The notes under the pieces were generated by a model, which was not told the DNA's origin, did not search any database, and saw nothing but the letters and a program-made list of their open reading frames with translations. Position numbers and translations under genes: made by a program. Positions 1 through 32,000 of a stretch of 32,000 nucleotides of DNA are shown here, one piece after another (positions within the stretch are counted from its first letter, which is position 1; every line of letters starts with the position of its first letter). This DNA is from Candidatus Baldrarchaeota archaeon (GTDB lineage Archaea > Asgardarchaeota > Baldrarchaeia > Baldrarchaeales > DXJG01). The stretch lies in the NCBI GenBank assembly GCA_019056805.1, contig DXJG01000012.1, forward strand, positions 15,118-47,117. The letters run 5' to 3'.

Positions 1-1
1 T

Positions 2-94
2 ACAGTGAAGTCTAAGTGCAGAGAAAATTACGAAGAAATTGAACTATTTACGTCATTCAGCTATGATGAAAGGGGTGATACAAGTGGAAAATGA
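2..94 (+). CDS. Possible 3' end of a gene entering from upstream (TVKSKCRENYEEIELFTSFSYDERGDTSGK*)
   Basis: Frame open from the window edge to TGA at 92-94 with protein-like composition; too short to identify. Confidence 0.3.
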   Translation, partial: TVKSKCRENYEEIELFTSFSYDERGDTSGK

Positions 95-149
95 AAAATA
101 TTTTAAATATGTTCTAACGATAAATGTGGTTTTAAGGAGTTGAATTAAA

Positions 150-653
150 ATGTCATCTTCATTTAGAAGGTTGGTCAGCTTTTATATATTCATCGGCGTC
201 ATCCTTTTTGTCATTGTTTTAACAGTAATGTCGCTTCCACATGGGGCTTTCGAGGCAACTATATTTGTTACAATCATATGGCTGTTTCTAACCATGCTTC
301 ATTTCTCAAACAAAGGATCAAACAGAACTCTCGGAGTTATCGATACGATCCTAGGTTCTTTTCTCCTGATTGAGATCCTAGCACATCTATCTGAATATGC
401 AATGGGACCACTTATTATTCAAATGGCAGTTATAGTTTTTACTGTTTATTCAGCAGGCCTCATGTCGCTAGGAGTAATTCTCATAATGAAGAAGCCTGCT
501 CGCGAACCCGTAACTAAACCAACTGTGCCTCATGTTTCTGCACCAGCAGTGCCAACAGAGAGGAGAATTATAGTTAGATGTCCCTCCTGTGGCAGGGAGG
601 TTCACAGCACCTATGTATTCTGTCCGAACTGTGGAGCCCAAATCCAAGAATAG
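150..653 (+). CDS. Membrane protein (about 4 TM) with C-terminal zinc ribbon
   Basis: Four hydrophobic segments, Pro-rich linker, CPSCG...CPNCG pair; GGAG 11-14 nt upstream of the ATG. Confidence 0.85.
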   Translation: MSSSFRRLVSFYIFIGVILFVIVLTVMSLPHGAFEATIFVTIIWLFLTMLHFSNKGSNRTLGVIDTILGSFLLIEILAHLSEYAMGPLIIQMAVIVFTVYSAGLMSLGVILIMKKPAREPVTKPTVPHVSAPAVPTERRIIVRCPSCGREVHSTYVFCPNCGAQIQE

Positions 654-678
654 CTAAACAAGAATTTAGAAGAAGATA

Positions 679-966
679 ATGGTAGAAAAGTTGGAAAAAG
701 CATATATTAGCTTTATGGAGAATCTTCTAGAGTTTTGAAAGACGCTGCTGGAATTCCCTAAGACATTGTTTAAAAGAGTGGCAGAAGATCTTAACAGGCG
801 CTTTGAAATTTTCCAGAGATATATGGGTCTAGTCGAGGGTATCGTGATAGGAAACAAAAATATTGCTATCTGTTTCCAAGCTACTGCGATTGCATAACAG
901 GAAGTGGACTTATAGAACATGCTTAAGTTAGTACAGGAAGATATTCTGATAAAACCAAGGTTATGA
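679..966 (+). pseudogene. Possible decayed gene of unknown family
   Basis: The frame from ATG 679 reads MVEKLEKAYISFMENLLEF*KTLLEFPKTLFKRVAEDLNRRFEIFQRYMGLVEGIVIG...A*QEVDL*NMLKLVQEDILIKPRL*. It is protein-like but has in-frame stops (TGA 736, TAA 895 and later). The listed minus ORF 666-1004 is its antisense frame. Confidence 0.3.
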
Positions 967-1165
967 CCTATCACACATTTTTCTTTTACCTTATTTTTAG
1001 TCATTTTTCTTGTAACGAAGTATTTTATTGAGAATATGATGAAATGACAAGAGTTTTAAAATAAACATGTAATTTGGACAGAAGATTATTAGTAGATTTT
1101 TATGCTATTTTAATTATGGGGATCGTAGTATATCTTTGATTGATGAACTTGAGCTTGTTAACTAA

Positions 1166-1978
1166 TTGGTGATGATTGGGGTGGAGAATCTTAAAGAAAC
1201 TATTGAAAAATTTCTTGAAAATAGGACTCGTTACCTGCTTTCAATAGTATTTGGGGCTTCGGCAATTGTTTTGCTGATAATCACGTGTATAAAATTTACT
1301 TTGATTATACCTCTACATTTCACCCCAGAAATGATGACTGAAATACTGTGGATTGTAAGAATGTTAGCTGGATTGTTAATGCTGGTTTCTGTGACTTTAA
1401 TTGTGCTGTTGCGTTCAAATAGCCCTGTACCAATGACCGGGGAAATGGGTCTTGCTTCATCTATGCTTTTCATGATACCTGTCGCGTTTAGTTTTTCCAT
1501 TGGTTTTTCTTTTGCTCTGTTTCTTCCTTCGATTTTTATTGAAAAATTGTATAGCTCACTTTCCTTCGTGCTTTTTCCAGTTACGGTGCTAGTTACTATT
1601 TGCACGGTTTTCATAATATATCATGTTAGTAATAGATTTGGAGGAAAGCTGGGGAGTTTCGTTAGCGGCTTTCTACCTCCCCTCTATGTTTTTTGTCTGG
1701 TTAACCCGTTGCCTTACGTTTTGATAGTTCTTCAATTCGCTATAGTGTTCAAAGCATATAGTGATTTACGTAAGGGATGGATGCAGTTTTTAGATTCCTT
1801 TTTCACTGAGAAAAACGTTCTTACATATTCAACTTTACGTGAAATTCTTGGCGAAGAATTCTTTAACAAATCCGATAATGTTTCAAAGCTGATCAGCTAT
1901 TTATCTGAGCTGAGACTAAGAGTGGAAGTTGAAGATGCTGTAAAAGGTGAAGTTAAAAACCAAGCATCCCGAATGTAA
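1166..1978 (+). CDS. Hypothetical multi-pass membrane protein (about 6 TM plus soluble C-terminal tail)
   Basis: Long hydrophobic stretches and a charged C-terminus; true start may be ATG 1172 or GTG 1181. Confidence 0.75.
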   Translation: MVMIGVENLKETIEKFLENRTRYLLSIVFGASAIVLLIITCIKFTLIIPLHFTPEMMTEILWIVRMLAGLLMLVSVTLIVLLRSNSPVPMTGEMGLASSMLFMIPVAFSFSIGFSFALFLPSIFIEKLYSSLSFVLFPVTVLVTICTVFIIYHVSNRFGGKLGSFVSGFLPPLYVFCLVNPLPYVLIVLQFAIVFKAYSDLRKGWMQFLDSFFTEKNVLTYSTLREILGEEFFNKSDNVSKLISYLSELRLRVEVEDAVKGEVKNQASRM

Positions 1979-2023
1979 CAAAGTACAAACGTTATTATAG
2001 ATTGAAAAACATTGTAATTTGAG

Positions 2024-2908
2024 GTGCTTAGGTTGGTTAAAGTTGAAGAATTAGGAAATGGAGCATACAGAATTCCTGGAAGAACTATTGTTGGTTTAAT
2101 TTGTATAGATAAAGAATGTTATGTGATTGATACGGGTTTAGATGATGATCAAGGGCGCCGAGCATTAAATGTGGTGAAATCTTTAAATTGTAAGTTAAAG
2201 GCTGTTTTAAATACTCATTCTCATGCTGACCATATAGGAGGGAACAATTTTATAGAAAAACGTAGTGGTGTAGATATTTTTGGGCCTTTGGAGGAGATTC
2301 CATATATTAGAAATCCTAAGTTGGAGCCTGTTATGCTTTACGGTGGAAGCCCTGTTCCGGAACTGCTTTCAAAATTTTTCATGGCTAAACCTAGTAATGC
2401 GAAGCCGATAGAGAATGTAAAGTTACCGGTGAAGTTAGTTGATCTTCGTGGTCATTCACCTGGAATGATTGGAATTCAAACTGATCAAGTGTTTTTTGTT
2501 GCAGATGCTTACACGGGTATCAATATTTTGAGTAAACATGTTATACCGTATGCTTATGATACTGAATCGGCACTAAAAACTTTAGAGTTCATATTAGATA
2601 CTAAAGGTCTGCTTTACGTACCTTTTCACGGTGAGCCGAGTGAAGAGCCTGAGGAGGAGATAGAGGCTAATATATCAGCTATTAAAAGAACAAAAGAAAC
2701 ATTGCTTAAAGCTTTGAAGGATGATTTAAGTACGTGTCAAGTTATTTCAAGGGTTCTATCTCAACTAAATGTTAAGATAAGAGACGCAGCTCTCTATTTT
2801 CTTTATGAATCGTTGTTAAAGGGGTATTTGTCTTGGCTTAAACGAGATGGACTGATCACCTTTAAAATTGAATTTAATAAAATAATTTGGACGTTGATTA
2901 AGGCTTAA
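2024..2908 (+). CDS. MBL-fold metallo-hydrolase
   Basis: IDTG, THSHADHIGG (HxHxDH), GHSPG, VADA and PFHG motifs; GAGG directly before the GTG start. Confidence 0.92.
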   Translation: MLRLVKVEELGNGAYRIPGRTIVGLICIDKECYVIDTGLDDDQGRRALNVVKSLNCKLKAVLNTHSHADHIGGNNFIEKRSGVDIFGPLEEIPYIRNPKLEPVMLYGGSPVPELLSKFFMAKPSNAKPIENVKLPVKLVDLRGHSPGMIGIQTDQVFFVADAYTGINILSKHVIPYAYDTESALKTLEFILDTKGLLYVPFHGEPSEEPEEEIEANISAIKRTKETLLKALKDDLSTCQVISRVLSQLNVKIRDAALYFLYESLLKGYLSWLKRDGLITFKIEFNKIIWTLIKA

Positions 2909-2964
2909 ACTGAAATTAAAAAGTATTAGCTGTGTTATGGTGTTAAGTTTCTGGGGAATCATTG

Positions 2965-3747
2965 TTAAGCTTCTAAGTCTTCTTTTGTTGTTTCGAAGCC
3001 GGATCTAGGTTTAGGAGTCCATTCAAGGTATGGTGCAAATGGATAGCGTGAAGCTCCTGCCTTATGTGTTTCTATTAGTCCATTTAATAATTCATCTATA
3101 ATATTTGGGTGAAAAGCAACTATTAATTCGCTATCTTGAACAAAACCGTATCTACGATCTCCGGCACATGGAAAGTCGACCACGAAATCTCTACCAAGTG
3201 CTATGTTGGCAATGGCTGAACATAATGCTGCTTCTGCCGCAGTTTTTATCTCTACTGGTTTTCCATCTTGATAAGCATAGGCATGAATTAATCTGACAGC
3301 TTGTGCAGGTGTACAATAGATTATAATGATTTGAGGTTCTCTGGGAGAGATGTCTAATGGGGCTGTCATTGCTGCATCGTATTTATGTCCATCATCTCCT
3401 AATCTTATCACTGATTCTTGAAATCGACGTGCTGCCTCTAGTGTTTTAGCGTAAAATTTTACGCTTAGTTTTCCGCTTTTTAATCTCTCAGGAGTTTTTA
3501 TGAATCCTAAGCACGATGAACCTAGTACGCAGACATGTTGCTCACGCGATATACAAGAGATTAAATGATGGTATCTGGCTTTTGCAACCAATTGACAAAT
3601 GTTTGCATTATTATCTATGAAATATCCTTTTGGCGCATCTTTTCTCTTCTCAAAAAGCCTTATGGCGATTGGATGTGTTCTTAATCTTAAGTATTGTATT
3701 AATAGATTGTAAGCTTCTTTCCACTTTGACATGTCATCTTCCCCCAA
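2965..3747 (-). CDS. DUF169-family protein
   Basis: Conserved-looking Cys pattern (ICQ, HVCxxG, LCS, PCAGDRRYG) and PQIIIIYCTPAQAVRL typical of DUF169; start may be ATG 3732. Confidence 0.75.
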   Translation of the reverse strand: MGEDDMSKWKEAYNLLIQYLRLRTHPIAIRLFEKRKDAPKGYFIDNNANICQLVAKARYHHLISCISREQHVCVLGSSCLGFIKTPERLKSGKLSVKFYAKTLEAARRFQESVIRLGDDGHKYDAAMTAPLDISPREPQIIIIYCTPAQAVRLIHAYAYQDGKPVEIKTAAEAALCSAIANIALGRDFVVDFPCAGDRRYGFVQDSELIVAFHPNIIDELLNGLIETHKAGASRYPFAPYLEWTPKPRSGFETTKEDLEA

Positions 3748-4085
3748 AACATTTGGAAAGGATTATTTAAGAACTTTTTTATATTTTCTTTGGCTGACGT
3801 TTTCATTTTGAGCTTATGAACTCAAGTGAATCAAAAATACAGCGATGATCATAATTCACTTAGGTTTCAAAGGGTGCCAAAAATTAATTTTATTTGAAAT
3901 ACATATTTTGTATTGTTTATTCTTTCGATATGAGGTCAAATTTTCATCAATTAAATCTCTTCTAAAACTTCGAGTTCCTTGAATAAAATAGAAGTAGATA
4001 GTTCAAAAATCATGTCGATAAGAGGGAGGCTTTGATTAGTTGTTTTGTAGCAATAGTTATCAGTGAATATAAGTAATGATATTTC

Positions 4086-4316
4086 TTATCGAGTTCTTCG
4101 TGGGAAATACCAAGGGAATGGAGTTAGCATGTATCTTGGAACTAAGCGTATTGCTTGTTGTGGGCATGAGCGGACACATAGCCCGCATCCTATGCAAATC
4201 ATCCAGTTAACTATTGCTTTCCCCCTTATTACTTTTATAGCTCCAGTTGGACAATATCTCTCACAAGTTTTGCAGCCAACACATCTATTTTTGTTAACAT
4301 AAGCTACAAAAAACAC
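4086..4316 (-). CDS. 2x[4Fe-4S] dicluster ferredoxin
   Basis: CVGCKTCERYCP and CIGCGLCVRSCP motifs; GGAGA upstream of the GTG start. Confidence 0.92.
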   Translation of the reverse strand: MFFVAYVNKNRCVGCKTCERYCPTGAIKVIRGKAIVNWMICIGCGLCVRSCPQQAIRLVPRYMLTPFPWYFPRRTR

Positions 4317-4388
4317 TTACATCTCTCCTAACAAATTTCAATACGCAAATCCCTTTGAGATTACAACATATGTGAGCCAACTATTAGC

Positions 4389-4664
4389 TTACTTTTTCAG
4401 CTCCTCCATACGCTTTCTAATCTCATTTAATTGCTGCTCCAGAAATTTCGCTTGTTCTTCTAACATTCTTATCTCTTCTTCCTTTGAAAATACTGGAGGA
4501 ACTGCATATCCCATGGTATAAGGTGTTACTGGTGCGTAGATTCTCATCCACCAAGGCATCCATGGATAGAACCAAGGCCAGGGCCAATATCTGTATGTGT
4601 ATCTGAACCAACTCATTATGTATGGAAGTAGGAACCATCCAAATGGTCCCATTCCAAACGGCAA
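4389..4664 (-). CDS. DUF5320-like small protein
   Basis: MPFGMGP start, aromatic/Pro-rich middle, C-terminal coiled coil SKEEEIRMLEEQAKFLEQQLNEIRKRMEEL; GGTGA upstream. Confidence 0.75.
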   Translation of the reverse strand: MPFGMGPFGWFLLPYIMSWFRYTYRYWPWPWFYPWMPWWMRIYAPVTPYTMGYAVPPVFSKEEEIRMLEEQAKFLEQQLNEIRKRMEELKK

Positions 4665-4697
4665 TTCACTTCACCTGTTTTCGTGTTCTCAAATATA

Positions 4698-4735
4698 TTG
4701 TGCAATAGCACAAAATATATTTTTCGATGCATCGA
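4698..4735. promoter_or_regulatory. Palindromic elements at the DUF5320 promoter
   Basis: TTGTGC-AATA-GCACAA (4698-4713) and perfect TCGATGCATCGA (4724-4735), next to an AATATATTT TATA-like box on the minus strand (4691-4699). Confidence 0.35.
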
Positions 4736-5066
4736 CCTATATAATGGATTTAGGGAAAACTAAAAACATAGAAAATCATGAAGATAACCATATTTTAAAT
4801 TTCTACAATTTTACAGCCCTGTTTCAACGCATTCTTCATAATATTTCTTACAAGGTCTCCACTACAAATTACATGGAACAACCTTTTTGCACCTAAATCT
4901 TTAAGCTATTCAATAATAGATGAGATTTCCGCTTCGGATGCCTTTATTAAATGAAACCACCGATAAGAAGATACTTATTGACACCAGCCAGCTGTTTTCT
5001 CCCATAGTTGAAACTTATCTAAGTTTTATCTTTAATTTTAAAAGTCATATTGTATAAATTGTTCTT

Positions 5067-5900
5067 ATGAGCGATGTAGTAAAGAGGTATTATGATTTAT
5101 GTGCTGAACGAGAGTGGAAAAGACTTTTCAAAGATGCGTATCATCAACTTGAGTTTATTGTTACAATGCATTTTCTCGATAAATATCTTCCAGAAAGCAG
5201 GTTGATTCTTGATGCTGGTGGCGGACCTGGGAGATATACCATAGAACTAGCTAAAAAGGGCTACGATGTTGTATTGTTAGATCTTTCACCTGAATGTTTA
5301 AAATTGGCGAGAAAGAAAATTAAGGAAGCAGGTGTTGAAAGTAAAGTTAAGAAAATTGTCGAGGGACCTGTTACAGATTTATCTATGTTTGAAGATAATC
5401 TTTTTGATGCTATATTATGTTTAGGTCCTCTTTCACATCTAATTGAAGAAAAGGACAGGGAAAAAGCTGCAAATGAACTTATAAGGGTTGCTAAACCTAG
5501 AACTCACCTCTTTGTTTCTGTAATTAATAGGTATGGAGTTTTCAGAACTGTTCTTCAAAGGTATCCATATAATCTTACTGAACCCACCCATCGAGAGATG
5601 TTTGAAAAGGGTATACATCGTGCAGAATGGCACAAAGATCTTCCAGAGGATAAAGGTTTTATGGATGCTTATTTCTTTCATCCAAATGAGTTAAAACAGC
5701 TTTTTGAAAACAAGGGAGTTGAAACTGTAGATATGGTGGCATGCGAAGGTTTATCGGCTCATCTTCAAGAAGAAACTAACAAAATATATGAGAATAAGGA
5801 GAAATGGAAAAGATGGGTGCAAATTATTCTTCAAACATGTAATGATCCAACAATAATTGGAGTAAGCGAACACATACTCTACATAGGTAGAAAAAGGTGA
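5067..5900 (+). CDS. Class I SAM-dependent methyltransferase
   Basis: ILDAGGGPGRY motif I, LLDLS motif II, FDAILCLGPLSH. Confidence 0.92.
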   Translation: MSDVVKRYYDLCAEREWKRLFKDAYHQLEFIVTMHFLDKYLPESRLILDAGGGPGRYTIELAKKGYDVVLLDLSPECLKLARKKIKEAGVESKVKKIVEGPVTDLSMFEDNLFDAILCLGPLSHLIEEKDREKAANELIRVAKPRTHLFVSVINRYGVFRTVLQRYPYNLTEPTHREMFEKGIHRAEWHKDLPEDKGFMDAYFFHPNELKQLFENKGVETVDMVACEGLSAHLQEETNKIYENKEKWKRWVQIILQTCNDPTIIGVSEHILYIGRKR

Positions 5901-5901
5901 C

Positions 5902-6456
5902 TTAGATTTTTCTAAATATTTCCATTAGCATGTCGTAAACATTCTCCTCTTTTGCACGTTTTGTTAAATAGTTCATGTCTAAATGGTCTCTTATATTTAC
6001 AATTACAGAAAAAACGTCTTCTATGTCTTGTGGTGAGCCATAAATAAGTTTAGCAATTATGAGGTCTTCAGGGGCTTCTATCCATGTTTCTAAATTCAAT
6101 AACGTAATTTTACGTCTATTTTTGATCACAATTTGATCAAGTTTTGTATAAATGCTTTTCATATCAACTCTAAATGGAGTTATCTTGTCAAATATAGAAA
6201 AATGAGATTTATTTTTTAGTGCGGTAATGATTTCCTTCTCTGTTACATCTAGGTCATATCTTGTTAAAATAGATGTCAATCTTTTGATGCTCTCTTCTTC
6301 TAATAAATTTAAGTCAGCAATTATGTCGATATCCATGGTAGTTCTTGGTCTTCCATAAATAATAGCTGCTACTCCCCCAACAATCACATAATCAATTTTA
6401 GACTCATTTAATGCTGAAATTACTCGTTTTACAAATCTTTCAAATCTGCTTTCCAT
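5902..6456 (-). CDS. Nucleotidyltransferase (pol-beta superfamily; DUF6036/AbiEii-like)
   Basis: YVIVGGVAAIIYGRPRTTMDIDII (GG..A...G..R.T.DxD), RVD, PEDLIIAKL, QDIED. Confidence 0.85.
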   Translation of the reverse strand: MESRFERFVKRVISALNESKIDYVIVGGVAAIIYGRPRTTMDIDIIADLNLLEEESIKRLTSILTRYDLDVTEKEIITALKNKSHFSIFDKITPFRVDMKSIYTKLDQIVIKNRRKITLLNLETWIEAPEDLIIAKLIYGSPQDIEDVFSVIVNIRDHLDMNYLTKRAKEENVYDMLMEIFRKI

Positions 6457-6668
6457 TTTTCTTTAAGCTCCATCATGTTTTTCCTTAACAATTTGAAAAG
6501 TTCCTCTTCAACGACATTAGGATACATTTTTCTTAGATGTTCCAATTTAGTTTTGATGACAAAATCTATCAGTTCTCCCGCTATTTTAAGCGGATTTTCT
6601 TTTAATTTCTTCATTCTTTCGATATCTTGTTTAATTTGTCTTATTCTATGCTCGCTAGGAAAATACAC
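6429..6668 (-). CDS. Small helical protein overlapping the nucleotidyltransferase start; putative partner or antitoxin
   Basis: 79 aa, Lys/Glu-rich and helical (ELIDFVIKTKLEHLRKMYPNVVEEELFKLL); overlaps the downstream gene by 28 nt. Confidence 0.6.
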   Translation of the reverse strand: MYFPSEHRIRQIKQDIERMKKLKENPLKIAGELIDFVIKTKLEHLRKMYPNVVEEELFKLLRKNMMELKEKWKADLKDL

Positions 6669-6969
6669 AAGTTATCAACCTCAGTTGTTAAATTATACTT
6701 CAACTAATATATTTACTTTGATTATGGAAACTTAATTTATTCTACCAATATCTAGCTGTTTAAAAATGAAAACTTACTAAAAGAAAATATTATTCTTTCA
6801 GAAAAGGTAAGTGAAATGCTCTAAAATATGTAAATAATCCAAATAATAATTAAGATGTCTGGTTACAGTATGATAAATAGGAAAAGTATATTGTTCTTAA
6901 AAGATTTCATAAAGTACTCGTTTGAAAAATAATATAATAGTTTAATATTCTAAAAAGAGGGGAATTGTT

Positions 6970-7872
6970 GTGTCTGTGAAAATTGAAATGTTTGGTTTAA
7001 AACTGCCTAAGATCAAGCCAGGAGATGATTTGGTTAAACTAATATTGGATGAAGCTTTACGGGTAGCCGATGGCGTAAAGGATGGAGATGTTGTAGTTAT
7101 AACGAGTAAGGTTATCTCTAAGGCATATAACTTTTTAATTAAATTGGATGAAGTTAAACCCTCAAAAAAGGCTTTAAAAATGGCTAGGAAGCTTAATATG
7201 GATCCAAGGTTTATTCAAGCCGTACTTGATCAGAGCGATGAAATACTTTTCGTATTTCCGTTTTATGAATTGGTTAGAGAAGGGATAATTAGTATAGAGA
7301 AAGTGTCAAAGGACCTTAGTGGGGCATATGAGGCTTTAAAGAGAATTCCATATATGCTGGTTGTGAGAAGGGATCATCAAATTTATACAGATGCGGGTTT
7401 AGATTTTTCAAATAATCCTGAAGGTATACTTAGTGCTTTGCCTAGAAACTTGGATAAAATTGCTAGGGAGATTAGGAGAAAAATAATGGAATTGACTGGG
7501 AAGGATGTAGCTGTTGTTATATCTGATACTGAGGTTTGGTTTTCACTTGGTTCCTTAGATTTTGCTAGAGGTTCTTCAGGTATTGAAGTTGTTTCAAGAG
7601 ATTTTGGGGAGTTAGATTTGTATGGTAAACCTAAGTTTGGTGGAGTAGATTATATTGTGCATGAAATTGCTTGTGCAGCAGCTCTTTTAATGGGTCAAAC
7701 AGCAGAAGGTATTCCAGTAGTTATAATTAGAGGGTATAAATATCGGAGGAACGAAGAAGGTGTTTCAGACTACCAAATAGCTCCAGATAAGGTAAAGAAA
7801 GCTATTAGAAAAATAATGAGGTCCTCAATTGAAGCATTAGGATTAAAATGGTTGTTAAAACTATTTAAATAA
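6970..7872 (+). CDS. cofE: Coenzyme F420:L-glutamate ligase-like protein (divergent CofE family)
   Basis: PKIKPGDDL, GDVVVITSKVISKA, AGLDFSN, VAVVISDT, DLYG, AAALLMGQTAEGIPVVIIRG; GAGGGG upstream. Confidence 0.8.
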   Translation: MSVKIEMFGLKLPKIKPGDDLVKLILDEALRVADGVKDGDVVVITSKVISKAYNFLIKLDEVKPSKKALKMARKLNMDPRFIQAVLDQSDEILFVFPFYELVREGIISIEKVSKDLSGAYEALKRIPYMLVVRRDHQIYTDAGLDFSNNPEGILSALPRNLDKIAREIRRKIMELTGKDVAVVISDTEVWFSLGSLDFARGSSGIEVVSRDFGELDLYGKPKFGGVDYIVHEIACAAALLMGQTAEGIPVVIIRGYKYRRNEEGVSDYQIAPDKVKKAIRKIMRSSIEALGLKWLLKLFK

Positions 7873-8109
7873 GTAAACATCTACATTTCATCCTGTCCCT
7901 AGCAAAATCTTTAGTCTTCTTCTGAGTTTCTATACGTCGATGCTAAATTTGTATATTTTTCTAGAACAAGGTTTGACAATTTTTCTATTAACTTCATTTA
8001 TATTTTCTTTGGCAATTTATTCCAAACAAAAGACTTAAAAAGTTGTAGCATATATTACAATTAATAGTTTTTTCCAAAAGCGCCTAGAAGTTGCGTATCC
8101 TCCATAATA

Positions 8110-11100
8110 TTGGAGGTTCGCAAGTTGCGTGTGGGCGCGAAACTATTAAGGTTTGTTTTTATCTTCTCGCTTATTGCTACATTATGTGTATGTGATGTTA
8201 TGCTCCCATTCAGTGCTCTTAGCAATTCTCATGAAACATTATCTCCATCAAGTGTTAGATATCCGTTTTCAGTAGATATAGGTCCAATCTATGAAGATAA
8301 CAGACTAGTTGCATATGTACTTTACCCCATTCGCCAAGTCTACGTCGTTGACGTTTATAAAGTAGAGCTTCCCGATGAATTGAATAAAACGAGTATCAGG
8401 GTTGGATATCTAAACAGTATGGGTATTGAACATTTAGATTATTGGAATGGTATAGATGGAATAGGATGGGAAGCAGAACTGACTAGGTTTGAAGAGTTCA
8501 TGAAATACTTTAACATAACTGCCGATAAAGATGGCAGAATAAATCTTGCTGGAGAACCCATATACCATGAGTTCTATGAAAGAAATCTTCTAGAAGTGCA
8601 TTTCGCTAGGAAACACTGGCAAAATGTGCTTATAGAAATCTTGAAGATGATGTTTGATTCTGGAATGGCTGGGGTAGAGTTTGATGGAGGTATCGGAGCG
8701 TATTCAGCGAGTGGGGGCTTCTTTACATTTGACAACGAAACCATGGAAGGTTTCAATGAATATTTAGCTTCTAAATATTCTGAAGAGGAATTAAGAACGC
8801 TTTTTGGCATAGAAAATATCGAGACATTCAACTTTAGGGAATATCTAAATAATCTTGGATATTATGATGATTCAACTATTAGTCCTGATGGGAGTGAAAT
8901 TACAGATCCCAAAGCTAGGGCTCTTTGGAGAGAACTGGCATTATACCATTTAACATGCTTGGTTGATTTCTACAAAAAAATCAGAGAAAACATAGATGCT
9001 TGGGAGAATAAAAGTGGAAGAGATTTTATAGTGTTGATTAATGCGCCTACACTTCACTATAAAACCTGCTGGGGTTTGCCAATAAATATCTTAGCTGTTC
9101 TTCAATACGTAGATGGGCTTAGCTACGAAGTGGATTGGAGAAGTGAGGGAAATGCTTATCCAAATATGACTTTGGCTCCTGATTTTAGGATAGTAACCAG
9201 CTTAAGCAAGATGATAAGAAGTTGGACTCTTCCAACTTCAGGATTATCACCTGAATGGGCATTAAAATGTATTCCATTAGATTTTATTGCAGCAGCTGAA
9301 CTCATAGCTGTCAGTGCTAAGGAAACAAACCCGCAACTTCCAGTATTGATTGATATAGATGACCTAAAACGTTTAGAAGATTTCAGCTTTCTAATTCAGA
9401 AGAACCCGCAACTTTACGATCAAGAAGATTATGGACAAATAGCTTTAATATATCCTATGGCCTCTGCCTGGTACTCGGAAGAACCTCCTACAGCCGTGAT
9501 ACCTGTTGATCGTTATATTAGTTATGAGGGAGCTTATTATCTCTTAGCTGATGCACATTATCCAATAGACGTCGTGGTTTTTGGCGATAACATATGGTTT
9601 AATAGGACCCCCTCCTTAGGTGAATTGTTAAAGTATAAGGCTATAGTGTTAGCTAATGCAACTCATTTAACAGATGATCAAGTTGAGCTTATAATAGACT
9701 ATGTAGAGAGCGGCGGAATTCTTATTGCTATAGGAGAACTGGGGGTTTATAATGAAACTGGAGCTAAGGTTAGTAGACCTGAGCTTTCATCTTTACTAGA
9801 AGGCACATATAGCACGATGCACGGTATAAATGTCTCCATACATAGTTATGGTAGTGGAACTGTTATTCACATCCCGGAAAACCTAGCTTGGGATTACTTC
9901 ATGTATAGACTTTACTATGATCCAGATTCGAAGAATATTTTAAATGGGTTCAAGTCTATTTTGACATCTGTATTGCCTAGTGAAATCGAGACCAACTTAA
10001 CAGATCGAACTCATATTATACGGTATAGGGGTAAAGAGGTTGAAAACCTCGTATTTTACATAGTCAATTATGAGTTTGATTTTGAGAAAAGGGAGTTAAT
10101 TAAGCAATATAATGTTAGTTTTTCCTTTAAGCTACCGAGCTTCTTAGCTGAAAGAGAAATTCAAGTGAAAGTATATTCAGAAGAGAACACGGATGGCGAA
10201 CTTGTTAATTTTGAAAAAGATGGCGATTGGATTCATATTTCATTGTCAGAAGTTCCTGTGTTGACAATTGTTGAAGTAAGACCCTATAAACCAAAAGATG
10301 AAACGACCGTGATATCTGAACCAACTACTCTTGAAAGTGAAACATTAATTTTGTCTGGAGATCTAGTAATCTCTTCAGATCTAGTTTTAAGGGATTCAAG
10401 GATCGTTGTGAATGCTTCAAGTTGGGAACCTATCTCTATTAGAGTTCTTCCGGGCGGTTCTCTTACGATGATTAATTCTGTCATAGACAAAGAAGCGGGA
10501 AACTATTTTGTAGTCGTAGAGAAAGGTGCTAAACTTTACATGAGAAACTCTGAGGTTAGTGGAGCTGGAGTATGGGGAACTCTAGATCGAAGTGGATTTG
10601 TAGTGTTTGCTGACGACGTCGTAGTAACGGGCTGCAGCTTTCACAATAGCTTCGACGCTGGTCTCCTACTTTATAACGTTACTTATGCGGTAGTCTCGAA
10701 TAATACATTCCGTGATAATAGGATAGGTCTTTCAATAGTAATTGCAGGAATGGTCAACGCTATGGGAAATAAGTATGTAAACAACAGTATAGGTCTATAT
10801 GCAACTGACATTATTAGACTTAAAATATCGGATAGCCTATTTTTGAATAATGGATTCCTAGGTATGGCTCTGAAGAGAGGCAATTTCGAGATATTTAACA
10901 CTACAGTTAAGGACTCGTTGCACCACGGCATTTATGTCAATTCGGGAACGATTAAAATATGTGAGTCAATAGTGGAGTCTAATGAGGTTGGTATATTTGT
11001 CGACGGCTCTCCTTTAGCTATACTGTTAGGAAATAAGGTGTATAATAATACTAACATTGGCATATGGTTTAATCAGATAGTTTCACTAGGAAATTACCCA

Positions 11101-12279
11101 TGGTTCTGGTATAACTTGAAACTTCCATCTCTACTATGTGAAGGATGTATTATCAACAATGAAATTACTGAAAATGGTATTGGGATTTTAGTTGAGAACA
11201 AAGAATACTACTTTAATGAATTTATACGTATAGCTAACAATACCATTAGCGGAAATCAGGTTGGAATATCGATTTCAAACTCTGTCGCAAAAATATATGC
11301 TAACAACTTTATAGGGAATGAAAAACATGTTGGTCAAGTAAGTGGACCTGTGGAGTTCTACTATGATTGGATTTTAGCGGGAGAAAGAATAGCCTTAAAG
11401 ACTATTGGGAACTATTGGGATGACTATAGTGGGTCGGGTAATTATACGGTGACTTCAGAGTACGAAGATATTTATCCCCTCAGAGAACCTGCGGCAACTT
11501 CCTTTACCGGGGATGTAAATGAACCTATAGTTAAAATTTTAAATGTAAGTATTGTTTCTTCTTCTAATGGAATGGTTAAGGTAAAACTATATTTTGAGAC
11601 TTGGGATGATACTCTTCTCAGCGGTGCACCGACACCTGATCTTTACTGCTACTTCGCTTTTGGCTCGTTTTGGAGTCCAAATATAGAAATGGAGCATAAC
11701 TGGATTGGAGTAAGCGGGGAGATATTGGCTCCAGAACTTAGTGGAAGGTCTCCTGAAGATGTTTTAAGCTATGTAATTGGGTCTTGGGTGGCAGAAGTAA
11801 ATGAGTCCTGGCTGGAAAATATGAGCATAGCGATATATGTAAGTGATATGTATTGTAACTGGGCTCGAAACGACAGTATTAAGCCTCATGTAACGGTTGT
11901 TAGAAGGGATCCCGACGTTGTCTACGAGGCCGATGAAGTCACAATAGAGGCCGCAGTTTTCGATTGGAGCAGAATTGCAAACGTCACCTTAAGGTATTAT
12001 GATGGAAGCTCTTTCAAAGAGGTGGTCATGAATTATGATCACCGAAGCGGACTATATGTTGCTAAAATACCTGCTTTGCAAGCAGGAAAACGCGTAGAAT
12101 ATCAGGTCATTGCTGAGGATATCTATGGAAATCTAGCTGAAAGCAATGTTTATTCGTACGAGGTTAAAGCTGTGGTTCCGCCAAGTGTAGAAATTCCCGT
12201 AGAGTACATAATTGGAGGAGTGGTAAGTGTGGTTGTGGTGGGGACAATAATAGTAATTATAATTCGACGTAGAAGATAG
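8110..12279 (+). CDS. Large secreted, C-terminally anchored protein: GH-like TIM barrel, GATase1/GH42-trimerisation-like domain, right-handed beta-helix, Ig-like domains, TM
   Basis: Signal peptide (likely start TTG 8125 after GGAGG 8112-8116). GVEFDG and FREYL segments, KYKAIVLANATHLTDDQVELIIDYVESGGILIA, repeated NNxIGI beta-helix coils, GNYWDDYSG, TM followed by RRRR. Confidence 0.85.
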   Translation: MEVRKLRVGAKLLRFVFIFSLIATLCVCDVMLPFSALSNSHETLSPSSVRYPFSVDIGPIYEDNRLVAYVLYPIRQVYVVDVYKVELPDELNKTSIRVGYLNSMGIEHLDYWNGIDGIGWEAELTRFEEFMKYFNITADKDGRINLAGEPIYHEFYERNLLEVHFARKHWQNVLIEILKMMFDSGMAGVEFDGGIGAYSASGGFFTFDNETMEGFNEYLASKYSEEELRTLFGIENIETFNFREYLNNLGYYDDSTISPDGSEITDPKARALWRELALYHLTCLVDFYKKIRENIDAWENKSGRDFIVLINAPTLHYKTCWGLPINILAVLQYVDGLSYEVDWRSEGNAYPNMTLAPDFRIVTSLSKMIRSWTLPTSGLSPEWALKCIPLDFIAAAELIAVSAKETNPQLPVLIDIDDLKRLEDFSFLIQKNPQLYDQEDYGQIALIYPMASAWYSEEPPTAVIPVDRYISYEGAYYLLADAHYPIDVVVFGDNIWFNRTPSLGELLKYKAIVLANATHLTDDQVELIIDYVESGGILIAIGELGVYNETGAKVSRPELSSLLEGTYSTMHGINVSIHSYGSGTVIHIPENLAWDYFMYRLYYDPDSKNILNGFKSILTSVLPSEIETNLTDRTHIIRYRGKEVENLVFYIVNYEFDFEKRELIKQYNVSFSFKLPSFLAEREIQVKVYSEENTDGELVNFEKDGDWIHISLSEVPVLTIVEVRPYKPKDETTVISEPTTLESETLILSGDLVISSDLVLRDSRIVVNASSWEPISIRVLPGGSLTMINSVIDKEAGNYFVVVEKGAKLYMRNSEVSGAGVWGTLDRSGFVVFADDVVVTGCSFHNSFDAGLLLYNVTYAVVSNNTFRDNRIGLSIVIAGMVNAMGNKYVNNSIGLYATDIIRLKISDSLFLNNGFLGMALKRGNFEIFNTTVKDSLHHGIYVNSGTIKICESIVESNEVGIFVDGSPLAILLGNKVYNNTNIGIWFNQIVSLGNYPWFWYNLKLPSLLCEGCIINNEITENGIGILVENKEYYFNEFIRIANNTISGNQVGISISNSVAKIYANNFIGNEKHVGQVSGPVEFYYDWILAGERIALKTIGNYWDDYSGSGNYTVTSEYEDIYPLREPAATSFTGDVNEPIVKILNVSIVSSSNGMVKVKLYFETWDDTLLSGAPTPDLYCYFAFGSFWSPNIEMEHNWIGVSGEILAPELSGRSPEDVLSYVIGSWVAEVNESWLENMSIAIYVSDMYCNWARNDSIKPHVTVVRRDPDVVYEADEVTIEAAVFDWSRIANVTLRYYDGSSFKEVVMNYDHRSGLYVAKIPALQAGKRVEYQVIAEDIYGNLAESNVYSYEVKAVVPPSVEIPVEYIIGGVVSVVVVGTIIVIIIRRRR

Positions 12280-12324
12280 ATTTCACTGCATTACAAGTTT
12301 TTGAGCGAAAACGTTTACAATTTA

Positions 12325-12345
12325 TTTGACGGCTTTCCCGTCAAA
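12325..12345. terminator. Hairpin between convergent genes
   Basis: TTTGACGG-CTTTC-CCGTCAAA, a perfect 8-bp stem 45 nt after the stop at 12279. Confidence 0.3.
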
Positions 12346-12599
12346 GAATTCTTTACCTACCACAGACAGATACTTCTAATGCTATCACAATCCTCTAAGA
12401 ATTGAATTTAACTTGCTCTCTTTCTTCTACATCTGTCAAGAAAGATATGGAGATAGCTAAAGAGAAAGATATGACGTCTTCTATGTTCAATTAGCGGGAG
12501 AAAATAAATCAATATTATTAATAGTTGAAATAACAGTATAGAAAAAATCTAGAGATTTTTACAATTCATTTTTCAATCGTTAATTTTGTGTTACTATGT

Positions 12600-12998
12600 T
12601 TATAGTGGTATGAACATTGTTTTTATTTGTTGTACTCCTCTCATTCCTCTAATTCTGCTTACGAGGTCAAGTATTCTTTTGTGTTCTCCCTCAGCGATGA
12701 AAATATCAAGGCAATATTGTTTACCTATGTGTCTATGTATGTTTTCTACAACTACGTCGTCAAACTCGTGTCTTACCTCGCTTAATCTTAACTCTATGTC
12801 CCTTCTTGCATATTCACGTGTAACCATAATTACTGTGACCACATTTTCGTTTTCGATCTTAGCAATTTCTGCTTCTGCCATTAAACTTCTTAGAGCGTCT
12901 CGAAAAGCTTCAGATCTACTATAATATCCTCTTGATTTTATAAATTCATCAAATTTCTTTAGAAGTTCACTTGGTAAAGTAATACTTACAACTGGCAT
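12600..12998 (-). CDS. nikR: Nickel-responsive regulator NikR (RHH plus ACT-like metal-binding domain)
   Basis: N-terminal RHH VSITLPSELLKKFDEFIKSRGYYSRSEAFRDALR; Ni-ligand pattern H...HxH.....C retained (EVRH...IHRHIGKQYC); GGTGAG upstream. Confidence 0.9.
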   Translation of the reverse strand: MPVVSITLPSELLKKFDEFIKSRGYYSRSEAFRDALRSLMAEAEIAKIENENVVTVIMVTREYARRDIELRLSEVRHEFDDVVVENIHRHIGKQYCLDIFIAEGEHKRILDLVSRIRGMRGVQQIKTMFIPL

Positions 12999-13009
12999 AT
13001 TCTCACCAC

Positions 13010-13081
13010 ATATTAACTTAGTACCTATATACTAATACTACACTAATATTTTTTCCTCCTTTTTCAGCACTAAGTTAATAT
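13010..13081. promoter_or_regulatory. 13-bp perfect inverted repeat flanking the nikR/ATPase divergent promoter region
   Basis: ATATTAACTTAGT (13010-13022) and ACTAAGTTAATAT (13069-13081), 46-nt spacer. Confidence 0.55.
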
Positions 13082-13126
13082 TTGACTTTTGGAAATTTAC
13101 ATGAGACATATTCTTGGGAGATAAAA

Positions 13127-15082
13127 ATGAATAAGAACGTAGAGAAACATGAGACCTTAGAAATAAGAGAAAGACATGGTGAAGAGGAAAGGGAAATTTG
13201 GATTTTTATAGCTATTGGTCTAGGTTTCACAATATTTTTATCAATATTATTGGATCGCTTGTTTGAAGGAATACCATTAGGCTTTATAATTCCCGTACTC
13301 AATGAGCCAGCAACCGTTACTTCAATACTTTATCATATAGTTGTATTTGTAGTAGGAATTTATGTTGGATATATGGGATTAAAAGAACTTGTTGTTGAAA
13401 AACGTTTTTCAGTTGAATTTTTAATGTCCGTGGCTGCACTAGGTGCATTATATTTAGATTTCCTGTTTGAAGGTGCTACAGTACTACTATTATATTCATT
13501 ATCCGAATATTTTGAAGACTATATTGAGGATAGGGCTAGAAAAACAGTAGAGAGACTTTCAAAATATATGCCTGATCAAGCTATAGTATTAGAAAATGGA
13601 TCAGAAAAAACTATACATGTAAAAGATGTAAAACCTGGAATGACAATATTAGTGAAGCCCGGTGAAAGAATACCTTTAGACGGCGTTGTGATTGATGGAT
13701 CTTCCTATGTTGATCAATCTCTTGTAACAGGTGAATCAGTTCCCGTCTTTAAGAAAATGGGAGACACTGTTTACGCAGGAACATTAAACACTGATGGAGT
13801 TCTTAAAATAAATGTGACTAAAAAGGCTGAAGAAACTCTTGTATCAAGAATTGTGAACCTGGTTTTAGAATCTAGGGAGAGAAAGGCATCTATTGAAAGA
13901 TTAATTGATAAATTTGCCCGAGTATATGTGCCTATCGTAGTTTCACTAGCAGCGTTTACGGCGATAGTTATGCCTAGAATTACTGGTTCATTTGAAATAT
14001 GGTTCTATAGATCTCTAATACTTCTTGTTGTCTCTTGTCCAAGTGCTTTCGTAGTATCTGTACCTGCAACCATGTTTACTGCTATAACTGCAGCAGCTCG
14101 AAAAGGTGTAATAATCAAGGGCGGAGTGTATATAGAGAAGATGGCTAGAGTGAAAACTATGGTTTTTGACAAAACAGGAACCTTAACTCTGGGTAAATTG
14201 AAGTTAAGTGAAATTCACACATTTAATGGACATGATGGAAAACAAGCACTTTTGTATGCAGCGGCACTGGAACAATATTCTAATCATCCAGTTGCAGAAG
14301 CTATTGTAAATAAAGCATTAGAAGATGGGCTAGAATTCAGAGAACTCGAAGTAAAAGAAGTAAGGGAAATACCTGGAAAAGGTATCCTTGGTTTAGTAAA
14401 TGGAACCCAAGTAATTGTAGGTAACAAGGAGTTATTGAAGGAATATGGTTTTGATCTCGAAGTTTTGAATAAAATATCTGAAAGGCACGCTAGAATAATT
14501 GTTTCAATAAATAACTCGATAATTGCTACTTTCTGTGTTAAGGATGTTGTTAGAGAAGATGCCATAGAGGCGGTTAAAACTCTTAAGGCATATGGTGTTC
14601 GTACAGTAATGCTCACCGGAGACAAAACTGAAGTTGCTGAGGAAATTGCTAAAAAATTGGGTATTAATGAGTTTTATGGTGATCTTCTCCCGGAAGACAA
14701 GTTGAGGATAGTGGATAAACTTAGAGCAAAAGATAGCTTGGTTGCTATGGTGGGAGATGGAGTAAATGATGCACCTGCATTAGCTGCTTCAGACGTAGGT
14801 ATTGCTATGGGAGGGGGAGGCGTTGATGTAGCTTTAGAGTCAGCTGATATCGTGCTTGTTAAAGATGAGTTAATTCAAATTCCTTACATATACAAGTTGA
14901 GTGATAAAGCTGTCAAAATTGCAAAACAAAATATAGTTGCTTCGCTTGGAACCAAGCTTATTTTAGGTGCCTTGGGTTTCTTGGGATTAATTCCACTATG
15001 GTTTGCAGTAGCAACAGGAGATGATGGCGTTACATTATTACTACTCTTAAACACTTTACGTCTCGCTAAGATGAAAATTTAG
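13127..15082 (+). CDS. Heavy-metal translocating P1B-type ATPase
   Basis: TGES, CPS (14036-14044), DKTGT, HP, TGD and GDGVNDAPALA motifs. ATG 13127 after GGAG is preferred over TTG 13082. No N-terminal CxxC metal-binding domain. Confidence 0.95.
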   Translation: MNKNVEKHETLEIRERHGEEEREIWIFIAIGLGFTIFLSILLDRLFEGIPLGFIIPVLNEPATVTSILYHIVVFVVGIYVGYMGLKELVVEKRFSVEFLMSVAALGALYLDFLFEGATVLLLYSLSEYFEDYIEDRARKTVERLSKYMPDQAIVLENGSEKTIHVKDVKPGMTILVKPGERIPLDGVVIDGSSYVDQSLVTGESVPVFKKMGDTVYAGTLNTDGVLKINVTKKAEETLVSRIVNLVLESRERKASIERLIDKFARVYVPIVVSLAAFTAIVMPRITGSFEIWFYRSLILLVVSCPSAFVVSVPATMFTAITAAARKGVIIKGGVYIEKMARVKTMVFDKTGTLTLGKLKLSEIHTFNGHDGKQALLYAAALEQYSNHPVAEAIVNKALEDGLEFRELEVKEVREIPGKGILGLVNGTQVIVGNKELLKEYGFDLEVLNKISERHARIIVSINNSIIATFCVKDVVREDAIEAVKTLKAYGVRTVMLTGDKTEVAEEIAKKLGINEFYGDLLPEDKLRIVDKLRAKDSLVAMVGDGVNDAPALAASDVGIAMGGGGVDVALESADIVLVKDELIQIPYIYKLSDKAVKIAKQNIVASLGTKLILGALGFLGLIPLWFAVATGDDGVTLLLLLNTLRLAKMKI

Positions 15083-15101
15083 TTATCAATGAACTCCTTT
15101 G

Positions 15102-15830
15102 CTATTTGAATAATAGTTTTTTCAGATTTTCACCAAGCACTTTTCTCTTAGTTTTTTCATTTTCACATGCTTCTTCAATTTTTGTTAATTCAACACGTAT
15201 ATTCAAGTATGGAAAATCTGAACCAAAAAGTACACGATCCTCATCGACTTCTATCGCCTTAGCTATTGTGCTTGGGAGGACAACTGCACTAGTTTCAACA
15301 TATATGTTTTCATATTTTTCCATCACGCTGATACAAGCTTCTGAAAGATGACCTAAAATTATTGTCAAATCAGGATGTCTTTCCGCGACCAAAGCTATAT
15401 ATGACGGTGAAGCAAATCCCATGCCACTGTGAAATAGTATGGGAATTCCTAAGTTTTCTGCTTCTTTAAAAAGAGGATCGAAAGCAGGGTGATCTGGTCT
15501 AAAACACTCAACTATGGGATGAAGTTTTAACCCCTTTAACTCTAAATCTTCTATTGCAGTTTTTAATTGTTTAATGGCCTCGTCTTCGATTCGTGGATCT
15601 ACACGAGCAAAACCTATCAATCTATCATTATATTTTTTTACTTCATTTGCTATTTCCCTATTTCTTTCGTCGTATTGTTGCCCAACAGATGGGTTTGCAA
15701 AAATCACAGCTTTTCTTATTCCATATTTATCCATTGCTTTAACAATTTCCTCACCGCTGACTGAAGGGTCAAATTTTGGAGTCCAAGGAGCTGATTTACC
15801 ACAATGAACATGTGCATCCCATATCTCCAT
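15102..15830 (-). CDS. Amidohydrolase family protein (Amidohydro_2-like TIM barrel)
   Basis: DAHVH, GLKLHP, ILFHSG, ILGHL, NIYVETS, LFGSDFP; GGGAGG upstream. Confidence 0.9.
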   Translation of the reverse strand: MEIWDAHVHCGKSAPWTPKFDPSVSGEEIVKAMDKYGIRKAVIFANPSVGQQYDERNREIANEVKKYNDRLIGFARVDPRIEDEAIKQLKTAIEDLELKGLKLHPIVECFRPDHPAFDPLFKEAENLGIPILFHSGMGFASPSYIALVAERHPDLTIILGHLSEACISVMEKYENIYVETSAVVLPSTIAKAIEVDEDRVLFGSDFPYLNIRVELTKIEEACENEKTKRKVLGENLKKLLFK

Positions 15831-15897
15831 TAAAATCCCTCCCTTTCAATTATAAACATAATTTTGTTTGTATTAAATATCTCTAACAGGTTTAAAG

Positions 15898-17436
15898 TTA
15901 GTAGCCATATGGTAGACCGTCGCCTCGGACATCAGAAATGCCTATTAAAGTTCCATCCTTATATTTATATACTCCTTGAGCTACACCAGTCCTTCCAGGA
16001 TACTTTAACTTTATGTACATTTTATCGTTTGAAGTTTTGTAGCCTTCTTCGACAAGTATTTTTTCTCCGTTCCATAGGAATCTAGGTGCTTCTAAGGCTT
16101 CCCAAACGGGCATTTCATAATCAACTATATTGCTTACGAATAAGGCGTGTTGTTGTGGCCTGAAGTCGCCGCCACTTGCGCCTAGAGCTGCAAAAACACC
16201 TTCATCATCCTCTAAAAGTAAGGCTGAAAGAGTATGAAGTGAGCGTTTTCTTGGTTCTAATTTGTTAGGGCCCTCAAATTTAAAGTATGATCCACGATTG
16301 TTCAATGGAATTCCCAGGTTTTTTACAACTATACGGGATCCAAATGGATGAAATAAGCTTTGAATGGCTGAAACAATATTTCCCTCTTTATCAGCAATCG
16401 CAAAATACGTTGTATCTCCACTACTCAAGTTTAAGTTTTTAGTAGATTGAGGTATTTCTTTTAAAAGTTCTCGGGCAAAGCTCTTTGAAATGAATTTAGC
16501 TAAATCGATGTTAATATATCTTGGATCGCTTAGCTGGTTATCTCGTTCTCTGTAGGCAAGTTTCGCTACTTCTGTCACTAATCTTATTCTTTTTTCAGAA
16601 AAGGGATCGATATTTTTGAGGTTTAACTCTTCTAACATGTTTAACATGAGTAGAGTTGTTGCACCCATACTATTAGGTGGTATTTCATAGACACGAATAC
16701 CGTGGTAGGTTATGGATATTGGTTTACACCATTCAGGTTTGAAGTCGCTAAAATCTGAAACTGAAAAAACTTCTTCTCCCCTATTTAGGTAGTTTACTAT
16801 CTCCTCAGCTATCCAACCCTTATAGAAGACATCTGCCCCCTCATAAGCAATAGATTTTAAAACTTCAGCTAAATTTTTCTGTTTTAATATTTGCCCAACC
16901 TTTGGAGGCCTACCATTAATAAGATAGTTTTCTCGAAACCCCTCATCAGTGAAATTCTCTGCGCCGTACTCTATTGCACGTGAGAGACTCCAATAAACTG
17001 GGAAACCATTCTCAGCAAACTGTATTGGACCCTTAAGTAGTTTATCAAACTCAAGAGAACCAAATTTACTGTGTAATTCTTTTAATCCGGCAACCAGACC
17101 TGGAACAGTTACGGAGAAAGGAGAAAAGGCTGGCATTTCCCCATAACCTAAATTCTTCAGAAATTCAATTGACAACTTTTTTGGAGCCCAACCACTTGAA
17201 TTAAGACAATAAATTTTATTTTGCTCGGCAGAATAAAATAGTGTGAAAAAGTCTCCTCCAAGCCCGCCTAAATGCGGCTGAGTTACAGCTAATGTGAAAC
17301 TAGTGGCAATGGTGGCATCAAACGCATTTCCACCATTCATTAAAACTTTAACTCCTGCCATAGAGGCAAGAGGGTGCTCAGAAGCAATAACACCGTTACA
17401 AGCTATAAAGGGAGTTTTAAAAACCATAGATATCAT
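15898..17436 (-). CDS. Gamma-glutamyltransferase-family Ntn hydrolase, no signal peptide
   Basis: GGNAFDA, VTQPHLGGLGGD, VTVPG, autoprocessing GDTTYF (Thr nucleophile), LNNRG, PRKRSLHTL, GASGG, DVRGDG. Confidence 0.92.
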   Translation of the reverse strand: MISMVFKTPFIACNGVIASEHPLASMAGVKVLMNGGNAFDATIATSFTLAVTQPHLGGLGGDFFTLFYSAEQNKIYCLNSSGWAPKKLSIEFLKNLGYGEMPAFSPFSVTVPGLVAGLKELHSKFGSLEFDKLLKGPIQFAENGFPVYWSLSRAIEYGAENFTDEGFRENYLINGRPPKVGQILKQKNLAEVLKSIAYEGADVFYKGWIAEEIVNYLNRGEEVFSVSDFSDFKPEWCKPISITYHGIRVYEIPPNSMGATTLLMLNMLEELNLKNIDPFSEKRIRLVTEVAKLAYRERDNQLSDPRYINIDLAKFISKSFARELLKEIPQSTKNLNLSSGDTTYFAIADKEGNIVSAIQSLFHPFGSRIVVKNLGIPLNNRGSYFKFEGPNKLEPRKRSLHTLSALLLEDDEGVFAALGASGGDFRPQQHALFVSNIVDYEMPVWEALEAPRFLWNGEKILVEEGYKTSNDKMYIKLKYPGRTGVAQGVYKYKDGTLIGISDVRGDGLPYGY

Positions 17437-17513
17437 TCCACCTTATAAAACAACTGTAGGAGTTTATTTTAAACAATCTATAAAATAAAAATTTTGTTTT
17501 TAAAAGTTAGTTG

Positions 17514-18251
17514 TTAGAGAATTCTTTTGCTGGGATATAAGATTTCTTCGATTGATGGACGTGACCAGGTAACATTTTTTAAGTGTTTTTTAGCTATGGT
17601 GGCAGCTTTTTTCAACTCGTCGATTGTTGGGCGTCTCCACGGGAAATTAGGAACTGGCATATATCCTATTATGTGGAAAGGTATGTTATCATCTATACTT
17701 GCTACAAACTCCGCTATTTTTTCGACTTCACCAACATCTACAAATTTGGGAACTAAAACGGTATTTGTTTTTAGTGTAATTCCCTTTTGATAACATTTCT
17801 CAAAGTTTTCGAGTACCTCTTTATTAGAGAAATTTCCTGTATATCTTCTGTGAGTATCTTCACTAATGGCTTTTATACTCACTACGGCGCTCTCTACTCC
17901 ATCGGGAGGCATTATTGATAAGTTGGTGTGACCAATGCCTACTCTTGCTCCGAGGTTCATTGCAAACTTAGCTATTGCTGGTAAATGAGGGTTGATAAGA
18001 GGTTCTCCGCCTAGAAACTTTACCTTTTCAGCTTTTTCATTCCGGTAATATTCTTCTATTAATTCTATTATCTTGTTTTCTGGTATTCTTTTGCATTCTT
18101 CTCCATTGCATGGATCTTTGATTCTATATGTGCATACAGAGCATGCCCAGTTGCAGCCGAAGTTGTAAATGAACAGGGTTTTTGTATGTTCCATGTATGT
18201 GACTTTTCTAAAGAAGGGGGTTTCGCAACGCCACCATTTCATTTTTATCAT
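17514..18251 (-). CDS. Radical SAM protein (short, PFL-activase-like fold)
   Basis: NFGCNWACSVCTY (CxxxCxxC), FLGGEP, TVLVP, IPFHIIGY; start (18251 or 18242) overlaps the ATPase 3' end. Confidence 0.92.
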   Translation of the reverse strand: MIKMKWWRCETPFFRKVTYMEHTKTLFIYNFGCNWACSVCTYRIKDPCNGEECKRIPENKIIELIEEYYRNEKAEKVKFLGGEPLINPHLPAIAKFAMNLGARVGIGHTNLSIMPPDGVESAVVSIKAISEDTHRRYTGNFSNKEVLENFEKCYQKGITLKTNTVLVPKFVDVGEVEKIAEFVASIDDNIPFHIIGYMPVPNFPWRRPTIDELKKAATIAKKHLKNVTWSRPSIEEILYPSKRIL

Positions 18252-19029
18252 CTCGTATTGTTTTTAAAGGTAAAATTCCCAGTATTTCACCATTTTCTCC
18301 CTCAACGATTCTAACATCTATCTTATAGACTTCTCCTATATTTTTGGGTGTGAGGACTTCACTGGGTGTACCAGCTGCAAAAATCCTTCCTTCTTTTAAC
18401 AAGATAATTTTGTCACAGAACCGTGCAGCTAGAGATAAATCGTGTAATGTCATAATAGTAACAAGACTATTTTCAATGGTGAATTCTTTTATTACGTCCA
18501 TTATTTGAAGCTTGTAATTTGGATCGAGATGCGAAGTTGGTTCGTCGAGCAAAAGAACTTTAGGTTGCTGAATAAGTGCTCTTGCTATATGTATTCTTCT
18601 TCTTTCTCCACCACTAACCTCATTTAATCCTCTTTCTAAAAATTCTCGGAGATCTAACTTCTCAATTACATTTTCGACAAGATTCGTTGCATTATAATCA
18701 AAAAGTTTGAACGTAGTTGTATGAGGGAAACGACCCATAAGTATAGTTTCTAAAACCGTGAATGGTGCAATTACATTTTCTTGAGTGACTACAGAAATCT
18801 TCTTTGCTAATTCTATTCTTGATACTGCTTTAATGTCTCTTCCATCGAGAAGAATCACACCTTGTTTTGGAATAAGTGCTCGGAAAATACATCTAAGTAA
18901 TGTTGTTTTTCCAGCACCATTAGGACCAAGAATTCCAAGAATTTCACCCTCTCCTGCCTCAAATGTAATATCTTCTAATACATTAACGCTATTGTAGGAG
19001 AAAGTAATGTTATGCACCTTCAATATCAT
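18208..19029 (-). CDS. ABC transporter ATP-binding subunit (FecE/BtuD-like)
   Basis: GPNGAGKTT Walker A, VSGGE signature, LLLDEPTSHLD, TLHDL. Confidence 0.95.
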   Translation of the reverse strand: MILKVHNITFSYNSVNVLEDITFEAGEGEILGILGPNGAGKTTLLRCIFRALIPKQGVILLDGRDIKAVSRIELAKKISVVTQENVIAPFTVLETILMGRFPHTTTFKLFDYNATNLVENVIEKLDLREFLERGLNEVSGGERRRIHIARALIQQPKVLLLDEPTSHLDPNYKLQIMDVIKEFTIENSLVTIMTLHDLSLAARFCDKIILLKEGRIFAAGTPSEVLTPKNIGEVYKIDVRIVEGENGEILGILPLKTIRDDKNEMVALRNPLL

Positions 19030-20053
19030 AGGTTATCACCTTTTTTCTTCTTTTTAGTAAATAAATGAAGAAGGGAACGCCAAAGAGCGATGTTATGATT
19101 CCTATTGGAATTTCAGCAGGTTGTATTACAACTCTAGAGATAAGATCGGCAAAGACAAGAAATGCTCCACCAAAGAATGCAGATGCTGGAATAAGAAATC
19201 TGTTGTCAGGTCCTATTACAAGTCTCACCATATGCGGTATAACTAGTCCAACAAAACCTATGGGACCAACATATGATACACAAACAGATACAAGTAGCGC
19301 AACTAAAATCACAATAACTTTTCTAGATTTATCAACTTCAACTCCCAAACTTTTCGCCGTATCTTCACCTAGCATCATGATATTAAGTTCTCGTCCAAAA
19401 AACAACGATATAACAATTAAGGGAACAGATCCCACAGCAACTACTTGAACTTCCTTCCATCTAATTCCTGTAAGATTTCCCATCAGCCAGAAAACTATAA
19501 CCTCGAGTTTTTCCCCTGCTACATACATCATAAACGAGGTTAACGCAGAAAATAGGGACGCTACTGCTATACCGGCAAGAAGAAGACCTGTCACTGGAAG
19601 TCGTCCATCCTCAGCTGCAACCACATAAGTTATCATAAGGGAAAACATTGCAAATATAAAAGCAAAAATAGGGATGGGGATTACGAACCATAGCTCCAAT
19701 ATAACTGCAAAAGCTGCGCCAAATGCAGCTCCCGATGAAATTCCTAAAACATAAGGGCTTGCAAGAGGGTTTCTGAAGACTCCTTGCACTAAGCAACCGG
19801 CTATTGCAAGTGAGGCCCCCACTAAACTTGCCATGAGTACACGAGGTAGTCTAACCTTCCAGATGATGATAGCATACAAATAATTTGACTCAGAAGATGA
19901 TCCTCTTAGTAAAATTTTTAATACAAGACTTGGGGGAATTTGAACTACTCCAATACTTACCCCTATAACCACGGATAGAATAAGTAATATTGCTGAGAAT
20001 ATTGTGAAAAGGATTTTCCTAGCAATCATTTGTTTGTAGATTTCAAGGACCAT
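19010..20053 (-). CDS. FecCD/BtuC-family ABC permease
   Basis: VRLPRVL, QGVFRNPLASPYVLGISSGA, LGEDTAKSLGV, GPIGFVGLVIPH, EIPIGIITS. Confidence 0.95.
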   Translation of the reverse strand: MVLEIYKQMIARKILFTIFSAILLILSVVIGVSIGVVQIPPSLVLKILLRGSSSESNYLYAIIIWKVRLPRVLMASLVGASLAIAGCLVQGVFRNPLASPYVLGISSGAAFGAAFAVILELWFVIPIPIFAFIFAMFSLMITYVVAAEDGRLPVTGLLLAGIAVASLFSALTSFMMYVAGEKLEVIVFWLMGNLTGIRWKEVQVVAVGSVPLIVISLFFGRELNIMMLGEDTAKSLGVEVDKSRKVIVILVALLVSVCVSYVGPIGFVGLVIPHMVRLVIGPDNRFLIPASAFFGGAFLVFADLISRVVIQPAEIPIGIITSLFGVPFFIYLLKRRKKVITYDIEGA

Positions 20054-20104
20054 CTACAGCACCTATATGTTGACTCTTGGAAGTATACTACTATGAGTAA
20101 AAAA

Positions 20105-20132
20105 GTGTTACTAAAAAATAAAAAAGTATTAC
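20105..20132. promoter_or_regulatory. Putative NikR-type operator upstream of the permease
   Basis: GTGTTAC-N14-GTATTAC on plus (GTAATAC-N14-GTAACAC on minus); shares the 14-mer AGTAATACTTTTTT with the upstream site. Confidence 0.6.
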
Positions 20133-20209
20133 TATATGTTTTTGATGGAAATGTGTAATGCTGTTTGTTTAGAACATAAAATGTTAGCTGCACAATTGTA
20201 TGAATTGTG

Positions 20210-21256
20210 TTAAAGTATTTCTGTGATCACCTTTTCTAACATGTCTTGCAACATGAATAGCTCGTGTAAGCATGTCATTTCTGTACTGGTCTGTACAGCA
20301 GATTTACTTGTAGCTGCTATTGTTATGTATCCTGAGGTTTCTGATACATTGACTTCAAAGAATGCCCATATCATGAACTCTAGGCCTTCAATAAATCTTG
20401 GAGATGCTGTTGCAATATGTCTATCGAGATGGTATATTTTTTCGTTCTTTACGGCGTTTATTTGATCCCAGCCAGCTCTGTTTGTGAAGTTTTCAAGGGG
20501 CAAATCGCTTTCATATAATATTACGTCTGGATTTGCTTCTATGATGTATTCATCGCTAAGTTTGGGGTAACCTGTAAGGTTTCCGGCAATGTTAATGCCG
20601 CCAGCAAGTTCTATCATTTGGTGTGTAAATGTGTTTCTTCCAACGGTCTTGTATGGTGAGTAAAGTTCTAGATACACTTTGGGTCTCGATGTAGTTTTTG
20701 TTAAGTTTTTAACAAGTGCTTCTATATATGCGACTCTAGTTTTCAAGTTGCTTACGAGGTCTTCTGCCTTTTCTTCAGCGCCCACTGCTTTTCCTAGCAG
20801 TAGAATATCGAAGTATATTCCCTCAATGGTTGTTGGATGTATATAGATCACTGGAATGCCTAATTCTTCAAGTTGTTGTAGTTTTTGTTCATAATACCAC
20901 CAAGCAATAACGAGATCTGGTTCCAGTGCTACAATACTCTCTATATCTGTGCTTCCTACAACGGTTTTGTTTTGTGCTTCTGGCGGGTCATCACTGTACT
21001 TATCAACTCCTACTACCTTATCGAAGGCTCCGAGATCGTATAGTGTTCGTGTTGCAGCTGCTGCGAGAGATACTACTCTCTCTGCTGGTTTATCTAAAGT
21101 TACTTCTCTTCCAAGGTCGTCAATCAACACTATTTCTTTTGGTACTTCCTCTACTTGTTGTCCTCTAAACATGTAGTAGCCGCCAACAAATCCGACGGCT
21201 AGCATAATTATTGCCACTATTATCACGGTGGCTATTTTTCCTGTATTTGTCGCCAT
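20210..21256 (-). CDS. ABC transporter substrate-binding protein (BtuF/FecB class III), N-terminal TM anchor
   Basis: DDLGREVTLDKPAERVVSL, IESIVALEPDLVI, IELAGGINIA, IIEANPDVI, WDQINAVKNEKIY, SPRFIEGLE; GGTGG upstream. Confidence 0.92.
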   Translation of the reverse strand: MATNTGKIATVIIVAIIMLAVGFVGGYYMFRGQQVEEVPKEIVLIDDLGREVTLDKPAERVVSLAAAATRTLYDLGAFDKVVGVDKYSDDPPEAQNKTVVGSTDIESIVALEPDLVIAWWYYEQKLQQLEELGIPVIYIHPTTIEGIYFDILLLGKAVGAEEKAEDLVSNLKTRVAYIEALVKNLTKTTSRPKVYLELYSPYKTVGRNTFTHQMIELAGGINIAGNLTGYPKLSDEYIIEANPDVILYESDLPLENFTNRAGWDQINAVKNEKIYHLDRHIATASPRFIEGLEFMIWAFFEVNVSETSGYITIAATSKSAVQTSTEMTCLHELFMLQDMLEKVITEIL

Positions 21257-21274
21257 ATACCTCGCCCACCTGAA

Positions 21275-21302
21275 GTAATACTTTTTTGTAGAGAAGTATT
21301 AC
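21275..21302. promoter_or_regulatory. Putative NikR-type operator GTAATA-N16-TATTAC
   Basis: Perfect 10-bp inverted repeat AGTAATACTT (21274-21283) / AAGTATTACT (21294-21303), between the TATA box and the RBS of the binding-protein gene. Confidence 0.75.
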
Positions 21303-21309
21303 TAAACGG

Positions 21310-21320
21310 TTTATAACTTT
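21310..21320 (-). promoter_or_regulatory. BRE plus TATA box of the ABC operon
   Basis: Minus strand AAAG-TTATAAA, about 55 nt upstream of the start codon. Confidence 0.6.
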
Positions 21321-21372
21321 ATCTAAAAATCCGGTAAAAATGGATAACTCACCTACATCTATGAATTAACTA

Positions 21373-21573
21373 TCAAATAACATTTGAAAAGAGTACAAGA
21401 AAAAATACAATCCGTTTAAAACCTTTATAGGTAAATGTAAGCTTTGATTCATCAATAATCCTCTCAGTGTTCATTAAAACTTTAACTCCTGTCATTGAAG
21501 CCAAAGGATACTTTGACCTAACAAAAATATTACTAACTGTAATTAGGCTTTTAACAGTATAGTGCCCCAACAA
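21373..21573 (-). pseudogene. Truncated remnant of a GGT-family N-terminus
   Basis: PLASMTGVKVLMN matches PLASMAGVKVLMN of the GGT gene; 22 identical nt (21470-21491 vs 17336-17357), then homology stops abruptly. Confidence 0.7.
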
Positions 21574-21741
21574 TACCCTACAAAATAACCTATATGTACT
21601 TAGTTTTCGAAAAAAAATAATTTTCGATACTTACATTAATGCCTTTCTTTGTTAAATAGTTGAAATTCAAATAACCGCAATTATTATATACAATTTTTTC
21701 GTCTTAGTAGGTCTATATGGGCATTGTTGGGTGATGGGTAA

Positions 21742-23616
21742 TTGAGGGACGCATATAAACTTATATATGCGATCCTAATTTTATCGTTGCTCATAATGCC
21801 GCAGATACACTTTCACTACGTGTTTTCCTTGCAGAATAGAGCAGATGAAAAGTACGCACCTGAGCCGAGTGAAAACTTGGTTTTTAACATTGTAGGTAAA
21901 CGTAGTGTTGCGGCTAAGTTTTCTGGGAATATTATTTATGTTAATGGTTCGGGTTGGTGGTTTGAGGGAGGACAATTCAACCCAAGTTCTACGCCAATAC
22001 AGTCCGCGATAAACAATGCAAGCATTGGAGATACAATAATCGTTAAAGATGGTGTATACGTGGAGAATATTGTTGTTAATAAAGCTTTGACGTTAATCTC
22101 TGAGAACGGTCCCGAAAAAACAACCATTACACCTTCCCAAACAGGATATAATGTGCCTGTGGTTAATATATCGGCTAGCAACGTAAAAATAAGTGGATTC
22201 ACAATAACGGGCGGATACCATGGAATTTATCTGAATTATTCAAACAACAACACGATAGCAAACAATATTATAACAAACAACACGTATGGAGTTAGGCTCT
22301 GGCATTCTAACAACAATACGATAACCAATAACAATATAACAGATATTAAACAAGCAGGAATAGACCTTTACGCTTCATCTTACAATACGATAATAAACAA
22401 CGTCATAAAAAACTGTACTTACAATGGAATTTACCTAGATCAATCAAGTAAAAATGCAATAAAAAATAACGGTATAGAGAACAACAAATGGGGAATTTAC
22501 CTTTTTGATCATAGTATTAACAACACGTTAATGAGCAATAATATAACAAACAATGACGAATATGGAATTTGGCTACGTGGTTCAGATAACAATACGATAA
22601 TAAACAATATTATAGCAAACAACACAAAGTATGGCATCTACATTTACCGCTCAAGTAATTGCATTATTTACTTGAACAACTTTGATAATACAAACAACTC
22701 TTATGTGTATGATTCAACAAATGTTTGGAGTTCTACGGAACCGCTAAAATATGCTTATTACGGGTATCAGTACTCCGGTTACCTAGGCAATTACTGGAGT
22801 GATTACACCGGTCCAGATGAAGATTGGAATGGAGTCGGAGATGAACCATATATTTTGGATGAGAACAACACAGATAATTACCCGCTAGTACAGTCTAAGG
22901 AAAACTACCTTATGGTAACTGAAACAGTTCCTCCTACGATCGAGACTAACATCGTTGAAGGCTCTTTCCTCAGAGACACTGTAATAATTGTTGTAAATGC
23001 TAGCGACGCTTCTGGTATACATAGAGTTGAACTCGTTATTAATGGAACTCCAATATGTTCAGATTACGATGCTCCCTATGAATTTGAATGGTACACGCCG
23101 ATTTACGAAGACGGCCTATACTGTTTGGAACTGGTGGCTGTAGACATATTTGGAAACATGGCTAACAAAACCGTTATCGTTATGGTCGATAATACTGGCC
23201 CAACTATTGGAAACCCTGTTTTGAGCCCAGAGAAACCCGTAGAAGGCGAAGATGTCAATGTGAGTGTTGCTGTAAGCGACGAGTTGAGTGGCGTAAAAAA
23301 CGTAACACTATGGTATAGTGTTGCTGGGGGTAGTTGGATACAGCTACAAATGAGTTTTGAAGATGGGAAATGGGTGGCAACGATACCAGGACAGGAAGCA
23401 GATGTAGAAGTCACATACTACTTTAAGGCTTATGACAAAGCTGGAAACCTCGCCTATAGCATGTACTATTCTTACAGAGTTGAGGAGAAGCAAAAGGAAC
23501 CAACAATATCGTCCAAACTTATGGCAGGTGTATTCGTGCTTATAGTAGGGGTGGCAGCTGGATTATTAATTGCATTAAAAAAGATGAAAACTAAAAAAAC
23601 TTCAAAAGTTACTTAA
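21742..23616 (+). CDS. Secreted NosD/CASH right-handed beta-helix protein with Ig-like domains and C-terminal TM anchor
   Basis: Signal peptide, IQSAINNASIGDTIIVKDGVY, Asn-rich NNTIxNNxIxNNxxGI coils, GNYWSDYTG, two DxxPP/GP-delimited Ig-like domains, TM then Lys-rich tail. Confidence 0.9.
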   Translation: MRDAYKLIYAILILSLLIMPQIHFHYVFSLQNRADEKYAPEPSENLVFNIVGKRSVAAKFSGNIIYVNGSGWWFEGGQFNPSSTPIQSAINNASIGDTIIVKDGVYVENIVVNKALTLISENGPEKTTITPSQTGYNVPVVNISASNVKISGFTITGGYHGIYLNYSNNNTIANNIITNNTYGVRLWHSNNNTITNNNITDIKQAGIDLYASSYNTIINNVIKNCTYNGIYLDQSSKNAIKNNGIENNKWGIYLFDHSINNTLMSNNITNNDEYGIWLRGSDNNTIINNIIANNTKYGIYIYRSSNCIIYLNNFDNTNNSYVYDSTNVWSSTEPLKYAYYGYQYSGYLGNYWSDYTGPDEDWNGVGDEPYILDENNTDNYPLVQSKENYLMVTETVPPTIETNIVEGSFLRDTVIIVVNASDASGIHRVELVINGTPICSDYDAPYEFEWYTPIYEDGLYCLELVAVDIFGNMANKTVIVMVDNTGPTIGNPVLSPEKPVEGEDVNVSVAVSDELSGVKNVTLWYSVAGGSWIQLQMSFEDGKWVATIPGQEADVEVTYYFKAYDKAGNLAYSMYYSYRVEEKQKEPTISSKLMAGVFVLIVGVAAGLLIALKKMKTKKTSKVT

Positions 23617-23946
23617 ACATGACTTGAAAGAAGTTAGCAGAAGAAGATACAGGGAATAAAATTAATAAAATTCTCATCTACTTTTTCCCTATTTTGCAAA
23701 TTTATTAAAGAATCTATTAACTTCAAAATCCTTTAAAATTTTGTCGATGTTTTAGGAAATAGTTTTGAGCTTTTAATACGTTTTCCTCATTAATAATGTT
23801 AAAATCGTCTTAATTTCATTTTCTTCGTTAATATCCGGCGAAATAGAGTTTATAATCATTGCAATTTGTATCTTAAATAATTGTCAAAAATCTTAAATCT
23901 AACGGTTGCTATATTTTTATATGAAATTCGATATGGGGGAGAGAAG

Positions 23947-26900
23947 GTGAAAAGGAATCTTGCACTTGTATTCTGCGTAATGATTGTAGTAGCCTTCATA
24001 CTGCCGTTGCCGTACATTACTAGCTTTTTGTTCCATGAAGGAAAGGTAAAAGTTTCTAAAAATGTTTTTAGTGAATCGTCTCCTTCTACAACAATAAAAA
24101 ACAGTCCTATCAGTGAAGAAGTGCCCGTTGTTATAGTTTTTCGTTCCGATATTTCGCCAGGCGATTATGAACGCATATTAGGTGAGATCTTAGGAAAGAC
24201 TGTGAAAATAGAGAGGGTTTATAGTCTTATACCAGCAATTTTCACCTCTATCTCTAGTAATGCAGTTTTGCGGATTGCGAAAGACCCTAGAATTACAGGA
24301 GTTTGGATAGATACAAAATGCAAGGTTATAGATGAGACTATGACATTAAAGGGAGATTCAGTCACAACCGAAGATTTGAGAAGTATGTACTCGATTCCAT
24401 GGTCTTGGGATAATACACCACTAACAGGAGAAGGTATAACTATCGCTGTTGTTGATACAGGAATTAATGCCTCTCATGATACACTTGATGACTTTGAGGG
24501 ATTGAAAAAGGGGCAGCCAAAAGTACTTGAAAATCTCTCAAAAAGTTTTGTTCCTTACGAATTAGATCCTCTTGAAGACTTAAATGGACATGGAACAATG
24601 GTGGCAAGCATTACTGCAGGAATTGATTACGAAAATGATTTCCTAGGATTTGCGCCAGGAGCAAGGCTTGTTTCGATTAAAGTAGCAGATAAAAATGGAA
24701 TTTCTCAAGAAAGCTGGATTCTTGATGCTTTTGAATATCTAAGTACACTTTCTGAAGTTAAAGTAGTGGTATTAGCGCTGGGAATTGGAGTTCAAGGGCC
24801 TTACTCTCCGCTTTCACAAGCGGTAGATGCTTTAATTGATGCTGGAAAAATAGTGATTGTTGCTGCGGGAAACGAAGGGCCTGCTTATGCATCTCTTTCT
24901 ACTCCAGCTGATGCCTTTAGAGCAATTACTGTTGGTGCTACTGATGCTTCTGGACAAAATGTGATAGGAAATAGTAGTGAACGTTCATGGCTACTTAGTG
25001 ATGGATGGGGGAGTTCAAGAGGGCCAACATTGGATGGAAGAGTGGGCTTAGATATAGTAGCGGTTGGAGAAAATGTTAAAGCAGCAACACTGGGAGGATA
25101 CAATGTTTTTAGTGGGACTAGTGTGGCAGCACCTCAAGTTGCTGGTGTAGTTGCGTTATTGCTTCAAATGTATCCTGATCTAAGCCCTGAAGCTATAAAA
25201 GCAGCACTAAGGAATTCTGCAAAGAAATTGAATAGTTGGGGAGAATGGGATCAGGGTGCTGGTATGTTGAATGTCACCGCATCGTTCCAATATTTAGAAA
25301 ACTACTCGAACAGAATGTATGTGGCTCCTATGCAATTACCAGGGTTTAACAATTTTGTGTTGTTCAGAGGAGAGAATGTTACATTTAAGCTTGAAGTAGG
25401 TAGTGATTTTTCTCTTAATGCAATAGTATTTGTACATGGAAATGCATCTGAAATTCTTTCAATAAATCCGTCTACTGTTTCGGGTACTGGTCTACATCTA
25501 TTAGATGCTTTCTTCAATGTCCCGGAAAATGCTTCTGAAGGACTTTATACGGGAACTGTAGAAATTCTCGATGCATCTGGAATTTCTATGAATGTCACTG
25601 TGTCTGTAGTGGTGAAATCTCCAAGAGTGGTTGCTGGTGTAGAAGTATCTAAGAATTTCTTAGGACTAGATTATTATTTCAGTGTCGACAAAGTATTTTT
25701 CGGAGGGTTCTTCCAAACTCGCATTAACAGTATTAAGGATAATATTTCACTAATAGACATAGATATTGAGCAAGATGATCTGTCAAAAATTGATGTATTA
25801 ATAATCTCTGACCCTGAATTTTCCTACAGTGGAAATGAAATTTCGAAAATTAACAGTTTTGTTGCAGAGGGCGGTGGGTTAATAGTATTTGCGGAAATTC
25901 CACAAACTGAAATAGGCACTTTAGGCTACGAAATTAAAGGATCAGTTAATACACGGTCGTTAAATGAAATAGTAAAGAATTATGGAATAAAAATAGATGA
26001 TAGTGAAAAATTTGCACACTACATTTATGCAATGTTGTCTCCCTACGTGGTAGCATATACGAATCACCCAATTTCTAGCGGCCTGATTTCCCTTCATGAA
26101 TGGACTGGATATACAGATATGTACAACGTATATGCTGGTGATGTCATCGAAGCATTAGGTTCAGCAGCAATAGAATATATAAAAGAATATGCAGAGCCTG
26201 TTGCTTTCTCAACAAGTACAGTTGGCAATTCTATAATTGGCTGCGAGTTTACTCCATTCATTGTTGCATCAAAAATATCAAGGGTAGTGGTGGTTGCAGA
26301 CTCTGACTTTCTAACTAATCCATTATACAATACTTATGACTATTTGTTCGAAAATCAACGTCTCTTTAGAAACCTCTTAGAATGGACGGGTAAAGTTAAT
26401 GTAACAGGAGAAACCTACACGGACATTTTGAGTTCTCAACAGAAAATTAAACTAGGGTATCCTATAATTGAAGATCTTATAATTTCGCCGAATACAGCGA
26501 ATCCTGTAACACCAACTATCTATATAGAGTTTAAAGCACGGGATAATGAAACGTCATCCTATCAACTCGATACTACAGTTTCAATATATCCATATTATCG
26601 ATATTGGATGCAAAGCGCGATCTGGCAATTTCCCGCCACCTACGATAGTAGCAGAGATGTGTTCTATACTTCCATTTCAAATACGTGGATAAAAGAAAAT
26701 CCAGGAGTATATATTGTAAATGTTACAGTGTTCGATGGAGAGCATTCAACTTCTACATTCGGAATTCTGAATATTTATGATGCCTATCCCGTTATTGAAA
26801 CAATTAGTGCCACGATCATTCATGATGCAAAACTTGATGGTACTTACTCCTTAGCGGGAATGGAAGATAGCCCAGAAAACTGGAATGTATCAATAGGAGA

Positions 26901-29900
26901 AATTCCACAGACCATTGTGATGTCACCAATTACGTCACCACTTACTGGCGACGTGGAGGAAGGCTTATTCCTCACAATTAATGCAACACATCCTGAAGTT
27001 ACTAATTCTCAAGACTTTTACGTTGAGTGTAGCGTATTACGGTCTAGTGGTATTAAGGTTCAAGACGAAGCCTACATTGTTGATGTGCAAAAGGGAGTTG
27101 ATACTATAAACATAACACTGCGTTTTGATCCGTTCTTCCTGGAAGAAGGAAAATACCTTGTCCAAGTAGGTATTGAATATGACGATATGTGGGACTATGA
27201 AGTTCTCGATATTACATTAGTGAAGCCATTGAGTATTCTAGAAGCAGTATCTGTAACTCCGCTCATTGAAAACAACGGTTCTATAGTTATTCTGAATAAT
27301 GAATCTCAAAATGATGTTGGAGCACTTTTAGGGTATACTACTAGTTGGCCAACTAAGATAGAGACATTTGAGGTTTCAATAGAATCTTCGCATCCTTACA
27401 GCTTAAATGGTATAGTTGACAGAAGAAACATCCTTGATTACATTAATGTAGACTGGACAATGGTTTCAATGGCAAGGCTTCATTTCAGTTATCTACAAGT
27501 GGAGGAAAACTTTGACTACGTCGAAATTTATAATATTCCTATCCTCGGAAATTATGCTGTCTCTGAAACCACGTTCACACCAATAGCTGATGGCATTGAA
27601 GTGGTAAGTGGTGACGATGATTATGCTGTTGTTTCTTTACCATTTAGTTTTCCATTCTACAACGAAACTTACAGCGAAATTTATGTTTGTACAAACGGCT
27701 ACATAACACTTGATTCAGGAACTTCCCAGTACTTGAACCTTGACACATTATTCTTAACTAGAAAAATGATAGCAGTAGATGCCCGTGATCTTATTACAGA
27801 CGTGTCTGTTGACAGTAATTCTGACAGAGTTGTGATTAGATGGTATGGAAGACTCGCTGGAGAGCTCCCTCCCAGTAAGAGAGACCTTTGCGAAGTTGTT
27901 CTTTATCCAAATGGTGAAATTATCATGTATTACTGGGACTACAGTGAGGATGGAGTTGCAGGGATAAGTTATGGAGATGGAAGATACTACACTAAATTTA
28001 CGCCTCAAGATGGAAAAGCCTATCTATTAACCTACCAACCTCCTACGGAAGTACCCGCTACTATTAAGCCTATTGTTAAGTATACAGGAGAACAAGTAAA
28101 TCTATGGACTCCATGGATACCGATTAATTCTTCGAAAGGACTTTGGGTTACGATTAAAAGCGATGAAGATGTTGCACTCTACGGTTATATAATTGATAGG
28201 GTTGAATTTATGCTCAAACCTGAATATGCGGTGCTTCAAGTCTTTACGGGAGAGTACAATGAATTTACACTTAGTGTTCCAATAGAGTCTTCTCATCCGT
28301 TACCAATTAACACTACGTTCATAAAAGTGAACATCTCAGAATATGGAAACTACAACAGTCTTATGCTACACTTTAAGAAATTAGGCATAAAAGATTCAAC
28401 AATAAGAATTCTTGATTCTTCAAACAATACTATAGTGAGCAGCGATACGCTTAGAAACTATGATGGAATGGAAGAATTCTGGTTACCAATATGGCTTAAT
28501 GATACTTCAGGTGTCTTTTACATAGAATTTAGTAATAAACCTAGTGTCATTCCGACTTACGGCTTCCAAATCGACAAAATAAGAGTTAGAAGAATAGATG
28601 CACAACTGAATTCCACACCATTTATCGATGAAATTCTACAAACCTTCACTTATCAAAATCAAACACTCACCTACAACATAACAATTATTGAAACCAATGC
28701 ATATATGTTGACAATACACTTTTCCAACATTACACTTAGTGCAAATGATAGCATTACGATCTTTGACGAGTACGGAAGCAACATTATCAAGATTTCTGGG
28801 CCAATTTCCCAACAAAATATCGAAGTATCTGTCCTTGGCTCTAAAGCAACAATATCACTCTTAACATCTGCAGATAATACGACCAATATCTATGGTTACA
28901 CAATAGATTACGTTAAATATTGGAGATGGGATTCTGCAAGCTTCAAGGTTGAAAATGTATATCATTTTGGTTATTATGACAATTATTCCGCAAAGAATGC
29001 AACAGGAACCTATGAATTAAAAGTTTTCATGATAGATAGAAATAGAATAATTGAAAAGGCATCTACAGCTACATATCAGGTCATAGAAAACATCCCATTC
29101 AGCATAGCTCTATATATCAATGGCACTACTTCTATATTTGCATACAGAGGTGAAGTCATTACTCTAAATGCAAGCCTTTTAGATATTCCTGGAAACGTTA
29201 CAGTAAATTCTGTAAACTTTTATGCATACAACATAACTTATGGTGGAATTCATCTGGGAACTGGCACCAACATTACTAGTAACATTTGGATACTGGACTA
29301 TACTATTCCACTTAGCTTCCCCGAGGCTATCTTTGCAGTTTACGCTGTTGCAACTGTAGATGGAGAACTCTATGTGGTGGGTGGTCAAGGTTTACTTACT
29401 GTGCAAAACGGCTTTAACATTCACACGTTGATGGTTCAATGTTTGAACCCCGATGGTAGTGTTAATACGACGGTCTCGATATATGAAAATGGAGTGAGGG
29501 TCGCGGCGGAGTATGTAATTTTGCCTTATGTATCTTCGCCTGCAACTTATAGAATATTAATGAATTTCACCGATCAAGATGGTTCATTTTACACTCTGTA
29601 CTCTGAAAATCCGGTAATTTATGAAATAATATTAGCAGAAAATGGATCTACTCTTGTCAGTGACCAACTAATAAAATATTCCACAGAGAACTTTTCATCA
29701 ACATTTACAATAAACTTCAAAGATTTTATGCCGAAAACTTCTACAGTAACTACTTCTAAAATCCCACCATTCATGGGCTTACTTTCATTAAATATCAGTG
29801 ATGCTGGTGCTGACAACCAAACAGTTGACGTTAGAGCAGTATTCATACCACTAGATTCCAAGACCGCAATTCTAAATGCATCTACTTTTGAAGGAAATGT

Positions 29901-31641
29901 TACAGCGGGTCTTTCGGTTGAATTTTCCGCTACGATCGAGAATGCTGATTATGCAATGATCTATCTTATCCCAGAGGTACTTGAAGACTTTACCGAAGAG
30001 GAACTGTCAATTAATTTAGAAAGTGGGCACCCATATCCTGCAGATACCATAAAGATTTACACAATAGATGTTGGAGGAAATATTACAGGTATTACTGAAA
30101 TTACTTTCTCAAGATTTATCCTTGAGAACGGAGATAACGTTACTATTTACGATGAAAACTGGAATGTTGTTTACAGTGTAACAGGACCTATACATATAAC
30201 ATCAGAATGGTCGCTAACTTTCACAGCACTCGGGAATAAACTGTATATTGTGTTAGATAGTCGTGATGGCGATCTGAAAACGTTATGGGGATTCAAAGTA
30301 TCAAGTGTTAAAGTAAAAGTTCCAAGAAACCCATTCATAATCTACAATAAAGCTACAGTCTCAGTGTTCAACACAACTCAGACATTCGAAATCAATGAAA
30401 CCGGAGCAAATAGTATTAGGATTCACCTTCTCAATATAACATTGATGGGAGGAAGTTACCTCGAAATTTACGACCAGAATGATAATTTAGAATGGAGTAC
30501 AACGACAAATGGAACGGACATCAGCACATCAGTAATTCCTGGCGGTTATGCAAAAATTGTTCTAAATGCAACAAATACAGATGCAACCTCCCTCTTCATA
30601 ATCGACTACTATATCGTGGAAGAGGCAAACTGGGACTTTAACAGAGTAAAGACTATATCATTAAGCGCTACAGGAATAACGTTCACTGGAAGTTACATAC
30701 CAAGTGAAAAGGAAATTGGAAAAACATATTACACATGGCTAAAGGCGTATAACGAAACTCAACAATCTTATGTTATATCATATCTCGGTAAATTTACAGT
30801 AGTCGCACCAGAAACTCCGTTAACTATGAATGTGGAAGCTATTATTGATGGGACAATTCAATCTATTGTAGAAGGAACTATTCTTAATGTTGCAAAGAAT
30901 AGCACCTTAATTCTCAATATGCAAATTTCAGGGATCACGGATCCACAAAATTACACGTTCATAATCTATCTAAGTTTACTATGCCCAGATAATGAGCAAA
31001 GAGCCTACATGAACATTATAACATCGCCAAAAATATCATCATTTAATATTACGGTAGAACCGCTCCAAACATGGCCAAGTGGCATTTACGATGCTGTGAT
31101 TTATGTTTATGCATGGAGTAGTGTACATCCCGGCATATTATTCTTTACAGAGTTCAAACTAAATATTAGTAACATGGTACCAACGGTTCTCATACTTGTG
31201 GGCCCACCACAAGTACGATTCAAACAGAATATCACGATCTTGATCTACCCTAGGGATTACGAAGATGGAATATATGTTAATGGAAGTATATCGATAATAG
31301 ATCCTGATGGAAATGTACTAATAATTAAAACGCTCAGTGAACTAAATTTAAACCAAGCATATGGCGCTTATACTTTTGAACTTACAATACCAAGTGATTG
31401 GAAAACAGGCAGTTATATGATTGTTGCAAACATGACAGATTCCGAAGAAGGATCCTCAACTGCTACAGCAACATTTGAAATATTACCACCAGCACCGATA
31501 TGGGCTAAATGGTGGTTCTGGGCGGCAATAGGCGGAATCGCTACCGCTAGCCTTGCAGCCTATTACATTAAAAAGAGGAAACAGAGACTCATAAGAGTAG
31601 AAAGAAGAGAAACTCAAGAATCCATAGAACATAGAAATTAA
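23947..31641 (+). CDS. Giant membrane-anchored S8 subtilase (I9-like prodomain, S8, Ig-like, GIFT/GATase-like domain, CUB-like repeats, NIDO-like insert, Ig-like stalk, TM)
   Basis: Triad VVDTG (D 24454), GHGT (H 24589), GTSVAAP (S 25120), oxyanion AAGNEG. GTG 23947 after GGGGGAG, with TTTATA at 23916, is preferred over TTG 23881. Ends WWFWAAIGG TM plus KKRK tail. Confidence 0.92.
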   Translation: MKRNLALVFCVMIVVAFILPLPYITSFLFHEGKVKVSKNVFSESSPSTTIKNSPISEEVPVVIVFRSDISPGDYERILGEILGKTVKIERVYSLIPAIFTSISSNAVLRIAKDPRITGVWIDTKCKVIDETMTLKGDSVTTEDLRSMYSIPWSWDNTPLTGEGITIAVVDTGINASHDTLDDFEGLKKGQPKVLENLSKSFVPYELDPLEDLNGHGTMVASITAGIDYENDFLGFAPGARLVSIKVADKNGISQESWILDAFEYLSTLSEVKVVVLALGIGVQGPYSPLSQAVDALIDAGKIVIVAAGNEGPAYASLSTPADAFRAITVGATDASGQNVIGNSSERSWLLSDGWGSSRGPTLDGRVGLDIVAVGENVKAATLGGYNVFSGTSVAAPQVAGVVALLLQMYPDLSPEAIKAALRNSAKKLNSWGEWDQGAGMLNVTASFQYLENYSNRMYVAPMQLPGFNNFVLFRGENVTFKLEVGSDFSLNAIVFVHGNASEILSINPSTVSGTGLHLLDAFFNVPENASEGLYTGTVEILDASGISMNVTVSVVVKSPRVVAGVEVSKNFLGLDYYFSVDKVFFGGFFQTRINSIKDNISLIDIDIEQDDLSKIDVLIISDPEFSYSGNEISKINSFVAEGGGLIVFAEIPQTEIGTLGYEIKGSVNTRSLNEIVKNYGIKIDDSEKFAHYIYAMLSPYVVAYTNHPISSGLISLHEWTGYTDMYNVYAGDVIEALGSAAIEYIKEYAEPVAFSTSTVGNSIIGCEFTPFIVASKISRVVVVADSDFLTNPLYNTYDYLFENQRLFRNLLEWTGKVNVTGETYTDILSSQQKIKLGYPIIEDLIISPNTANPVTPTIYIEFKARDNETSSYQLDTTVSIYPYYRYWMQSAIWQFPATYDSSRDVFYTSISNTWIKENPGVYIVNVTVFDGEHSTSTFGILNIYDAYPVIETISATIIHDAKLDGTYSLAGMEDSPENWNVSIGEIPQTIVMSPITSPLTGDVEEGLFLTINATHPEVTNSQDFYVECSVLRSSGIKVQDEAYIVDVQKGVDTINITLRFDPFFLEEGKYLVQVGIEYDDMWDYEVLDITLVKPLSILEAVSVTPLIENNGSIVILNNESQNDVGALLGYTTSWPTKIETFEVSIESSHPYSLNGIVDRRNILDYINVDWTMVSMARLHFSYLQVEENFDYVEIYNIPILGNYAVSETTFTPIADGIEVVSGDDDYAVVSLPFSFPFYNETYSEIYVCTNGYITLDSGTSQYLNLDTLFLTRKMIAVDARDLITDVSVDSNSDRVVIRWYGRLAGELPPSKRDLCEVVLYPNGEIIMYYWDYSEDGVAGISYGDGRYYTKFTPQDGKAYLLTYQPPTEVPATIKPIVKYTGEQVNLWTPWIPINSSKGLWVTIKSDEDVALYGYIIDRVEFMLKPEYAVLQVFTGEYNEFTLSVPIESSHPLPINTTFIKVNISEYGNYNSLMLHFKKLGIKDSTIRILDSSNNTIVSSDTLRNYDGMEEFWLPIWLNDTSGVFYIEFSNKPSVIPTYGFQIDKIRVRRIDAQLNSTPFIDEILQTFTYQNQTLTYNITIIETNAYMLTIHFSNITLSANDSITIFDEYGSNIIKISGPISQQNIEVSVLGSKATISLLTSADNTTNIYGYTIDYVKYWRWDSASFKVENVYHFGYYDNYSAKNATGTYELKVFMIDRNRIIEKASTATYQVIENIPFSIALYINGTTSIFAYRGEVITLNASLLDIPGNVTVNSVNFYAYNITYGGIHLGTGTNITSNIWILDYTIPLSFPEAIFAVYAVATVDGELYVVGGQGLLTVQNGFNIHTLMVQCLNPDGSVNTTVSIYENGVRVAAEYVILPYVSSPATYRILMNFTDQDGSFYTLYSENPVIYEIILAENGSTLVSDQLIKYSTENFSSTFTINFKDFMPKTSTVTTSKIPPFMGLLSLNISDAGADNQTVDVRAVFIPLDSKTAILNASTFEGNVTAGLSVEFSATIENADYAMIYLIPEVLEDFTEEELSINLESGHPYPADTIKIYTIDVGGNITGITEITFSRFILENGDNVTIYDENWNVVYSVTGPIHITSEWSLTFTALGNKLYIVLDSRDGDLKTLWGFKVSSVKVKVPRNPFIIYNKATVSVFNTTQTFEINETGANSIRIHLLNITLMGGSYLEIYDQNDNLEWSTTTNGTDISTSVIPGGYAKIVLNATNTDATSLFIIDYYIVEEANWDFNRVKTISLSATGITFTGSYIPSEKEIGKTYYTWLKAYNETQQSYVISYLGKFTVVAPETPLTMNVEAIIDGTIQSIVEGTILNVAKNSTLILNMQISGITDPQNYTFIIYLSLLCPDNEQRAYMNIITSPKISSFNITVEPLQTWPSGIYDAVIYVYAWSSVHPGILFFTEFKLNISNMVPTVLILVGPPQVRFKQNITILIYPRDYEDGIYVNGSISIIDPDGNVLIIKTLSELNLNQAYGAYTFELTIPSDWKTGSYMIVANMTDSEEGSSTATATFEILPPAPIWAKWWFWAAIGGIATASLAAYYIKKRKQRLIRVERRETQESIEHRN
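27382..30618 (+). repeat. About five degenerate CUB-like protein repeats inside the subtilase
   Basis: ESSHPY (27382), ESSHPL (28285), ESGHPY (30019) starts; recurring hHFxxhxLxxxDxhxIYD and G[YF]xIDxV patterns near 27.4-28.2, 28.3-28.6, 28.7-28.9, 30.0-30.3 and 30.4-30.6 kb. Confidence 0.65.
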
Positions 31642-31684
31642 AGAATTATAACAGAAAACAAGGATTGATAACAATACTTCCAAC

Positions 31685-31711
31685 TTTTATTTTTATTGTT
31701 TCTTATTTTTT
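31685..31711 (+). terminator. T-rich archaeal-type terminator after the subtilase
   Basis: TTTTATTTTTATTGTTTCTTATTTTTT about 45 nt after the stop codon. Confidence 0.4.
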
Positions 31712-31813
31712 CATCTCTTAATACTTAGGTGTAAAAGTTAAATAGTAGTAATATATAATATAACTTTACACTTACAAATACTAAGCAGATCGAAACCCTT
31801 GAGGTGTAACTAG

Positions 31814-32000
31814 GTGCAAAAGAAGATTCTTGCAATGATTTTATTGGTGCTAGTGATTCCAAGCATACTGTTTGCAATGAATTTCTTGAAACCTCAAGGC
31901 GATAGACAATATGAAGGTGAATATACCTCGCTTCAAGGTGAATATATCTCGCTTTCAGATGAAGAAATAGAGAACATTTTGACTCTACATATTGTTGATG
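31814..32000 (+). CDS. 5' part of a membrane-anchored or secreted protein, truncated by the window
   Basis: GAGGTG RBS at 31801-31806, GTG start, MQKKILAMILLVLVIPSILFAMNFLKPQ..., open to the window edge. Confidence 0.7.
   Translation, partial: MQKKILAMILLVLVIPSILFAMNFLKPQGDRQYEGEYTSLQGEYISLSDEEIENILTLHIVD

Follow-up and report, generated by a model that had tools for sequence, protein, structure and literature searches.

Do the six co-oriented genes at positions 15102 to 21256 form a single pathway, which imports a metal-ligand complex and dismantles its ligand, or does the interval hold more than one unit? We analyzed the window, a 32,000-nt stretch of DNA from a Candidatus Baldrarchaeota archaeon. 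All six open reading frames lie on the minus strand, and the overlaps and the 77- and 67-nt gaps given in a preliminary description of the locus are there as claimed (Table 1). The ATPase and radical SAM (rSAM) genes share 44 nt, or 35 nt if the rSAM gene is taken to begin at MKWW, as in the 242-aa database versions. The gap between the GGT-family and amidohydrolase genes (15831 to 15897) has a GC content of 0.24. The preliminary description lacked the 156-nt intergenic gap (20054 to 20209) between the genes for the substrate-binding protein (SBP) and the permease. Chance does not explain the six-gene arrangement: the domain matches exceed the curated cut-offs by a wide margin, and many genomes carry the first four genes together. 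On balance, we think it probable that the interval comprises two units. One would be a four-gene importer and rSAM module (17514 to 21302) that is induced by nickel limitation, imports a chelated metal, and processes this cargo with the rSAM enzyme; the GGT and amidohydrolase genes would be separate neighbors.

Table 1. Features of the locus (window coordinates)
Feature	Position	Strand	Description
Substrate-binding protein (SBP) gene	20210-21256	-	Peripla_BP_2, 7e-36 (Pfam); class III, BtuF/heme-binder-like; N-terminal membrane anchor
Permease gene, FecCD/BtuC-type	19010-20053	-	FecCD, 9e-102 (Pfam)
ABC ATPase gene	18208-19029	-	ABC_tran, 1.5e-35 (Pfam); 20-nt overlap with permease gene
Radical SAM (rSAM) gene, 245 aa	17514-18251	-	Radical_SAM, 8e-15 (Pfam); CNWACSVC motif
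GGT-family Ntn hydrolase gene	15898-17436	-	G_glu_transpept, 3e-118 (Pfam)
Amidohydrolase gene	15102-15830	-	Amidohydro_2 (PF04909), 3e-33 (Pfam); HxH near N terminus
Operator 1	21275-21302	none	28-bp perfect palindrome GTAATAC-N14-GTATTAC; NikR-box geometry
Operator 2, weaker	20105-20132	none	GTAATAC-N14-GTAACAC; in SBP-permease gap
rSAM-GGT gap	17437-17513	-	77 nt, GC 0.21; T-run, TATA-like element, ribosome site
Decayed GGT 5' copy, non-coding	21470-21554	-	71% identical, ungapped, to 17336-17420
nikR	12600-12998	-	NikR_C domain; four nickel ligands (H, HxH, C) kept

A conserved four-gene importer and radical SAM module

The first three genes encode together the parts of a type II ABC importer (FecCD/BtuCD-F type), namely a Peripla_BP_2 SBP, a FecCD permease, and an ATPase with GPNGAGKT (Walker A) and SGGE (signature) motifs. 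The fourth protein belongs to the radical SAM superfamily: it has the CX3CX2C and GGEP motifs and a partial (beta/alpha) barrel. Across 45 sequences, C33, C37, and C40 do not vary; GGEP is conserved as well. The AF2 model has a pLDDT of 93, and all its top fold matches are radical SAM enzymes.

The SBP, the FecCD permease, the ATPase, and the small PflA-like rSAM enzyme form a conserved unit, which occurs in several Asgard lineages, in other archaea, and in at least two probably bacterial contigs. At loci with sufficient flanking DNA, the SBP, FecCD, and ATPase genes adjoin every rSAM homologue of at least 40% identity. Identity to the window's rSAM protein is 95% at locus L010, 80% at L015, 69% at L011/L016, 51% at L007 and at L014, 44% at L057, and 43 and 40% at L017/L018. 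The gene order is either SBP-permease-ATPase-rSAM or SBP-rSAM-permease-ATPase, and the ATPase and rSAM genes overlap by 4 nt in L007, L011, and L014. In a tree, the window's rSAM protein falls within a seven-row clade (support, 100/98), all seven rows of which are transporter-linked. We found no description of the module in the literature on radical SAM enzymes with FecCD, NikR, or BtuFCD.

The preliminary description proposed that the importer and the rSAM enzyme import and process a metal-ligand complex. Import of such a complex followed by cytoplasmic processing is a reasonable reading, because the importer and rSAM genes are conserved and translationally coupled. The coupled unit is borne out; that the imported cargo is the rSAM substrate is what we infer from it.

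NikR-type operators upstream of the module

Operator 1 lies 8 nt downstream of a TATA-like element, AAAGTTATAAA, and 19 nt upstream of the SBP ATG, where it would be expected to overlap the transcription start. Operator 2 is conserved in L010. Published NikR boxes are 27- to 28-bp inverted repeats, GTGTTAC-N13/14-GTAACAC and the reversed form (PMC545781), and the operators of this genome match them in geometry and half-sites. Four sites in the genome have at most 2 mismatches in 24 to the extended motif TAATACTTTTTT-N2-AAAAAAGTATTA, which was refined on the very sites then counted; all 40 palindromes with shuffled arms gave 0. The signal appears with this extended 24-base motif only: when just the 14 outer bases were matched, with 2 or fewer mismatches, the genome gave 21 sites and the control 19.

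The three other sites lie just upstream of nikM/cbiM, of a second rSAM-SBP-FecCD-ATPase operon, and of an FmdE-domain gene that is followed by an ABC-2 exporter gene. The second operon begins with a BioB/HmdB-like radical SAM gene, and its importer and that of the module are the only two FecCD importers found in the genome. The second (BioB-like) module is also present at Desulfobacula and Archaeoglobus loci. A Njordarchaeota genome with the module has a near-identical site 10 nt before the nikM ATG; counting this genome, GTAATAC-N14-GTATTAC stands upstream of nikM/cbiM in two genomes. In 2006, Rodionov reportedly told NikM (MHIPDG) and CbiM apart by the N terminus.

Four other lineages likewise have NikR-type half-sites ahead of the module. 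In the 110 nt before their SBP genes, heptamers of the NikR type show an enrichment of about 37-fold; with the window excluded, 6 of 20 heptamers fall within 440 of 52,805 nt (p ~1e-8). No NikR box was seen in the probably bacterial contigs. The module thus carries the sequence mark of a NikR regulon, an inverted repeat with NikR-type 7-nt half-sites in its promoter, which a known nickel importer gene also has. The nikR gene is about 4.5 kb from the rSAM gene, and has intact nickel ligands; no other NikR_C-domain gene was found in the assembly. We infer that NikR would be the protein that binds the operators, in a nickel-dependent repression.

Nature of the cargo

In the mechanism that we propose, Ni-NikR would sit on the operator and block transcription when nickel is plentiful, and the importer would be made when nickel is scarce. 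The cargo would be a metal in chelated form, most probably a complex of nickel; once the importer has brought it into the cytoplasm, the rSAM enzyme would release or convert it in an oxygen-free reaction. The genome carries [NiFe]-hydrogenase and ACS (CdhC) genes. We also put forward, tentatively and with low confidence, that NikR-controlled, rSAM-coupled FecCD importers represent an undescribed form of anaerobic nickel acquisition, in which a chelate that binds nickel tightly is imported and the rSAM enzyme breaks the ligand, without oxygen, to free nickel. Candidates for the chelate are a nickelophore and a nickel tetrapyrrole, for example coenzyme F430. The contigs come from methane-rich vent sediments, where coenzyme F430 is expected to be plentiful.

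A corrinoid cargo is unlikely, although several observations point to it. In this scenario, the module would be a BtuFCD-like uptake system, the rSAM enzyme would remodel or repair the salvaged corrinoid, and the operator would belong to a cobalt/corrinoid regulon. The best named relatives of the SBP are BtuF and heme binders (1e-19 to 1e-23 against PDB entries, with 1e-6 for the solved Ni-(His)2 binder; 75 bits against IsdE in NCBIfam), and the best NCBIfam match of the permease is BtuC. However, the SBP scored 90.5 bits against BtuF (cut-off, 234), the permease scored 310 bits against BtuC (cut-off, 461), and the ATPase scored 233 bits against the corrinoid ATPase model (cut-off, 537). A BtuFCD cobalamin importer was therefore rejected at the equivalog level. 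CbiC and CobS were not found in the genome; corrin synthesis is apparently absent, yet ACS is present, and therefore the organism should need imported corrinoid. A Dehalococcoides homologue (29% identity) lies in a corrinoid-rich rdh cluster with rdhAB, a B12-binding rSAM gene, and CbiZ, and cbiM has the same operator as the module. However, free cobalt brought in via CbiM would be of little use without corrin synthesis. Therefore, the cbiM-type importer more likely serves nickel, and nickel is favored for the regulon. The fit of the operator to published NikR boxes in geometry and half-site (PMC545781) also argues against a corrinoid, as does L017, where nikR-hypA-hypD adjoins the module in divergent orientation. 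At the probably bacterial loci L014, L018, and L078, we found no cobalamin riboswitch, and Rfam found no riboswitches in these three or in L007, L010, L011, L021, L046, and L058.

We consider it improbable that the module imports heme or a ferric siderophore and that the rSAM enzyme degrades or reduces it without oxygen, functionally like ChuW/HutW. FecCD-family importers mostly carry iron chelates or heme, and IsdE-, ShuT-, and HmuT-type binders are among the SBP matches. TonB-dependent receptors are encoded at L014, which has the same module, and at L078, which has the second, BioB-like module. However, the operator is of the NikR type, not of the Fur or DtxR type, and at L078 we saw no convincing Fur box (the best matches have 3 to 5 mismatches, and none is in the promoter region). 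The 245-aa rSAM protein also departs from the HemN-like ChuW architecture. It has Pfam matches to Radical_SAM and Fer4_12 only, with no HemN_C match, and no HemN-type model is among the NCBIfam matches listed (best 25 of 39). A ChuW/HutW identity was rejected on these grounds.

There is likewise a small chance that the rSAM enzyme makes no contact with the cargo. It might serve in PflA-type protein activation or modification, or in cofactor or metallophore synthesis, and be merely co-regulated with the importer. In structure, it comes closest to pyruvate formate-lyase activase (TM, 0.69 to 0.71; E, ~1e-12; 14% identity). Distant clades of the family occur in unrelated contexts, as a ThiS fusion beside rhodanese in ANME-1 and with a ferredoxin in Methanocaldococcus, and the exporter operon that shares the operator would suit a secreted chelator. 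However, distantly related hosts retain either the tight translational coupling to the ATPase gene or the placement of the rSAM gene between those for the SBP and the permease. The loci compared have neither a glycyl-radical enzyme gene nor a peptide precursor gene conserved beside the module, and we saw no glycyl-radical partner gene at any module locus. A glycyl-radical activase (PflA/NrdG type) was rejected (TIGR02494, 24 bits versus a cut-off of 174; NrdG2, 48 versus 131). TatD-linked rSAM and LipS2 identities were also rejected for the rSAM genes, with scores far below cut-off, and an ESM Atlas feature search returned only unnamed radical SAM clusters. A predicted complex of the ATPase and the rSAM enzyme scored 0.00 in a run without controls, which weighs neither way.

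The GGT and amidohydrolase genes are probably a separate unit

The GGT gene encodes a GGT-family hydrolase (Ntn hydrolase T03), with a full-length G_glu_transpept match and the nucleophile Thr kept; the Thr of GDTTYF aligns with the GGTVY site of 2NLZ. Its TIGR00066 score of 338 is just under the cut-off of 357.85, so it is of the GGT family but not necessarily a true GGT. It has no signal peptide and is predicted to be cytoplasmic. The amidohydrolase matches Amidohydro_2 with 116 bits (cut-off, 26.4), has AHVH at residues 6 to 9, and is likewise a predicted cytoplasmic hydrolase; no NCBIfam model matched it.

The preliminary description counted both enzymes as members of the system, and gene order does not uphold this. 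L010, the 95%-identical contig, is the only one in which both genes come after the module; at L015, L011/L016, L007, L014, L057, and L017/L018, neither is present downstream of rSAM. The nearest GGT orthologues (47 to 55%) and amidohydrolase orthologues (55 to 57%) have no transporter or rSAM gene nearby, nor each other, and the GGT-amidohydrolase pair is kept in one same-genus genome. GGT is present in 75 of 151 phylum genomes and the amidohydrolase in 16 of 151, and the rSAM count is 2 of 41.

The rSAM-GGT gap has a T-run, TTTTTATTTT, about 20 nt after the rSAM stop, then a TATA-like TTTAAAATAAA and an AAGGTGG ribosome site. It is probably a boundary between two units. Neither this gap nor the GGT-amidohydrolase gap contains NikR half-sites. 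Weaker similarity extends the relic GGT 5' copy to about 150 nt. The two GGT 5' copies, 4,134 nt apart from start to start, bracket the four-gene cassette. Because the decayed copy lies upstream of the SBP gene, the arrangement suggests an insertion of the four-gene block beside GGT. Such an insertion in this genus-level lineage would have made GGT and the amidohydrolase neighbors of the module, and each probably has an AT-rich promoter of its own. Judged by gene order, the two genes are lineage-specific neighbors outside the conserved unit.

A six-gene pathway, in which the rSAM enzyme would open the imported ligand and the GGT-like enzyme and the amidohydrolase would then hydrolyze it in this lineage, is very unlikely: co-orientation, short gaps, the arrangement kept in L010, the pair in the same-genus genome, the intact catalytic residues, and possible rSAM-to-GGT read-through favor it, but synteny is gone at 80% rSAM identity and in all remoter module carriers, and the differing phyletic patterns, the surroundings of the orthologues, the relic repeat, and the elements in the rSAM-GGT gap all count against it.

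Implications

Nickel is needed for hydrogenases and CO dehydrogenase/acetyl-CoA synthase, and its supply to strict anaerobes in sulfidic settings is poorly understood. If the nickel reading is correct, the FecCD importer with its rSAM enzyme would be a new component of archaeal nickel homeostasis, an uncharacterized radical SAM clade would gain a testable role, and the predicted NikR regulon in Asgard archaea would be enlarged. Annotation should keep GGT and the amidohydrolase out of the importer system.

Comparison with known systems

This genome resembles the NikMNQO NikR regulon in having a 27- to 28-bp inverted repeat before nickel importers (Rodionov et al. 2004; PMC545781). However, its predicted regulon differs from that one in taking in a pair of FecCD importers, both accompanied by a radical SAM gene, as well as an operon of FmdE plus an exporter. 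We found no literature description of FecCD-rSAM or FmdE-exporter operons as NikR regulon members. The module shares its transporter architecture with BtuFCD, which also supplies the best-scoring named models for the SBP and the permease. However, it differs from BtuFCD in scoring below all equivalog cut-offs, in its NikR-type control element, and in the rSAM gene of the operon. PflA (PDB 3C8F, 3CB8, and 8FO0) is closest to the rSAM enzyme in fold and has the same size, but identity is only 14%, the activase models are far below cut-off, and the module has no glycyl-radical enzyme gene.

Helicobacter FecDE-CeuE is a FecCD-type ABC importer of Ni-(L-His)2 and is NikR-responsive; 4LS3, 4INO, and 4INP are, we take it, solved Ni-(L-His)2 binding proteins of this system. 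The module is like FecDE-CeuE in its FecCD-family importer and class III SBP and, as we predict, in chelated nickel and NikR control. However, the module SBP is distantly similar (E, ~1e-6) and nearer to BtuF and heme binders, and the host is archaeal. We know of no radical SAM partner of FecDE-CeuE.

ChuW/HutW is a radical SAM enzyme of heme-uptake operons that opens heme without oxygen; ChuW, about 450 aa in length, belongs to the HemN-like methyltransferases. Like the module's enzyme, it is encoded with a metal-chelate importer in anaerobes and is proposed to free the metal. However, the module's enzyme is a minimal, PflA-like barrel without HemN_C and is not a member of that family. If ligand breakage by the rSAM enzyme is correct, the module would be a nickel counterpart of ChuW-type anaerobic heme degradation, and two such systems, built on different radical SAM enzymes, would be present in this genome.

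Composition and distribution of the importer-radical SAM module

The preliminary description had drawn six co-oriented genes into one candidate import-and-process pathway. Six minus-strand ORFs are present within 15102-21256, and they belong to the Pfam families Peripla_BP_2 (binding protein), FecCD (permease), ABC_tran (ATPase), Radical_SAM, G_glu_transpept (GGT), and Amidohydro_2 (amidohydrolase), with every score far over the cut-off. None of the six proteins attains the cut-off of an NCBIfam equivalog model. The overlaps described among the importer and radical SAM (rSAM) genes were confirmed (20 nt for permease/ATPase, 35 to 44 nt for ATPase/rSAM), as were the gaps of 77 and 67 nt before GGT and the amidohydrolase gene, which are AT-rich (GC, 0.21 and 0.24). 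That description left out the 156 nt that separate the binding-protein gene from the permease gene.

The rSAM protein was followed as the most specific marker of the four-gene module (binding protein, permease, ATPase, and rSAM). Only 18 relatives emerged from a search of 5.8 billion proteins; with a profile run against 1.84 billion cluster representatives, 103 clusters had an E value of <1e-30. We inspected the neighbours of rSAM relatives at about 50 loci. All homologues of at least 40% identity with enough flank adjoin binding-protein, FecCD, and ATPase genes. Among the hosts are other Asgard lineages (Njord- and Odinarchaeia), one MAG each from Methanobacteriota and Methanomassiliicoccales, and two contigs of probably bacterial origin, one of which has a TonB-dependent receptor. 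There are two gene orders, binding protein-permease-ATPase-rSAM and binding protein-rSAM-permease-ATPase, and at three loci (L007, L011, and L014) the ATPase and rSAM genes overlap by 4 nt. In a maximum-likelihood rSAM tree, the window sequence lies within a seven-row clade in which 7/7 are transporter-linked (support, 100/98). The gene contexts of the ANME-1, Methanocaldococcus, Archaeoglobi, and Dehalococcoides clades differ from this linkage.

Several other relatives were seen. Within the same order, a match was found in one genome only, G004, which holds a contig-end fragment and a copy broken by three stops (two TGA and one TAG), probably a module in decay. The Dehalococcoides mccartyi CBDB1 relative (29% identity) is within an rdhA-rdhB cluster, flanked by genes for a Diphthami_syn_2 ATP-binding protein and a B12-binding radical SAM protein, with CbiZ near. 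The ANME-1/Methanophagales relatives form tandem pairs (L029; also L028, L030, L033, and L035). At L029, one of them carries a fused C-terminal ThiS-like domain and a rhodanese gene adjoins, which hints at sulfur chemistry.

The CX3CX2C and GGEP motifs of the rSAM protein are invariant among 45 relatives. Its AF2 model has a pLDDT of 93, and the best fold match is pyruvate formate-lyase activase (TM of about 0.7, 14% identity). The protein has no auxiliary-cluster domain, and no family model fits it.

A predicted NikR regulon that includes the module

A perfect palindrome, GTAATAC-N14-GTATTAC, stands before the binding-protein gene, with a TATA-like element 8 nt upstream and the ATG 19 nt downstream. 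NikR signals are 27- to 28-bp inverted repeats, GTGTTAC-N13/14-GTAACAC and the reversed form (PMC545781), and the window operator agrees with them in geometry and half-sites. The 14 outer bases alone are not enriched in the genome (21 sites versus 19 for the control). Several matches share a longer motif, TAATACTTTTTT-N2-AAAAAAGTATTA. It has four genome sites with at most 2 mismatches in 24, and each of 40 composition-matched shuffled palindromes gave none, a test that is partly circular because the motif was refined on the same sites later counted.

Coordinates of the genes, sites, and loci discussed (unprefixed, window; G000, assembly holding the window; other prefixes, compared loci)
Feature	Coordinates	Remarks
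nikR	12600-12998
Site at nikR start	12979-13006	nikR/P-type ATPase divergent region
Amidohydrolase to P-type ATPase spacer	15083-15101	19 nt
Amidohydrolase gene	15102-15830	Minus strand
GGT gene	15898-17436	Minus strand
GGT 5' end, repeated segment	17336-17420
rSAM-GGT gap	17437-17513	T-run, then TATA-like element
Four-gene module	17514-21256	Minus strand
Operator	21275-21302	Before binding-protein gene
Upstream copy of GGT 5' end	21470-21554	Upstream of binding-protein gene
Weaker site, GTAATAC-N14-GTAACAC		Before permease gene; conserved in L010
Operator copy, perfect extended-motif match	G000:C4:16200-16227	Just upstream of cbiM/nikM-cbiQ-cbiO operon
cbiM/nikM-cbiQ-cbiO operon	L067:4201-7004 (G000:C4:16200-19003)
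Operator copy	G000:C9:430343-430370	Weaker tandem site alongside; just upstream of BioB/HmdB-like rSAM gene, then second Peripla_BP_2-FecCD-ATPase set
Second rSAM-coupled importer	L066:3810-7827 (G000:C9:430309-434326)
Operator copy	G000:C9:442368-442395	Just upstream of FmdE-domain gene, then ABC-2 exporter
FmdE operon	L066:12145-15895 (G000:C9)
Fragment and interrupted copy in G004	L006:1507-1836; L005 (G004:C82)
D. mccartyi CBDB1 rSAM relative	L055:7258-10257
Tandem rSAM relatives, ANME-1/Methanophagales	L029:5691-6950
HAD-family hydrolase gene	L010:6194-6898	Between amidohydrolase and P-type ATPase genes

The best operator copy lies 15 nt before the TTG start of the cbiM/nikM-cbiQ-cbiO operon (N terminus, MHIPDG), which probably encodes a nickel ECF importer. 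The same genome has [NiFe]-hydrogenase large subunits at three loci and ACS (CdhC), and CbiC and CobS were not found in it (91% completeness). This favours nickel over cobalt for the cbiM-type importer. The rSAM of the second importer has 353 aa, and its order, rSAM-binding protein-FecCD-ATPase, also occurs in Archaeoglobus and in a contig of Desulfobacula that carries TonB-dependent receptors. The FmdE operon (a 153-aa FmdE-domain protein; an exporter made up of an ATPase and two membrane genes) could provide a metallochaperone and an exporter of a nickel regulon.

In four other lineages (L007, L011, L017, and L057), the 110-nt stretch ahead of the binding-protein gene shows an enrichment of about 37-fold for NikR-type heptamers (p of about 1e-8 with the window left out), and these promoter regions have paired sites with N13-15 spacing. 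A module-carrying Njordarchaeota genome has GTATTAC-N14-GTATTAC 10 nt before the nikM ATG (start, MHIPDG), with the same inner bases as at its module site. Only one NikR_C gene was found in that genome and only one in the window's assembly. The product of the latter, the window NikR, is the proposed regulator and retains the four nickel ligands (alignment to 2BJ1 and 1Q5V). At L017, the module and nikR-hypA-hypD are divergently oriented; hypE and hypF lie near, and a cation-efflux gene follows. One good NikR-type half-site in the window, GTAATACTT, overlaps the nikR start codon; its partner arm is poor, with 3 mismatches.

The strongest rival to a nickel-responsive importer is that the module imports corrinoid, which we consider improbable. 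The binding protein is nearer BtuF and haem binders than the solved nickel binder, and the organism, which may depend on imported corrinoid, probably needs it. However, the operator is of NikR type, the L017 context is one of hyp genes, and no cobalamin riboswitch was found in the probably bacterial loci. Import of iron or haem would be less probable still. Because the coupling of rSAM and importer is fixed across distant hosts, the imported cargo would be the most economical candidate for the rSAM substrate; a role of the enzyme unrelated to the cargo is another, unlikely alternative.

GGT and amidohydrolase genes beside the module

The proposed six-gene pathway did not hold up across relatives. 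GGT and the amidohydrolase gene lie downstream of the module in L010 alone, a 95%-identical vent contig. At L015 (80% rSAM identity), the gene after rSAM is an unrelated convergent ORF, and more distant module carriers have other neighbours. In the phylum sample, GGT occurs in 75/151 genomes, the amidohydrolase in 16/151, and the rSAM in 2/41. Within about 10 kb of the nearest GGT orthologues (47 to 55%) there is no transporter, rSAM, or amidohydrolase gene, and within about 10 kb of the nearest amidohydrolase orthologues (55 to 57%) no transporter, rSAM, or GGT gene. Neither the 77-nt nor the 67-nt gap contains a NikR half-site. A pathway of all six genes would be tenable only as a recent lineage-specific co-option, which we regard as very unlikely.

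A same-genus genome has GGT, amidohydrolase, P-type ATPase, and nikR genes at a contig edge in the window's order; therefore, this arrangement is a genus feature. The GGT-family protein retains the nucleophile Thr and is without a signal peptide (closest solved relatives, 2NLZ and 2I3O). The amidohydrolase has an HxH motif, and its closest solved relative is 3CJP, whose function is unknown. Gene content around the amidohydrolase and P-type ATPase genes is in flux: a HAD-family hydrolase gene separates them in L010, and their spacing is 1.8 kb in the same-genus contig L071.

A segment of 85 nt from the GGT 5' end is repeated, ungapped, upstream of the binding-protein gene (71% identity, with the initial 22 nt identical), and fainter similarity continues into the GGT ribosome-site region. 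The upstream copy is riddled with stop codons. The two copies flank the cassette on both sides, 4134 nt from start to start. We infer that the four-gene block was inserted next to GGT with target duplication; an additional GGT copy that was later lost would account for the repeat equally well.

Comparison with known systems

The best-supported account, which we consider reasonably probable, is a chelated-metal importer induced by nickel limitation, with an rSAM processing step, beside two unrelated neighbour genes. The parts of the module are of known kinds. The literature searched appears to contain no description of this rSAM clade's conserved pairing with a FecCD importer, of the placement of that pair in a predicted NikR regulon, or of the second, differently built rSAM-FecCD module.

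Follow-up and report, generated by a model that had tools for sequence, protein, structure and literature searches.

Two 28-bp inverted repeats in the window (the whole 32,000-nucleotide stretch of Baldrarchaeota DNA analysed here) are quite probably operators of a nickel regulon, belonging to the NikR-box class and predicted to be bound by a repressor that controls an importer module linked to nickel. Judged by sequence comparison, the conserved unit of this module is a binding protein, a FecCD permease, an ATPase and a small radical SAM enzyme (Table 1). Nickel is needed by hydrogenases, CO dehydrogenase and nickel-pincer enzymes, yet it is scarce, and for the most part bound, in the sulfidic sediments that these archaea inhabit. 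The dedicated nickel importers known are NikABCDE, NikMNQO, the NiCoT-type permeases and, in Helicobacter, NiuBDE. No description of a NikR regulon in Asgard archaea was found in the literature searched.

Table 1. Features of the window on which the argument is built.
Feature	Coordinates	Strand	Basis and remarks
NikR paralogue of clade B, N-terminus MPVVSITLP	12600..12998	-	Ni ligands intact; divergent from a P1B ATPase gene; only NikR in the assembly
Amidohydrolase_2 gene	15102..15830	-	Pfam; downstream of the module
Gamma-glutamyltranspeptidase-family (GGT) gene	15898..17436	-	Pfam; downstream of the module
Small radical SAM enzyme, 245 aa, uncharacterised family	17514..18251	-	Pfam; CNWACSVC cluster motif; fourth conserved gene of the module
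ABC ATPase, short form (273 aa)	18208..19029	-	Without the MJ0874 C-terminal domain, which is present in the B12-context relatives L162, L164 and L165
FecCD/BtuC-type permease	19010..20053	-	Pfam FecCD, E 9e-102; all NCBIfam equivalog matches under cut-off
Operator 2 (predicted)	20105..20132	.	Plus strand GTGTTAC-N14-GTATTAC, equal to minus strand GTAATAC-TTTTTTATTTTTTA-GTAACAC
Class III substrate-binding protein (Peripla_BP_2), membrane-anchored	20210..21256	-	Pfam, E 7e-36; BtuF/haem-binding subgroup
Operator 1 (predicted)	21275..21302	.	GTAATAC-N14-GTATTAC; over the start site expected for transcription of the binding-protein operon
Putative TATA box TTATAAA	21310..21322 (TATA 21316-21310)	-	Upstream AAAG/BRE-like stretch

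Operator 1 is a 28-bp dyad of two 7-bp half-sites, perfect under the strict palindrome test. Its arms extend to 10 bp, AGTAATACTT at 21274-21283 and AAGTATTACT at 21294-21303, and an inverted-repeat check found them 100% complementary. Read along the minus strand, the operator begins 8 nt downstream of the TTATAAA box, and its last base is separated from the ATG of the binding-protein gene by 18 nt, among them the Shine-Dalgarno stretch GGTGGGCGAGGT. From the usual archaeal distance between TATA box and start, transcription would be expected to begin near 21287, within the spacer of the operator itself. A look-up of RNA runs for 19000-21400 returned none that contains this DNA. The site is kept in orthologous contigs whose binding proteins are 90, 83 and 66% identical to the one in the window, though the sequences around it have diverged, and at two of these relatives' loci (L132 and L133) aaagTTATAAA is kept as well, 6-8 nt upstream of the box.

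Operator 2 lies between the binding-protein gene and the permease gene, which are 156 nt apart, and has the 14-mer AGTAATACTTTTTT in common with operator 1. It shows two mismatches to the strict palindrome and none to GTRWYAC-N14-GTRWYAC, and its T/A-rich spacer may double as TATA box for an internal promoter. The half-site GTAWTAC is nearly self-palindromic, and this second site may also be taken for a direct repeat that has one mismatch. In the 83% relative it is present, shifted by one half-site; in the 66% relative it is absent, the gap there being only 31 nt; and in the 90% relative it has been lost by deletion. Its function is uncertain because of this deletion in the closest relative. 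The earlier note had placed both 28-bp sites, the perfect 10-bp arms and the common 14-mer correctly, while its expectation of conservation in orthologous operons holds for the first site, down to 66% identity, but not for the second, which by comparison of these loci is lineage-specific, with none beyond the nearest relatives.

How rare are such sites? The window contains two matches to the box against 0.16 expected, a number reached in 2 of 100 shuffles. Perfect GTRWYAC-N13/14-GTRWYAC boxes occur only four times in the 1.92-Mb genome, always placed at promoters, and two of the four are operators 1 and 2. A matrix made from five sites recovers, in a genome scan, those five and one more above 14 bits. 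Elsewhere in this genome a box stands upstream of a nikMNQO-type operon (cbiM-PDGLE(NikN)-cbiQ-cbiO), of a second binding protein/FecCD operon, and of an FmdE gene with an ABC-2 transporter. The layout TATA, 7-10 nt, box is common to all of them, and the geometry of operator 1 relative to its TATA box and ATG is that found at nikM and at three other boxes.

The same association is seen well outside this genome. At related Asgard cbiM/nikM loci, a box with at most one mismatch lies within 200 nt upstream in 18 of 29 cases (control 0.0033 per 200 nt), and at the cbiM loci a box with up to two mismatches is found in 24 of 29 (control 0.043 per 200 nt), these counts being comparative ones across related genomes that are not independent samples. 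Scanning this genome and its relatives for the motif, as the earlier note had proposed, gives matches upstream of nikMNQO in this genome and most of the others, and in relatives also upstream of cdhA and cobN. A box lies between divergent nikR and nikM in at least nine genomes, and 6 of the 21 Peripla_BP_2 genes (61 genomes) have one in their promoter. No convincing box was seen at the binding-protein operons of relatives G002 and G003, the latter having no more than a degenerate palindrome. One Methanobacteriota MAG has the four-gene module transcribed away from a canonical nikR, and GTAGCAC-N13-GTAACAC lies in the space between the two; boxes accompany the module loci of Thermoplasmatota and Methanomethyliaceae too.

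The NikR geometry claimed by the earlier note, dyad half-sites over 27-28 bp, is that of the NikR box predicted and published by Rodionov et al. (2004, PMC545781), GTGTTAC-N13/14-GTAACAC, which a later study (Rodionov et al., 2006, cited in PMC10617489) extended to methanogens. The inverted repeat has the same length, the same 7-bp half-sites and the same spacing, the half-site is nearly the same (GTRWYAC), and in both cases it precedes nikMNQO-type transporters and nickel enzymes. The half-sites of this genome, however, are most often GTAWTAC, flanked on the inner side by T/A-rich sequence; the box belongs to an Asgard archaeon and to an archaeal TATA promoter, and among its targets are Btu-like ABC importers with radical SAM genes. 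The operator bound by NikR at E. coli nikABCDE, GTATGA-N16-TCATAC, likewise spans 28 bp and is a dyad whose half-sites are two helical turns apart, and the logic proposed here would be the same, a nickel-corepressed repressor acting on an uptake operon. It differs in half-site sequence, in its bacterial promoter, and in its target, which is of the Opp/NikA family and not a class III binding-protein system.

As for the module, the binding protein has its best PDB profile matches in 4m7o, BtuF and ShuT (1e-40 to 1e-55), NiuB/CeuE following at 3e-22, and direct PDB comparison gives 2.6e-23 for 4m7o, about 1e-19 for BtuF and 1.2e-6 for NiuB (4ls3). Its structure model has a pLDDT of 88 and a transmembrane helix at residues 5-31. 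The fold was also tried as a guide to the cargo and set aside as not discriminating, with BtuF, haem binders, MolA, siderophore binders and NiuB all at E values of 1e-16 to 1e-21. Orthologues of the radical SAM enzyme, 40-86% identical, adjoin the binding protein in Asgard archaea, Thermoplasmatota, Methanobacteriota, Chloroflexota and other contigs; the family is small, with 118 representatives at E <= 1e-10. Against the PDB the enzyme has no informative relative (the best is NifB, E 0.008), and in the protein atlas it meets generic radical SAM clusters only. Its weaker matches (L186-L206) were discarded, since these are longer radical SAM proteins, unrelated to it and outside any nickel context. 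Two bacterial-type contigs have cooT beside the module, which in one of them directly follows nikMNQO. The GGT and Amidohydrolase_2 genes, considered as core members and rejected, are absent from L132, L135 and L159, and in L133 an opposite-strand ferritin-like gene separates them from the module; by this comparison they are probably outside the conserved unit.

The closest known system is NiuBDE (CeuE/FecDE) of Helicobacter pylori and H. mustelae, which, like the module in the window, consists of a class III binding protein, a FecD-type permease and a FecE-type ATPase. It is annotated as an iron system, carries nickel and cobalt, and is controlled by NikR, and its binding protein NiuB binds Ni-(L-His)2 (PMC5140060). 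The binding protein described here is nevertheless not an orthologue of NiuB/CeuE, being nearer to BtuF and the haem binders, and NiuBDE is without the radical SAM partner that the window module has. BtuFCD resembles the module in fold, permease family and nearest named sequence relatives, but the window proteins fall under the equivalog cut-offs (310 against 461 bits for BtuC, 133 against 281 for BtuD), the ATPase is the short one, the module has a radical SAM partner, and the context is nickel and not B12. In haem uptake operons there is an anaerobic radical SAM enzyme that degrades haem, ChuW/HutW, ChuW being HemN-like and about 445 aa long. These operons resemble the window module in encoding, together with a class III binding-protein importer of a metal complex, a radical SAM enzyme by which the metal could be set free anaerobically; ChuW is unrelated in sequence to the 245-aa protein, and the analogy would be functional only. 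In Methanothermobacter, an ABC transporter, CobN1 and NikR1 are induced under nickel limitation.

Which protein, then, would occupy these sites? The earlier note had pointed to the NikR encoded about 7 kb away, and its ligands are indeed intact: the protein has a ribbon-helix-helix domain and NikR_C (Pfam), with the full ligand set H-x10-HxH-x5-C (H76/H87/H89/C95-type, aligned to the E. coli and P. horikoshii NikRs). Being the only NikR_C protein in the assembly, it is a possible repressor for both operators, and in close relatives the importer operon is kept beside the P1B ATPase gene with which this nikR is paired; moreover, six boxes remain intact in the genome, so some cognate factor must exist. 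This assignment is doubtful all the same, and the boxes are probably not the targets of this neighbour. The protein falls in clade B, which throughout has Val at the position of E. coli Arg3 in the DNA-reading beta-strand, where clade A and the NikRs of known structure have Arg (tree and beta-strand alignment). In five other genomes clade B nikR forms a divergon with the P1B ATPase gene, and the intergenic region there carries ATTAAyTTAGTGCT and no GTRWYAC box; in the window, likewise, the gene is adjacent to no box. Clade A NikR alone accompanies the box in at least seven genomes, this genome being the only one classified as having clade B alone. From these patterns there would be two classes of NikR paralogue, each predicted to have its own operators and targets: uptake genes for one, the P1B ATPase for the other. 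There is roughly an even chance that the cognate regulator is a canonical clade A NikR, with an Arg-x-Ser/Thr-x-Ser/Thr reading strand, missing from this 91%-complete assembly. Searching the assembly by tblastn did not find a clade A nikR, and the genes flanking it in relatives G001 and G002 have no homologues in this genome, so that either loss of the gene or a gap in the assembly may account for its absence. A regulator of another family (DtxR, ArsR-type or another ribbon-helix-helix protein), the NikR likeness being coincidental, would accommodate the absence of canonical NikR from the assembly, a DtxR-family gene some 1.4 kb away from C9:442368, the weakest of the boxes, and, upstream of the C3 box, an ArsR-like gene. 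It is nonetheless improbable, since neither gene adjoins a box, whereas across the phylum and in the Methanobacteriota MAG the box lies in nikR-nikM or nikR-importer intergenic regions, and since the 21-bp spacing of half-sites fits a NikR tetramer and the published predicted signal. DtxR-type boxes, by comparison, are single palindromes of about 19 bp. That the palindromes are mere A/T-rich repeats produced by chance might be suggested by a genome of 35% G+C and a short, self-palindromic half-site, but this reading is practically untenable, effectively refuted by the rarity of the box in the genome, the conservation of operator 1 and the box counts at the cbiM loci of relatives.

The cargo invites a further alternative, namely that the module is an ordinary corrinoid importer of the BtuFCD type, whose box regulator either ties the nickel regulon to the supply of cobalt or corrinoids or also responds to cobalt. 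BtuF and proteins named 'cobalamin-binding protein' by NCBI are the best named matches of the binding protein, the genome encodes four proteins with B12-binding domains, no CbiC or CobN match and only two Peripla_BP_2 systems, and NiuBDE, after all, carries cobalt as well (PMC5140060). Against this, the relatives found in a clear B12-salvage context (CobS, CobT, CbiZ, CbiB) have the long ATPase with the MJ0874 domain and no radical SAM gene, whereas the form bearing the radical SAM gene sits with cooT, nikMNQO, nikR or NikR boxes. The binding protein reaches only 90.5 bits with the BtuF model, whose cut-off is 234, and in profile-search alignments the DW(F/L)xR stretch of BtuF is not kept in its family. 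The window contains no cobalamin salvage or biosynthesis genes and no cobalamin riboswitch (Rfam, nothing at gathering score), although such riboswitches are generally not known from archaea. A corrinoid importer is accordingly the unlikely reading, if one to be kept in mind. The importer is linked to nickel independently, by its fusion with cooT-nikMNQO and by the divergent canonical nikR in other lineages; together with the boxes before nickel genes, this agrees with the earlier note's placing of the importer in a nickel regulon. Since the box and the importer/radical SAM set are widespread with nickel genes in many anaerobes, the importer is probably an undescribed nickel uptake route.

For the nickel operators favoured here, the following mechanism can be proposed. 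Two 7-bp half-sites with centres 21 bp apart would suit the pair of ribbon-helix-helix dimers in a NikR tetramer. The nickel-loaded repressor would settle on operator 1, just past the TATA box and across the expected start, where it would block the recruitment of RNA polymerase and switch off all four genes of the module; scarcity of nickel would allow their expression. Operator 2 would be a recent addition, lying over a probable internal promoter for the three genes after the binding-protein gene. As cargo the earlier note had suggested a Ni or Co chelate or a Ni-containing cofactor, any of which would be conjectural; most likely it is a complexed form of nickel, taken up as an organic complex that the radical SAM enzyme would then process.

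A more far-reaching possibility, speculative and with the balance against it, is that the module is a distinct and widespread anaerobe pathway for scavenging organically complexed nickel, whether bound to a nickelophore or as a nickel tetrapyrrole released by neighbours. Its radical SAM enzyme would release the nickel anaerobically by breaking or remodelling the ligand, much as ChuW does with haem iron. Such a pathway would be common to Asgard, Thermoplasmatota and methanogen-lineage archaea and to Chloroflexota, and would be switched on under scarcity by NikR or a Fur-family regulator. If the nickel reading is true, it would define a second class of regulated importers, with a radical SAM enzyme of its own, common to Asgard archaea and several anaerobic phyla, and would add a route for complexed nickel; it would give a small orphan radical SAM family its first function, and would sketch a NikR regulon for the Asgard archaea.

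The importer operon carries two boxes of the predicted NikR type, GTRWYAC-N13/14-GTRWYAC, and on re-reading the sequence everything the earlier note had described of them was borne out: two 28-bp sites, the arms of the first, and the common 14-mer, AGTAATACTTTTTT. Two matches in the window compare with 0.16 expected, and the whole 1.92-Mb genome contains only four perfect boxes, the window's sites being two of them. The closest known regulatory element is the signal GTGTTAC-N13/14-GTAACAC, predicted as a NikR box before nikMNQO-type operons, whose structure, at 27-28 bp, matches that of the E. coli operator (Rodionov et al., 2004, PMC545781). Eight methanogen genomes were analysed for NikR sites in a 2006 follow-up by Rodionov et al., as mentioned in PMC10617489, and no description of NikR regulons in Asgard archaea was found in the literature searched.

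Importer genes, nikR region and boxes (plain positions refer to the window; C3, C4 and C9 are contigs of the same assembly, L010 an extracted locus)
Feature	Position	Strand	Remarks
Peripla_BP_2 substrate-binding protein	21256-20210	minus	
FecCD permease	20053-19010	minus	
ABC ATPase	19029-18208	minus	
Radical SAM protein	18251-17514	minus	245 aa
GGT-family gene, then Amidohydro_2 gene	downstream of radical SAM gene	minus	
Site 1	21275-21302		GTAATAC-N14-GTATTAC; perfect 10-bp arms 21274-21283 and 21294-21303
Site 2	20105-20132		GTGTTAC-N14-GTATTAC; within 156-nt gap before permease gene
Hairpin-forming repeat	20191-20209		CACAATT-GTATG-AATTGTG; directly 3' of binding-protein stop codon
nikR	12600-12998		
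nikR/P1B-ATPase intergenic DNA	12999-13081		two inverted copies, ~13010-13024 and ~13066-13080
Box	C4:16200		14 nt upstream of cbiM-PDGLE-cbiQ-cbiO
Box	C9:430343		34-bp perfect palindrome, weaker box adjoining; further half-site pair upstream of TATA box
Box	C3:13813-13840 (L010:4813-4840)		upstream of 174-aa ORF and rubrerythrin-VIT1 gene
Box, weaker	C9:442368		TTAATAC-N14-GTATTAA; upstream of FmdE-domain gene and ABC-2 type transporter

The link to nickel was tested across 60 relatives of the same phylum, and the proposed scan found boxes before the nikMNQO-type operon here and, elsewhere, before cbiM, cdhA and cobN. Within 200 nt upstream of cbiM, a box with at most one mismatch stands at 18 of 29 loci, and with at most two at 24 of 29; within the genes of these loci and downstream of them, the rates are 0.0033 and 0.043 per 200 nt, respectively. 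Of 61 genomes searched, 53 encode NikR, and in at least nine nikR adjoins nikM, mostly divergently, with the box between them. The order-level relative G004 has one box upstream of cdhA, which encodes a nickel enzyme, and another upstream of a binding protein-FecCD-ATPase-CobN operon; the congener G001 has a box in front of cobN. These box-controlled importers and cobN genes parallel Methanothermobacter, which induces an ABC transporter, CobN1 and NikR1 when nickel is limiting. Taken as a whole, the box is a real and well-conserved regulatory feature. CobN-like genes behind NikR boxes are found in G004 too and, adjoining the binding protein, in G006 and G017.

In the window's own genome (G000), the cbiM-PDGLE-cbiQ-cbiO operon is read as NikMNQO type because its PDGLE corresponds to the NikN-like component. 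On the other side of its box from nikMNQO, a KaiC/GvpD-like ATPase gene runs divergently (C4:14399-16242; L012:2399-4242); in G001 both box and KaiC-like gene are retained, at a place where nikMNQO is absent, so this ATPase may itself be nickel-regulated. The operon behind the palindromic C9 box (C9:430309-433553; L011:5309-8553) encodes a BATS-domain radical SAM protein resembling HmdB/BioB, plus a second binding protein, FecCD and ATPase, and is divergent from lipS1 and lplA. The C3 box is orthologous to one in G001 (C149; L043:2397-2424) that directly precedes a 1254-aa CobN gene; at the C3 locus CobN is gone, the box being followed by 165 nt of non-coding DNA and then the 174-aa ORF. The neighbourhood of the weaker C9 box (C9:438644-442395; L166:2644-6395) includes, at a distance of 1.4 kb, a DtxR-family gene that also encodes a FeoA domain. 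In the window, no boxes precede the large NosD/beta-helix surface-protein genes flanking the nickel genes (8110-12279 and 21742-23616), and nothing links them to the regulon.

Every box in G000 has a TATA-like element 7-10 nt ahead of its first base, and those of the uptake operons leave 12-18 nt between their end and a start codon led by a Shine-Dalgarno sequence; a bound protein would therefore cover the start site, which for the binding-protein operon would lie near 21287. Archaeal repressors usually block polymerase recruitment by covering the start site.

Orthologous operons were compared in three metagenomic contigs, whose binding proteins are 90, 83 and 66% identical to the window's. 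Box 1 is kept in all three, and the aaagTTATAAA before it in the two nearer relatives, but box 2 is displaced by one half-site at 83% identity, lost by a ~37 bp deletion at 90%, and absent at 66%, where the gap is only 31 nt. Control is thus conserved at operator 1, whereas operator 2 is a labile addition. The T/A-rich spacer of the latter aligns with the TATA-like stretch preceding the box in the 83% relative, suggesting that operator 2 sits on an internal promoter. The hairpin between the binding-protein and permease genes could be a processing or attenuation signal. The conserved unit has four genes, the radical SAM gene last; the GGT and amidohydrolase genes were rejected as members, being absent or separated by an opposite-strand gene.

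Few members of the phylum have Peripla_BP_2 genes: 18 of 61 genomes contain them, 21 in all, and six of the 21, across five families, have a box at their promoter. With an alignment of the radical SAM protein as query, ~19 true orthologues were found in named genomes, from Njordarchaeota-type and Baldrarchaeum Asgard MAGs, Thermoplasmatota, Thermoproteota, Methanomethyliaceae and a Methanobacteriota MAG to Chloroflexota, Acetothermia and Armatimonadota, and nearly all adjoin a binding protein, FecCD and ATPase. The Methanobacteriota MAG has a canonical nikR (MEKIVRFGVSL...) transcribed divergently from this module, with GTAGCAC-N13-GTAACAC between them, 10 nt upstream of the binding-protein gene; boxes also occur at Thermoplasmatota, Methanomethyliaceae and Methanofastidiosia loci. 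On a Guaymas contig the module comes straight after fur-cooT-cbiM-PDGLE-cbiQ-cbiO, and on a Chloroflexota contig it is 5 kb away from cooT. On four contigs (L170, L172, L185 and L160; Acetothermia, Chloroflexota and Dehalococcoidaceae-type) a Fur-family gene, not nikR, adjoins the radical SAM gene, which on all but L185 belongs to a binding protein-radical SAM-FecCD-ATPase module; the Fur-family gene may encode a Nur-like nickel regulator.

Which NikR binds the boxes? The earlier note had pointed to the one encoded ~7 kb from the importer. Its domains and ligands indeed mark this protein as a true NikR, and the assembly encodes no other. However, when 51 NikR proteins from the phylum are placed in a tree they form two groups, and the window's protein falls in clade B, which starts MP(V/I)(V/I)S, with Val at the Arg3 position; clade A, the clade adjoining nikM and the box, has the reading strand R-x-S/T/G-x-S/T, like the E. 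coli and P. horikoshii proteins. Clade B nikR is divergent from a P1B ATPase gene in five other genomes, where the intergenic DNA carries ATTAAyTTAGTGCT, probably the operator of this paralogue, and no GTRWYAC box; the window's counterpart has this motif twice, in inverted orientation, as ATTAACTTAGT(G/A)C. Boxes occur with clade A alone in at least seven genomes, and no genome but G000 was classified with clade B alone. Given this co-occurrence, the clade A proteins of both congeners (G001 and G002), and an assembly that is 91% complete, the regulator is more likely a clade A NikR missing from the assembly than the clade B protein.

What, then, is carried? Among known transporters NiuBDE of Helicobacter comes closest, a nickel importer of FecDE/CeuE type under NikR control (PMC5140060), but the window's binding protein is not an orthologue, and no radical SAM enzyme accompanies NiuBDE. 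In sequence comparisons the window's protein falls with BtuF and haem binders, not with NiuB or siderophore binders, and a fold search with its confident model (pLDDT 88) does not discriminate among candidates. In the model residues 5-31 form an N-terminal membrane helix, 310-330 are disordered and 326-347 make up a long helix at the C-terminus; the top match in NCBIfam, below cut-off, is a PGF-CTERM-anchored binding-protein model. Less probably, the system could be a standard corrinoid importer, as the genome encodes B12-binding proteins, lacks CbiC and CobN, and has the two box-controlled operons as its only Btu-like systems. Yet similarly distant relatives lying among cobS, cobT, cbiZ and cbiB lack the radical SAM gene, and their ATPase is long, with an MJ0874 domain; this split between B12 and nickel contexts argues against such a role. 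No characterised relative of the radical SAM partner, whose family is small, was found. [NiFe]-hydrogenase large subunits are encoded in the genome, so the organism needs nickel. Our best guess from context is that the cargo is nickel in complexed form, the radical SAM enzyme acting on the ligand.
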